64,000 nucleotides of DNA from Betaproteobacteria bacterium (lineage in GTDB: Bacteria > Pseudomonadota > Gammaproteobacteria > Burkholderiales > SG8-39), in NCBI GenBank assembly GCA_947479645.1, contig CANKAJ010000001.1, positions 75,537 to 139,536 of the forward strand, given 5' to 3'. Below the pieces are notes generated by a model, which had not been told where the DNA came from, did not search any database, and saw nothing but the letters and a program-made list of their open reading frames with translations. This document shows, piece after piece, positions 1-64,000 of the stretch. Numbering within the stretch: the stretch's first letter is position 1; every line of letters starts with the position of its first letter. The translations under genes and the position numbers were made by a program.

Positions 1-73
1 TGCGTGATTTACTATCAAAGGCTGCGTGACTCTTAGTTGGTCTTAGCTGTCGCATAGGGACTTTGTTAAACCT

Positions 74-93
74 GGGGAGGGAGTTCCCTCCCC
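74..93 (-). terminator. GC-rich hairpin just downstream of livF stop (ggggaggga / tccctcccc)
   Basis: Perfect 9-nt inverted arms at 74-82 and 85-93, 18 nt past the livF stop (112-114). The T-tract on the minus strand is weak (aggtttaac). Confidence 0.35.
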
Positions 94-111
94 AACAGTC
101 TACGATGAAGC

Positions 112-825
112 TCAAATCCCAAGGAGTTTGAGCTGAAGGTCCCGACTATTGATTAATTTTTCTCCGAGGCCATTAAATACCAACTCTCCTTTCACCAAAA
201 TGACAATTTTATTTGTGATTGCAGAAAGAGCTGATAAATTCTTGTCGACAACAATGACGGCGACTCCTGCATCTCGGACTATATCGATAGTTTTCCAAAT
301 ATCACTTGCCACTCTTGGCGCCAACCCTTCAGTGGCCTCATCCAGAATTAGGAGATCAGGATTGGTCATTAGAGCACGGCCTATGCTCAACATCTGCTGC
401 TCTCCTCCGGATAATTGCCCCCCCCCATGACTTAATCGATTCACTAGGGACGGGAATATTTCCAGCACACCATCCAATGTCCAATCATGGCGTCCACGAC
501 ATCCAATACGTGAGGACATGAGGAGATTTTCCAAAGTGCTAAGCGTCGAAAAAATACCGCGTCCTTCAGGGACATAAGCAATACCGTTACGCATGATTTC
601 ATGTGGCGGTAAGTCTGTTACCTTACTGCCAAGAAAAGAGATCGTTCCTGTGCGGAGAGGACCAAGTCCCATTATGCTTTTCAACAACGTGGACTTTCCC
701 ATACCATTCCTCCCCATCAGACCAATCGTTTCTCCTTTGTTTACGGAAATATCGACTCCATGCAAAACATGATTTTTTCCGTAATACGCATGAAGGTTCT
801 GAACTGAAAGCAGGATGTCACTCAC
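112..825 (-). CDS. livF: High-affinity branched-chain amino acid-type ABC transporter, ATP-binding protein (LivF-like)
   Basis: ORF 112..966 trimmed to the GTG at 825, which lies 1 nt after the livG stop (827-829). Walker A GRNGMGKST, signature LSGGEQQ, Walker B LLILDE. Confidence 0.9.
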   Translation of the reverse strand: MSDILLSVQNLHAYYGKNHVLHGVDISVNKGETIGLMGRNGMGKSTLLKSIMGLGPLRTGTISFLGSKVTDLPPHEIMRNGIAYVPEGRGIFSTLSTLENLLMSSRIGCRGRHDWTLDGVLEIFPSLVNRLSHGGGQLSGGEQQMLSIGRALMTNPDLLILDEATEGLAPRVASDIWKTIDIVRDAGVAVIVVDKNLSALSAITNKIVILVKGELVFNGLGEKLINSRDLQLKLLGI

Positions 826-826
826 T

Positions 827-1579
827 TCAAACTCCAGAAACTCCGAAATATGCAGACTGGACTTTTGGATCAGAGCGGATTGAATCTGGTGAACCAGATG
901 CCAGCACCATGCCATTAACCATAACGGTGAGTACGTCAGCCATGGCAAATATCGCATCCACATCATGTTCTACTACCAGGATGGAATGATTTGCCGACAA
1001 CTTACGCAGCAACTCCACCATCCGTGTCGACTCGTCAGCGCCCATGCCGGCCAAAGGCTCATCCAATAACAGCAACTTTGGGACAGTGGCAAGCGTCATG
1101 GCAACTTCCAATTGTCGTCTTTCTCCATGCGACAACGCCCCCGCAATAGTATCTATTCGACCCGAGAGTCCTGCCGTTGCAAGTGCTGCATGTGCCACTT
1201 CGTTTACTGCAGAACATGTATCCGGATTGAGGAAAAAATGCATGGAATGTGGCAAACGAGATTGTGCAGCGAGGCGGCAATTCTCAAAAGCTGTGAACAT
1301 CAGAAAAATATTACTTTTCTGGTAGCTACGGGCAATACCACGTTGTGATATTTGATAAGACTTTAAACCGGTAATTTCATTGCCTTCAAAAAGAATATTT
1401 CCAGCATTAACCTGTAGATCTCCAGAGAGCAGATTGATCAGCGTTGTCTTGCCTGCTCCATTTGGGCCAATTAGTGCATGAATTTCACCCACACGACAAT
1501 CTATTGACACGTTATTAACAGCTGTCAATCCCCCAAAGCTGTGTACCAATTTCCGGGCAATTAAAATAGGTTCAATCAT
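827..1579 (-). CDS. livG: LIV-type ABC transporter, ATP-binding protein (LivG-like)
   Basis: 250 aa. Walker A GPNGAGKTT, signature LSHGERRQLE, Walker B LLLLDEP. Overlaps the livM stop by 8 nt. Confidence 0.9.
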   Translation of the reverse strand: MIEPILIARKLVHSFGGLTAVNNVSIDCRVGEIHALIGPNGAGKTTLINLLSGDLQVNAGNILFEGNEITGLKSYQISQRGIARSYQKSNIFLMFTAFENCRLAAQSRLPHSMHFFLNPDTCSAVNEVAHAALATAGLSGRIDTIAGALSHGERRQLEVAMTLATVPKLLLLDEPLAGMGADESTRMVELLRKLSANHSILVVEHDVDAIFAMADVLTVMVNGMVLASGSPDSIRSDPKVQSAYFGVSGV

Positions 1580-2558
1580 CGATCGGTTGACGAGTCTGAG
1601 ATTTTCCGCGAATAAGCCCCGCTACGCCAGCAGGCAGAAACAACGCAACTAATACTATTGCCCCGCCCATGAATAAATGCCAATGCTTGCTGAGGTTCAC
1701 TCCTCCTATTGAGGGTAGTGTCTGAAAAATCAATTCAAGCAGAAGTAATATAAATGCTCCCATTGCCGGACCAAGGAGAGTTCCCATGCCGCCGAGTATT
1801 ACCATCACTAACACATTGCCTGACATATGCCATCCAAGCATATCTGGATTGACAACACCGAATTGAGCGGCCGAAAGATATCCTGCCACTCCTGCCAAGG
1901 TGCCTGAAAAAACAAAACATATCACCTTGTATCGAAATGTCGGATAGCCTAAAGAATTCATCCGCGATTCATTCAAACGTATTCCTGACAGAACACGCCC
2001 AAAAACTGATCGAACGAGCGCTCTAAGAAAGCAGTATGTCAATACCAACAACGTTAAAGTGAAATAATAGAAATCACTTATATTTTCAAGATCAAAAGGT
2101 TTCCATCCAAAAAATGTGGCGTCCGGTCTCATATATATATAAACACCATCGGAACCGCCAGCCACTTTGCTGTCATGAATAAAAAAGTACAGCATTTGTG
2201 AAATCGCTAAAGTAACCATAATGAAGTAGATGCCAGATGTCCGTAGTGTAATAAAACCAATTACGCTTGCAAAAATTGCGCAGAACATCATTGTGAGAAA
2301 CAAGGAAGTCCAGAGATTTGCGGGCTGAAATTCAGGGGCTGCGAATGCAAGAAGATAACCTGCCAGTCCGAAAAATGCGGCGTGCCCTAAGCTGACAAGT
2401 CCGGTATATCCAATCAGCAAATCAAGGCTCATGGCAAATATTGCCATGATCATTCCTTTAGTTACCAGCTGAATGTAAAACTTATCGAAAAACTCCGGCA
2501 ATACAAGTACTACCGCAAGGAATATGAATAAAAAGAAATTTGCTCGGCGCGAGAACAT
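1572..2558 (-). CDS. livM: LIV-type ABC transporter permease (LivM-like)
   Basis: 328-aa polytopic hydrophobic protein with the typical LivM/BraE pattern (LDLLIGYTGLVSLGHAAFFG). Sits in the operon between livH and livG. Confidence 0.85.
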   Translation of the reverse strand: MFSRRANFFLFIFLAVVLVLPEFFDKFYIQLVTKGMIMAIFAMSLDLLIGYTGLVSLGHAAFFGLAGYLLAFAAPEFQPANLWTSLFLTMMFCAIFASVIGFITLRTSGIYFIMVTLAISQMLYFFIHDSKVAGGSDGVYIYMRPDATFFGWKPFDLENISDFYYFTLTLLVLTYCFLRALVRSVFGRVLSGIRLNESRMNSLGYPTFRYKVICFVFSGTLAGVAGYLSAAQFGVVNPDMLGWHMSGNVLVMVILGGMGTLLGPAMGAFILLLLELIFQTLPSIGGVNLSKHWHLFMGGAIVLVALFLPAGVAGLIRGKSQTRQPIDD

Positions 2559-2563
2559 TTTAT

Positions 2564-3466
2564 TCAGTGATGTGTTCGCCCAAACAATCCCATTGGTCTA
2601 ATAAGCAATACGGCAGCCATTAAAAAATAGACTACCATGCCAGACAGTTCCGGAAACACACGTAGTCCCAGTATTTCCAGTGTGACTACCTTCCCAAAAG
2701 AATCTACTAAACCAATCATCAATGCTGACAGCATTGCGCCTTTAATTGAACCGATTCCGCCAATCACTACGACAACGAAACAAATTATCAATACTTGATT
2801 TCCCATTCCTGGAAATACCGAAGAAACCGGCGCCGCTAGCATTCCGGCAAATGCCGCAAGCGCAACTCCTATCGCGAATACAAACCGATCCACCAAGCGT
2901 ACGTTTAGGCCTAGCGCCTGAACCATATCGCGATCTTCACTCCTCGCACGTACTATCATTCCGATGCGTGTTTTCTGAATCATCCAGTACATTCCTACTG
3001 CAACTGCAAGACAGACTACAGAAATCCAGATTCTGTATATCGGATAGCTCAACGTATCAGTCAGCATGATAGATGAGTCCAAAATATCCGGTACACGAAC
3101 GGTTTGAACGTCATCACCCCAAACCAGACTGCGTAACTCCTCCAAAACTAAAATGAGTCCGTAGGTAAGCAGGACTTGATATAGATGGTCGCGGCTATAA
3201 AGCCGGCTTATGAGAATCCACTCCATTAACAAACCAAACGAGAACGCAATAGTGACGCCAACAGGTAAAGCTATCCAAAAACTACCAAATTGCTCAGATA
3301 GGGAAAATGCCAGATATGCGCCCAGCATGTAGAAACTTCCATGGGCAAGATTAATAACGCCCATGCTTCCAAAAACCAAGGTTAAACCACTTGCCACAAG
3401 AAAAAGCAGCAAGCCATACTGAACCCCATTCAATATCTGGATGAAAAAGCTTATGTAGTCCATCAA
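2564..3466 (-). CDS. livH: LIV-type ABC transporter permease (LivH-like)
   Basis: 300-aa membrane protein. N-terminus ILNGVQYGLLLFLVASGLTLVFGSMGVINLAHGSFYMLGAY is typical of LivH/BraD. Confidence 0.85.
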   Translation of the reverse strand: MMDYISFFIQILNGVQYGLLLFLVASGLTLVFGSMGVINLAHGSFYMLGAYLAFSLSEQFGSFWIALPVGVTIAFSFGLLMEWILISRLYSRDHLYQVLLTYGLILVLEELRSLVWGDDVQTVRVPDILDSSIMLTDTLSYPIYRIWISVVCLAVAVGMYWMIQKTRIGMIVRARSEDRDMVQALGLNVRLVDRFVFAIGVALAAFAGMLAAPVSSVFPGMGNQVLIICFVVVVIGGIGSIKGAMLSALMIGLVDSFGKVVTLEILGLRVFPELSGMVVYFLMAAVLLIRPMGLFGRTHH

Positions 3467-3510
3467 GGGATAAGACAGCGCTGTCAGTACAAAAGCTGTC
3501 TACTGGGACA

Positions 3511-4752
3511 TCAGAGCGGCAACAACTTGCAGGTAAGGGCCGATGGGTAGTCCAGTCCCTTTGCGGCTACTGAAATAACCTTATTTTCTCTGCCTATTAC
3601 TTTGCGCAGATAGATGTCTTGTATTGGATTGTGGGCCCGGGACATTCGCCACTTTCCTCGTGGGCTATCTATTTCAGCATTTTCCAGTGCCGCGATTAAC
3701 GCTTTCCTTTGTTTCAGATCTCCCTTGACTGCTCGCAAGCCGATACCGAGGAGTAAACCAGAGTCATATCCTTGTACCGCGTATACATCAGGTTGCAGCT
3801 TGAATGCCTTTGCATACGCTAGCTGAAAGGCTCGGTTTCTCGGTGTATCAAGGCCATCGCCATAATGCAGAGCAGTTTCAATACCCTCGGCCGCATCACC
3901 TACAGCCTCAAGGACTCCGTCGGTAAGAAAGGTGCTGAACAGCGGGATTTTCCCTTTAAGACCTGCAGCTTGCCAATCTTTCAAAAACTTGGCTGCGCCC
4001 CCCCCCGCGAAGAACACGTACACTGCTTGGGGCTTGATCGAGGCAATTTCGGTAAGAAGTGACTGAAACTCCACATTGGGAAATGGAATCCACAGCTCTT
4101 TCAATATCTTTCCGCCAGCTTTTAAGAAAGAATCCTTAAAACCAGCCACCGACTCTTCACCAGCGCCATATTTCCATGCCAGTGTCACAACGTTCTTCAA
4201 TCCTCTATCTGCCACAATCTTGCCCAGTGGGAAAGCAGGCTGTCCGTTAGAAAATGATGCTCTAAAGACATTGCCGGAACATAGTACGCCGGTAGCCGCC
4301 TCCACACCCGCATTCGGTATGATATTCAGCACACCAGTGTCTCGGGCAATTTTAATAATGCCCATTTGCACGCCTGAATGGACGGTGCCTACGATTACAT
4401 CAACCTTGTCTCGACTGACTAGCTGGTTCGCACGATCCGCCGCCTTGGCCGGGTCAGACTCATCATCAATTGAGACAATTTCAATCTCACGCCCGCCGAG
4501 ATTTCCATCCTGTTCGCTTAGAGCTAGCCTGAAACCATTAGAAATGGCCACTCCCAGCGGCGCGAAGGTGCCTGTGTAAGGGAGCATGAGACCAATTTTT
4601 AACTTACTGAACTGAGCCAGAGATGCCCTCGGTAAACAGATTGACAGCAGCCCTGCTATTGACGCAGTTCGTAATAGAGTCCTCCGTGTGTAAGAAAACA
4701 TCCCGTTCATCACAGACTGATCCGGATCAATAGTTACCATTGGCATCTTCAT
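3511..4752 (-). CDS. Periplasmic substrate-binding protein of the LIV-type (HAAT family) ABC transporter; ligand not assignable
   Basis: 413-aa ORF resembling LivK/Peripla_BP_6, with a twin-arginine-like signal (RRTLLRTASIAGLL...ASLA). The start is ambiguous: 4752, 4710 or 4701. Confidence 0.8.
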   Translation of the reverse strand: MKMPMVTIDPDQSVMNGMFSYTRRTLLRTASIAGLLSICLPRASLAQFSKLKIGLMLPYTGTFAPLGVAISNGFRLALSEQDGNLGGREIEIVSIDDESDPAKAADRANQLVSRDKVDVIVGTVHSGVQMGIIKIARDTGVLNIIPNAGVEAATGVLCSGNVFRASFSNGQPAFPLGKIVADRGLKNVVTLAWKYGAGEESVAGFKDSFLKAGGKILKELWIPFPNVEFQSLLTEIASIKPQAVYVFFAGGGAAKFLKDWQAAGLKGKIPLFSTFLTDGVLEAVGDAAEGIETALHYGDGLDTPRNRAFQLAYAKAFKLQPDVYAVQGYDSGLLLGIGLRAVKGDLKQRKALIAALENAEIDSPRGKWRMSRAHNPIQDIYLRKVIGRENKVISVAAKGLDYPSALTCKLLPL

Positions 4753-4769
4753 ATTGATTGCAAGATTTT

Positions 4770-6155
4770 TCAGTAACTCTCAGCTCGAGTGTGATTCTCG
4801 AATCGAGTGTACTCGCCAAGAAAGGTAAGCCTTATGGTTCCAATAGGACCATTACGTTGCTTTCCAATAATAATTTCTGCAACACCCTTGTCTGCTGTTC
4901 CCTCATTGTAGACTTCATCACGATATATAAACAAAATCACGTCAGCATCTTGTTCAATGGCTCCTGACTCACGCAAATCGGACATAATGGGCCGTTTGTT
5001 TGGCCTCTGTTCGAGACCGCGATTTAGCTGCGACAATGCAACAACTGGGACTTTTAGCTCTTTAGCAAGTGCCTTCAGGGAACGCGATATTTCCGAAATT
5101 TCTGTTGCACGATTCTCGCCTTGATTACTCGCCTGCATTAGCTGAAGATAGTCGATTACAACCAACCCCAATTTTCCATACTGCCGGTGTAAGCGCCGGG
5201 TACGTGCGCGAAGCTCAAGTACGTTTAATGCGGGTGTCTCATCAATGTGAATTGGCGCGTCATGTAATTTAGCAACAGCGTTTGTCAGCCTATTCCAGTC
5301 ATCATCGGTAAGCCTGCCTGTCCGCAGCCTATGCTGATCAAGCCGCCCAAGTGATCCAAGCAACCGCATTGCAAGCTGAGTTCCTGCCATTTCCATACTA
5401 AATATGGCAACTGGAAGTCTATTCTCAACAGCAACATGCTCAGCAATATTAAGTGCAAACGCAGTTTTCCCCATTGAGGGACGGCCAGCAACAATAATAA
5501 GATCGCTTTCCTGAAAACCGGACGTTCTTTCATCTAAATCGTGGTAACCGGTTGGGACTCCAGTTACATTTGAGGGATTATCCTGATGATAGAGCATATC
5601 TACACGCTCCATCACTTGGGTCAACAGTGGCTGTATATCCATAAACCCCTGCCTGCCACGCGAACCAGCCTCGGCAATTTGCAAGACCTTTGACTCCGCC
5701 TCATCCAGCATCTGTCCTACGTCTTTACCAAGCGGATTCAATGCAGTATCTGCAATTTCGGTACCCACTTCTACCAGCTTACGCATTACTGCCCGCTCGC
5801 GGACTATCTCTGCGTACCTGCGAATGTTATGTGCTGAAGGTGTAGATTGAGCCAAGGCACCAAGATAAGCGAGCCCTCCGGTTCTGTCTCTGTCTTCGCT
5901 ACCCTTAATTGACTCATCAACCGTAATTACGTCAGCTGGTTTGCCAAGTTGAATCAGTCTAATGATATGTCGAAAAATTCGACGATGATCATCACGGTAA
6001 AAGTCGGACTCAGCGAAAACATCTCCAATACGGTCAAAAGCACTGTTATCCAATAATAGCCCACCGAGTACTGACTGCTCAGCCTCCACAGAATGTGGTG
6101 GCACCTTCAGCGTGAGTAACTGCGTATCACTAGTAGTTTGTGAAAATGCATTCAT
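4770..6155 (-). CDS. dnaB: Replicative DNA helicase DnaB
   Basis: ORF trimmed to the ATG at 6155 (MNAFSQ...). Motifs: PPHSVEAEQSVLGGLL at the N-terminus, Walker A AGRPSMGKTAFALN, and the RecA-like C-terminal domain. Confidence 0.95.
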   Translation of the reverse strand: MNAFSQTTSDTQLLTLKVPPHSVEAEQSVLGGLLLDNSAFDRIGDVFAESDFYRDDHRRIFRHIIRLIQLGKPADVITVDESIKGSEDRDRTGGLAYLGALAQSTPSAHNIRRYAEIVRERAVMRKLVEVGTEIADTALNPLGKDVGQMLDEAESKVLQIAEAGSRGRQGFMDIQPLLTQVMERVDMLYHQDNPSNVTGVPTGYHDLDERTSGFQESDLIIVAGRPSMGKTAFALNIAEHVAVENRLPVAIFSMEMAGTQLAMRLLGSLGRLDQHRLRTGRLTDDDWNRLTNAVAKLHDAPIHIDETPALNVLELRARTRRLHRQYGKLGLVVIDYLQLMQASNQGENRATEISEISRSLKALAKELKVPVVALSQLNRGLEQRPNKRPIMSDLRESGAIEQDADVILFIYRDEVYNEGTADKGVAEIIIGKQRNGPIGTIRLTFLGEYTRFENHTRAESY

Positions 6156-6272
6156 AAATATCGGGGATTCTATCAGCCTAAACCCAAAAAAATAGGCTCG
6201 CACATGCGAGCCTAATTCCAATCTAGTCTATTAAAAATGCACTCAAACTTTGTGCATATATCAAAAGATCTT

Positions 6273-6728
6273 CTATTGCTGCGTTTCACCAAGAACAGAA
6301 ACTTTTATTTGGACAACCACATCGGTGTGCAATGCTATCGATATGTCATGATCGCCGATCTGCTTAAGAGGCCCTTGAGGCAGCCTAATATTAGACCTCT
6401 CAACTTCGATTCCCTGAGCGCGAAGCGCATCAGTGATATCTATAGAAGTTACGGAACCAAACAAACGGCCGTCTACCCCTGCTTTTTGCGCGATCTGCAG
6501 CAAAAGACCATCAATTTTGGCACCCTTGTCTTGGGCAGAAGTAAGCGCAGCAGCCTGAGCTGCCTCCAACTCAGCTCGCCGTTTTTCAAAGTCTGCCAAA
6601 CTGGCTGGAGTGGCACGCTTTGCTTTTCCCTGAGGAATAAGAAAGTTTCGTGCGTATCCGTCTTTGACTTTTACGACATCACCCAGGCCACCAAGATTAA
6701 TAACTTTCTCGAGAAGAATGATTTGCAT
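6273..6728 (-). CDS. rplI: 50S ribosomal protein L9
   Basis: [36 protein letters not shown] is a canonical L9 N-terminus. Position matches the rpsF-priB-rpsR-rplI operon order. Confidence 0.97.
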
Positions 6729-6738
6729 TTTCTATTCC

Positions 6739-7041
6739 TTAGTGCAGATCAGTATATGGCAGAAGCGCCAAATATCTAGCGCGTTTTATAGCATCTGATA
6801 ACTGGCGCTGATAATGTGTCTTAGTTCCAGTAATTCGAGCAGGGATAATCTTGCCATTCTCGTTAATGAAATCCTTAAGAACATCAACGTCCTTATAATC
6901 AATCCACTCTACTTTCTCAACAGTAAATCGACAAAATTTACGACGCTTAAATAATGCACCTTTTCCCTTATTATCGCGCTTGTTGAAACGGCCTTTTCCT
7001 TTTCCCTTGCCCTTACTGGGCCCACGTCCAAACGTTGCCAT
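6739..7041 (-). CDS. rpsR: 30S ribosomal protein S18 (with Gly/Lys-rich N-terminal tail)
   Basis: S18 core: FCRFT...[27 protein letters not shown]...[19 protein letters not shown]. Confidence 0.97.
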
Positions 7042-7053
7042 ATCCTGTATCTC

Positions 7054-7365
7054 CTAGTTCGATTTCTTGAATTCTAAATGTGTAACATGAAAAACTAGCT
7101 GTGAACTACTGCGACTCTTTTGGTCCACAAACCCCTTTAACCAAAGAGTTTCACCCAACGCCGCTGTAGCCAGCACTTTCGCCTCTCGATCGATTGCCAT
7201 ACAACCAACCTCACAACTCACCTTTCGAAGAAGACCTGCTTCCTCTTGACTGGATTCATGTCTTATTCGAAATTGGACAATTGGCACGCCCGCAGGGGTG
7301 TACCGTAATCTATCCAGTTCAACCAATGTACCGGTGACTTCTAGACAGTTCTTGCCTGGTGACAA
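7054..7365 (-). CDS. priB: Primosomal replication protein N (PriB)
   Basis: 103-aa OB-fold-like protein located between rpsF and rpsR. The pattern LEVTGTLVELDRLRYTPAGVPIVQFRIRHES matches PriB. Confidence 0.85.
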   Translation of the reverse strand: MSPGKNCLEVTGTLVELDRLRYTPAGVPIVQFRIRHESSQEEAGLLRKVSCEVGCMAIDREAKVLATAALGETLWLKGFVDQKSRSSSQLVFHVTHLEFKKSN

Positions 7366-7374
7366 AATTGGCTT

Positions 7375-7767
7375 TTACGCAGCAGGTCCTGCTTCTGCGA
7401 GTTTCTCGGTACGTTCAGTTCTCTCGGAACCCAGTACTGATTTGGACTTTTCTTCCTTCATCATTGGTGAAGGAGTTGTCCAGGCACGATCCATTTTGAC
7501 GATCAAGTGACGCAAAACAGCATCGTTGAACTTAAAGGCATGCTCAAGTTCAAGTAGCGTTTCCTGGTCACACTCAATATTCATAAGAACGTAATGCGCT
7601 TTATGCATCTTCTGGATGAGGTAGGTCATCTGCCGACGCCCCCAATCTTCAAGACGATGAACCGCACCATTCTTAGAAAGAACTATCGATCTATATCGCT
7701 CTATCATCGCCGGTACCTGCTCGCTCTGATCAGGATGGACGATAAAAACAATTTCATAATGCCGCAT
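7375..7767 (-). CDS. rpsF: 30S ribosomal protein S6
   Basis: ORF trimmed to the ATG at 7767. [25 protein letters not shown] is the canonical S6 start. Confidence 0.95.
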
Positions 7768-7930
7768 GCAGACTCTCCCACGGGTTTGCCTCCCGTCATG
7801 CGAACGGTAAGGCGGGTTAAAAAAGAAGCAGATCAATTCTGCCATTAAAAAAAGCTTTTAATTATAATTGGAATAATACTTCATTACCTAGAGAAATCTG
7901 CAGAATTCATAAAGTACAACTATGATCCAC

Positions 7931-8668
7931 TCAAGTATCTATATGGTATCGAGTTTTGTACAAACAGATCCCACTTGCCACGGATACGTTCAGGCTTCCA
8001 ACGCTTCCCAACATGGGGATTCGCACCAATTGATCACAACGTTCGCGAGTTAAACGACGCATGCCTTTTCCTTCTGCACCAAGTACCCAGGCAATCGCTC
8101 TCGGGAATTTTGTTTGATAAAGCGTAACATCTGCCCGTTCATCCGTACCTACTACCCAAATATCGCGCTCTTTAAGCTCCCCAATGGTTCGGGCTAGATT
8201 TGCTACCATGAAATATGGCATAACCTCCGCAGCCCCACTTGCAACCTTGGATACCACCGCATTGATTCCTACGGCGCGATCCTTGGGGGCAATAACTGCA
8301 TTAACGCCTGTGGCATCGGCCACCCTTAAGCAAGCCCCTAAATTATGTGGATCAGTTACACCATCCAGAATCAACAACAAGGGTGGCCCTTGTAATCCAT
8401 CGAGTAGATCATCGAGAGTGCCGCGCAGTGGCACTTCTTCCACCAAGGCAATCAATCCCTGGTGACGACCCGAGGCATCCAAGCCATCCAGACGCAATTT
8501 CGGCACACGCAAAACTCGTGTACCCGCAACCTCTAGTAGCGCCAACATGCCTTCTGCTCGACGATCCTTTCGGTTTTCGTCCAGCATAACTTCAATGATT
8601 GACTTCGGTAGCGCACGCAGGCGAGCTTGGACTGCGTGAAATCCAAATACCATGCGCGTCTTCTTCAT
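7931..8668 (-). CDS. rlmB: 23S rRNA (guanosine-2'-O)-methyltransferase RlmB (SpoU/TrmH family)
   Basis: 245 aa. SpoU motifs [34 protein letters not shown] and [15 protein letters not shown]. The start overlaps the rnr stop by 4 nt. Confidence 0.9.
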
Positions 8669-10890
8669 CTTTTTCTATTCTTTTGGAGACTGCCACCTAC
8701 TCTGGCTGAGTATGACTGACGCTCATTGTCCTGATCAGATAAAACAAACTCAATGCGACTTGATTCAAGATCCACTCGCACAATCTTGACTTTTACTCGA
8801 TCAGCAAGGCGATAACGTTTGCCGGTTTTCTCGCCAAGCAATTGATGCTTGCCCGGATCAAACTGAAAATAGTCACTTCCGAGTTCCGACACATGCACCA
8901 TGCCTTCAACATGCACATCGTCCAAGGCTACAAATATTCCAAATCCTGCGACGCCGGAAATTGATCCTTCAAATTCATCCCCTACCCTTTTCTTCATGTA
9001 GTAGCACTTTAGCCACGAATCCACTTCACGCGTCGCCTCGTCGGCACGTCGCTCAGTCTGTGAGCAATACATACCCAGATCTTTCCAGTTACCAGGGTTA
9101 TAAATCTGACCATTCAATACCGCCTTGATTGCTCGGTGTATAACCAGATCGGGATAGCGTCGTATAGGTGAAGTAAAATGCGTATAAGCCTCATATGACA
9201 ATCCAAAGTGCCCGACATTATCTGGGGTGTACTGCGCCTGTTGCAAGGAGCGGAGCAATACCGTCTGCAATAATTGAAAATCCGGTCGCTTTTTCACTGA
9301 GTCCAAAAGTTTCGCATAGTCTTTTGCTGTAGGCCTATCCCCCCCTTGCAGGTGCAACCCGAACTCCTTTAGGAATTCACGCAATGCTGCTAATTTTTCT
9401 TCCGTTGGCCCCTCATGGACACGATAAAGTGCAGCGTGTTCAGCTTTGCTCAAAAAATTAGATGCACAGACATTTGCGGCAAGCATGCATTCCTCAATTA
9501 GACGGTGAGCGTCATTACGCGGGACTGGAACAATACGGGTAATCTTTCCCTTGTCATCGAATACTATTCGTGTTTCAACAGTCTCAAAGTCGATTGCGCC
9601 ACGACGCCCCCTAGCTTTGAGTAGGACGTGAAATAACTCTTCCAAGCATTGCAATTGTGGAATCAGCTTCTTCGCCTCATCCAACATTTCTCCTTCAATG
9701 TTAGCTAGGAGATTCCAGACTTCAGTATAAGTAAGTCGAGAATGAGAACGCATAACCGCAGGATAAAAACTAAACTGTTTGATTTCACCATTGGAAGATA
9801 TGGACATATCGCATGCCATGCATAGGCGATCGACGTTTGGCTTAAGTGAGCATAAGTCGTTGGACAGTCTTTCTGGCAGCATTGGAATGACACGACGCGG
9901 AAAATAGACTGAGGTTCCGCGTTCTCGTGCGTCAGAGTCAATTGAACTACCTGAACACACATAATGACTCACGTCAGCAATTGCCACGACAAGCCTGTAG
10001 CCACGCCCTACTTTCTCTGCATAGACTGCATCATCAAAATCACGGGCAGTTTCACCATCAATAGTAACTAGTGGAAATTTACGGAGATCTGTTCTTCCCT
10101 CTAATTCAGCCTTACGCACGGTGGCATAAAAGCTTGCTGACTCTGCTTCGGATTCTGGGGAAAAGATGTAGGGCAGCGAATGTTTACGCAATGCAATTTC
10201 AATTTCCATTCCCGGATCAGCCGCTTTCCCCAATACTTCGGATACTCCTCCGATTGGAGGTGCATCCGGGTCCTGTTGTGGAATAAGGGTCACTACCACG
10301 ACATCACCTTCTTGCGCTCCGGCCTGCTCCTTTACTGGAATGGCAATTCTTTGATTAATACGCCTGTCCGACGCAACAACAAATCTTAACCCATGTTCAA
10401 TATGCAATCGTCCGACGATGCTGATTGTTGTCCTCTCGGTGACCTCCACGATGCTAGCCTCTCGTCGAGCACGACGATCAACGCCGGTTACACGCACAAT
10501 GACTCGGTCAAGATGCAAAACCTTGCGCATCTCCTTAGGGGAAAGATAGAGGTCCGGACTTTCGTCATCTGGTATCACGAAGCCAAATCCATCAGGATGC
10601 CCCTCAATATGACCTGAGATAAGATCCAGTTTCTTGGCGACAAGAAGTGTGCCTTTACGATTTCTTAGAATTTGCCCCTCACGCTCCATTGCTGCCACTC
10701 GACGTGCAAATGGACCACGTTCACTAGGCTTGATTCCAAGCAACGTTAGGAGTCGCCCTTCAACAATAGGAACTCCTTCTTCAGCAAGGATTTCAAGAAT
10801 AAATTCGCGGCTGGGTAGCGGATCTTTGTACCGTAGCTGTTCTCGCTCAAGAAAAGGATCGCGATGTCTAACGCCACGGGGCTTTGTCAT
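8665..10890 (-). CDS. rnr: Ribonuclease R
   Basis: 741 aa. RNB catalytic core ([61 protein letters not shown]), a C-terminal S1 domain and a basic tail. Confidence 0.95.
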
Positions 10891-10947
10891 AAGGTTACTT
10901 TCAGGTAGAATTAGCTGCTCTTGCTTTTGTACTTGTTTTGAGTAAGT

Positions 10948-11034
10948 GCCGAGGTGGCGAAATTGGTAGACGCACCAGGTTCAGGTCCTGGCGGTGGCAA
11001 CACTGTGGGGGTTCGAGTCCCTTCCTCGGCACCA
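10948..11034 (+). tRNA. tRNA-Leu (anticodon CAG), type II long variable arm, CCA encoded
   Basis: Hand-folded. Acceptor GCCGAGG/CCTCGGC; anticodon stem CCAGG/CCTGG with loop TTCAGGT; T-loop GTTCGAGTC; 87 nt. Confidence 0.92.
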
Positions 11035-11159
11035 GCTTTTAACATATGAACTAGAGCCATCGAATAGTTTATATTGCTATACCTGAATTTTTTCTGTATG
11101 GGATTCACAATTCAGGAGCATCATAAGTTTGTACTTTGTATTAAGAGTCGAACTACCCC

Positions 11160-13611
<2,452 letters not shown>

Positions 13612-13652
13612 GCTGGAAATGAGTGTCACTGGCGGCATCAATAGTCCTGCCA

Positions 13653-13838
13653 TTACCTTAAAATTAACAGAATCAGCAGTCCGCCTATCATCGAAGTCAG
13701 CCCGAAAAACCTAATCTGGCCGTCACTTAGCGCGATAATGCGCCGAAATGTTTCTCGCCAGATTGTAGGCATAATAAAGGGCATAATTCCTTCAATAACC
13801 AGCATGAGTGCGATCGCCATTAGAAACGTCGAAATCAC
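13653..13838 (-). CDS. Small membrane protein, DUF2065/YjeT-like
   Basis: 61 aa with two hydrophobic helices. It sits in the conserved position between hflC and hisZ. Confidence 0.7.
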   Translation of the reverse strand: MISTFLMAIALMLVIEGIMPFIMPTIWRETFRRIIALSDGQIRFFGLTSMIGGLLILLILR

Positions 13839-13849
13839 TGTGCTGAAGG

Positions 13850-14728
13850 CTATTTTCCACCCTTGCCGGGGTTTCTGAAGTATCTAAAAAAATCCGAATT
13901 TGGTTCTAACACAAGCACATCGCTTTTGGTCTTGAAACCAGCACGATACGCTTCGAGGCTACGATAGAATGCATAGAACTCAGGATTCTGGCTAAAGGCC
14001 TGAGAATAGACTACAGAAGCCTTCCGATCGCCTTCCCCCTTGATTCGCTGCGCATTCTTGTAAGCTTCTGCAATAATAATTTCACGATCTTTATCCGCTT
14101 CGGCACGAATCTTTTCCCCATCGGAAAAACCTTGGGAACGTAATTCAGAAGCTACACTTTTACGTTCAGCATCCATTCGCCTAAATACAGACTCACTTAC
14201 TTCCTGGGGAAGTTCCACTCGCTTTAATCGTACATCAATCACTTCAACGCCGATTTTTCTTGAGTCTTCATCAATTTTCTTCGCGACTACTTCCATTATT
14301 TTATCGCGCTCTCCGGAGACAACGTCATGCACTGTCCGCTTACCAAACTCTTCCCTCAGCGCAGCATTCACAGTTTGTGAGAGTCTAGTTTGCGCACGAG
14401 CCTCATCTCCCTGAACGCTGACATAATACTGTTTCACATCGTGAATACGCCACTTCACAAATGAATCAATTAACAGATTTTTTTTCTCAGATGTAATAAA
14501 TCGTTCAGTATCAGGGGTATCCAATGTAAGGACACGGTTATCGTAATACCGAACGTTCTGGATTACTGGCAATTTAAAGTGCAGCCCGGGAACCAGAATT
14601 ACCTCCTTTATCTCCCCAAGTTGGAATACCACAGCATTTTCCCGCTGATCAACCGTAAATAATGACAATTTCGCCAACAATATTAGTCCTACTGCAAGGG
14701 CTATTACAGCATTCAGTCGATTGGTCAT
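13850..14728 (-). CDS. hflC: Protease modulator HflC (SPFH/band 7)
   Basis: 292 aa with an N-terminal TM helix plus an SPFH domain. The start overlaps the hflK stop by 4 nt. Confidence 0.93.
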   Translation of the reverse strand: MTNRLNAVIALAVGLILLAKLSLFTVDQRENAVVFQLGEIKEVILVPGLHFKLPVIQNVRYYDNRVLTLDTPDTERFITSEKKNLLIDSFVKWRIHDVKQYYVSVQGDEARAQTRLSQTVNAALREEFGKRTVHDVVSGERDKIMEVVAKKIDEDSRKIGVEVIDVRLKRVELPQEVSESVFRRMDAERKSVASELRSQGFSDGEKIRAEADKDREIIIAEAYKNAQRIKGEGDRKASVVYSQAFSQNPEFYAFYRSLEAYRAGFKTKSDVLVLEPNSDFFRYFRNPGKGGK

Positions 14729-15933
14729 GGTCGCCCCTCCCTATCTCTATTTCGCAATGCATCGCGTGAGCGTGCGCCACCATCTGGAGGTGCAGGAGGT
14801 TCAGTTTGAACTTGAGCTCGGGGTTGAATCTGTGGGTCCTGCAATAGCCCCCCCCCTGACATTTGAATAATTTTGTCAAGCGGCAAATACAACATCTGAC
14901 TACCGGCCCTCGCATCCACCATGACTTTAGAAGTCGATGAAAGTATCTGCTGCATGGTGTCAAGATACAATCGATCTCGCGTCACTCCTGGGGCCTTGTT
15001 GTACTCAACCACAACGGATTTGAAACGTGCAGCCTCCCCTTCAGCATTCGCAATTACCCTCTGACGATAGCCTTCCGCCTCCTCCATCAATCGTGCTGCT
15101 GTACCGCGTGCCTTAGGTACTACATCGTTATAGTAGGCTTGTCCTTCATTCTTCTGACGCTCCAAATCCTGCTTTGCGCGCACAGCATCATCAAATGCTG
15201 CTTGTACCTGCTCTGGCGGTTGAGCGTTTTGCATTGTCACTTTACTGATTGCTATTCCAGTCTTGTAACGATCAAGAATCTCCTGCATTAATTTTTGCCC
15301 GGCGACAGCAACCTGCTCTCTGCCTTCGTATAGGACATAGTCCATTTTATTCTTCCCGACAATTTCACGAAAAGCTGTTTCGGCTGCCTGCAACACCGCT
15401 TCCTCAGGGCGTCTGTTATTAAAAAGATAATCCTCTGGATCCTTAAGGATGTATTGCACCGCAAACTGAATATCAATGATGTTTTCATCATCTGTAAGCA
15501 TTAAAGATTCACGCAGTACTTTTGTTTTTACATTGTTCCTATAACCAACTTCCACCGTTCGCACGCTAGTTAATTCAACTATTTCATGACTTTGAATTGG
15601 GTATGGCAATCTCCAGCGAAGGCCGGCGTTTGTAGTTTCTGAAAACTTTCCAAAGGTCAACACAACTCCGCGTTGCCCCTCTACCACAATATAAAAACCA
15701 CTTGTCAGCCAAACAACCAGTATCAAACCTAGAAGCAATCCGATACCACTGCCTAATTGTTTAAAACTGGGCGGTTCTCCTGACCCTGATCCGTTGCCTT
15801 CCGTGCCGTGTCGAGCAAATAATTTATTAAACTTTTTGCAGAAAGTTCGCCACAATTCATCCAGGTCAGGCGGCCCCTGATTACCACTTCCTCCGCCTGG
15901 TCGCTTTCCCCACTGGGGATCATTGAGTGACAT
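14725..15933 (-). CDS. hflK: Protease modulator HflK (SPFH/band 7)
   Basis: 402 aa: Gly-rich N-terminus, TM helix, SPFH domain. Immediately downstream of hflX. Confidence 0.93.
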   Translation of the reverse strand: MSLNDPQWGKRPGGGSGNQGPPDLDELWRTFCKKFNKLFARHGTEGNGSGSGEPPSFKQLGSGIGLLLGLILVVWLTSGFYIVVEGQRGVVLTFGKFSETTNAGLRWRLPYPIQSHEIVELTSVRTVEVGYRNNVKTKVLRESLMLTDDENIIDIQFAVQYILKDPEDYLFNNRRPEEAVLQAAETAFREIVGKNKMDYVLYEGREQVAVAGQKLMQEILDRYKTGIAISKVTMQNAQPPEQVQAAFDDAVRAKQDLERQKNEGQAYYNDVVPKARGTAARLMEEAEGYRQRVIANAEGEAARFKSVVVEYNKAPGVTRDRLYLDTMQQILSSTSKVMVDARAGSQMLYLPLDKIIQMSGGGLLQDPQIQPRAQVQTEPPAPPDGGARSRDALRNRDREGRP

Positions 15934-15942
15934 AAAGGTTAT

Positions 15943-17121
15943 CTAATTCAATTCGTTGGAGTTAAATTCGCCGTGGGCCTTGGCGAACGATGTGTTTGAA
16001 AGACCAACTGCGCTTTCAACAAGCGCTTGTCGCAGATACTCTACACCGCTACCCGAGTGTGCACTTAGACGCACTCTTGAAATCTTACCATATTCATCGC
16101 GCTCAATTCCGGGGTCAAGACTGTAACCTTGTCGATCGATATCAATCTTGTTCCAAACCAATATCTGTGGAACGCAGTCAGCCCCAATCTCGACCAGTAC
16201 TTTATTGACTTCTGCCACCTGCTCATCCCGCCGCATGCTCGCAGAATCCACTACATGCAGTAATAAGTCAGCACTCCTAGTTTCTTCCAACGTAGTCCGA
16301 AAGGACTCGACCAAGGCATGCGGCAATTCATGAATAAAACCGACGGTATCAGAAATTACAATAGTACCGGCCCCTTCAAGATAAAAACGTCGGCTAGTTG
16401 TATCCAAGGTCGCAAAGAGTTTGTCGGCTACGAATGTGTCAGCGTGCGTTAGCGTATTGAAAAGCGTCGACTTCCCAACATTCGTATACCCCACCAAGGA
16501 TATGGACAATACTCCAGCTCTATCTCTTAACCGACGCTGAACTCGTTTTTGCTGTTTCAACTTAAACAATTGATCCTTTAGGATCTTAACCCGGCGGCCA
16601 ATTAGTCTGCGATCCACTTCAAGCTGTGTTTCTCCCATTCCCCCTAGAAACCCGTGGCCTCCGCGCTGCCGCTCCAAATGTGTCCACCCGCGAACTAATC
16701 GCGTGGATGCATGTTCAAGTTGCGCCAATTCAACTTGTAGTTTGCCTTCATGGCTTTTCGCCCGCTGACCAAAAATTTCCAGTATCAAGCTTGTGCGATC
16801 GAGAGTGCGAGCTTCAAGTACTTTTTCTAGATTCCTCTGCTGCGCGGGGGATAATTCATGATTGAATATCGCAAGCTTTGCAGAGTTAGCTTGCATAATT
16901 ATCCGAAGTTCTTCTACTTTACCCGCGCCAGCAAAAAGCGCGGTATCTGGGCGATTGCGTTTAGCCAGAATTGTATGTACAGGATCTAATCCCGCACTTA
17001 CTGCAAGCAACCTGAGTTCTTCAAGACTTTCCGCAAAACCATCCTGACCGAAATCAATCCCGATCAAGACAGTTCGTTGATTACTCAAGGATGCTGACTC
17101 ACGCACCAAGATTAAGGCCAA
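15943..17121 (-). CDS. hflX: GTPase HflX
   Basis: G1 motif [13 protein letters not shown]3 motif DTVGF, G4 motif NKID. Position matches the hfq-hflX-hflK-hflC order. Confidence 0.95.
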   Translation of the reverse strand: MALILVRESASLSNQRTVLIGIDFGQDGFAESLEELRLLAVSAGLDPVHTILAKRNRPDTALFAGAGKVEELRIIMQANSAKLAIFNHELSPAQQRNLEKVLEARTLDRTSLILEIFGQRAKSHEGKLQVELAQLEHASTRLVRGWTHLERQRGGHGFLGGMGETQLEVDRRLIGRRVKILKDQLFKLKQQKRVQRRLRDRAGVLSISLVGYTNVGKSTLFNTLTHADTFVADKLFATLDTTSRRFYLEGAGTIVISDTVGFIHELPHALVESFRTTLEETRSADLLLHVVDSASMRRDEQVAEVNKVLVEIGADCVPQILVWNKIDIDRQGYSLDPGIERDEYGKISRVRLSAHSGSGVEYLRQALVESAVGLSNTSFAKAHGEFNSNELN

Positions 17122-17147
17122 TAAACCGCAGCCCCCACGAACTCACT

Positions 17148-17387
17148 TCAGCTTTCGTTCGGTTGCTCAATTGCGAAAATGACTGCACGAGTGGGAACTA
17201 CTGTAGAAATCGCGTGCTTATAAACCATTTGAGTAACTGTATTTTTCAGCAGCACGACATATTGATCAAAGGATTCAATTTGACCTTGCAACTTGATACC
17301 ATTCACCAAGTAGATAGACACTGGAACATGTTCTTTTCGCAATGTATTCAGGAATGGATCTTGCAGTAACTGTCCCTTATTGCTCAT
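17148..17387 (-). CDS. hfq: RNA chaperone Hfq
   Basis: [49 protein letters not shown] carries the canonical Sm1/Sm2 motifs. Confidence 0.98.
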
Positions 17388-17469
17388 CAGATAACTCCTG
17401 GGCTCTTATTTAGAGTGTCTACTGTAATCTTTTTTTGCTGTGATGCCAACGCCTTATACACATTAATCA

Positions 17470-18810
17470 TTATTCTCGTTTACCCGCAAAAGGATTGGGC
17501 CCACTGCGAAACTCTACCCTTAGAGGTGTTCCCTCTAGGGAAAACGTCTCACGAAACATGCTTTCCAGGTAGCGACGATAACTGGCAGGAATTGCATTTA
17601 GCGCAGACCCGTGAATAATAATTATGGGCGGGTTACGACCACCTTGATGAGCAAATCGCAATTTCGGACGTCCTTTACCATCGCGCGGGGGTTGTTGCTT
17701 AATCACAGCTGCAAGGAGTGCTCGCGTAAGTCGAGGAGTTGCTAAACTAGCCATCGCTGCCTGATAAGCTTGATCCACTGAGTTCATCAATGAACCAATC
17801 CCCTCACGCTTTTGCGCCGAAACGTAGTGAAATCTAGAATAGGATAAGAATCTAAGTTTACGGGCAATACTACGCTTTACAAGTTCCTTTTGATACTCGT
17901 CAGGAGAGTCCCATTTATTGACCACCACCACTAGTGCACGCCCACGCTCCAACACGTATCCTGCAAGATGGGCATCCTGCTCTGACACGTCCTCTTTTGC
18001 ATCCAAGACAAGTACGACAACATTTGCCTCTTCAATTGACTGGAGCGTCTTTACGACAGAAAATTTTTCAATAGCCTCAAAGACTTTTCCCTTACGCCTT
18101 ACACCTGCAGTATCAATTAAGATATAACTGCGTCTATCGAATTGAAATTCAATATGAATACTGTCCCTGGTTGTTCCTGGTTGGTCAAAAGCAATTACTC
18201 TTTCTTCTCCAATCAATGCGTTTATTAAAGTCGATTTTCCAACGTTAGGTCTGCCAACAATAGCAACTTTGGGAACATTTATTTTGTGATCTTTGGCATC
18301 CTCCTCTTCTAAATTAGCAAAAGGGGTCAATACCTCATCGACCAGTTCGGCTACTCCTTGGCCATGCGCAGATGAAATTGCACGTGGCAGTCCTAATCCC
18401 AATTCATGGAATTCAGCTTCGGCCATATCGGAGGACATGCCTTCTGCTTTATTGACCACGAGATACACGGGGCGCCCTAAACGTCGCAGCTGATCAGCTA
18501 TCCTTCTGTCATGCGCGGTAACGCCTTCGCGGGCACTTGTTAGGAATATGATTGCATCGGACTCTGCTATAGCAGTTGCAGTCTGCTCTGCCATTTTGGA
18601 CAAAATCCCTACTTTAGTTTCAGGATCAAGTCCGCCAGTATCAACAACCAAAAAGGGCTTCCTGCCCAACTTTCCGATTCCGTAATGTCGGTCCCTGGTA
18701 AGTCCAGGGAAATCTGCTACAAGAGCATCTCTGCTCTTTGTCATACGATTGAATAGCGTGGACTTGCCGACGTTTGGTCGACCAATTAGTACGAGGATTG
18801 GGTTCATCAT
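17470..18810 (-). CDS. der: Ribosome-associated GTPase Der (EngA)
   Basis: Two GTPase domains ([12 protein letters not shown] and [12 protein letters not shown]) plus a KH-like C-terminus. The ORF-track start (18822) is a TTG; the ATGs at 18810 or 18807 are more likely. Confidence 0.95.
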
Positions 18811-18943
18811 TACTACGCGCAATCAATAATAACTACAGGTGCTTTGGTTACAGCAATTAACGCCATGGCGTTACATTCAATACAAATCATCACAACTTTC
18901 AATGGCCATAAGACAATTAACAGAATCGAGGAATCTATAAACA

Positions 18944-20125
18944 TTAATTTGTGAAAACAAACAAGCCCCCTGCACGCGTTTGTACCAGAAATCCCTTGTC
19001 AATTAGTATTGGCGCAGCTGTGACTGCGCTACCATCAGTCGAAATTCGTTCTTCGAACTCTCCGGAATCACGGCTTACCAAATGAATAAATCCTTGAATA
19101 TCTGCCACGATAATGTGATTACCCAAGGATAAAGGGGCTGTCAGGCTGCGCCGCAATAATTTGTCTTGTTTCCAGATACTAGTTCCATTCGCTCGATCAA
19201 GGGCGTGAATTGCACCTCCATCATCACTGACAAATAAATATCTAGCATCCGCAGCTAACCCCGATACGCTAGACATGTCCCTTCCCCAAATCGGATTGCC
19301 ATTGGTTATATCAAAGCATGCTACACGCCCCTGAAATGCGACAGCACAGATTTCCCGATCTAAGACCCACGGCAATCCAACAACATCGGTTACACGATCT
19401 AGGTCATTGCTACCACGAGGCAAGGAAACCGTTGCTTCCCAACGTACCCCACCTGTAGACAAGGACATTGCTACTAGTTTTCCTCCAGAAAATCCGGAAT
19501 AAACATTTCCACGAGACACCACAAGCCCAGCTGGACTACGCACAGCTAGTGTCGAAGCAGATCGCTGATAGACCCAGCGGCGTCGACCATCCTTGGCATC
19601 CAATGCAAAAATACGGCTATCTGCACTCCGTACTAGCACTATGTCTCCTGCGATTACCGGAGCTGCCAAGACTTCGCTAGATACCCGTACTCGCCATCGT
19701 AAACTTCCGTTTTCGGAGTCAACAGCGATTACCTCTCCGTCAGCCGTACCAACCACAGCCGTACTGGAGTCTGCGCCAACTCCACCAGATAAAACACGTC
19801 CAACGTTGACAAGCCAGTTTTGGTGACCACTTGACTGGTCATACCTAGCAATATTCCCTGCTCTATCTGCGGCGTAAATTGAGCCTGCCACTACCGCTGG
19901 TGAAAAAACGACATCCCCAGCCGTACCCATTTTTGCCTGCCAAAGCAGACGCAGAGTTGCAGAGCCCTTGACCGCGGGCAGTTCTGCGAGCTTTGGCGCC
20001 GAATTACCGCTCCACCAATCCAGGGGATTCAGACTGGGCGTACTAGAACATCCCATAAAAAAGACGAGCAAAGCTACCGCAATCAGCCAGTGCCCTTTAG
20101 CAATCAATTGGCTTAAGAAACGCAT
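18944..20125 (-). CDS. bamB: Outer-membrane protein assembly factor BamB (PQQ-like beta-propeller lipoprotein)
   Basis: Lipobox FFMGCSS and repeated propeller blades. Conserved position between yfgM and der. Confidence 0.88.
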   Translation of the reverse strand: MRFLSQLIAKGHWLIAVALLVFFMGCSSTPSLNPLDWWSGNSAPKLAELPAVKGSATLRLLWQAKMGTAGDVVFSPAVVAGSIYAADRAGNIARYDQSSGHQNWLVNVGRVLSGGVGADSSTAVVGTADGEVIAVDSENGSLRWRVRVSSEVLAAPVIAGDIVLVRSADSRIFALDAKDGRRRWVYQRSASTLAVRSPAGLVVSRGNVYSGFSGGKLVAMSLSTGGVRWEATVSLPRGSNDLDRVTDVVGLPWVLDREICAVAFQGRVACFDITNGNPIWGRDMSSVSGLAADARYLFVSDDGGAIHALDRANGTSIWKQDKLLRRSLTAPLSLGNHIIVADIQGFIHLVSRDSGEFEERISTDGSAVTAAPILIDKGFLVQTRAGGLFVFTN

Positions 20126-20763
20126 CAGGATTCGCCCAAAGCATCCAGTTTGAGTTGCACTAGTTCACGCATGGAGGAATCGAGTTTTGCTGGACTATTT
20201 AGAGCCGACTTGTAAGCTGTCCTGGCCTCTTGCAACTTCTTCTGTGACAGCAAGATATCTCCACGTGCGATCGAAAATAATGCCTCGTATTCATCGATGG
20301 CCTTTTCCTCCAGCAATTTAGCTGCTTCCTCAGGAGCTTGATCGTCAACTAGAACATTTGCCAGCCTGAGTCTGGCTATCGACTTAAACTGGATAGAAGG
20401 TGCGTGATCAACCGCCCACTGCAACTGCACCCGTGCAGTCTTTAAATCTCCAGCCTGATAATGAATCTTTGCTGACAACAAAGCAGCAAGCGGAGCGTAA
20501 ATTGTCCTTGGATATTGTTCCAGGATCGAACCTGTTGCGTCACGTGAAGCCTTGATATCATTGACTCGCACGGCTTTTTGCAATTGTTCATAGATACTTG
20601 CCGCCTGCCCAGCCTGATTGCGCTGATACCAGTTCCACCCTTGCCAAGCTGATAACGTCAGCAATATTCCGATCAAGACTACAGTAACTATACCGCTATA
20701 TTGCTTCCACCACGCTCTCAATGCTGCCAGTTGTTCTTGCTCTTCAAGATCATAAGTACTCAT
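20125..20763 (-). CDS. yfgM: YfgM-family membrane-anchored TPR protein
   Basis: N-terminus EEQEQLAALRAWWKQYSGIV, a TM helix, then TPR-like repeats. Lies between hisS and bamB. Confidence 0.8.
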   Translation of the reverse strand: MSTYDLEEQEQLAALRAWWKQYSGIVTVVLIGILLTLSAWQGWNWYQRNQAGQAASIYEQLQKAVRVNDIKASRDATGSILEQYPRTIYAPLAALLSAKIHYQAGDLKTARVQLQWAVDHAPSIQFKSIARLRLANVLVDDQAPEEAAKLLEEKAIDEYEALFSIARGDILLSQKKLQEARTAYKSALNSPAKLDSSMRELVQLKLDALGES

Positions 20764-22064
20764 GAATGCCCACCCTCACTAATGCTGATCGGATCCCGTC
20801 GCAAATATTCGGAAATCACGTTCGATAATCCATCTACAGAAATCTTAAATTGTTCTTTATTCTCTCGTAATGCTTTGACAGTGACAATTCCGGTGGCAAT
20901 TTCCTCATCACCCACAATTACCGCGAGTGGCGCCCCACTGGAGTCAGCTTTTTTCATTTGCGACTTGAAACTGCCCCCACCGCAATGCTGGATAACACTG
21001 ATGCCGTGAGCACGAAGTATTTCAGATATGCGAAAAGCATATCTGACTGCGCCTTCACCTTTATTGACCAGATAGATATCTGGCACGTTGCGTTTAATAT
21101 CAATTTGTTGGGACTCCAACAAAGCTAAAAGCCGCTCAATGCCCATTGCCCATCCAAAAGCGGGGATACTCTTGCCACCTATCTGCTCGAATAACCCATC
21201 ATAACGTCCCCCGCCACAAACCGTTCCTTGTGCACCTAGCCTATCTGTTACCCATTCAAAAACAGTTAGATTGTAGTAATCAAGACCGCGTACCAATCTA
21301 GGATTTACTTGATAAGAAACACCCGCATCATTTAATACAGATCTAACGCCATCAAAATGCTTGAGTGATTCCTCTCCCATGTAGTCAAAGAGTTGTGGGA
21401 CTTCTGCAATTAAATTCTGCATATCCGGATTCTTGCTATCGAGTATTCGCAGTGGATTAAGATTCAGGCGTCGACGTGAATCCTCATCCAAATCGGATAT
21501 GTGAGCCTCAAAGTATCCTACAAGGGCCTTACGATAGATGAGTCTCTCTTGCGAGCTTCCAAGTGAGTTCAAATGCAGCTTAAGTCCATTTAGATTCAGC
21601 TTGTTCCATAAACTCTCACACATCAGTAGCTGTTCTGCATCAATATCAGGTCCCGAAAATCCGAGTGCCTCCGCCCCAATCTGATGAAACTGACGATAGC
21701 GCCCCTTCTGAGGTCTTTCGTGGCGATACATTGGACCTAGATAATATAGGCGTTGAGGCCCTGAATAAGTGAGATTATGCTCAATTGCGGCACGGACCGT
21801 CGAGGCGGTTGCCTCAGGGCGCAAAGACAATCTCTCTCCATTCAAAGCGTCTTCAAAGCTATACATTTCCTTTTCAACAATATCAGTCGCCTCCCCAATG
21901 GCCCGAAGAAACAAACCAGTGTTCTCTAAGATGGGCGTACGTATATTGCGATAACCATAACTGCGTAGCCAAGCCCGAAGAATTTCCTCAAGCCATTCCC
22001 ACCGTTCAGCCTCGTCGGGAAGAATATCATTCATCCCTCGAATTGCATGAATCGCTGCTTTCAT
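20760..22064 (-). CDS. hisS: Histidine--tRNA ligase
   Basis: Class II aaRS motifs: IRGMNDILP, YLGPMYRHERPQKGRYRQFHQIGAE, GGGRYDGL. Confidence 0.96.
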   Translation of the reverse strand: MKAAIHAIRGMNDILPDEAERWEWLEEILRAWLRSYGYRNIRTPILENTGLFLRAIGEATDIVEKEMYSFEDALNGERLSLRPEATASTVRAAIEHNLTYSGPQRLYYLGPMYRHERPQKGRYRQFHQIGAEALGFSGPDIDAEQLLMCESLWNKLNLNGLKLHLNSLGSSQERLIYRKALVGYFEAHISDLDEDSRRRLNLNPLRILDSKNPDMQNLIAEVPQLFDYMGEESLKHFDGVRSVLNDAGVSYQVNPRLVRGLDYYNLTVFEWVTDRLGAQGTVCGGGRYDGLFEQIGGKSIPAFGWAMGIERLLALLESQQIDIKRNVPDIYLVNKGEGAVRYAFRISEILRAHGISVIQHCGGGSFKSQMKKADSSGAPLAVIVGDEEIATGIVTVKALRENKEQFKISVDGLSNVISEYLRRDPISISEGGHS

Positions 22065-22087
22065 AAAATTACCCTACTAACAGCCGA

Positions 22088-23389
22088 TTATTGAAATGCT
22101 TTAATTGGAATGCTCTTATTCTTAATACTAGATGTACCGGACATAAATGATTCAGTCTTTTCAAAAACGTATGTGCGCGTTACATAAGATTCAACTATTG
22201 CTTCAAACTCTTTTGCGATATGTTCACCTTTTAAAGTAACCGTTTTAACGCCATCGACATAGACAGGCGCAACAGGTCTTTCGCCGGAGCCAGGTAAACT
22301 AATTCCGATATTTGCGTGCATGGATTCCCCAGGACCATTCACTACGCATCCCATTACAGCTACACGCATATCCTCCACACCTGGATAACTTAACCGCCAA
22401 ACTGGCATTTGAGTGCGCAAGAACGCTTGAATATTGGCTGCCAATTCCTGAAAATAAGTGCTTGTTGTGCGACCACACCCGGGGCAAGCAATGACCATTG
22501 GGGAAAATGAACGTATTCCCATTGTCTGCAACAACTCCTGTGCAACAATAACTTCTTTTGTTCTATCCCCGCCTGGATCTGGAGTTAGCGAGACTCTGAT
22601 CGTATCACCTATCCCTTCCTGCAATAGCACCGCCATTGCTGCTGTGGAAGCCACTATTCCCTTTGAGCCCATTCCTGCCTCAGTCAGGCCCAGGTGAAGA
22701 GGATAGTCACAACGACTCGCCAGATCACGATACACCAGGATCAAATCCTGAACGCCGCTTACTTTGCAAGAAAGAATAATTTGATTCTTAGGCAATCCCA
22801 ATTGCTCCGCCCTAGCAGCTGATTCAAGTGCCGATGCGACGAGTGCATCACGCATTATTTTCTTTGAGTCCTTAGGCACAGATGACTTGGCATTAGCATC
22901 CATTAGGCGCGCAAGTAACTCCTGATCAAGGCTCCCCCAATTTACGCCAATTCTCACCGGTCTATCATTGCAGCAAGCCAATTCGATCATTGTCGCAAAC
23001 TGCTCATCACGCTTTGAACCTCGTCCAACATTGCCTGGGTTAATTCGGTACTTAGCAAGTGCCCTTGCACAATCAGGATACTCAACCAAGAGTTTGTGCC
23101 CGTTATAGTGAAAGTCACCTACTAACGGAACTTTACAGTTCAACGCGTCAAGACGCTCACGAATGTTTGCTACCTGTGCAGCAGCCTCTGCCGAGTTGAC
23201 CGTGATCCGAACAATCTCCGATCCAGCTCGTGCCAATTCCATAATTTGGACGACAGTAGCCTGCATATCGGCAGTATCCGTATTCGTCATAGACTGCACC
23301 AGCACCGGCGCATCACCGCCAATTGCAAGATGCCCAACCTTTACTTGCTTACAGACACGACGAACCATTATTGCAGATGACATACTCAC
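22088..23389 (-). CDS. ispG: 4-hydroxy-3-methylbut-2-en-1-yl diphosphate synthase (flavodoxin) IspG
   Basis: VQSMTNTDT and the [4Fe-4S] motifs ACPGCGRT...GCVVNGPGE. 433 aa. Confidence 0.95.
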
Positions 23390-24273
23390 TCCAGCGTTAG
23401 ACGCGCCACATCAACTTTAAAGTAAGGGCGTAAATCAATAAGTTGATCATCATAAAAAACATGGACATTTGGCGCATTCCCGATCACCAAAAGAAATGGA
23501 GGTGTACCTTCAATCAGCTGTTTTGATCCACCGGCATTTAATTGAGACAGCAAGGTTTTGCCATCACCTTGCTTAATCTCAACCCAAGAGTCACGATCGA
23601 ATCGAAGCATTATGCGTTTCCCCCCCATTTTCATTGGTGTGGCAGCTTGGGAGACGCTTCGAGGCGAACCTACTTCCGCCACGCGCACTAAAGGGACTTT
23701 AGGAACACTGTTGTATCCAATATCGTCAACAGGGCTAGCAGAGCCATCACCATTTAAGTCAATCTGAGATTCCTGCTTTTGAGGCCCTGTAAGCATTTGT
23801 TGCTCAGACTTAACTGCAGAGTTTGTCAGGGTTGACATAGGCGAAAATAATTCAGCAGACCGCCATTCATACAAAAGAGCTGCAGCAATACCAACCGCAC
23901 ATACGGACATTACTCGATATAGTCTTGTAGTTTGTTTATTAACATTTGAAAATGGAATTCCAATTGCGTGTAAGTTTAAGTTTACTTTATCTGGGGGCGG
24001 TTGCCGATTTAGTACGGCCAATACAACTTCAGGATCAACATCTAATAGTTTCGCGTAACTTCGGATCATACCTCGGACATAAGTCGTACCCGGCAATTGA
24101 GAATAATCACCGTCTTCAAGCGCTTCGATTTGTCGAATTCCATATTTCAAACGCTGAGAAACTTCTGCCAAAGTTAAATTTCGCTCGCTTCGAAATCGAG
24201 CCAAAATCACACCCACCGAAGATGTACCACCTTCGGTCGATCCAGTATCCAACTCTTTGACGGCATCATCCAT
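23386..24273 (-). CDS. rodZ: Cytoskeleton protein RodZ (HTH + TM + C-terminal domain)
   Basis: N-terminal Xre-type HTH ([21 protein letters not shown]), a central TM helix, and a conserved C-terminus. Overlaps the ispG start by 4 nt. Confidence 0.82.
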
Positions 24274-24287
24274 GCAATGGCTACAAT

Positions 24288-25103
24288 TTAATTGAACTGA
24301 CCCTTAATCAACCCTTGATACTCTGGTGATCCTGGAAATTGGCGCCTCAACTGTAGCGCTAGATTATTCTCAGCTGCTTTATCTCCCAACCGTCGTTCTA
24401 TGCGCAGAGCGAGCCAAAGCGACTCCGCCGTTGCATCAACAAGCTTGGTGTAACGACCTATAAGCAATTGTGATTCGGCGAGTTCGCCTCTTTTGTACCG
24501 AAGCTGTGCCATTCCCATAATTGCGCCAAGGTAATTCGGATCCAGCCGAAGCGCCTTTTCATAGTACTCAAGCGCTTCTGTATCCTTATTTTTTCGAACG
24601 GCGCAATTTGCTGCCAACAAATAGGATTTTTGAGGGGTCGAATATAATGGGTTACGAATAGCTGCAAGGAAATAGCGTAAAGACAACTCTTCTCGGTCAG
24701 TCCGGCAAAGAAACCAGCCATAATTATGATTGGCATCCGGATCGGTTGGACTAATACGCAATGACCTCTCGAAATTGGCCTGAGCCTGATCATATTCACG
24801 CAAATCCGAATGAACTAACCCAAGCACATTGTAGGCAGGTGCATAGCTAGGATCTGCAGCGATCGCAACCCTCAATTCTTCCAAGGCCACTGCCATATTT
24901 CCACGTTCGTAATAAGCACCCGCGAGCTCTGTATGAATACGTGCCCTATCCCGAGGCGGGCTCTGTTCAGCAATCACAGCTCCTGATTCTGTCGGAAGCT
25001 CCGCTGATCGATCAGGACTTCCTGTAGATGGTACCGTTCCCACACAGCCAGCCAATATCCACAAAAACGACAAACTATAGCAAAGCCCGACTCTGCCAAT
25101 CAT
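24288..25103 (-). CDS. pilW: Type IV pilus biogenesis/stability TPR lipoprotein PilW
   Basis: Lipobox ILAGC and TPR repeats. Conserved slot between rlmN and rodZ/ispG in betaproteobacteria. Confidence 0.75.
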
Positions 25104-26044
25104 GCTGGCACCCTCCTCAAGCTAATCGTTCGACGAGTGCGATCTTTAACCATTCCAGCAAGTTGCCCACATGCAGCATCAATGTCGCCCCCTCGCGTTT
25201 TACGCGTTGTGACAACAATGCCCGCAGAATGCAAGATTTCACTGAATCCCCGGATAGTTTCAGGTGATGAACGCTTGAAGCCAGCGCTTGGAAATGGGTT
25301 AAACGGGATCAAATTAATTTTGCAAGAAACCTTAGACGCCAAACAAACCAATTCATTGGCGTGAGTTTCGCTGTCATTGACACCAGCGAGCATTACGTAT
25401 TCAAAAGTAATAAAGTCACGCGGTGCCCGATCCAAATAACGATTACATGCATCGAGCAATTTGGAAATTGGATACTTGCGATTAATCGGCATCAATTGAT
25501 CCCTTAAAGTATCATTGGGCGCATGAAGAGATACTGCGAGGGCAACCGGACAATCTTCGCGAAGCCGATCTATCATGGGCACTATGCCTGAAGTCGAGAG
25601 TGTCACCCGACGCCGAGAAAGTCCGTAAGCGTCATCGCTAAGCATCAAGCGTAACGCTGGAACAACATTATCGTAATTCAGCAGAGGCTCGCCCATTCCC
25701 ATCAAAACCACGTTGCTGATGACACGATTCTTTCTAGTTGGATCCAATGCATTATTGGCCAGCCAAAGCTGACCAATAATTTCTGCAGTTGTAAGATTTC
25801 GGTTAAACCCTTGCTTTCCTGTCGAGCAGAATCCGCAATCCAACGTGCAACCAGCTTGACTCGATATGCAAAGCGTACCGCGGCTTACCTCAGGGATATA
25901 CACCGTCTCGACTGCACTAGAACCAACACCAAAAAGCCATTTTCGCGTTCCATCCGCAGCAATCAAATCACTCACTTGAGTCGGTGCATCTATTGCCGCA
26001 GCATGTAACAACTTTTCCCTGAGAGACCGAGCAATGTCCGTCAT
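25100..26044 (-). CDS. rlmN: 23S rRNA/tRNA A-C2 methyltransferase RlmN, main ORF lacking its N-terminus (see frameshift)
   Basis: Radical-SAM motif [11 protein letters not shown], plus [10 protein letters not shown] and ACGQL. The 314-aa ORF starts inside the conserved ...DFxxMTDI... region. The first ~45 residues are encoded upstream in another frame. Confidence 0.93.
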
Positions 26045-26175
26045 TGCCGAAAAATCCCCCCCCCCCTTTGATGAATCCAGCGAAGGACCTGCCGTCCCCG
26101 AAATGGCTTTTCACCAATCCTGGCAAAAAATGCATTAATGCCTTCGAGGTCCAAATTCAGCAGATTTTCAGTCAT
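26041..26175 (-). pseudogene. rlmN: Detached N-terminal fragment of rlmN (44 codons), out of frame with the main ORF
   Basis: Hand translation from ATG 26175 gives [44 protein letters not shown]. This is the typical RlmN N-terminus up to the homopolymer, followed by 4 off-frame codons and a stop. Confidence 0.88.
26056..26066. repeat. Homopolymer C11 (G11 on the coding strand) at the rlmN frameshift point
   Basis: Counted directly: 5 C at 26056-26060 plus 6 C at 26061-26066. Confidence 0.95.
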
Positions 26176-26199
26176 TCGGCTTTTGATTCTGCATACCGG

Positions 26200-26625
26200 T
26201 TAGCGTGCAAATATCCCCAATGCCGGGAAAAAATATGCGATCTCATCACGTGCCGTATCCTCACTGTCAGACCCATGTACTGCGTTTGCATCAATACTGT
26301 CAGCAAGATCCGCACGGATCGTCCCCTTCTCAGCCTTCTTCGGGTCCGTCGCGCCCATCAACTCACGGTTTCTGGAGATTGCATTCTCTCCTTCCAGCAC
26401 TTGCACCATGACTGGGCCGGAAATCATAAATTTCACTAGATCACGAAAGAAAGGACGATCTTTGTGCACCGCATAAAAACCTTCGGCTTCCTTCTGAGAT
26501 AGTTGCATCATGTGTGCAGCTATTACTTTTAGCCCAGCAACCTCAAAGCGTGAATAAATATTCCCTATAACATTTTTTGCAACTGCATCTGGTTTAATAA
26601 TTGATAATGTTCTTTCTACGGCCAT
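26200..26625 (-). CDS. ndk: Nucleoside diphosphate kinase
   Basis: Trimmed to ATG 26625, with a GGAGA Shine-Dalgarno 7-11 nt upstream. [15 protein letters not shown]...NAVHGSDS is the canonical Ndk sequence. Confidence 0.97.
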
Positions 26626-27006
26626 ACCATTCTCCATCGATTTTCAGAAAGTGAGTTCTTTAGAAGGAAACCTTCAAGTTACTCAATCCAAGTTAATAAG
26701 TATATTAAATATTTACGGTAAGTTTATATTTTAACAGTCTTTTATGGCAATGTTGCAATCTGCCAGAAGAGCCCCGTCATTAAGCATAACACTGTGAAAT
26801 TTGGTTTCTGCCATATAGGCAGCAGGTAATATCTCTAATGCTAGACATCGTTTACTTAGCGTGGTTCTCGCTGTCTACTTTCTTCTACGCCATCAAATTA
26901 CATTTGATTTTGATTAGTTTCGTAAGTCCTTCGAAACCCTTGAGAAATTACGGTACCAACAACTTGCCGCTTGATCTTAACTGTACGATCAACTCGAATT
27001 TGAATG

Positions 27007-27033
27007 AAAAAAGGCGCACCAGGCGCCTTTTTT
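27007..27033 (-). terminator. Rho-independent terminator after pnp (symmetric A6-stem-T6, potentially bidirectional)
   Basis: aaaaaaGGCGCaccagGCGCCtttttt begins 21 nt past the pnp stop (27054-27056). Confidence 0.8.
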
Positions 27034-27053
27034 ATCTTGTCAAGATTACAGCC

Positions 27054-29162
27054 TTAAGCGGACGACTGAGGCAAATCCTTGATCGCTTTCATGGAGAGTC
27101 TTACTCGACCTTTTTCATCTGCTTCCAAGACCTTTACCTTTACTGACTGACCTTCCTTTAAGTGGTCGGAAACATTGTTAACGCGCTCGTGACTAATCTG
27201 GGATATATGCAACAAACCATCCTTACCCGGCAGAAGTTGCACAATAGCACCGAAATCCAGCAGCTTCAGCACCGTACCATCATAAATACGACCGACCTCA
27301 ACGTCCGCTGTAATGTCCTCAATCCGCTTCCTGGCGGACTCACCACCTTCGGTGCTGATACAAGCAATTGAGATTGTTCCATCATCCGATATCTCAATTG
27401 TTGTTCCAGTTTCCTCCTGAATTGCTCTAATAACGATCCCGCCTTTACCTATAACATCCCGAATTTTCTCAGGATTAATCTTCAGTTTGATTATGCGGGG
27501 TGCAAAACTCGATATCTCAGTCCGAGAAGCATCCAACGTCTGGGTCATGATATTCAGGATATTCAACCGTCCTTCACGCGCCTGTGCAAGTGCCACTTGC
27601 ATGATTTCCTTGGTAATACCTTCAATTTTGATGTCCATCTGCAAGGCGGTTACACCCTTGTCAGTACCAGCAACCTTGAAATCCATGTCGCCGAGATGAT
27701 CCTCATCTCCAAGAATATCGGACAAAACTGCAAATCGATTTCCTTCCTTGATCAGCCCCATAGCTATACCCGCAACATGAGCCTTAATGGGAACGCCTGC
27801 ATCCATCAGAGCTAGACTGCCACCGCACACGCTCGCCATCGAAGATGAACCGTTTGATTCGGTAATTTCCGAAACCACCCTCATCGAATAACCAAACTCC
27901 TCAGCTCTTGGCAGCATGTTGACGAGAGCACGCTTCGCCAAACGTCCATGGCCGATTTCGCGTCGCTTTGGCGAACCAACCCGCCCAGTTTCCCCGGTTG
28001 CATAGGGAGGCATGTTGTAATGAAGCATAAAACGTTCTTTGTATTCGCCCTGAAGAGCGTCGATAATTTGCTCATCGCGACCTGTGCCCAAAGTCGCCAC
28101 GACTAGTGCTTGAGTCTCGCCACGAGTGAACAGTGCAGATCCATGCGTTCTTGGCAAAACACCAACACGTATAGTGATCGGACGCACAGTACGAGTATCG
28201 CGTCCGTCTATACGTGGCTCTCCATCAAGGATTTGGGTTCGCACAATCTTCGACTCAAGGCCAAAAAATATATCGCCAACCAGGTTCGAGTCAGGAGGAC
28301 TGTCAACCCCTGCCGCCAACTCAGCACTGACTTGCTTGCTGATTTCCGACAGGCGTGTGCTGCGTGCCTGCTTGCTACGGATTTTGTACGCTTCGCGCAA
28401 AGGCGCTTCGGCTATTGCATTGATGCGTGCAATCAGCACCTCATCTTTATCTGCAGGCTTCCAGTCCCAAACCGGTTTGGCCGCCTCGTCAGCCAATTCA
28501 TGAATTGCCTGAATTGCAGCTTGCATCTGCTCATGCCCGTAAACAACTGATCCCAGCATGATTTCCTCGGAAAGCTCGTGAGCTTCTGACTCCACCATCA
28601 ATACAGCGTGCTCCGTACCTGCAACAACCAGATTGAGCTTGCTGTCCTTCAACTGCGATATTGAAGGGTTTAATACATACTGATCATTGATATAACCTAC
28701 TCGCGCCGCTCCAATTGGACCGTTAAATGGGATGCCGGACAACGTCAGCGCAGCCGAAACACCTATAAGGGCAGGAATGTCTGGATCAATATCAGGATTA
28801 ACCGAAATAACAGTGGCGACCACTTGCACTTCGTTATAGAAACCGTCTGGAAAGAGTGGACGTATCGGACGATCAATCAAGCGCGATGTTAGTGTTTCTT
28901 TCTCGGTAGGACGACCTTCACGCTTGAAAAATCCCCCAGGGATCTTGCCAGCAGCATACGTTTTCTCCAGGTAATCACAAGTCAAGGGGAAAAAATCCTG
29001 TCCAGGTTTGGCAGATTTCTTGGCCACTACTGTACAAAGCACAACCGTATCATCGACACTAACTAGTACAGCACCATGCGCTTGACGCGCGATTTCTCCG
29101 GTCTCCAAGATGACTTGGTGAGAACCGTAGGTAAATGTTTTCCTGACTGGGGTCAACGACAT
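27054..29162 (-). CDS. pnp: Polyribonucleotide nucleotidyltransferase (PNPase)
   Basis: 702 aa: two RNase PH domains plus KH and S1. The N-terminus [19 protein letters not shown] is typical. Confidence 0.97.
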
Positions 29163-29253
29163 AGCTCTCTCAATTTTCAGCGACTCTGGACGGGATGACC
29201 AGGTCAGTAGATGTATGACATCGCCTGTACATTCAAAAGTACATGCGCGACGT

Positions 29254-29280
29254 AAAAACGCCCATCTTAGCGGATGGGCG
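29254..29280 (-). terminator. rpsO terminator/attenuator hairpin in the rpsO-pnp spacer
   Basis: Stem CGCCCATC/GATGGGCG (29259-29266 and 29273-29280), followed on the minus strand by TTTTT (29254-29258). The same arrangement is known for rpsO-pnp in E. coli. Confidence 0.75.
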
Positions 29281-29286
29281 TCAGTA

Positions 29287-29556
29287 TTATTTTCTCAGAC
29301 CTAACCGCTCAATTAACTTGCGGTATTTGTCAGAGCTGGTGCGTTTTAGATAGTCAAGCAACTTGCGACGCTGACTAACAAGTTTGAGCAGACCTCGACG
29401 AGAATGATGATCCTTAACGTTCGACTTAAAGTGGTCTGTGAGCCCATTGATACGCGCAGTCAACAGTGCAACCTGCACTTCTGATGAGCCAGTATCACCA
29501 GCGATACGCTGGTGCTCAGATACAATTTGCGCTTTCTGCATTACAGTCACTGACAT
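29287..29556 (-). CDS. rpsO: 30S ribosomal protein S15
   Basis: 89 aa. [25 protein letters not shown]...[21 protein letters not shown] is the canonical S15 sequence. Confidence 0.98.
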
Positions 29557-29655
29557 GCTTTTTCTCTCGGTACGAAAGGGCAGGATTTTAGCTTAAAATC
29601 AGGCGCTTCCACAAGGTTTTTTATAGAAGGCCCGGCGACGGGAAACACAATGGAC

Positions 29656-30567
29656 TTAATGCGCTCGCAAAAGTCGGCTCGGCGAAAGGGTACCAGCTCC
29701 ATTTAGTTCCCCCACTCCTAGAAACTTCTCCATACAATCGTAAACAGCAACTCTGAGTATTTGCATCTTAGGTACTGTTTCCATTGAGGTTACAGCCTGA
29801 CCATGCAAAAACTTAGCGGCCAATTCAGCTGACAGTGTCACATGCGTCCAGGATGCAACCAAAGCATCAACAGGTAATAGCATATTATCCCTAGCGACCT
29901 CTTCCAGGTCTTCAAGCGTCGCAAGTGTCTGAGCCTGCGGAATGCAAAACTGACCTATTGAAGTACGGCGCAGTCCAACCAGATGTGCACCGCAGCCAAG
30001 TTCGGCTCCTATGTCTTCAGCCAAAGTACGTATGTATGTACCTTTGCTGCACACAACGTCAATGACCAACTCAGGTGCATTGAATTGAAGCACATCAAGT
30101 TTGAATATATGCACTTGCCTGGAGTTTCTTTCTATTACCAGTCCTTTGCGCGCCAATTCATACAAAGGCCTCCCCTGATGCTTGAGCGCCGAGTACATCG
30201 GTGGTACCTGCGCAATCTCCCCGCGAAATCGATTTATTACCGCATCAAGTTGGGCAGGGGATACTGAGACCGGCTTTCGCTCAATCACCACTCCTTCTGC
30301 ATCGCCTGTCTCAGTGCGCTCCCCCAACTTAATACTGGCGCAGTACCCCTTGTGGGCTTCGAGCAATTCACCTCCGAATTTGGTTGCATCACCAAAACAA
30401 ATTGGAAGTATTCCAGTGGCGAGCGGGTCCAGCGTGCCTGTATGACCAGCTCGCTCAGCTCTGTAAAGACGTTTTACTCGTTGCAAAACGGCGTTTGAAC
30501 TCAAGCCCGAATGCTTATCGAGTAGTAATATTCCATCGATTCGTCGTGCCACATATCTTGTTCGCAC
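29656..30567 (-). CDS. truB: tRNA pseudouridine(55) synthase TruB
   Basis: Contains GILLLDKHSGLSSN, the catalytic motif GHTGTLDPLATG, and a PUA-like C-terminus. Confidence 0.95.
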   Translation of the reverse strand: MRTRYVARRIDGILLLDKHSGLSSNAVLQRVKRLYRAERAGHTGTLDPLATGILPICFGDATKFGGELLEAHKGYCASIKLGERTETGDAEGVVIERKPVSVSPAQLDAVINRFRGEIAQVPPMYSALKHQGRPLYELARKGLVIERNSRQVHIFKLDVLQFNAPELVIDVVCSKGTYIRTLAEDIGAELGCGAHLVGLRRTSIGQFCIPQAQTLATLEDLEEVARDNMLLPVDALVASWTHVTLSAELAAKFLHGQAVTSMETVPKMQILRVAVYDCMEKFLGVGELNGAGTLSPSRLLRAH

Positions 30568-30578
30568 TACAGGGACGC

Positions 30579-30968
30579 CTACTTCTTGTCTTTAGCAGGC
30601 AAACCAACTAACGAGGATGAAGGTGTGGAGAGCGCCTCATCAATCAGTCTGGAAATCCGAACCCCCGATTCCACTGAGGAATCATAGAAGAAATGCAACT
30701 CTGGCGTGTTGTGTATTTTTATTTGCCTGCCCAGCATACTTCGCAGAAATCCAGATGCGCGACTCAATCCAATTTTGGTTTGAGCGCGCGCAGCGTCATC
30801 TCCAAGCATGGTGAAGTAGACTTTTGCGTGAGCCAAATCCGGAGAGACCTGCACCTCTGTCAGAGTAATCATTCCAACCCGCGGATCCTTCAGTTCGTCA
30901 CGGATCAACTCAGAGAGTGTTCTCTGAATCTGATCGGAAATACGACGCTGACGTTGGAGATTTGCCAT
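30579..30968 (-). CDS. rbfA: Ribosome-binding factor A
   Basis: [44 protein letters not shown] is the canonical RbfA sequence. Confidence 0.95.
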
Positions 30969-31108
30969 TATTCGTTCCGGTCAGCAATTGCCTGCTCTGG
31001 TACTACTTGAAGTGCGAATACACAAAAAAAGCAAGATTCAAAGTGCTTGCCTTCTTTCCGAAGAATCACCTCAACAGTTTGATTCTGCATTGATTTTTAC
31101 TATCTTGC

Positions 31109-34012
31109 CTACAAAGTTCTGGCAACTTCCTGAACCTCGTAAGACTCCAACTGATCCCCGTCCCTGATGTCATTGTAGTTTTTCAATGACAAGCCACACT
31201 CGAATCCCGACTTGACCTCTCGAACATCGTCTTTGAAGCGTTTCAGGGAGTCAAGCTCTCCATCATGAATTACAACATTGTTGCGCAACAATCTCACGCG
31301 CGATGCCCGGCGAATCAGGCCCTCGGTGACCATGCAACCAGCAACTGTACCAATCTTGGATATCTTGTAGATCTGACGAATCTGCACCAGCCCCAATATG
31401 ACTTCTTTTTTCTCCGGCGCAAGCATTCCGGATAGCGCAGCCCTTACCTCATCAACAGCCTCGTAAATAATATTGTAGTACCGAATATTGATGCCATTGG
31501 CTTCAGCAAGTTTGCATGCCGTGCCATCTGCTCGCGTATTAAACCCGATTATCACCGCCTTGGACGCCATGGCTAGATTAACGTCCGACTCTGTTATGCC
31601 ACCAACCGCGCTGTGAATAACATTTATCTTCACTTCGTCTGTTGAAAGCTTGGCAAGTGAATGAACTAAAGCTTCTTGCGAACCCTGTACATCAGCCTTG
31701 ATGAGCAGCGGAAGCACCCGAACGCCACCTTCGCCAATTTGGTCAAACATGTTTTCCAGATTAGCAACCTGCTTCTTGGCAAGTTTGACCTCGCGAAACT
31801 TTCCCTGCCGAAAAAGAGCAATTTCCCGCGCCTTGCGCTCATCTGTAAGAACCGCGACTTCCTCGCCTGCGCCTGGAACGTCCGCCAAACCCTGTATCTC
31901 GACAGGAATCGACGGTCCCGCTTCCTGAATTGAGTTTCCATTTTCATCAAGCATTGCGCGCACTCTGCCAAAGGCAGCGCCCGCAAGCAGGACATCCCCA
32001 CGCCTTAGCGTTCCCGATTGAACCAGCAAGGTTGCCACTGGGCCGCGTCCCTTGTCTAGCCTTGCCTCGATAACGATACCTTTTGCTGGAGTATCAGTCG
32101 CTGCTTTCAACTCAAGTACTTCCGCCTGCAACAGGACTTGCTCCAGCAAGTCGTCAATTCCAGCACCTGTCTTCGCCGATACCGGAACAAATGGAACATC
32201 CCCACCATATTCTTCAGGAATTACGCCGTGTGCGACGAGTTCCTGCTTTACACGGTCTAAATTTGCTTCCTGTTTGTCAACCTTGTTGATTGCCACCACC
32301 AATGGAACATTGGCAGCTTTTGCATGAGAAATCGCCTCAATTGTTTGTGGCATCACACCATCGTCTGCGGCCACAACAAGAATTACAAGATCCGTAACTT
32401 TGGCGCCACGCGCACGCATGGCGGTAAAAGCTTCATGACCCGGCGTATCAAGAAATGTAATCAAACCTCGCGGGGTCTCAACGTGATACGCACCAATGTG
32501 CTGGGTTATTCCACCCGCCTCACCGGATGCAACTTTTGTGCGTCGGATGTAATCAAGCAACGACGTCTTACCGTGGTCAACGTGTCCCATGACAGTTACG
32601 ACGGGAGCCCGTGGTTTTAAAACGATCTCGCCTTGCTCCACCGTATCAATCAGATAGGCTTCAGGATCGTCCAGTTTCGCAGCTATTGCCTTGTGCCCCA
32701 TATCCTCAACAACAATCATCGCTGTCTCTTGATCCAGCACCTGATTGATGGTGACCATACTTCCGAGCTTCATCAATACTTTAATGACCTCAGCTGCCTT
32801 GACAGCCATTTTGTGCGCCAACTCCCCTACCGTAATGGTTTCGGGGACATGTATTTCACGCACGACTGGCTCAGTCGGCGCCTCGAACTGACTTTCACCT
32901 TCAGCATGAGCACCACCCGACGCCTTGTTACGCCCGCGTGCATGCCATCCGGATGCACCCTGGACATCTCCACGCGTCTTAATGGTACGGCGCTTTGCCG
33001 TTTCGTCCTTCCAAACAGTAACCTGCTTCTTCTTTTTGTCACTCGCTGCGCCTTCAGCCACCTTGGGCTTGTGCAGGGTAGCTCCGGAATTGGCAGGGAC
33101 CTCAGCCTCAGAAGTAGGTGCTGAGGCTGTTGCTTTCTCCGCAGGGGCAACGGGCGCGGCTACAACTTCCTTTTGTGCAGCCGCTTTTTTCTGTTCTGAA
33201 AGTCGCTGTTCGCGACCCTGCTTTTCAGCTATTTCTGCAGCCTGCCTCTGAGCTAGCTCTTCGTGACGGCGCTGCTCCTGAGCTCGTACTTCGGCCTCCT
33301 TTGCACTGACCACGCTGCCTACCCTTACAAATCGGGTAGTGGAAACTGTTTCAGGAGTAACTGCATTAGGCTTCTCAGTGGCCACAGCAGGAGCGACTGA
33401 TGGTTTTGCATCCTGAGACTTAACTTCTGGTGGCTTTACTTCAGAGACCTTGACTTCAGGAAGGATTACTTCCGTCGCCTTTTCTACAAGAACCTTTACT
33501 TCAGGCGCTTGGGCTTCAGAAACTTCGACTTGAGACGCTTTGGCTTCAACGGCTTTGGCTTCAACGGCTTTGGCTTCGGGCGCTTTGACTTCAACGGGTT
33601 TGACGTCAGGCGCTTTGATTTCAGAAGGTTTCTGATCCTGAACAATAACGTCCTCGGACTTTACTTCAGGTGCTGCCTGCAACTCCGCAGGAGATGCAAT
33701 GATCTCCCCGGGTTCACGCTTGACGAATACACGCTTCTTCTTGACCTCGACCTGAATCGTTCGCGCCTTGCCAGTGGCATCGGTCTTCTTGATGATTTCA
33801 GAGGTCTGTTTCCGGGTCAGGGTAATCTTGTTCTTCGGCTCAGCTACACCGTGCGCTTTGCGCAGGTAATCAAGCAGCATCGTCTTGTCCTGATCCGAAA
33901 GAATGTCTTCCGCCACCCGTTTGATAACACCCGCCGCGCGCAATTGCTCGAGAAGGATGGACGGCGGAACTTTCAATTCTCCGGCGAATTGAGCGACGCT
34001 TGTGTGTGCCAT
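31109..34012 (-). CDS. infB: Translation initiation factor IF-2
   Basis: GTPase motifs [20 protein letters not shown] and NKVD. The long Ala/Glu/Lys/Val/Pro-rich N-terminal region brings the length to 967 aa. Confidence 0.97.
33498..33630. repeat. Degenerate 15-bp tandem repeat inside infB encoding (A/P)-E-(V/A)-K-x pentapeptides
   Basis: Unit tggcttcaacggctt occurs twice exactly (33541-33570), flanked by diverged copies such as tggcttcgggcgctt, tgacttcaacgggtt and tgacgtcaggcgctt. Confidence 0.8.
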
Positions 34013-34022
34013 TGTTTTCCTG

Positions 34023-35504
34023 TTATTCCTTGAACCAGTGCGCGCGAGCCTTCATGATCATGTCCTTGGCCCTCTCACTGTCGATTCCCGATATTTCGAC
34101 CAGATCATCTACCGCAAGGTCACCCAAGTCGTCGCGAGTCCTAATTCCAGCACCAGCGAGTTTCCCGGCCAGCTCTCCATCCATCCCTTCAAGACTTCGC
34201 AACTCCGGATCAACGCCTTCGGCCTGCTCTTCGCTCTTGATAGCCTGCACAATCAAGGCATCACGCGCCCGGCTTCGAAGTTCATTAACCGTAGCTTCGT
34301 CAAAGGCCTCAATCTCAATCATCTCGTTGATTGGCACATACGCCACTTCCTCAAGTGAAGAGAATCCTTCCTGAATAAGAATTTCTGCAACCTCTTCATC
34401 AACATCCAGCTTTTCCATGAACAACTTGCGCGTCGCCTCACTTTCGGTACGACTTTTTTCCTTGGACTCCGTTTCATTCATCAGGTTGATGGTCCAACCC
34501 GTGAGTTCTGAAGCCAGGCGCACATTTTGGCCACTACGTCCGATGGCGATAGCAAGATTTTCTTCGTCGACGACCACATCCATGGCGTGTTTCTCTTCGT
34601 CCACCAAAATGCTGGAAACCTCCGCTGGGGCCAATGCACCGATCACAAACTGCGCGGGATCAGCCGACCACAACACGATATCCACACGCTCGCCGCCCAA
34701 CTCCTGGGTTACTGCTTGTACTCGCGATCCACGCATGCCGACACAAGTGCCAATTGGATCAATGCGCTTGTCCTTGGTATATACAGCAATTTTCGCGCGA
34801 ATTCCCGGGTCACGCGCCGCAGACTTAATCTCGAGAAGACCTTCTTCAATTTCAGGAACTTCAAGACGGAAAAGTTCGCTGATAAACTCAGGGGCAGTAC
34901 GAGAAAGCATAAGCTGAGGACCGCGTATAGACCGCTCGATCCTTACCAGATACGCGCGAACACGATCACCAACCCGCAGGTTTTCTTTTTGTATCATCTG
35001 GTCGCGCGGCAATACCGCTTCTACGCGCCCCGCTTCTATCATCGCGTTACCACGCTCAATCCGCTTTACGGTACCGGTAACCAGTTTTTCATTTCGCGCC
35101 AGAAAATCCTGCAGCAATTGCTCGCGCTCCGCATCACGAATACGCTGCAATATGACCTGTTTGGCCGCCTGGGCACCAATACGCCCGAACTCTATAGGCT
35201 CCAACTGCTCTTCGATGTACTCATCGACCTGAATATCGCCATACTGCTTCTGCGCCTCTGACAGCGCAATCTGATGAGGCGGAGCATCTACCGCATCATC
35301 CGGCAACACCTGCCAGCGCCGAAAAGACTCATAGTTACCAGTTTCACGATCAATGGATACCCGAACTTCCACCTCTTCATTGAAGCGCTTCTTGGTCGCG
35401 GATGCGATAGCCATCTCAAGCGCACCGAAAACGGTCTCCTTGTGGACATTCTTCTCGCGCGCCAAAGCATCAACGAGTAACAGCAATTCGCGGTTCACTT
35501 GCAC
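34023..35504 (-). CDS. nusA: Transcription termination/antitermination factor NusA
   Basis: 493 aa: N-terminal domain, S1, two KH domains and C-terminal acidic repeats. Starts [20 protein letters not shown]. Confidence 0.97.
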
Positions 35505-35515
35505 ACTCCCACTCC

Positions 35516-35986
35516 TTATATCTGCGGCACCAGGCGGACACGGTCAATATTTCCCATCTCCACGACAAATTTCGCGCCTTCGATATCGATTTCCATCTGA
35601 TCGTCAATAACCGCGCCCAAAATACCAACCAACCGTCGCCTTCCATTTGACACAGTACGAAGCTTTACTTCAACTTTGTTGCCTGCAAACCGGACAAAAT
35701 CCACTGCTTTACGCAGTCGCCGGTCCAATCCGGGAGACGAAACTTCCAGTCGGTCGTAATTTATGCCCTCAACCGGCAAGACACGCTGCAACTGCTGACT
35801 CGCCCGCTCACAATCCTCAAGCGTAATCCCCCCCGACGATCCTTGCGAAGAAACGTCATATTGCCTATCAATAAACACCTGCAACATTCTATTTCTACTA
35901 GATAAATCAAAATCGACGAGCTCATACCCCAAACCGGAAATCGTCGCCTCCAGCAGTTGTTCGAGATCGTTTTTTCCTGACAGCAT
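35516..35986 (-). CDS. rimP: Ribosome maturation factor RimP
   Basis: Trimmed to ATG 35986, because the longer ORF would run through an upstream terminator hairpin. LGYELVDFD...[12 protein letters not shown] is typical of RimP. Confidence 0.9.
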
Positions 35987-36001
35987 TCCCGCACCACAAA
36001 T

Positions 36002-36029
36002 AAAAAATGGGCCAGCACAGCCCATTTTT
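36002..36029 (-). terminator. Rho-independent terminator between rluB and rimP
   Basis: aaaaaTGGGCcagcacaGCCCAttttt: a GC core stem with flanking A and T runs, giving a T-run after the hairpin on the minus strand. Confidence 0.65.
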
Positions 36030-36176
36030 GTTGTAACAATACCGCAAAGCAGCGGCTTTTTTCCATCCCTTACAGCCCAACTAGTATAGCAAGAATCTCT
36101 TTCTTAAACAATGCATACGCACGCATCATTGCATTGCTCTGACCGTGTATCAGCGGACTACAAGGCAGATGAATTG

Positions 36177-37097
36177 CTAAGTGTGCGGTCTTTCTGTGGG
36201 CTTTACCGCCAGCAGTGCATTCAACTCCACCTTGTCCAGCACCCGCCATTTTCCCCGCGGCAAACGCGGTGGCAAAACTACTGTGCCGTAGCGGGTACGG
36301 ATCAATCGACTGACAACCAAACCGATGGACTCAAACATCCGGCGAACCTCGCGATTCTTGCCCTCGCGAAGCGTCACCACATACCATCGATTCGCCCCCT
36401 CCCCGCCTTGATACTGAATGCTGTCAAAACTGGCCTGCCCGTCATTTAACATCACCCCTTTTGACAGTGCACTTAACTGTTCCTGCGTAGCCTCCCCGCG
36501 TACCCTCACCGCATACTCCCGTTCAAGACCGTAGCGGGGATGCATCAGTCGATTCGCCAATTCTCCTGAATCGGTCAACAGCAATATGCCACTGGTGTTG
36601 AAGTCCAGGCGGCCAATAGCGATCCATTGCCTGCCTGGCAATCGAGGCAGTCGATCAAACACCGTTGGCCGTCCTTCCGGATCTCGCGCAGTAACCATTT
36701 CGCCAGCCGGCTTGTGGTAGAGCAGCACTTGGGGCAATGCCGCCTCGGCACTGGCTCGCACTGGCTTTTCATCGACCAGAATGCGATCTGACACACTAAC
36801 CCGCTGTCCAATATCAGCCACTACTCCATTGACTTTTACACGACCGGCAATGATCAGCGCTTCCATATCTCGCCTCGAACCAATACCGGCTCTTGCGAGA
36901 ACCTTTTGTAGCTTCTCCGATGCATGGACGACCGAATCCACGGCCTTCGCCGATGGCGGGCCTTGAGGACGACCGCGCTCGTCAGACCGGCGCGGCTGTT
37001 GTGGTGATATTGCCGTCGAGCGACTCGTCTGCGGAAGCGGTTTCGGCCTCCGTAGTGGGGAGTTGCGCTGTTGGCGTCGGGGTGGATGCGAATTCAA
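36177..37097 (-). CDS. rluB: 23S rRNA pseudouridine(2605) synthase RluB (start uncertain)
   Basis: S4 domain ([21 protein letters not shown]), catalytic motif [15 protein letters not shown], and EYAVRVRG. The full ORF overlaps scpB by 116 nt. An in-frame GTG at 36941 would remove the overlap. Confidence 0.88.
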
Positions 37098-37620
37098 GGG
37101 TTTGGGCTATTTCTTCCAGTGGTGGCAGTTCCTGCAAGGTTCGCAAACCAAGGTCATCCAGGAAGGTTTTTGTCGTTGCGTAAAGGGCCGGACGACCCGG
37201 CACGTCGCGCTGGCCTACAACATCGATCCAGCCGCGCTCCTCAAGTTTCTTTATTACTTCTGTCGAAACAGTTACTCCGCGCACATCCTCTACATCTCCG
37301 CGAGTGACTGGTTGGCGATAAGCAATGATGGCAAGCGTTTCCATTACCGCTCTTGAATAGCGCGGCACTTTCTCAGGATTCAGCCTGTCAACAAATTGAT
37401 TGACGGATGGCTTGGTCTGAAAACGCCAGCCACTTGCCAGATTAACAAGTTCCACGGCGCGATCTTTCCAGTCGTCGCGCAATTCATCAAGCAGACGACG
37501 TATGGTGTCGGCTCCGATTTCATCCTCGAACATTCGACGCATCTGGCTAATAGATAATGGAGCGGTACTGGTCAACAAGGCCGCCTCAAGTACTACTTTG
37601 ACTTCACTCGGGCTTGGCAT
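36982..37620 (-). CDS. scpB: Segregation and condensation protein B (ScpB)
   Basis: [17 protein letters not shown]...[23 protein letters not shown]...[18 protein letters not shown] is the canonical ScpB sequence. Confidence 0.92.
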
Positions 37621-38440
37621 GAATCAATTTCACATAGATAGGGGCGAAAGGCTCGGACTGGGTGATTTCAATCAAAGTCTCACGCACAAGTTCAAGAATG
37701 GCCAGGAAATTCACCACGAGCACAGGAACTCCCCGACTGTGATCAAACAACGTTATGAATTCGGCAAACTGCCCACCTGAGAGCTTACGCATAATGATGC
37801 CCATGTGTTCACGCACGGACAATTCATCGCGGGTGATATGGTGATGCTGTGTCATTTTCACACGCGCAAGCAAAGCGCGCCATGCGGCGGCAAGATCCTC
37901 TACGTTGACATTGGGCAACCGATCTCCGAAGGCCTCCTCTACCCAGACTTCAACCGCTTGGAAGTCACGACCCAATTGCGGCAAAGCATCCAGCTTCTGG
38001 GCCGCCAGTTTCATGCGCTCATATTCAAGCAATCGCCGCACCAGTTCGGCTCGTGGATCCTCTTCCTCCTCTATCACCCCTGGTCGCGGCAACAGCATGC
38101 GCGACTTAATCTCCATCAACATCGCTGCCATGACCAAATACTCTGCCGCCAGTTCCAGATTCTTATGCCGCATTTCTTCGACATACTCAATGTACTGCTG
38201 AGTCAGCTTGGCCATTGGAATGTCGAGGATATCGATATTGGCCTTGCGGATCAGATACAGCAGCAAATCCATCGGGCCTTCAAAGTTATCAAAGAACACC
38301 TCGAGCGCATCCGGCGGAATATACAAATCCCGAGGGAGTTCCGCGAGCAACTCGCCACGTACTTTGGCAAAATGAGGCAGCGATACCTCAGGATCAGCCA
38401 CCGGCGTCAGTATGTTGCCCTGCACTGGCTCATTATTCAT
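37604..38440 (-). CDS. scpA: Segregation and condensation protein A (ScpA)
   Basis: [35 protein letters not shown] is typical of the ScpA/kleisin family. Confidence 0.92.
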
Positions 38441-39639
38441 GAGTAATTGAGTCCCATTGCATCCCGTACCTCACGCATTGTCTCCTGCGCCAATTTCTGG
38501 GCCTTTTCACAGCCATCAGCAACAATGTTCTTTACCAGCGTGACGTCATCCATGTACTTCTGAGCCCGATCGCGAATCGGGGCCAGTTCTGCGAGAACCG
38601 CGTCAATGACAGGTTGCTTGCATTCAAGGCACCCAATACCAGCCGAGCGGCAGCCCTGACCGACCCAGTCCTTGGTCTTCTGGTCCGAATACACCAGATG
38701 GAATTGCCATACCGGGCATTTTTCCGGATCTCCGGGATCACTGCGCTTCACCCTGGCAGGATCGGTCGGCATGGTGCGAATCTTCTTCTTGATGCTTTCC
38801 GGATCCTCGCGCAAAGCGATGGTATTGTTGTAGGACTTGGACATTTTTGACCCATCCAGTCCTGGCAGCCGTGACGATTCGGTCAGCAGTACATCCGGCT
38901 CCACCAATATCATGCGTCCACCACCCTCAAGGTAGCCAAACAGCCGCTCCTTGTCGCCTACCGAGAGATTTTGCTGCTCTTCCAGAAGCGCCCGAGCCGA
39001 TGCCAGTGCCTCGGCATCCCCCTGCTCCTGATATCGGGTTCGCAACTGGTCATATAGCTTTGCCTTCTTGCTGCCCATCTTCCTGGCCGCTGCGCGTGCC
39101 TTGTCCTCGAAGCCTGCCTCCTTACCGTAGACATGGTTGAAACGCCGGGCAATTTCACGCATGAATTCAATGTGGGGAACCTGATCTTCGCCAACGGGCA
39201 CATACTTCGCCCGGTAGATCAATACATCGGCACTTTGCAGCAACGGGTAACCAAGAAAACCATACGTGGACAAATCACGGTCGCTGAGTTTTTCCTGTTG
39301 GTCCTTATAGGTCGGGACCCGTTCCAGCCAGCCGAGTGGTGTAATCATCGACAAAAGAGTATGCAATTCCGCATGCTCTGGCACCCGCGACTGCAGGAAG
39401 AGCACAGCTTGGGCAGGGTCAATTCCCGCTGCCAGCCAGTCGATAACCATATCCCAGACATTTTGCTCAATGACTTCAGGCGTATCGTAATGCGTTGTCA
39501 ATGCGTGCCAATCTGCCACGAAAAATAGACAGGGGTATTCCGCCTGCAAGCGAACCCAATTCTTGATTGCACCATGCAGATGACCCAGGTGCAGCGCGCC
39601 CGTTGGGCGCATGCCGGAAACAATTCGTTCTTGATACAT
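38437..39639 (-). CDS. trpS: Tryptophan--tRNA ligase (long, type II form)
   Basis: Trimmed to ATG 39639, 8 nt after the upstream stop. HIGH-type motif GALHLGHLHG and KMSKS are both present. Confidence 0.93.
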   Translation of the reverse strand: MYQERIVSGMRPTGALHLGHLHGAIKNWVRLQAEYPCLFFVADWHALTTHYDTPEVIEQNVWDMVIDWLAAGIDPAQAVLFLQSRVPEHAELHTLLSMITPLGWLERVPTYKDQQEKLSDRDLSTYGFLGYPLLQSADVLIYRAKYVPVGEDQVPHIEFMREIARRFNHVYGKEAGFEDKARAAARKMGSKKAKLYDQLRTRYQEQGDAEALASARALLEEQQNLSVGDKERLFGYLEGGGRMILVEPDVLLTESSRLPGLDGSKMSKSYNNTIALREDPESIKKKIRTMPTDPARVKRSDPGDPEKCPVWQFHLVYSDQKTKDWVGQGCRSAGIGCLECKQPVIDAVLAELAPIRDRAQKYMDDVTLVKNIVADGCEKAQKLAQETMREVRDAMGLNYS

Positions 39640-39647
39640 GCGATTAG

Positions 39648-40313
39648 CTAGACTTGAATCTGAAAAATGATTGCGAAAAGGCGTAGCGACAGGATCAGCA
39701 GCGGCGTCACTATCCAACCAATAATGTTTATCCCAAACTGACCCAGTACCAGCAGCCCAATCAGTATTGGAAAACCAAACCGCTCCAGCTTTGCGTACTC
39801 AAAGGCAAGTCTGTTCGGGAGCATCGAAAACACCACACGGCCCCCATCCAGAGGGAGGATGGGCAGCAGATTGAAAAGCATGAAAATAATATTCGTGAGT
39901 ACGCCTGCCTGAGCCATCTCGAGCAAAAACACGTTGTCCGTCCCGGCGCCCAGAGTCAAGACCTTAAGGCATGTCGCCCAGATTAGCGCCATTGCCAGAT
40001 TTGCCGCCGGTCCCGCCGCTGCCACCCAGCGCATGTCACGCTTGGGATTTCGTAAAGAGCCAAAATTCACTGGAACCGGTTTCGCCCACCCGAATACAAA
40101 ATTACCCTTGGTCGCCAGCAAAATAACCAGCGGGACTACGATCGTACCGATCGGATCAATATGACGCATCGGGTTCAGGCTCACACGTCCCAGGCTCCAG
40201 GCCGTCTGATCACCGAAGTGTCTTGCGACATAGCCATGCGCCGCCTCGTGCAAAGTGATCGCGAAGATCACTGGCAGAGCGTAAATGGCGATGTTCTGAA
40301 TAAGGGATTCCAT
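39648..40313 (-). CDS. Site-2 protease family (peptidase M50) membrane metalloprotease
   Basis: HEAAHG zinc motif in the first TM region; 221-aa polytopic protein. Confidence 0.85.
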   Translation of the reverse strand: MESLIQNIAIYALPVIFAITLHEAAHGYVARHFGDQTAWSLGRVSLNPMRHIDPIGTIVVPLVILLATKGNFVFGWAKPVPVNFGSLRNPKRDMRWVAAAGPAANLAMALIWATCLKVLTLGAGTDNVFLLEMAQAGVLTNIIFMLFNLLPILPLDGGRVVFSMLPNRLAFEYAKLERFGFPILIGLLVLGQFGINIIGWIVTPLLILSLRLFAIIFQIQV

Positions 40314-40399
40314 GAATCCTCTGATGCCTTGGATAATTATGGGAGGACGACAATTGCGAAGCAGCGCATTTTAACAGGCCCCACCACTTAGGTTCGACT

Positions 40400-41029
40400 T
40401 CAGTACTGCAACTCTGGAATATCGAATGCGCCCTTGCCTTCTCTCACCAATTCAGGATGTTGACCCGTGAGGTCAATCACGGTAGTCGGCACAACGCCGC
40501 AGGAACCACTATCCAGAACCAGATCGAGTTCGTGCTGGGCACGCGATCGCAACTCGTCACCGCCATTCACGGGCTGCTCGTCATCCGGCAGAATTGCCGT
40601 CATCGACAGAAGCGGCTCACCCAGCTCATACAGCAGCGCCTTTACCACCGGATGGTCCGGCACGCGTATGCCAATGGTCTTGCGACGCGAATGAAGGATA
40701 CGCCGTGGCAACTCCCGTGTCGCCTCCAGAATGAAGGTATAACTGCCCGGCGTCAGCCGCTTCAGCAGTCGATATTGCGAGTTATCTACCCGTGCGAACA
40801 ATGCAATCTCGGACAAATCGCGGCACATCAACGTCAGGTGATGGCGGTCGTCAATCTGGCGAATGCGGCGCATGCGCTCCATGGCATCCTTGTCTCCGAT
40901 ATGACAGCCGATGGCGTAACAGGAATCCGTTGGATATCCGATTACGCCCCCATCGCGCACTATGCGAGCCGCCTGTGCAATCAGGCGCTGCTGCGGGTGT
41001 GTCGCGTGCACCTCGAAATATTGCGCCAC
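40400..41029 (-). CDS. yciO: YciO-type Sua5/YrdC/YwlC family protein (threonylcarbamoyl-AMP synthase-like)
   Basis: From memory it aligns along its whole length with E. coli YciO (HPQQRLI...GGVIGYPTDSCYAIGC...HLTLMCRDLSE...TFIL...RKTIGIRVP). It sits next to a yciV/trpH homologue, as in E. coli. Confidence 0.8.
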   Translation of the reverse strand: MAQYFEVHATHPQQRLIAQAARIVRDGGVIGYPTDSCYAIGCHIGDKDAMERMRRIRQIDDRHHLTLMCRDLSEIALFARVDNSQYRLLKRLTPGSYTFILEATRELPRRILHSRRKTIGIRVPDHPVVKALLYELGEPLLSMTAILPDDEQPVNGGDELRSRAQHELDLVLDSGSCGVVPTTVIDLTGQHPELVREGKGAFDIPELQY

Positions 41030-41037
41030 GTCAGCCC

Positions 41038-41865
41038 CTACCAGTCCTGCCAGACCGGCGTGAGGTCTGGCGGCAATTCGGGTAGAGCGCCGAATTCCAT
41101 CCGGCTCTCTTTCGGACCATGATAGTCAGCCCCTCGTGATGCATGCAGCCCGTATTCCCTGGCCAATTTGGCGTACTCCTGATATTGCTCGGGGCTGTGT
41201 GCTCCGGACAATACTTCAAGCCCCTGTCCGCCAAGATCGCGAAAAGTGCCAAGAAGTTCGCGCATAACTGGCAGTGACATGCGATAACTTCCCGGATGCG
41301 CGATCACCGCCATCCCGCCGCTGGCAAGAATCCAGCCAATCGCTTCGGCCAGACTCGCCCATTGATGCGGCACAAAACCGGGTTTGCCTTTCACCAGGTA
41401 ATGCTCGAACACACTCCTTACTTCCCGCGCGTATCCCTGCTCTACCAGAAACCGCGCAAAATGCGCACGACTGATTAGCGCCGGATTGCCCGCATAGCGC
41501 AGCGCGCCCTCCAGCGCATCGGGAATACCGGCTGCCGCCAGTGACGCAGCCATTTTGATAGCGCGACTGTCACGCGATGTTCGAGTCCGCTCCAGACCTT
41601 CAGACAATTCCAGATTCAGCGGATTGATGCGCAGTCCGACGATGTGAATGCTGCCCTCCCCCCAACTGACCGATATTTCCACGCCGTCAATAAAACGCAT
41701 CCTCACCCCTTCGGCCGCACAACGAGCTTCGGTCAGGCCCGCCAGTTCATCGTGATCGGTGAGGGCGAGCATCTGTACACCGCATTCATAAGCCCGTGCA
41801 ACCAACTGCGTTGGCGTGAGAAGACCGTCAGAGAAAGTGGAATGGCAGTGCAAATCGGCGTTCAT
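41038..41865 (-). CDS. yciV: PHP-domain phosphoesterase (YciV/TrpH, RNase AM-like)
   Basis: MNADLHCHSTFSDG...LALTDHD...HPG are PHP motifs. The ORF-track start (41886) is a GTG; ATG 41865 is preferred. Confidence 0.82.
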   Translation of the reverse strand: MNADLHCHSTFSDGLLTPTQLVARAYECGVQMLALTDHDELAGLTEARCAAEGVRMRFIDGVEISVSWGEGSIHIVGLRINPLNLELSEGLERTRTSRDSRAIKMAASLAAAGIPDALEGALRYAGNPALISRAHFARFLVEQGYAREVRSVFEHYLVKGKPGFVPHQWASLAEAIGWILASGGMAVIAHPGSYRMSLPVMRELLGTFRDLGGQGLEVLSGAHSPEQYQEYAKLAREYGLHASRGADYHGPKESRMEFGALPELPPDLTPVWQDW

Positions 41866-41943
41866 CGATTGATGGTAACACTGCACCGGGTCACCATCTT
41901 GTCGCCAGTGCTATCCTTGCCTTTTTAATGACTGGATCAATCC

Positions 41944-42474
41944 ATGCCTATCTTCAGTCTGGGCGAAAGACGCCTGATGTGCGTGTCTGACGATTACTTC
42001 ATCGCTCCAACCGCCACGGTCATCGGCGCGGTCAAACTGGGGCATCAAGCCAGCATATGGTTCAATTGCGTTCTGCGCGGAGATGGTGAACTCATCTCGA
42101 TTGGCGATCGCTGCAATGTGCAGGACTCGTCCGTGCTCCATGTCGACCCGGGTCAGCCATTGACCATTGGAAACGATGTCAGCATTGGCCATAAAGTCAT
42201 GTTGCACGGTTGCACCATTGGCGAAGGCAGCCTGGTTGGAATGAACGCAGTAATACTCAACGATGCCCATATCGGCAAGAACACGCTGGTGGGAGCCCAC
42301 AGTCTCGTGCCTGAGGGAAAGCGTTTTCCGGACGGCGTGCTTCTGATGGGCACCCCAGCCAAGGTGGTGCGTGAACTGACGCCCGATGACCAGGTAAGAT
42401 TGAAACGCACTGCAAACAATTATGTACAACGCTCGGCACAGTATCGCGTTGAACTCAAACTGGAAAAGGCTTGA
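41944..42474 (+). CDS. Gamma-class carbonic anhydrase-like / left-handed beta-helix protein (YrdA/PaaY family)
   Basis: Hexapeptide repeats with the conserved pattern IAPTATVIGAVKLGHQASIWFNCVLRGD...IGDRCNVQD...LH. The 172-aa antisense ORF is composition-driven. Confidence 0.85.
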   Translation: MPIFSLGERRLMCVSDDYFIAPTATVIGAVKLGHQASIWFNCVLRGDGELISIGDRCNVQDSSVLHVDPGQPLTIGNDVSIGHKVMLHGCTIGEGSLVGMNAVILNDAHIGKNTLVGAHSLVPEGKRFPDGVLLMGTPAKVVRELTPDDQVRLKRTANNYVQRSAQYRVELKLEKA

Positions 42475-42546
42475 GGCGACACCTGAAAAGTATTTTTATT
42501 GTTATCCATTTAGAAATAACCTCTCTAATTCTATGTAAACACTATA

Positions 42547-42570
42547 CAGATTGATATCACTATCAATCTG
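42547..42570. promoter_or_regulatory. Perfect inverted repeat CAGATTGATA-tcac-TATCAATCTG (candidate operator or translational hairpin)
   Basis: 10-bp arms verified base by base. The repeat ends 1 nt before the GGAGAA Shine-Dalgarno and 11 nt before ATG 42582. It is embedded in a ~100-bp AT-rich spacer. Confidence 0.5.
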
Positions 42571-42581
42571 CGGAGAACATT

Positions 42582-43265
42582 ATGATGACCCCACCTGAAT
42601 CAACTGAGGAATCTGATGCCGAATCCGCCTGGCGGGAGCGGGTCGCGAAACATCGCATTGATGCCATCGCCTCGCACTGCCAGGTCCCGCCGATCAAGCC
42701 GCAAGTCAATCGATTTGCATTTCTTCGACATGGTGAAACCCAGGGCAATCACTTGCGCATTTTTCAGCACGCCGAGATCGAACTGAATCAGACAGGCATC
42801 GAACAGGCGGTACAGGCGGCGACACTGTTGGCTGCATCCGGACTTGCACGTGTCATCGCCAGCGACATGACTCGCGCCTGGCAAACTGCCAATATTCTCT
42901 CCAATCGACTTGGCGTAGCGCCCGTTGCCGAACCACGATTACGTGAGCGCTGGTTCGGTGATCTAGTGGGAACGTCATCCGCCGATCTCGACTGGAGCTT
43001 TGATCCGCCCAATGGCGATAGTCTCGCAGACTTTGTGTCGCGAACGCGAAGCGGCCTTGAGGCCGCGCTGGACACCGATCAACCCACACTGTTAATCGCA
43101 CATGGAGGTACTTTGTATGTGCTGGCCTACAGTTTAGGCGTCACGCTGGGAGAAGAGATGGTCAAAAATGCCACACCACTATTCTTCGAACGCAGGGAAG
43201 ATGCATGGACAGTCAAGCCTGTCGCTGATACTGCACTGGCGCGTGGCGGCAACATCGGCTGGTGA
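42582..43265 (+). CDS. Histidine phosphatase superfamily (branch 1, PGAM/SixA-like) protein
   Basis: RHGET catalytic motif (FLRHGETQGN), a downstream LIAHGG histidine, and a ~45-aa acidic N-terminal extension. Confidence 0.8.
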   Translation: MMTPPESTEESDAESAWRERVAKHRIDAIASHCQVPPIKPQVNRFAFLRHGETQGNHLRIFQHAEIELNQTGIEQAVQAATLLAASGLARVIASDMTRAWQTANILSNRLGVAPVAEPRLRERWFGDLVGTSSADLDWSFDPPNGDSLADFVSRTRSGLEAALDTDQPTLLIAHGGTLYVLAYSLGVTLGEEMVKNATPLFFERREDAWTVKPVADTALARGGNIGW

Positions 43266-43304
43266 TATCCACCGATGTTTCTGATTACCGATTCCTTCCG
43301 GCGC

Positions 43305-44498
43305 TTACTTCTTCGGCGGCTTCTTGTCCTGCAGCATTTCAGCGCGTGAACGAAGCAAGGGCTCGATTGGCCGTGCCGGCATCAGGTAAGTCCACTTTTC
43401 ATAGCGTTTTTCCCTTGCAACCTGCTCCAGCAACTTGACACGATACTCGGCGTATTCCTTGGCCTTACGTTCCTTGTCCTCAGCGCTTTCCCCCTTGCCC
43501 GGCACGCGTTCCTTCGGAGGCTCACCGGCGATCGTGAAGCTGACGTAATAAAGATTTTCGCCCGTTTTTCCCCCGATTTTCTTGCCCTCGACGCGTCCGC
43601 CAATCTTCAAGGTATAAGTGAGATTGTCAAAGGTCTCCGCTTTTGCGATCACTGGCTTATTCAGGCCGGTTTGAGCCCCATCCGGATTTGCAACGACATC
43701 CACTAGATTGACAGCGTAAAGCGGACTAACCGAATCCTGTGCCTTCTGCTGATCCGGCCGCTCACCGGTAGCTCCAAAATTCCACCAGCCACCTTCTTCT
43801 ATTCGCGAGACGTTGTAGCGCAACACGCCATCGGGCCCTGTAACTGTAATGGAACGGGTCCGATCAATATGAAGAATCTCCTTGATCAACCAGGCATCGG
43901 GACTGGCGTCGGCCTGTTCCAGCGCCTCGGAGGCCACAACCATGATCTTGTCATCGCCGCCAGGCAAAAGGTGCCTGCCGACTGGCTTTTCGATTTCCTT
44001 CGGAGGCTGTCCCGGTTCGGGAGACTCTGAAACACGCTTGGTGATCACTTTTCCAAGAAGCATGCTGGCGAGTGACTTGCCGGTTTTATCTTTGAACTCA
44101 AGCAACGTACCAGCGCCCTCAACAGACGGCTTCCCCTTCTCGCCTGGCTGAGCCAGTTTGAAGCCGGCGCGCTGCGCGTTTGGAAGCGGGTCGGCCTGCA
44201 GGATCCGCACATCCACGGCCTTGTTCAGCATTGCGCTAAGTCGCGTCATGTCGACCGGAAAATCACCGCGCTCCTTGACCTGCCATTCGTCGCCGACCTT
44301 GACCAGCTGGGTTTCATTTTGCCCATCACGCATGACCACTTGGGCCACGTCAATCAGCTTCAGGCCAGGCAACAACTTTTGTCCCACGCGGATGTCGCTG
44401 CGCTGCCAGGCACTGCGATCGGACCACAGGATAAAGCCCCCGACAGCCCCCAATATCAGAACGGTTATTAGCAATATCAGAAAATGCTTGCGGCTCAT
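43305..44498 (-). CDS. DUF4340-like membrane-anchored protein, last gene of the Gld-like ABC operon
   Basis: N-terminal TM helix (FLILLITVLILGAVGGFILW) followed by a soluble region typical of the DUF4340 proteins that follow GldG. There is a 4-nt overlap with the upstream gene. Confidence 0.65.
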   Translation of the reverse strand: MSRKHFLILLITVLILGAVGGFILWSDRSAWQRSDIRVGQKLLPGLKLIDVAQVVMRDGQNETQLVKVGDEWQVKERGDFPVDMTRLSAMLNKAVDVRILQADPLPNAQRAGFKLAQPGEKGKPSVEGAGTLLEFKDKTGKSLASMLLGKVITKRVSESPEPGQPPKEIEKPVGRHLLPGGDDKIMVVASEALEQADASPDAWLIKEILHIDRTRSITVTGPDGVLRYNVSRIEEGGWWNFGATGERPDQQKAQDSVSPLYAVNLVDVVANPDGAQTGLNKPVIAKAETFDNLTYTLKIGGRVEGKKIGGKTGENLYYVSFTIAGEPPKERVPGKGESAEDKERKAKEYAEYRVKLLEQVAREKRYEKWTYLMPARPIEPLLRSRAEMLQDKKPPKK

Positions 44499-46435
44499 AG
44501 CATCACCACCTTCCGGCGGCGCTGAATTGCCAGCACCACGCCTGCCAATATCACCAGCACCGGCACCAGGCCAATATTGATCACCTTGGTCCAGAACTGC
44601 ATCGATTCACTATCGGCGCGCAAATCCTTGCGTACTTCCTTCAACTCTCGCCGCGTCTGTGCCGCGGTTTGCCGGAATTTGTCGATCTCGGCCTGTTGCT
44701 CTGGCGTCAATATGGTTGTGGGCTGCTGCTGGCCGGGCATGCCTTTCTGCTGAAGGCCCTGCAACTTTAGGGTGCTTTGTTGCAGCAGATCCTCCAATTG
44801 CTTGATTTTCCCGGTGTAAGCCTGCTGAGCCTGAGCCTCCATATCTCGAATCACGGTAAAGGGGCGCAATGCGACTGCACGGCTGCGCACTGAAATCAGG
44901 TCCGGATCCCCGGCGAACTGCTCCACCAATGCCTGCACAAAAGCCAGATTACCGTTGGACGGAACAACGATACGCTGTCCAAAAACCTCCTGAATCTGGA
45001 CCGCAGCACCATCGTTAATGAAGTCGGCATCCGATATCAGAACAACGGCATTTTCGCCGCTGGCCTTCAGATGACCGGCGGGGGGTTCCACCGGTTTGGC
45101 ATCGGCAGCCGGTTTGAGTGCGGGTTTTGGGGCCGATTTGCCGGCTTCGTCCTTGGCATCCTTCGGTGGGTCCGCTGGCGGACCTTCAGGAAATGCCGAC
45201 TTGAACTTTCCCGTCAGGCGCAATCCCAGTGAATATTCCGTTTCAGACGGCTTGAAACCGCTAAGGGCAGCATCGCCCGCCTTGGTGGCATCAGATCCAT
45301 CCACCAGTTGCGACAATTTGGAGCTCTTGAGCAGCACCGACTGGGTCAGACCCTCCGCAGGCTTTCCGGTAAATACACCGGCAAACGGCAGCAGCAGGTT
45401 ACCCAGACGCTTGGTCGCTATGTCATTGTTGTTGAAACCATCACCAAGGAGGGTCAGCACTGTCGGCATGGCGCGAGGCCCCGCTCCGGATGCATATTTC
45501 GTATCAGACAGCACTCGCGTCGCGTCAAACGACATACCCCAGGTTTTGATAAGTTTGTCCAGTGTAGAAGAGGTACCGGGGGCTCCATTGGCTGCCTGCG
45601 GCGCGTATTGCGCATCGAAGTAACTCAAGGGATCCAGCATTGCTATCAGCTTGCCGCCACGCATGACGTACTGGTCTATCGCATATTGCGCCTTGGGCGG
45701 GATGTCGCGAGGATGTATCACCAGCAGCACCTTGACATCCTCGGCGATACGATCGGAGTTCATTTCAACACGACGAACCGTGAAGTCCCGCTCCAGTTCC
45801 GAAATCAAAACCTGCTTTTCGGACGGCGGAATTCCCCGCTGCGGCGAGCCGCGGGAACCAAACAGCGGAATGGCACTCATCACCCCGATGACGGCCTTGT
45901 TTGGCGTAGCAGCACGAGCAATCGCACGGGCCAGATCGTACTCGAGCAACTCCTCTCTATCCAGAGACAACGCCGGCAATGCCAGTTTCTGCCCTGCGTA
46001 GTTCACCGACAGTCCGAGATAGAACTTGTCGCCACTGGGCATGACCTGGGCCTCAACACCATCGAGTTGGGCGAGGTCTTCCGCATCGGAATCGGGCTGC
46101 GGCGCAAGTTTCTCGACGCTGATCTTGCCATTGCTCTGCTGCCGGAATTCGGTCAGCAGGTCCTCCACGCGCCGCCCGAAGGCCTTGATTGGCAGCGGCA
46201 TATTGCCGTCACCTTGTGAGAAATAGAACCGGATACTGACAGGGCTTTCCAACTTACCCAGAACCGCCTTGGTACCTTGGGTGAGCGTATACAGACCACC
46301 ATCGGTCAGGTCGACACGCTGCTTGAACGCCCCGAGTACAAAGTTGGCCAGAATCAGTACCACCAGCAATGCAACAATACCGCCAGTGGAATACAGGATG
46401 GTTTCGAGACGCGCTCTTTGATCGTGTTTCATCAT
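44495..46435 (-). CDS. GldG-family ABC-transport auxiliary protein
   Basis: 646 aa: N-terminal TM helix, large periplasmic region (VDLTDGGLYTLTQGTK...VSIRFYFS), a coiled Q-rich segment and a C-terminal TM helix. This matches the architecture of GldG/ABC_transp_aux. Confidence 0.75.
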   Translation of the reverse strand: MMKHDQRARLETILYSTGGIVALLVVLILANFVLGAFKQRVDLTDGGLYTLTQGTKAVLGKLESPVSIRFYFSQGDGNMPLPIKAFGRRVEDLLTEFRQQSNGKISVEKLAPQPDSDAEDLAQLDGVEAQVMPSGDKFYLGLSVNYAGQKLALPALSLDREELLEYDLARAIARAATPNKAVIGVMSAIPLFGSRGSPQRGIPPSEKQVLISELERDFTVRRVEMNSDRIAEDVKVLLVIHPRDIPPKAQYAIDQYVMRGGKLIAMLDPLSYFDAQYAPQAANGAPGTSSTLDKLIKTWGMSFDATRVLSDTKYASGAGPRAMPTVLTLLGDGFNNNDIATKRLGNLLLPFAGVFTGKPAEGLTQSVLLKSSKLSQLVDGSDATKAGDAALSGFKPSETEYSLGLRLTGKFKSAFPEGPPADPPKDAKDEAGKSAPKPALKPAADAKPVEPPAGHLKASGENAVVLISDADFINDGAAVQIQEVFGQRIVVPSNGNLAFVQALVEQFAGDPDLISVRSRAVALRPFTVIRDMEAQAQQAYTGKIKQLEDLLQQSTLKLQGLQQKGMPGQQQPTTILTPEQQAEIDKFRQTAAQTRRELKEVRKDLRADSESMQFWTKVINIGLVPVLVILAGVVLAIQRRRKVVML

Positions 46436-46445
46436 GTTCTCTCTC

Positions 46446-47198
46446 TCAGCCGGCGCGGCGATTACGGACGATTACACCCGTCGTGAACAGCGCAAAGCCA
46501 ATCAGCGACAGGAAGTACACCAGGTCGCGCGAATCGAGCACGCCTTTCTGGAAACCGTCAAAATGGGTCAACACAGAGAATCCGGCAACCACCTCGACCA
46601 CTGCGGGGCTGGCCCACCGCCCCATCATATTGGTGATCGGTTCGAATCCGACCAGAATCAATGCCATGCACAGAATCAGCGCAAGAATGAAACTGATCAC
46701 CTGGTTGCGGGTAATGGCCGAAGTCATGCAGGCCAGTGCCAGATAAGCTCCTCCCAGCAGAAGGCTGCCGACATAGCCAGCTGCGATCACGCCGTTATCC
46801 GGATTCCCCAGCCAGTTCACCGTCAGTATTACCGGAAAGGTCAATGCCAAAGCAATGGCAATGAAGAGCCAGGAAGCCAGGTACTTGCCCAGGATAGCCT
46901 GCGATATGGTCACCGGCATGGTCAGCAGCAATTCAATCGTGCCCAGGCGCCGCTCTTCTGACCACAGCCGCATGCCGATGGCCGGAACCAGGAACAGGAA
47001 CAGCCAGGGAATGAATCCAAAAAAGGAACCCAACGAAGCTTCGCCTCGCTCAAAAAAGCCCCCCAGCGTGAACGTGAATACACCCGCCAACAGTAGAAAA
47101 ATCACCAGAAACACATACGCGACCGGCGAATCGAAATAGGCCGACAATTCGCGGCCGGTAATAATACGGATCACAGACCAGTTGTTCAATTCTTTCAT
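46446..47198 (-). CDS. ABC-2 type permease (GldF-like)
   Basis: 250-aa protein with six predicted TM helices. Overlaps the ATPase gene by 4 nt. Confidence 0.8.
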   Translation of the reverse strand: MKELNNWSVIRIITGRELSAYFDSPVAYVFLVIFLLLAGVFTFTLGGFFERGEASLGSFFGFIPWLFLFLVPAIGMRLWSEERRLGTIELLLTMPVTISQAILGKYLASWLFIAIALALTFPVILTVNWLGNPDNGVIAAGYVGSLLLGGAYLALACMTSAITRNQVISFILALILCMALILVGFEPITNMMGRWASPAVVEVVAGFSVLTHFDGFQKGVLDSRDLVYFLSLIGFALFTTGVIVRNRRAG

Positions 47199-48229
47199 TG
47201 CCTTTCCTCCACCACTTGCGCTGCAGGCGCTGATTCAGCTTCAGTTGCTCCACCCACAGCCATTGCCTGGGCCGTATCGGACATGGTGATGGCGCGGAAA
47301 ACTTCGTCCAGCCGACCTTCCTCAGTCCGAAACGACTCGATTTTCCAGTTCTCCCGTACCGCCAATTCGACGATCGCTCCAGCCAGAGCGCCTTGTGCCG
47401 CACCCGGCAATGCACCTTTTTGCGGAAACACGCGTAGTGCCGCCCGCGCGCTATCGTCCTGAAGAATTTCGGTTTTGAGAACACTGGGCAAGCCGGCAAG
47501 GCGGCTTACCACGTCCGACGCGGACACCCCGCCCAGTACCAACGCAACGGCGCCGGCACGCTCGGAGCGCGCCCGCAACTCCTCTGGCGTCCCGGTGGCC
47601 ACAATTCGACCGCGATCAATGATGATGGTACGGGAACAGGCCTCGTCCACTTCCTCAAGGATGTGTGTAGAGAAAATAATTGCCTTGGTCTCACCCATGC
47701 GCCGAATCAAGGTGCGCATCTCATGCTTCTGATTGGGATCAAGTCCATCGGTGGGTTCGTCCAGCACCAGCACGTCCGGATCATGGATCAAAGCCTGGGC
47801 AAAGCAGGTGCGGTGGCGAAATCCCTTGGACAAGGTATCGATGCTCTGACCTATCACCGACTCCAGAGAGCATAGCTCCACGGCACGGCGCACTGCGCGC
47901 CGTTGATCTTCGCCGGCCAGGCCCCGAAGAGCTGCGATGAACTTCAGAAATGACAATACCGTCATCTCTCCGTACGAAGGCGCGGACTCGGGCAAGTATC
48001 CGATGCGGCGCTTGCCGGGAATCGGGTCTTCCAGCATGTCATGGCCGCAAATACTCACCCGGCCGGAAGAGGGTGGGATGAAGCCGGTCAGGATTCGCAT
48101 GGTCGTGGACTTGCCAGAACCATTAGGCCCGATAAAGCCCAGAACTTCGCCTTTTTCCACCTCAAAGGACACGTCGTTGACGGCCTGCTTCTGTCCAAAC
48201 GACTTGAACAGGTGTTCAACCTTGATCAT
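47195..48229 (-). CDS. ABC transporter ATP-binding protein (GldA-like) with ~100-aa C-terminal extension
   Basis: Trimmed to ATG 48229, which has an AGGAGG Shine-Dalgarno 7-12 nt upstream. Walker A GPNGSGKST, signature LSKGFRHR, Walker B VLVLDEP. Confidence 0.9.
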   Translation of the reverse strand: MIKVEHLFKSFGQKQAVNDVSFEVEKGEVLGFIGPNGSGKSTTMRILTGFIPPSSGRVSICGHDMLEDPIPGKRRIGYLPESAPSYGEMTVLSFLKFIAALRGLAGEDQRRAVRRAVELCSLESVIGQSIDTLSKGFRHRTCFAQALIHDPDVLVLDEPTDGLDPNQKHEMRTLIRRMGETKAIIFSTHILEEVDEACSRTIIIDRGRIVATGTPEELRARSERAGAVALVLGGVSASDVVSRLAGLPSVLKTEILQDDSARAALRVFPQKGALPGAAQGALAGAIVELAVRENWKIESFRTEEGRLDEVFRAITMSDTAQAMAVGGATEAESAPAAQVVEERQ

Positions 48230-48816
48230 TAACACTCCTCCTGCCGGCAATGATGGATGGCCGGCGCTTCCTTTGCAGATTGCTGCAGAAAATATGGGCA
48301 GCACACTGTGATTTCAAGTCCTGACTTCAAGCCTTGGGTTACAAACGGCGCACCGCGTCTCGCGCCAGTCGCCTTGACTGTGCAGCACACTCAAAAACGC
48401 CCGGCATCATAAGCCGTAGCTGCGACGCTGTCTTCCGGATTAATGCAAACCACACACAGTTCTTCAGCCAAATATACTCATAATAAACTGGTAGCCCTTA
48501 TCCAAGATGCCACTAATACCGTATTAGTATCAATCGAAACCCTTGAACTGCCCCGCCGACCGGCCTCACGCCAACCCATGCAGGCGCCGACTATACACAA
48601 TAATTTGGTGTTGTACGCAGCACAGGCGGAGGCCGCTATGCATAAAATGGATCAAAGTCCTTCAAATTGGTTCCGGCAATCTCGCCAAATCGTGGAAGGC
48701 GCGCGCGCGATAGCGTAAAATTCTGCGTCTTTGGTGGCCGATGACCAATTGTTTCGGTTGAAAGAAGGGAGTAGTCAGTGCGACTCACCCTGACGCCAAG
48801 TTTTCAAGGATTGCGC

Positions 48817-49140
48817 ATGACCTACGTCGTTACCGAAAACTGTATCAAGTGCAAGCACACCGATTGCGTTGATGTCTGTCCCGTTGACTGCTTTCGCGAG
48901 GGCCCCAATTTTCTGGTCATTGAGCCGGACGAGTGCATCGATTGCGGTGTCTGCATTCCGGAGTGCCCGGTCAACGCCATATTCGCAGAAGAAGATGTTC
49001 CGGAGAACCAGCGTGCCTTCATTGCGCTGAATGTTGAACTGGCGCGCGGATGGCCCACCATTACGCAAAAGAAAGACGCGCCTGAGGATGCCGAGCAATG
49101 GAAGGATGTAGAAGGAAAGATGAAATATCTTGAACGATGA
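48817..49140 (+). CDS. fdxA: 7Fe-type ferredoxin (Azotobacter FdxA-like, [3Fe-4S][4Fe-4S])
   Basis: Trimmed to ATG 48817, with AAGGA upstream. [26 protein letters not shown]...[16 protein letters not shown] is the canonical sequence. 107 aa. Confidence 0.93.
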
Positions 49141-52100
49141 AGGTAGCAAGGCCGAACAGGCACTGAAACTTGGCTTCGGCCTGCAGTTTGCTGATCTCTA
49201 CGCCCGCGACGGCCTGGCCAAGCTGGATACGCAATTCAGCAATTTTCTGACTGCTGCGGCACCGGAACTGGCCGACCAATTAGGTGCGGCGCGAGCACAT
49301 CCCGAAACCGTCGAGCTCCGGAGTGAATCGGCGCTGTTGCTCGGTCTTGCCCCGCACCTGGAGCAATTTCTAGCCCAGTTGTTCGGCATCGCCGATGATG
49401 TCCTGACACTGGACCGGCGCCATGACGAACTGGCGCCTGTCTATGAAATCAAACGTCGTTTCGTGCAGCGCCAGGCCGTTGCAAAAATAAAGCCAGCGGA
49501 AGCAGCAACCCTGGATGGGCTGGCCCTTGAGGCTGGACTGCGCAACCTGTTCGGAGGGCAATTCGACGAACTCACGTTTGCGACTCATGTCACCGCGTGG
49601 CTCGCCGATGAGACAACTCAGCCGGACAAGCACGCCGACAAGCTCAATCTGGCGCTACGCTACGCCGCCTGGGCGTTGCAGACCCCACAGGGTCGCGAGC
49701 ACACCCGGGCTGGTGTCCTGTTCAAAGCACCGGCCAAGATCGACCCGAGCAATCTCATCCCCCATGCCGAAAAGCAGGTCGCTGATGGCGTGACCAGCTT
49801 TCGTATCGCGCCGGAACACCTGCGCCGCCGCGAAGGCTTTGCGCTGACCGACCACGGCACCGACCTGGTCGGTGCCCTTGACGAAGCAAACTATTGCATC
49901 TGGTGCCACAAGCAGGGCAAGGACTCCTGCTCGCGCGGCCTGCGCGACAAACCCCCCGTTGATGCACCACAGAAAATCGTTTTCAAGAAAAGCGCTTTCG
50001 GGGTCACCCTGGCAGGCTGCCCGCTGGAAGAAAAGATTTCCGAATTCCACAGTGCCAAGGCCCAAGGGCTGGCATTAGCGGCACTGGCTATCATCACCAT
50101 CGACAACCCGATGGTGGCGGCCACCGGCCATCGCATCTGCAATGACTGCATGAAGGCCTGCATCTACCAGAAGCAGGAACCCGTTGACATTCCCCAAGCG
50201 GAAACACGCACCCTCAAGGATGTGCTGGAACTGCCATGGGGCTTTGAGATCTACTCATTGCTGACGCGCTGGAATCCGCTCAATATCCACCGCCCGCTGC
50301 CACTGGCGGCGTCCGGACGCAAGGTACTGATTGTCGGCATGGGCCCGGCTGGCTTCACCCTCGCCCATCACCTGATGAATGACGGCCATGTCGTGGCTGG
50401 CATCGATGGGCTCAAGATTGAACCCTTGCCTGCGTCGCTGTCGGGCGTCAATCCCGATGGCTCACGCCGGCCGTTTGAGCCGGTACGCGACATTAACAGT
50501 CTGTATGAAGCGCTCGACGAGCGCGTCATGGCCGGCTTCGGCGGTGTCGCCGAGTACGGCATCACGGTGCGCTGGAACAAGAATTTCCTGAAAACCATCC
50601 GGCTGTTGCTCGAGCGGCGCGCCGAATTCGCACTGTATGGCGGAGTCCGCTTCGGCGGAACGCTGGGCGTCGAAGATGCACAATCGCTCGGTTTTGACCA
50701 CATCGCCCTTTGCATGGGTGCGGGCAAGCCCACTGTGCTGGACATTCCCAACGGCCTCGCGCGCGGCGTGCGCACGGCATCGGATTTCCTGATGGCGCTG
50801 CAACTGACCGGCGCCGCCAAAGCCGAATCAATTGCCAACATGCAATTGCGCCTTCCGGTGGTCGTCATCGGCGGGGGCTTGACAGCCATTGATACCGCCA
50901 CGGAATCATTGGCTTACTACACCGTGCAGGTGGAGAAATTCCTGGCGCGTTACGAAGCACTTGTCGCCGCCAATGCGGGCGGCGAGGATGCCGTGCGGGC
51001 CGCCTGGTCAGACGAAGAACGCGAAATTGGCGAGGAATTTCTGGCCCACGCACGCGCCATCCGTGCCGAACGTGCCATCGCTGCCAGTGAAGGCCGAACC
51101 GCGCTCATCATCGAACTGCTTCAGGCCTGGGGCGGCGTCACCGTTGCCTATCGCCGGCGCATGATCGACAGCCCTTCCTACACCCTCAACCACGAGGAAA
51201 TCGAAAAGGCGCTGGAAGAAGGCATTGTCTTTTCAGAGGGCCTGATACCGCAATCCATTGATCTGGATAATTACGGCGCGGTACGCAATATCCATTTTCG
51301 AAAACGCGACCCGGGCGCTGTCGGTACCTCCGAAGAGACCGGCATACATACCCTTCCCGCCCATACCATCTTTATTGCCGCCGGCACGCAGCCCAATACG
51401 GTGCTGGCACGCGAAGACGCCAGCCATTTCACGCTTGACGGAAAGTATTTCCGCGCCTGCGATGAAGAAGGAAAGCCGGTCAAACCGGCTTATTCCATAT
51501 CCAAACCGGAACAGACACAGGTGCTGCTGTCTCGCCTTGACGACGGCAGGTTCATCAGTTTTTTTGGCGATCTGCATCCGTCCTACTTTGGCAATGTCGT
51601 CAAGGCGATGGGCTCGGCACGCCAGGGGTATCCGCAGGTTTCGCGCGTACTGTCCCGACAGCAACCACGCAATACCACGACTACCGAAGCATTCTTCGCC
51701 GGACTGGGCCGTGACCTGCTGGCAACGGTCGAGCGAGTCGTGCGCCTGACGCCGACCATCATTGAGGTCGTCGTGCGTGCGCCGCTGGCTGCGCGCAAGT
51801 TCCAACCGGGGCAGTTCTATCGGCTGCAGAATTACGAGGTACTGGCGCCGCTCGTACTTGAAGAAGATCGCGATGGCGCCCCCCAATCGACCCGTCTGCA
51901 GATGGAAGGCCTCGCCCTGACCGGCGCCTGGGTGGACCGCGAACAAGGCCTGGTGTCGGTCATCGTGCTTGAGATGGGCGGGTCGTCCAATCTGTGCGCA
52001 ATGCTGAAACCGGGCGAACGGGTTGTGCTGATGGGGCCAACCGGCGCACCGACACATGTGGCTGCAGGCGAAACCGCGATGCTGGTTGGCGGCGGCCTTG

Positions 52101-52723
52101 GCAATGCAGTGCTTTTTTCCATTGGACAAGCCTTTCGCGCAGCCGGATCCAAAGTGCTCTACTTTGCTGGCTACAAGCAGGTCATCGACCGTTACAAGGT
52201 TGCCGATATTGAAGCTGCAGCAGATGTCATCGTCTGGTGCTGCGACGAGTCGCCCGGCTTCACGCCGACCCGCCCGCAGGACCGCACTTTTGTCGGCAAC
52301 ATCGTACAAGCTATGCAGGCCTATGCATCGGGACGCCTGGGCACGCAGGAACTGCTCATGCAGGACGCCGACCGCATCATTGCAATTGGTTCGGACCGCA
52401 TGATGTCGGCCGTGGCGCGTGCGCGCCACGACGTACTGCGCACCTACCTCAAGGCCGAACACCTCGCCATCGGTTCCATCAACTCACCGATGCAATGCAT
52501 GATGAAAGAGATCTGTGCCCAGTGCCTGCAACCGCAGCGCGACCCGAGCACGGGCAAGATATCCTACGTATTCTCCTGCTTTAATCAGGACCAACCGCTG
52601 GACGAAGTGGATTTCGGTGGTCTGTCCGATCGGCTCAGGCAGAATTCATTACAGGAAAAACTAACCGCACAGTGGATACGGCATGTGCTGCCCGAGGCAA
52701 AGAAACTGACCCCAGCCGTATAA
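49130..52723 (+). CDS. 1197-aa multidomain Fe-S flavoprotein: unassigned N-terminal domain + GltD/NfnB-like module + PyrK/NfnA-like module
   Basis: Cys clusters at residues 256/259/267/297 and 337/340/344. Rossmann motifs VGMGPAG (402-408) and [13 protein letters not shown] (578-590). The C-terminal FNR-like region includes [11 protein letters not shown] and C1123-x5-C-x2-C-x17-C. The start is a TTG that overlaps the fdxA stop. Confidence 0.8.
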
Positions 52724-52813
52724 CTTTCGCTCCTGGTCATGGCCGCGAGTTGGCCGGGCTCAAGGCGTTATTCTCGGGCAAAGCATTATCCCGTATCAAC
52801 GACATACAGCCGC

Positions 52814-53977
52814 ATGAAGCCCATCTATTCGCTTGCCGTATTCGCCTGCCTGACGCAGGGAATATTCACGGGCGGGCGCTTCCTGGTTGCGCTGTACGCG
52901 GCGAATCAACAGGCATCAACGCTTGTGATCGGTGTGCTGATATCCCTGTTCTCGCTGGCGCCCACCTTTGGGTCGGTGCCGGCCGGCCGCATTGCAGACC
53001 GTGTCGGCACGCGCTGGCCCATGCTGACTTGCATGACATTGCTGACGCTGGGCATGTGCCTGCCACTCGTCCTGCCAGGTGTTATGCCCCTATTCGTCAC
53101 GGCGCCGCTCGTCGGTGGCGCCTATTTTGCACTCTACCTGTGCACCAATACCCTGGCCAACAGTCTGAGCAGCAAATCCGATCGAGCAGCCAATTTTGCA
53201 CGGCTGAGCGTTGGCGTGTCATCAGGGCAGGCGCTGGGGCCCCTGTGTGCGGGACTGCTGATCGATCATCACAGCCACGCCGCCGCCTTCGTGCTGATGG
53301 CGATATTGCCACTGGCTTCCCATGTCTGGTTCGTTCTGCTGGGCCTTCAGCACACCCCATCAAAGCCTCAGAAGGAGTCGGATCACAGTCGTGGCGCGCT
53401 TGATCTACTGCGATTTCACAATCTGCGGCCGGTGCTGTTCCTCAGCACTATGTTCATCCTGGCAGCCGATGTCTTTGTCGTCATGGTGCCGATCTATGGA
53501 CTGCAGTTACGCTTGTCAGCATCAGAAATGGGTATGATCGCCAGTGCCTTCTCGGTGGCGTCATTCTCGGTGCGCGCCATGTCAGCTCGCCTAGTTGACT
53601 ATTTCACCATCTGGCAATTAATGATCATGGCGCTGGTGCTGGCCGGCACCGGCATCATGCTGATCGGCGCAGTGACCACGCTGCCTCTGCTGATGCTATT
53701 TGCTTTTGCCAGCGGCCTGGGCCAGGGACTGGGCGCGCCGATGTCAACCTCCGCGGTCTATGAAGTGGCACCGCCCGAACACGCCAGTGAAGCCATGGGG
53801 TTGCGACTGTCTCTGGGCATGGCCACGCAGGTCGTCTTGCCAATCATCATTGGCAGCATCGGAGCGTTCCTGACGGCGGAACCCGTATTCTATGTCTGTG
53901 GATTGATGCTTATCGGTGCGGCAGCTACGCAGCACCGCCAGTGGCGCCGCAAAACGGTGGAACAACCCGGAGAATGA
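52814..53977 (+). CDS. MFS transporter (substrate unknown)
   Basis: About 12 hydrophobic segments and a loop motif GRIADRVGTR (MFS motif A). The start is ambiguous: ATG 52739 or 52814. Confidence 0.8.
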   Translation: MKPIYSLAVFACLTQGIFTGGRFLVALYAANQQASTLVIGVLISLFSLAPTFGSVPAGRIADRVGTRWPMLTCMTLLTLGMCLPLVLPGVMPLFVTAPLVGGAYFALYLCTNTLANSLSSKSDRAANFARLSVGVSSGQALGPLCAGLLIDHHSHAAAFVLMAILPLASHVWFVLLGLQHTPSKPQKESDHSRGALDLLRFHNLRPVLFLSTMFILAADVFVVMVPIYGLQLRLSASEMGMIASAFSVASFSVRAMSARLVDYFTIWQLMIMALVLAGTGIMLIGAVTTLPLLMLFAFASGLGQGLGAPMSTSAVYEVAPPEHASEAMGLRLSLGMATQVVLPIIIGSIGAFLTAEPVFYVCGLMLIGAAATQHRQWRRKTVEQPGE

Positions 53978-54023
53978 GGAGGTTCGGACAGCGGGGATCG
54001 AATTCAGAGTAACAAGAGCATTG

Positions 54024-54042
54024 GATGATGATAATAATCATC
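54024..54042. promoter_or_regulatory. Fur-box-like 19-mer GATGATGATAATAATCATC
   Basis: Hand alignment to the E. coli Fur consensus GATAATGATAATCATTATC gives 16/19 identities. The site is itself a near-perfect palindrome (8 of 9 arm positions). Confidence 0.45.
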
Positions 54043-54052
54043 CCGTTTCCTA

Positions 54053-54081
54053 TTGATTAATGATTACCTATTCTTTATACT
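54053..54081 (+). promoter_or_regulatory. Orphan sigma70-like promoter TTGATT-17 nt-TATACT with no ORF downstream
   Basis: -35 at 54053-54058 and -10 at 54076-54081, with an exact 17-nt spacer. It points into the 3' end of the convergent DUF1178 gene. Confidence 0.4.
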
Positions 54082-54160
54082 GAGTACATTTTAAAATCAG
54101 CCAATGCGCTCTCCGGGAGGACCGAAAGGCGGCTGCTGAGTCCCGAGAAACCCATCCCCG

Positions 54161-54598
54161 CTAATGCCAATCGCCCTGTGGCGGAATCGGCAACGGCATG
54201 ACAGGCACGCCCTCCTCCAGCAATTCCTCGGTTTCTTCGCGGGACGCGATACCGCGAATGCTTCGAGCAGGCGTCTCCTCGCGATGGATACGGCGAGCTT
54301 CGGCAGCGAATTGCGTGCCGACATCTTCGGAATTTTTCAGTACGTGGTCGATAAACTCATTCAACGTGACTTGCGATGGTGCGGCAACCGGCACGGATTT
54401 CTCCTTGCTCGGCACGGCAGGAGCCGACGGCGACTCCATCTTTCGGATCTTCGCAGTCAGCAGTTTCTCAATGCCAACATCGCCACAATTTGGGCAGGAC
54501 AACAATCCCCTCTGCTTCTGCCCATCAAAATCCTCAGGCGAAGCGAACCATCCCTCGAAGCGGTGGTGTTTGGTGCAAATAAGCTCAAATACGATCAT
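54161..54598 (-). CDS. DUF1178-family zinc-ribbon protein
   Basis: MIVFELICTKHHRFEGWFASPEDFDGQKQRGLLSCPNCG matches the conserved DUF1178 N-terminus. Confidence 0.7.
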   Translation of the reverse strand: MIVFELICTKHHRFEGWFASPEDFDGQKQRGLLSCPNCGDVGIEKLLTAKIRKMESPSAPAVPSKEKSVPVAAPSQVTLNEFIDHVLKNSEDVGTQFAAEARRIHREETPARSIRGIASREETEELLEEGVPVMPLPIPPQGDWH

Positions 54599-54753
54599 TT
54601 TGATTTGTACTACGCAACCGGCACAGTCGGACTATATCTTATTACGTCACTTCGGAACCGTGAGTTGAGGGGAGATTGCGGGCTCATGATTCAAAGCCCG
54701 TTTCATCAATGCAGACGAAATACACTATTCCAGGACCAGCGCCGAAAAACAAC

Positions 54754-55983
54754 TCAGTACCAGCGCTCCATCGGATAGTGACCATTCATCAATCGACTGA
54801 TGCTGGCACGGAAGATTTCCCGCCCCCATTTGAACTCCTTGTAGAGGACAACGAAGCGCCACAGGTCACGAAGCACCAGGCGGCGCTCGCGCCAGTTCAG
54901 TGCCATCAGTGCTGCCGGAAAATCAGCCTCGTGCGGCTTGTCAAAAGCGATTTTCAGCGGGTTCCACTGATCGGTGGTGCGCCGCACCTCAGAGGCAATC
55001 ATTTTGCGGTACATCGCCTGCACTGGCTGATTTCGCAACCTCGCCTCGACGATCGCCTCGCCCGAGATCGCCCCTGAGTGCAAGGCACAGCTCATGCCCT
55101 CGCCAATCATGTTGAGGAAACCAGCCGCCTGACCGGTGACCAATACATTACCCTTGCCAAAGACATAGCGATTGATCAGCGACGGACCAAAATTTTCGGC
55201 ACAGCCTTCATGCGTGGTATGGGGATCGAGCTTCACGCCATGCTTTTCTTCCAGATAGCGCACCACATTGCGATGACGCGCATCGAAATTGTCGCCACGC
55301 TTGAATCCGACACCCACGATCTGCTGGCCATCACGGGCATGACTCCAGGTGTAATGCCCCAGTTCAGGATGGAACCAGAAGTGAAAGTACTCATGGTCAA
55401 GCGGGCATTCAATGATGTTGTGGAACTTCTGGCCGACAAAAAACCACGGGATTTGCTTTGGGTAATCCGGATAAATAGACCGGATGACCGGAGAACTGGG
55501 ACCGTCGGCGCCAATGACCCAGCGGGCACGGTAGTTTTTGCTGCTGCCCTTGTGAAGCGCCTTGATCGTGATGTGATCGCCGTGATCTTCCAGACCGGCG
55601 AAAGAAGTTTCGTCATGCACCTCGGCACCGCTGCGCAAAATCGCCCAGTAGTCAGAATAACGCCGATGCAGGTGGGGCGTTGTCCCGCCAAAAAAGTCCA
55701 TGCTCAAGGACACCATGCTGGGAAAGTGAAATGTTACTCCCCGGCACCAGGTCGGATCGTGCAGCACCTCGCGCGGCAGCGGCCCGAAATTTTCCAGCAG
55801 GAAACGATGACCACGCGGCGACAGAATACCGCTGCAGACCTTGTGACGCGGCAATTCCTTGCGTTCAAGGATGATGGTGTGCAGGCCGGCATCTGTGAGC
55901 CGCTTGGCCGCCGCCGCTGCGGCAAGGCTGGCGCCAACAATGATGACGTCGGCGCTGTGAGTCACTGGACCACTCTGCGTCAT
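54754..55983 (-). CDS. FAD-dependent oxidoreductase, geranylgeranyl-reductase/FixC-like family
   Basis: N-terminal dinucleotide fold ADVIIVGASLAAAAAAKRL...ILERK, plus the late motif LVTGQAAGFLNMIGEGMSCALHSG. There is a 4-nt ATGA overlap with the upstream gene. Confidence 0.7.
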   Translation of the reverse strand: MTQSGPVTHSADVIIVGASLAAAAAAKRLTDAGLHTIILERKELPRHKVCSGILSPRGHRFLLENFGPLPREVLHDPTWCRGVTFHFPSMVSLSMDFFGGTTPHLHRRYSDYWAILRSGAEVHDETSFAGLEDHGDHITIKALHKGSSKNYRARWVIGADGPSSPVIRSIYPDYPKQIPWFFVGQKFHNIIECPLDHEYFHFWFHPELGHYTWSHARDGQQIVGVGFKRGDNFDARHRNVVRYLEEKHGVKLDPHTTHEGCAENFGPSLINRYVFGKGNVLVTGQAAGFLNMIGEGMSCALHSGAISGEAIVEARLRNQPVQAMYRKMIASEVRRTTDQWNPLKIAFDKPHEADFPAALMALNWRERRLVLRDLWRFVVLYKEFKWGREIFRASISRLMNGHYPMERWY

Positions 55984-56963
55984 CTGGCATCACCGAGTTG
56001 TGCAACATGCAAAACCGGATACGGCGCGACCCTCTGGAACACCGCAATGTCGCGGCAGTCTTCAACGACGACGCGCGCTACCACCCTGCCCTCCAGTATC
56101 CAGCGCGCCTGATCAGCGGGGTCGACACGCCGCTTCTCCGGCATCCACTGGTGGCTCGCCGTGGTTGGGATGGCCAAACGTTGCAAATCGAGGTTCATCA
56201 TGCAGCCCGATGATACGCGCAGCTGATCGTAATGCGCGACCAGTCGTTCGCGGTCGGCGTGATAGGCACGCGACTCGATGACATAGAAATCATCCGGCCG
56301 CAGGCGCGCCCTGACGCCAGCCAGCGAGCTTGCCGCCTCACCCAGGCTGTCAATGCGCGTTCGCGGCAACCAGTCGCGCAATGCACGCAGCAACACTCCG
56401 TCACAAACAATCATCCGTCTGACCGTTCGCAACGGTGCCAGAAAGCGATTCAGGCGCTCCTCCGGAACCGATGCGCCCGCTTCGAGTGCCAAGGCAATGT
56501 CGGCCCCGCTGTCGGCCGCCAGGCCCGCCTGTTCGTGCGAAAACAAAGCAAGTACCGTTTGCAACAATTGTGGCTGCTCAGAAAGCGCGCTATCCGCCAG
56601 CAGCACCGTAGGGTAGGCAGATAAGGCCGTAGTTGAATTCGAGTCCACGCCCTGCTGTAACTGCACCACCGCATTGCCAACGCGATCCGGCATCGTACTC
56701 GCAAGATCCCGGCGCAGTGCCAGTACCATGTCCACCAGTGCAATTTCCTCCGGACAAACCGGCTCACAGGCGCCGCACAGCGTGCAGGTATCGATGGAGT
56801 CGGCAACGTCGAATGCCGTTGCGCCATGCTGTAGCGCCTTGGCGCGGCCATGCGGAGTCAGCCGGATATCGAACGTTGAGCGCCACACCGGGCAGACCAG
56901 CAAGCACAGACTGCACCCGGAGCAGGCTTCGGCACCATAGATACTATTGCGTTCGGCCGTCAT
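55980..56963 (-). CDS. GlcF-like (Fe-S)-binding protein with two 4Fe-4S motifs and Cys-less CCG-type C-terminal half
   Basis: C14-x2-C-x2-C-x3-CP and C60-x2-C-x2-C-x3-CP. The remaining ~240 aa contain no CCG motif. Confidence 0.65.
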   Translation of the reverse strand: MTAERNSIYGAEACSGCSLCLLVCPVWRSTFDIRLTPHGRAKALQHGATAFDVADSIDTCTLCGACEPVCPEEIALVDMVLALRRDLASTMPDRVGNAVVQLQQGVDSNSTTALSAYPTVLLADSALSEQPQLLQTVLALFSHEQAGLAADSGADIALALEAGASVPEERLNRFLAPLRTVRRMIVCDGVLLRALRDWLPRTRIDSLGEAASSLAGVRARLRPDDFYVIESRAYHADRERLVAHYDQLRVSSGCMMNLDLQRLAIPTTASHQWMPEKRRVDPADQARWILEGRVVARVVVEDCRDIAVFQRVAPYPVLHVAQLGDAR

Positions 56964-58525
56964 CAGAAGATCACATTGCGGTTGAGGATCATGCCCGGAT
57001 CGGCCTCGCGCTTCATCGCCAGATGCCTGTCAACGACGGCATCGCCAAACACGCGCCGGATATAGCCTTTCATCATGCCGCCAAAGCGGTAATAGCTGCC
57101 ACCCAGTTTCACCCCGATGTCGTAGATATCGTTCTTGAAGGACTGCAACGTATCACGGCTATAGACGGCATTTTCCAGCATGGGTTCAAACTCGCAACCA
57201 TAGGCATGCGTAGTCGCATCCGGAGGAATGCACGACATCTCATAGTGTTGGCGATGATCCTCCCGGAGGCGGATACCAACACAATACAAGGTGTAATGCC
57301 CAAAGTATTTTCGGCACACCGCATTGCCTTGCTCGACCGCATCGACAAACTTTTCCGTCGATGTTGCGATATCGGGTATTACCATTTGCCGACTGCCCCA
57401 GAATTTCCACACTGCGCGCGAGAACACCACGGTGCGATCGTGCATCAGGCCATTGCGGATGTGCTCGGGGCGGCGAAATTCGGGGAACAACTGCCGCTTG
57501 CGCTCGCGCAGCCAAAGTGCCTCACGCCACAACCACGGACGCAGCCCATAGTGGAGTCCCATGAGCAACGTAAAGGCCGCCTCACCATGACCACGCAGCC
57601 GACCGCGCCAGGAGGCCATAAACGTAGCTTCCCGCTCATCGGAGTCAAAAGCCACCAACAGATTCACGACCTTGTCCATCATGGTCAGAATGCCGGAATA
57701 ATCCGCCGCATCACCGGCATCCAGCAACTGCAGGTCTTCGATGGCGGTTCGCAGCGACGAGTAGTAGAAGTAATGCATCCGCAATGGCGTATACGGACGC
57801 ACTTTCAGCGTCGCTTCGGTAATCACCCCAAACTGGCCGTAGCCCAGGATGACGCGCTGGAACAATTGCGTGTTCTGTGTATCCGAGCATTCAACGATGT
57901 CGCCGGTTGGCGTGACAACCTGTAGGGAAATCGCCTGATCAGCGCTGCAACCCAATCGAGGGGAGTTGACATCAATGCCGCCCACACCGAGCGAACCGCC
58001 AACTGATGAAGTGAGATTCAGCGGAGCGGAAAGGTAATCCAGATCATATCGGCGCAAGCTCTCGGCAAGGCTGTGCCAGAAAATACCGGCCTGCGTACGC
58101 ACGATAAGTTTGTTCTTGTCCACCGACAGCACACGACTCATACCAGTCATGTCAAGCAGCACTCCGCCAAAGGCGACCGACTCACCTTCCGTGGTAAGGC
58201 CGCCGCCCCGTACCGTGACCGGAACATGGAATTGCTGCGCCAACTTAAGCAAACCAGATATTTGCCCCGCACTGCATGCAATCACCACAGCGTGCGGCAT
58301 ACCGTATGCGGTGCCCCCCGCATCCGTACTGAAAGTACCGATAATGCCCGGCTGCACAAGCAATTCGATGTCTGCGCTGGCAGCAGCTACCGCAAAGGGC
58401 GCCCAATTGGCGGCTTCCCAGCGTTTAGGGTTGGTTTGCTGCCGCACGATACCCTTCAAGGCATCGGGGGCAACGTTATCGGTCGGTATGACACCGGGTT
58501 CAATGACAGCTATATCCAACAGCAT
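56963..58525 (-). CDS. FAD-linked oxidase (PCMH/FAD_binding_4 fold, GlcD/alkyl-DHAP-synthase-like superfamily)
   Basis: VPVTVRGGGLTTEGESV, GGIDVNSPRLG and the C-terminal KREADPGMILNRNVIF are typical of FAD-linked oxidases. There is a 1-nt TGATG overlap with the next gene. Confidence 0.7.
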   Translation of the reverse strand: MLLDIAVIEPGVIPTDNVAPDALKGIVRQQTNPKRWEAANWAPFAVAAASADIELLVQPGIIGTFSTDAGGTAYGMPHAVVIACSAGQISGLLKLAQQFHVPVTVRGGGLTTEGESVAFGGVLLDMTGMSRVLSVDKNKLIVRTQAGIFWHSLAESLRRYDLDYLSAPLNLTSSVGGSLGVGGIDVNSPRLGCSADQAISLQVVTPTGDIVECSDTQNTQLFQRVILGYGQFGVITEATLKVRPYTPLRMHYFYYSSLRTAIEDLQLLDAGDAADYSGILTMMDKVVNLLVAFDSDEREATFMASWRGRLRGHGEAAFTLLMGLHYGLRPWLWREALWLRERKRQLFPEFRRPEHIRNGLMHDRTVVFSRAVWKFWGSRQMVIPDIATSTEKFVDAVEQGNAVCRKYFGHYTLYCVGIRLREDHRQHYEMSCIPPDATTHAYGCEFEPMLENAVYSRDTLQSFKNDIYDIGVKLGGSYYRFGGMMKGYIRRVFGDAVVDRHLAMKREADPGMILNRNVIF

Positions 58526-58641
58526 GCTCCAGCAAAAAACCTAAGCGGCCATTATATCGGCGACTGATATGCCAATGCGTGTGGCAGTCGCTGCACTAGG
58601 CCTTATCACACACTGATTTGGAAATTTCTCGAAGACAGGCA

Positions 58642-58671
58642 ATGACGAACACTGGCTCCGGGCTGTATCAT
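58642..58671 (+). promoter_or_regulatory. Possible sigma70 promoter for tRNA-Leu(UAA): ATGACG-18 nt-TATCAT
   Basis: The -10 TATCAT (58666-58671) ends 9 nt before the mature tRNA 5' end. The -35 matches only 4/6. Confidence 0.3.
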
Positions 58672-58680
58672 GTCATCGGA

Positions 58681-58767
58681 GCGCGGGTGGCGAAATTGGT
58701 AGACGCATCGGACTTAAAATCCGAAGCTCGCAAGGGCGTGCGGGTTCAAGTCCCGCCCTGCGCACCA
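58681..58767 (+). tRNA. tRNA-Leu (anticodon UAA), type II, CCA encoded
   Basis: Hand-folded. Acceptor GCGCGGG/CCTGCGC; anticodon stem TCGGA/TCCGA with loop CTTAAAA; T arm GCGGG-TTCAAGT-CCCGC. Confidence 0.92.
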
Positions 58768-58815
58768 CCATACTCAGGCGAAATTCGCCGGGTGATCAAA
58801 AAAGAAATGGGCCTA

Positions 58816-58841
58816 CCCCATTGGATCTTCCGCCAATGGGG
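58816..58841. terminator. 9-bp hairpin CCCCATTGG/CCAATGGGG between convergent tRNA-Leu and tRNA-Cys (bidirectional terminator candidate)
   Basis: Arms at 58816-58824 and 58833-58841. T-rich sequence follows on both strands (aatttt on plus; tttctttttt on minus). Confidence 0.5.
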
Positions 58842-58885
58842 AATTTTCCCCTGTTTGGGGGCCAATACCGATTTGTCTCGCAAAA

Positions 58886-58959
58886 TGGAGGCGCGGGGCG
58901 GAGTCGAACCGCCCTACAAGGCTTTGCAGGCCTCTGCATAACCGCTTTGCTACCGCGCC
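58886..58959 (-). tRNA. tRNA-Cys (anticodon GCA), CCA encoded
   Basis: The reverse complement folds. Acceptor GGCGCGG/CCGCGCC; anticodon loop CTGCAAA; T arm GGCGG-TTCGACT-CCGCC; 74 nt. Confidence 0.92.
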
Positions 58960-58984
58960 GGGGTCTTTTCAGACTAACTGCAGA

Positions 58985-59012
58985 CAAAAAGGGGAAGTCA
59001 TTGCGACTTCCC
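58985..59012 (-). terminator. Hairpin GGGAAGTC/GACTTCCC followed by T5 on the minus strand, between tRNA-Gly and tRNA-Cys
   Basis: Arms at 58992-58999 and 59005-59012. The minus strand reads ...gggaagtcgcaatgacttcccCTTTTTgt. It could be a terminator or a processing element. Confidence 0.4.
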
Positions 59013-59021
59013 TTGATATCC

Positions 59022-59097
59022 TGGAGCGGGAGAAGAGTCTCGAACTCTCGACCTCAACCTTGGCAAGGTTGCGCTCTACCAACTGAGCTACTCCCGC
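59022..59097 (-). tRNA. tRNA-Gly (anticodon GCC), CCA encoded
   Basis: Reverse complement: GCGGGAGTAGCTCAGTTGGTAGAGCGCAACCTTGCCAAGGTTGAGGTCGAGAGTTCGAGACTCTTCTCCCGCTCCA. 76 nt. Confidence 0.93.
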
Positions 59098-59149
59098 TTT
59101 TCTAGACTGCTGAGTTTATTCGCAATTGAAATTGCGGTCAACTATGACG

Positions 59150-59716
59150 TCAACTTTTCTCTTGAACTGGGGTGGCCAGCTTCAGATAATAGAACATGGA
59201 AATCAGTGTCAACGCTGCAGCAATGTGAATCAGCCAATAACCCACTAGCGCGGGTTCAAAGGGGCCAAGGCTGTCGTGATACAGCAGCATGGGGATGGCA
59301 ACCATTTGAAATCCCGTCTTGACCTTGCCCAGAATATTGACCGCAACACTCTTGCCTTGACCCAGACTGGCCATCCACTCCCGCAGTGCTGAAATCGTGA
59401 TTTCCCGACCGATGATGATGACCGCGACTACGGCGCTCAAACGGGAAAGCTGAACCAGCATGATCAGTGCCGCAGCAACCATCAATTTATCAGCCACCGG
59501 ATCCAGAAAGGCACCAAATGCCGAAGTCTGATTGAGCTTCCTGGCCAGGTACCCGTCCAGCCAATCCGTGATGGCAGCGGCAGTGAATATGGTGGTGGCC
59601 AACAGGTTTCGCTCATGGGAATTAAGCCAATGATCCGGAAAGTAAAACACCCCCACCACCAGAGGAATGGTGAGAATACGAAACCAGGTCAGTAAATTGG
59701 GTAAATTAATCGGCAT
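59150..59716 (-). CDS. pgsA: CDP-diacylglycerol--glycerol-3-phosphate 3-phosphatidyltransferase
   Basis: CDP-alcohol phosphatidyltransferase motif DWLDGYLARKLNQTSAFGAFLDPVADK. Matches the uvrC-pgsA-tRNA arrangement of E. coli. Confidence 0.93.
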   Translation of the reverse strand: MPINLPNLLTWFRILTIPLVVGVFYFPDHWLNSHERNLLATTIFTAAAITDWLDGYLARKLNQTSAFGAFLDPVADKLMVAAALIMLVQLSRLSAVVAVIIIGREITISALREWMASLGQGKSVAVNILGKVKTGFQMVAIPMLLYHDSLGPFEPALVGYWLIHIAAALTLISMFYYLKLATPVQEKS

Positions 59717-61577
59717 GCAGTTCTCGATAAATTCGCTCCGCGAGTTTGCGGCTGATTCCCTCTACCAGAGCAAGGTCGGAAATACTGGCGCCTTGCACAC
59801 CCTTGAGTCCGCCAAAATGCGCTAGCAACTGCCGCCTTCGCTTGGAGCCTACACCAGTAATGCCTTGCAGCGAAGAGGTAACCCGCACCTTGCTTCGCCT
59901 CGCACGATGCCCAGTGATGGCAAACCTGTGTGCCTCATCGCGAATTTGCTGTATCAGATGCAAACCAGGATGTGCGGCCCCCAATTTTACTGAACGCTCG
60001 CCCTTGTCCAGCCACAATTCCTCCATGCCCGCTTGACGCTCCGGGCCCTTGGCGACGCCAATCAACGCGATATCCGCCAACCCCAATTCAATCATGGCGT
60101 CACAGGCCACGCCGAGCTGCCCCTTCCCGCCATCAATCAGTATCAGATCAGGGGCGATGCCGTCTCCGCCGGCAAGTTTGCCGTAGCGGCGCATTAGCGC
60201 CTGATGCAGGGCACCATAATCATCACCAGGTGTCACATCGATAATATTGAAGCGGCGATACTCGCCTCGCTGCATGTCCATACGATCGTATACAACGCAC
60301 GATGCAACAGTGGCCTCGCCCTGTGTATGGCTGATGTCGAAACACTCCATGCGCTGCACCGTTTCCGGCAGTCCCAGCGACTCTCGCAACGAGGCCATAC
60401 GCCTTTCCTGGGTACTTTGTTCGGCCAGGCGGCTCTTGAGTGCGTGTCGGGCATTCGCCTCGGCTGCTTCCAGCCAGACTCGGCGCTCACCAATCGGACG
60501 CGCCACCATATGCACCTTGTGCCCGCTGTGATCCGAAAGGACCTCTGCCGACCCCGCTGGATCATCGATGCCTGCACATACAATAACGGGCGGAACCGGA
60601 CGCTCCAGGTAATGCTGCGTCATGAAGGCCAGCAGCACATCATCGGGTTTGTCTCCAGGTGCGCAATTCGGGAAAAAGCTGCGATCACCGAGATTGCGAC
60701 CGCCCCGAATCATGACCAGGTTGACGCAGCCGATACCACCATCGTCAGCATAGGCAATCACATCAACATCTGAATCGCTGCCGGTATCTGCGTACTGCCG
60801 ATGCGCCATTCTTGACAGTGACTGGATTTGATCACGATAGATTGCCGCCTGCTCGAATCGAAGTGCATCGGACTCCTCCTGCATGCGCTCGGATAGCCTG
60901 CTTACCACATCGTCGCTACGCCCCTCCAGCAACATCGTGGCGTTATGAACATCCTCAGCATAGCTTGAAGCATCAATCAGACCGACACAGGGTGCCGAAC
61001 ACCGGCGAATCTGATGCAAAAGACACGGCCGCGACCGATTCTGGAACACAGACTCTTCACAGGTGCGAATGCGAAACACTCGCTGCAATAACTGGATGCT
61101 TTCACGAACGGCGCCTGAATGCGGATAAGGACCGAAATAGCGATTGGCCTTATCCAGCGCTCCGCGGTGAAATCCCAGTCGGGGGAATGCTCCGCCACTG
61201 ACCAACAAATAGGGATAGGATTTATCATCCCGAAAAAGGATGTTATACCGCGGTGACAGCGATTTGATGAAGTTGTTCTCGAGGATCAGTGCCTCACCTT
61301 CGGAACTTGTAATGGTAACCTCGACGGCAGCGACCTGAGTCAACATGCGCGCGATGCGCGGTCCATGCCCGCCTTTCTGAAAGTACGAGGACACCCTTTT
61401 CTTAAGGTCACGCGCCTTGCCTACATAAAGCACCTCACCCTTGGCATCGAGCATGCGATAGACACCGGGCAGACCGGGCAGACTGTTGATTAATGCGGCA
61501 CTGTCAAAGGCCCGCAAAGGTGCCTCCGGGGGAGGCAAAGCAGCCTCCTTGCCGTCATTTGCAGGACGCAGCGTCAT
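59706..61577 (-). CDS. uvrC: Excinuclease ABC subunit C
   Basis: Trimmed to ATG 61577, 5 nt after the upstream stop. GIY-YIG motif GVYRMLDAKGEVLYVGKA, a UVR domain, an endonuclease V-like domain and a C-terminal (HhH)2. Confidence 0.95.
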   Translation of the reverse strand: MTLRPANDGKEAALPPPEAPLRAFDSAALINSLPGLPGVYRMLDAKGEVLYVGKARDLKKRVSSYFQKGGHGPRIARMLTQVAAVEVTITSSEGEALILENNFIKSLSPRYNILFRDDKSYPYLLVSGGAFPRLGFHRGALDKANRYFGPYPHSGAVRESIQLLQRVFRIRTCEESVFQNRSRPCLLHQIRRCSAPCVGLIDASSYAEDVHNATMLLEGRSDDVVSRLSERMQEESDALRFEQAAIYRDQIQSLSRMAHRQYADTGSDSDVDVIAYADDGGIGCVNLVMIRGGRNLGDRSFFPNCAPGDKPDDVLLAFMTQHYLERPVPPVIVCAGIDDPAGSAEVLSDHSGHKVHMVARPIGERRVWLEAAEANARHALKSRLAEQSTQERRMASLRESLGLPETVQRMECFDISHTQGEATVASCVVYDRMDMQRGEYRRFNIIDVTPGDDYGALHQALMRRYGKLAGGDGIAPDLILIDGGKGQLGVACDAMIELGLADIALIGVAKGPERQAGMEELWLDKGERSVKLGAAHPGLHLIQQIRDEAHRFAITGHRARRSKVRVTSSLQGITGVGSKRRRQLLAHFGGLKGVQGASISDLALVEGISRKLAERIYRELHAD

Positions 61578-61582
61578 ATGCT

Positions 61583-62251
61583 CTAGGAAAGAAAATCCCG
61601 AATGTCGGAAAATACCTTCTGGAACATTTCCGGGGTCAGGCGCTTCGTTTGTGTGTTGTAACGACTGCAATGATAGCTGTCGTAAAGACGCAACCCGTTC
61701 GGGGTTGCCTTGTTGGCAGGAAGATCATGAATGGCATGATGTGCAAACGGAAACTGCTGTGACTTCAGGCCGATTGCCAGCAACACCGCCTGATGCGCAA
61801 TCGTTCCCAGAGCCAAAATCGCCCGAGGCGGACGCGCGACAATTTCAGCCGCCAGATAGCTGTTGCAACGGCGAATTTCGAGAACATCGGGCTTGTTCTG
61901 CGGTGGCAGGCACTTCACGGCATTGGTGATTCGGCAATTCTTCAGTTTAAGACCATCGTTTGCTTCACTGGAACCGGCATGGTTGGCAAACCCAAAGGCA
62001 TGCAGGGTCTCGTACAAAAGAATGCCCGCATGGTCTCCTGTAAACGGTCGGCCAGTGCGGTTGGCGCCGTGCATGCCTGGTGCCAATCCCACGATCATCA
62101 ACTGCGCCTTGGCATCACCAAACGGGGGCACCGGGCGCGCGAAGTAATCCGGTTGCTGGACCCGAATTTCCTGCAAAAAACCCGACAGTCGCGGACAAGC
62201 ACGGCATTCCGGATTGAACAGGGCAGTCTTCGCTGCGGCAATTTTGGACAT
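61583..62251 (-). CDS. Uracil-DNA glycosylase superfamily protein, family 4/5 type (UdgB-like motif)
   Basis: CRACPRL..., then motif GLAPGMHGANRTGRPFTGD and SYHCSRYNTQTKRLT, which resemble family-5 UDGs. Confidence 0.8.
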   Translation of the reverse strand: MSKIAAAKTALFNPECRACPRLSGFLQEIRVQQPDYFARPVPPFGDAKAQLMIVGLAPGMHGANRTGRPFTGDHAGILLYETLHAFGFANHAGSSEANDGLKLKNCRITNAVKCLPPQNKPDVLEIRRCNSYLAAEIVARPPRAILALGTIAHQAVLLAIGLKSQQFPFAHHAIHDLPANKATPNGLRLYDSYHCSRYNTQTKRLTPEMFQKVFSDIRDFLS

Positions 62252-62330
62252 GATTTTGAACTCGATTTCTACGCGAGAGCAACCTAGTTAGGACAGCTAC
62301 AGTGACGAGCAAGGATATCTGATTGAGAAA

Positions 62331-63347
62331 TCAGCCAAATGACGCGCGAAACACGTCAAGTGCCTTCTGGTATCGCATGTGTTGTTTCTGGCTTTCTCCC
62401 AGCTTTCGCGAGCGCATGCGTTCGCCACGATCCTGGCGCAGGACTCTATTGGACTTGGCCATGCCCTGTACCAGCCTGCGCGCCGATTCGGGCGCATTGC
62501 AAACAAGCACCATATCGCAATCGGCCTCAAACGCAGCGTTTGCGCGTGCGAGTACATCACCGGCGACACTGGCGCCTTCCATGGACAAGTCATCACTGAA
62601 GATCAGACCATCAAAACCGAGGCGTTGGCGCAATATTTCCTTCAGCCAGATCGCTGAAAAGCCAGCCGGCCTGCTGTCAATGCTGGGGTAAATCACATGC
62701 GCCGGCATAATGCCGGCCAGTCCTTTTGAAATGAGCATCCGGTACGGTGCCAGATCGAAACGCTCAATCTCCCCGATCAAACGTTCATCAACAGGGATGG
62801 CCACATGTGAATCGGCAGTGGTAAACCCATGCCCGGGAAAATGCTTTCCCACAGCGGCCATACCGGCTTGTGCAAGCCCAAGCATTAGCGCTGTAGCCAG
62901 TTCGCCAGCGACTTCCGGACTGCGTGAAAAAGCCCTGTCGCCGATGACCCCGGATGCACCAAAGTCCAGATCCAGAACCGGAGTGAAACTGAAATCAATG
63001 CCGACGTCGGCCAACTCGCTACCAATGATTATGCCAATCGCCTCGGCAAGACTGGCGGCGACCGCGGCATCGCGTTCCCATACAAGGCCAATCTCCCGCA
63101 TCGGCGGGATGGCGGTAAAACCGTCGCGGAATCTCTGCACTCGCCCCCCTTCATGATCGACCGCAATCAACAGTTCAGGATTTCGCAGTGCCCGCAGCTC
63201 CCGGGTGAGCGTTCGCAGTTGCGCAACATTCTGAAAATTGCGTGCAAACAAAATAACGCCCCCGATCTCGGGCCGGCGCAGGAACTTACACTCTTCCGGC
63301 GTAAGCGAGTAGCCCGCCACATCAACCATGACAGGACCAAGAATCAT
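62331..63347 (-). CDS. nagZ: Beta-N-acetylhexosaminidase NagZ (GH3)
   Basis: LIAVDHEGGRVQRF, KHFPGHG and DDLSMEGA motifs. 338 aa. Confidence 0.93.
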   Translation of the reverse strand: MILGPVMVDVAGYSLTPEECKFLRRPEIGGVILFARNFQNVAQLRTLTRELRALRNPELLIAVDHEGGRVQRFRDGFTAIPPMREIGLVWERDAAVAASLAEAIGIIIGSELADVGIDFSFTPVLDLDFGASGVIGDRAFSRSPEVAGELATALMLGLAQAGMAAVGKHFPGHGFTTADSHVAIPVDERLIGEIERFDLAPYRMLISKGLAGIMPAHVIYPSIDSRPAGFSAIWLKEILRQRLGFDGLIFSDDLSMEGASVAGDVLARANAAFEADCDMVLVCNAPESARRLVQGMAKSNRVLRQDRGERMRSRKLGESQKQHMRYQKALDVFRASFG

Positions 63348-63730
63348 GGCGCTTCGCCCTCCACAATCACATAGGCAGCTGCCATGCTGACCTCGTCAGT
63401 AAGAGACACATGCACATTGGTAATGCCACGGCTTTTCAGCAAGACTTCTAACGCAGGAGAAAATTTGAGCACAGGCTTGCCCGATCGGGCGTTTTCGACG
63501 CCAACGTTATGCCAGTTCACCGGATAACGAATTCCGGTTCCAAGCGCCTTTGAAAATGCCTCCTTGGCAGCAAAACGTTTGGCAAGATAGGCCGCCGGCT
63601 TACGGTGCCGGCGAAAACGCACCATTTCGGCCTCGACAAGTATCTTGCCTGCGAAGCGCTCCCCAAAGCGATCCAGTGCACTCTGAATCCGGCCAATTTC
63701 GCATAAGTCCATGCCAATACCCAGAATCAT
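63344..63730 (-). CDS. acpS: Holo-[acyl-carrier-protein] synthase
   Basis: MILGIGMDLCEIGRI...FAAKEAFSKALGTG is the canonical AcpS sequence. It has 4-nt overlaps with both neighbours. Confidence 0.95.
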   Translation of the reverse strand: MILGIGMDLCEIGRIQSALDRFGERFAGKILVEAEMVRFRRHRKPAAYLAKRFAAKEAFSKALGTGIRYPVNWHNVGVENARSGKPVLKFSPALEVLLKSRGITNVHVSLTDEVSMAAAYVIVEGEAP

Positions 63731-64000
63731 GAGGGCGATCCATTACCCTTTGCAATCGCAGCCAGATACTGGCGCACGGTTGTTGAAAGCCCGAACTCAA
63801 GGGCATCGGCAATTAATGCATGCCCGATGGAAACCTCCAGCACATTAGGCACGCCTGCCAGAAAAGCTGGAAGATTGTCGCAATTGAGGTCATGTCCGGC
63901 GTTAACGGCAAGGCCGGCATTCTGGGCCGCCAGTGCGGCCGCGGCAAAGCTCGACAATGAATCTTTTTGCAAAGAAGTGCCAAATGCAAGCGCATAGGGC
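63727..64000 (-). CDS. pdxJ: Pyridoxine 5'-phosphate synthase PdxJ (C-terminal part; gene continues beyond window end)
   Basis: VNAGHDLNCDNLPAFL...VLEVSIGHALIADALEFGL is the conserved PdxJ C-terminus. The ORF is open at 64000. Confidence 0.88.
   Translation of the reverse strand, partial: PYALAFGTSLQKDSLSSFAAAALAAQNAGLAVNAGHDLNCDNLPAFLAGVPNVLEVSIGHALIADALEFGLSTTVRQYLAAIAKGNGSPS

Follow-up and report, generated by a model that had tools for sequence, protein, structure and literature searches.

The rlmN gene in the 64,000-nt stretch of DNA analysed here (hereafter the window), from an uncultured betaproteobacterium of freshwater type, is divided into two open reading frames by a run of 11 guanines. 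The split form differs from a working gene by one base of slippage and is neither a dead gene nor a conserved switch. With a twelfth guanine, the locus (positions 25100 to 26175, minus strand) becomes a single 1077-nt gene that encodes a protein of 358 residues. With about even credence, we attribute the split to a hypermutable homopolymer whose G11 and G12 forms both truly occur in cells, G12 being the functional state.

The sequence-only reading of this DNA had placed a frameshift inside an 11-nt G run that splits rlmN into ORFs of 44 and 314 residues, and the sequence bears out every detail of it. The minus strand reads TGG ATT CAT CAA AGG GGG GGG GGG ATT TTT CGG CAA TGA CGG, with exactly 11 guanines at positions 26056 to 26066 (C11 on the plus strand). 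The 5' ORF (26041 to 26175, minus strand) extends from the ATG at 26175 to the TGA at 26043-26041, and its product begins with MTENLL and comprises RlmN residues 1-40, followed by IFRQ and the stop. It contains the first two-thirds of the RlmN_N domain, an RNA-binding domain of the HhH2 type, including residues F25, R26 and Q29; the Pfam RlmN_N match covers residues 4-39 of this fragment. The 3' ORF (25100 to 26044, minus strand) begins with MTDIARSL, corresponds to RlmN residues 45-358, and keeps an intact radical-SAM core with the CTLDCGFC cluster motif and the conserved catalytic cysteine positions. In the G11 allele, the N-terminal domain of RlmN is divided between these two ORFs. This state also creates an ATGA overlap (26041 to 26044, minus strand), in which the TGA of the 44-residue ORF (26043-26041) overlaps the ATG of the 314-residue ORF (26044-26042); this ATG is 11 nt downstream of the G run. 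A G11 run is not expected by chance, since none of 100 dinucleotide-preserving shuffles of the window contains one.

The locus belongs to a conserved gene array, ndk-rlmN-pilW-like-rodZ-ispG-hisS. Upstream of rlmN sits ndk (26200 to 26637, minus strand; PF00334), and downstream is a TPR lipoprotein gene of the pilW/pilF type (24288 to 25103, minus strand), the start of which overlaps the rlmN stop in another ATGA (25100-25103). Through this overlap the pilW/pilF-like gene may be translationally coupled to rlmN. A scan for promoters and terminators round the rlmN locus revealed nothing above chance. Rfam matches in the window comprise four tRNAs only, with no rRNA.

In the restored gene, the G12 tract starts at the second base of Arg37 (AGG), runs through the three GGG codons of Gly38, Gly39 and Gly40, and ends on the first base of Asp41 (GAT). 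Against the RlmN equivalog TIGR00048 (cut-off 290), the resulting 358-residue protein reaches 427.5 bits and covers profile positions 7-354 of 355; it has an RlmN_N domain (PF21016, residues 4-62) and a Radical_SAM domain (PF04055, residues 105-270). It aligns with E. coli RlmN structures over residues 4-354, and its CTLDCGFC motif and the cysteines of TLCISSQ and DAACGQ fall at the corresponding positions of E. coli RlmN (3RF9). By these sequence criteria, the restored protein is predicted to be RlmN, the dual-specificity radical-SAM methyltransferase that produces m2A2503 in 23S rRNA and m2A37 in tRNA. A search of protein collections found a 358-residue protein, P0001, that departs from the reconstruction at a single position (N-to-K). 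Cluster look-up added three more, namely P0121, which matches the reconstruction exactly, P0122, which is the 314-residue product of the window, and P0123, a K40 variant; together with P0001 these are the only members of the 90% identity cluster. P0121 is encoded on four other contigs, and the 314-residue part in the window is identical in sequence to the same part of this intact allele. The earlier proposal that one added G yields a 358-residue RlmN is therefore matched in independent assemblies, residue for residue by P0121 and with the single N-to-K difference by P0001.

A contig scan of other genomes with the restored protein recovered orthologues of at most 70% identity and no close relative, and these form the basis of the orthologue survey. 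All 80 orthologous loci carry the pattern W-x-H-x-x-G-x-x-D-F-x-x-M-T/S-D without length variation, in agreement with the N-terminal family pattern that the sequence-only reading had given for RlmN. Because all 80 share the segment length of the G12 allele, G12 rather than G9 represents the family length. The removal of two guanines, which had been offered as a second way to restore the frame, works arithmetically, but we found no G9 allele. G9 as the true in-frame state was rejected, as the 90% cluster contains no such allele and the orthologues all have the G12 length.

The tract itself is young and lineage-specific, since the longest G run at this site is 5 nt or shorter in 80 of the 80 orthologous loci, and it is confined to a lineage of less than 1% divergence. 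At the tract, a relative of 83% identity reads CGC GGG GAA AAA GAA (G4), a clade about 0.8% divergent reads AGG GGG GGG AAA GAT, and the G12 allele reads AGG GGG GGG GGG GAT. By these sequences, the run grew from 4 to 8 to 12 guanines, the last step turning an ancestral Lys codon AAA into GGG. A change from AAA to GGG between sequences less than 1% different looks like a run-extending mutation, rather than an ordinary substitution. Repeat conservation, which in contingency loci is a sign of selection for mutability, is thus absent from the G8-AAA-G clade, the G4 relative and the 80 orthologues. The comparison with orthologues, suggested earlier as the way to challenge a conserved switch, speaks against one, both by the short runs in all 80 loci and by the interrupted run in the clade only ~0.8% away.

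Tract lengths were compared across assemblies in DNA fetched behind the RlmN cluster proteins together with the flanking ndk and pilW-like genes, and they are assembly consensus lengths throughout. G11 is found in the window (part of an NCBI contig of ~245.8 kb), ENA ERZ27277814 (contig k141_5794958), Logan ERR3761218 and KAVA23-1_SAMEA14109822, the contigs other than the window being labelled L083, L084 and L104. G12 is found in MEHR18-2_SAMN08331103 (on a 136-kb contig), MEHR18-2_SAMN08331095, Logan SRR6787038, Logan SRR6787039 and ENA ERZ27263727 (L081 and L085-L088). The G8-AAA-G allele, which is in frame and encodes RGGKDF, occurs in JGI 3300010885 and ENA ERZ27300165 (L089 and L103). The codes MEHR18-2 and KAVA23-1 presumably denote freshwater studies. 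Apart from the tract, the five G12 contigs are base-identical to the window or at most 4 SNPs away, and four of them (L085-L088) equal the window over 2.1-7.1 kb save for the one G; all five encode the predicted 358-residue protein, one of them with the N-to-K substitution. The minus-one form (G11) is the sole length variant of G12 that was seen: the fetched rlmN contigs and the 90% cluster hold no G9, G10, G13 or G15 allele, and the one hit of a JGI metagenome scan for the left flank followed by GGGGG was an unrelated chance match (L090). Some of these samples may represent the same data processed by different pipelines, and papers searched for the sample and run accessions gave no provenance; independent observations are therefore few, at least two for G11 and at least three for G12.

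Further comparison of the flanking sequences revealed two SNP backgrounds at position 25712. On the 25712-C background, G11 is present in the window, L083 and L104, and G12 in L085-L088; on the 25712-T background, G11 is present in L084 and G12 in L081. As both lengths occur on both backgrounds, the length change must be recurrent and has arisen more than once, be it within cells or during library preparation. With 3 differences from the window in 21 kb, the ERZ27277814 contig is a separate assembly. In total, three pipelines (Logan, MEGAHIT-style k141 and SPIRE-style scaffolds) report G11, and it is the modal length in at least two samples, which excludes an assembler accident; library or sequencing stutter could also give this result. 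Of the three options raised earlier, the sequencing error is in this way narrowed to stutter; neither an assembler glitch nor an indel-ridden assembly fits three pipelines that agree and a window with no other split gene.

Polymerases used for PCR and sequencing also slip at G11-12, with a minus-one bias. In the stutter account, all cells carry G12, and slippage in vitro (during library PCR, cluster amplification or phasing) made G11 the modal length, which was then assembled faithfully. We consider this the main rival origin of the split, possible but less likely than real heterogeneity. The lesion does sit in the longest homopolymer of the window, and the only altered length seen is the one favoured by stutter in vitro. 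Moreover, the tract state tends to be uniform within a study, with G12 in both MEHR18-2 samples and in both SRR67870xx runs, as protocol-specific stutter would give. One paper also cautions that database lengths of G tracts can depart from the true distribution, and reports specific failures of Illumina sequencing on such templates (PMC9187656). However, the recurrence of G11 in three pipelines and on two SNP backgrounds marks it as a modal read length, and the ~245-kb contig suggests good coverage, at which stutter would have to affect more than 50% of the reads. Synthetic G11 and C11 control templates, by comparison, gave only ~3-6% off-length molecules (PMC9187656).

The quality of the assembly bears on the same point. 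The window holds ~55 ORFs of normal length at a coding density of 91%, and inspection of ORF lengths and gaps showed no other split gene, nor any second indel-type lesion, in its 64 kb. After the G11 run, the next three longest homopolymers are G9 tracts at positions 418, 3998 and 14848, all of which encode in-frame Gly-Gly-Gly in intact genes. The G9 tract of hflK is invariant in every assembly read, including SRR6787039, in which rlmN has G12, and ERZ27277814, in which it has G11. Homopolymer indel errors in draft and metagenome assemblies likewise produce a one-base discrepancy at the longest homopolymer and a split gene; however, they usually come with other indels and are not repeated across pipelines and samples, whereas the rlmN window is clean and its G11 recurs. 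Possible gene decay in relatives, in the form of stop codons within ndk (L081) and hflX (L092), was set aside, as these may be ambiguity codes stored as A; in several fetched contigs, the differences from the window are skewed toward A.

A close parallel is provided by the pilus gene bbr_0113a/b of B. breve, also broken into two annotated ORFs by a G11 tract; its authors raise the question whether the length in the database is biological or stems from sequencing (PMC9187656). One tract in a single-colony culture of B. breve consisted of 37% G11, 59% G12 and 3% G10 by error-corrected sequencing, whereas a G10 tract was ~93% G10 (PMC9187656). The G11/G12 mixture at bbr_0113a/b is real within one culture, was measured with molecular tags and shifts in vivo (PMC9187656); by contrast, the rlmN lengths are assembly consensus. 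The recurrence across pipelines and backgrounds, the clean assembly, the long contig and the B. breve data together favour real heterogeneity. For G11 to be modal in nature, the loss of rlmN must be near-neutral or sometimes favoured, which sits uneasily with the purifying selection on this gene.

The frameshift is the only lesion in rlmN. Compared with the G8-AAA-G relative, the gene has five other differences, all of them synonymous, and K40G is the sole amino-acid change; apart from its tract, rlmN is thus under purifying selection, a point that also suits a G12 state in all cells. A fixed, decaying pseudogene, in a lineage that has permanently lost RlmN function, is very improbable. The window as given encodes no full-length RlmN, and frameshifted rlmN pseudogenes do occur naturally in M. 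tuberculosis (PMC9676053). Against permanent loss, there is one lesion only, the remaining 314 codons equal those of the intact allele, intact alleles exist in at least five contigs of the same species, and outside the tract codon the divergence changes no amino acid. As G12 alleles occur on the very same flanks, a fixed pseudogene is effectively refuted, and the inactivating mutation proposed earlier finds no support as a fixed state.

We propose that a functional housekeeping rlmN has very recently gained a 12-G homopolymer across codons 37-41, within its N-terminal RNA-binding domain. A run of 12 guanines is intrinsically prone to polymerase slippage, and the window shows its minus-one (G11) state. 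Most likely, replication slippage gives rise to both G11 and G12 within the natural population, and each assembly displays the modal length of its sample. In G11 cells, translation would end after 44 codons, and at best an N-terminally truncated RlmN would be made by termination-reinitiation at the overlapping ATGA. The reinitiation could also limit polarity on the overlapping pilW-like gene downstream. Truncated RlmN would be devoid of F25, R26 and Q29, and methylation to m2A2503 and m2A37 would be lost or strongly reduced. By alignment register, these three residues correspond to Y24, R25 and Q28 of Cfr, which make contacts with rRNA; in RlmN, too, the N-terminal HhH2 domain is described as crucial to the binding of RNA (PMC13001441). 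The truncated protein would thus probably bind its substrate poorly. A literature search for N-terminal truncation experiments on RlmN or Cfr found none, the evidence for RNA binding being structural. In our proposal, the length difference would originate in cells and G11 would be a loss-of-function state.

Programmed recoding would instead make the G11 gene functional, either through a guanine added to the mRNA by RNA-polymerase slippage or through a -1 ribosomal frameshift at G GGG GGG. A -1 slip of tRNA-Gly on GGG GGG, or an extra G in the transcript, would indeed restore the native ...RGGGDFSAM... sequence, and the run exceeds an RNA-DNA hybrid in length, the physical condition for transcriptional slippage. 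We nevertheless give recoding hardly any weight. An in-frame G12 allele is present in the same strain, the slippery site is not conserved and is absent from the orthologues, and the RNA downstream, rejected as a frameshift stimulator, folds no better than shuffled sequences (z = +0.70 and +0.66). The tract is, moreover, too young for stimulatory elements to have evolved, and recoding would at most make the OFF state leaky.

Comparison with known phase-variable genes showed resemblances as well as clear differences. Mechanistically, the rlmN tract is of the slipped-strand kind, as is the split B. breve pilus gene. The slipped-strand, phase-variable poly-G/C loci of Campylobacter, Neisseria, Haemophilus and Helicobacter also have an intragenic G run of at least 9 near the 5' end that toggles the frame by one base, and their tract lengths also differ among near-identical genomes. 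However, these loci are conserved across strains, lie mostly in genes for surface structures or restriction-modification, belong to host-adapted bacteria and have measured switching rates. The rlmN tract, by contrast, belongs to an environmental betaproteobacterium, in a sub-1% lineage, lies in a housekeeping RNA-modification gene and is known from assemblies alone. In function, the nearest analogue is the 7C tract of glpK in M. tuberculosis, a reversible homopolymer frameshift in a housekeeping gene that causes a heritable but transient loss (10.1101/717272; PMC10334774). The glpK tract differs in being shorter, in its species-wide conservation and in its experimental link to drug tolerance (10.1101/717272; PMC10334774).

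Natural loss of the same gene through small mutations has been described as a frameshift in Rv2879c of M. tuberculosis (PMC9676053) and as inactivating rlmN mutations in clinical resistance isolates (PMC5062987); the available parts of these reports tie neither lesion to a long homopolymer or to reversibility. The natural alleles show that bacteria can do without RlmN and that losing it may be tolerated or selected (PMC9676053; PMC5062987). Together with the use of RlmN inactivation as a stress signal by E. faecalis (PMC10336011), such natural and selected losses make an OFF state of rlmN biologically plausible. A literature search for rlmN combined with phase variation or homopolymeric frameshift gave no precedent beyond the M. 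tuberculosis pseudogene.

These comparisons are relevant to an evolved contingency locus, in which selection keeps the tract as a stochastic ON/OFF switch of RlmN. Such a switch would yield subpopulations without m2A2503 and m2A37, in which the accuracy of translation, the stress response and the sensitivity to antibiotics of the peptidyl-transferase centre would be altered. We regard it as improbable. Several features used in phasome surveys are present, namely an intragenic poly-G run of at least 9 near the 5' end and, at the level of consensus lengths, ON and OFF states in near-identical genomes on two SNP backgrounds. RlmN loss is known to lower antibiotic susceptibility (PMC5062987), E. 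faecalis offers its stress signal (PMC10336011), and the reversible glpK frameshifts show that such tracts can be adaptive in a housekeeping gene (10.1101/717272; PMC10334774). However, the tract is not conserved, being G8-AAA-G at 0.8% divergence, G4 at 83% identity and at most 5 nt long in 80 orthologues, and rlmN phase variation is absent from the literature searched. In addition, G runs of at least 9 are over-represented here in unrelated housekeeping genes in which they do not vary, which indicates mutation bias rather than selection at this locus. The slipped-strand switch suggested earlier consequently gains slight support, from the length difference among near-identical genomes on two backgrounds, and fails as a conserved switch.

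For annotation, rlmN of this organism is best described not as a pseudogene but as an intact gene of 358 codons whose G12 tract varies in length. It provides a clean example of a G11/G12 tract at which the public assemblies of one strain disagree. Split genes of this kind can be resolved by comparing independent assemblies, at least as far as a functional gene whose tract is unstable. Should both lengths truly occur in cells, a conserved modification of ribosome and tRNA would at any time be missing from a sizeable part of the natural population; outside pathogens, such a source of variation in translation is unreported. There is a slim chance that a free-living betaproteobacterium uses, or begins to use, poly-G to turn an RNA-modifying enzyme ON and OFF stochastically. 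Such a switch would be the RNA-level counterpart of phase-variable DNA methyltransferases, and the population would always include some m2A-less cells that differ in decoding accuracy, stress response and tolerance of natural antibiotics acting on the peptidyl-transferase centre.

Analysis of glycine codons in the window placed the rlmN tract in a broader context. GGG is the rarest glycine codon (16.7%), yet 4 of the 11 Gly-Gly-Gly sites are G runs of at least 9. Four such coding-strand runs were observed against 0.14 expected under synonymous shuffling, and 0 of 2000 shuffles reached four, which points to a mutational origin. The rlmN tract therefore looks like a by-product of lineage-wide building of G runs in glycine codons, rather than a switch evolved at this locus. 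At 30-fold, the excess of long G runs in coding sequence of this lineage merits a genome-wide look; should the switch prove true, this excess would constitute the raw material for a wider set of switches in housekeeping genes. Runs of A, T and C are at or below expectation under the same shuffling, and 520 kb from 80 other genomes contain a single G/C run of at least 9.

The window contains an excess of long G runs on coding strands: four runs of at least 9 nt are present against 0.14 expected, and none of 2000 synonymous shuffles reached four. Three of these runs are G9 tracts, located in a livF-like gene (418-426), a livK-like gene (3998-4006) and hflK (14848-14856), each of which encodes an in-frame Gly-Gly-Gly, and the fourth is the rlmN tract (26056-26066). 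GGG is the rarest glycine codon in the window (16.7%), yet it is the codon that these G9 tracts use. By contrast to the G runs, the A, T and C runs displayed no enrichment in the window.

Comparison with the orthologous rlmN loci of 80 other genomes revealed a single G/C run of at least 9 nt in 520 kb, which is a G10 in a Sideroxydans MAG (contig L049, position 2998) and the sole other long G run across these loci. The G9 of hflK is kept in a relative at ~99.7% identity, and has the same length across assemblies. All long G runs are located on the minus strand. Over the whole window, C outnumbers G on the plus strand (18083 vs 14642), and the minus strand carries 47 of the 55 long ORFs; it is therefore the G-rich strand, and probably the leading one.

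A hexanucleotide repeat in the nearby gene rodZ also varies in length. The window has two copies of TAAACT (23973-23984, minus strand) that code for VNLNLH, a two-copy form that gave no TRF call. In contig L089, a JGI relative, an 18-nt in-frame insertion at about position 3470 adds three hexanucleotide copies, and the rodZ product has 301 residues in L089 versus 295 in the window. The repeat is a second length polymorphism of the slippage type close to the rlmN locus.

Several short contigs of other samples start or stop near the rlmN tract: L103 ends 21 nt past it, L084 starts 86 nt ahead of it, and L105 ends ~90 nt ahead of it. Contig ends of this kind are the expected outcome when an assembler encounters a mixture of tract alleles or of strains at such a site.

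The differences of the fetched contigs from the window are chiefly changes to A. Two of them create stop codons, one in ndk of the G12 contig L081 (TCA to TAA, window 26552) and the other in hflX of contig L092 (TAT to TAA, window 16486), where hflX is called as two pieces of 193 and 154 residues; contig L106 differs further at 10240, 7848 and 5445. This skew toward A suggests that the differences stem from ambiguity codes written as A, or from errors at low coverage, and not from real nonsense mutations in ndk and hflX.

In addition, contig L082 (JGI 3300047517, gene 147-1676) encodes P0002, an RlmN homologue of 509 residues in which a stretch of ~150 residues is duplicated internally: the block VMMGMGEPL...RAPRDF..TFEYVML occurs twice with divergent sequences. 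P0002 probably arose when sequences of two strains were assembled into one chimera.
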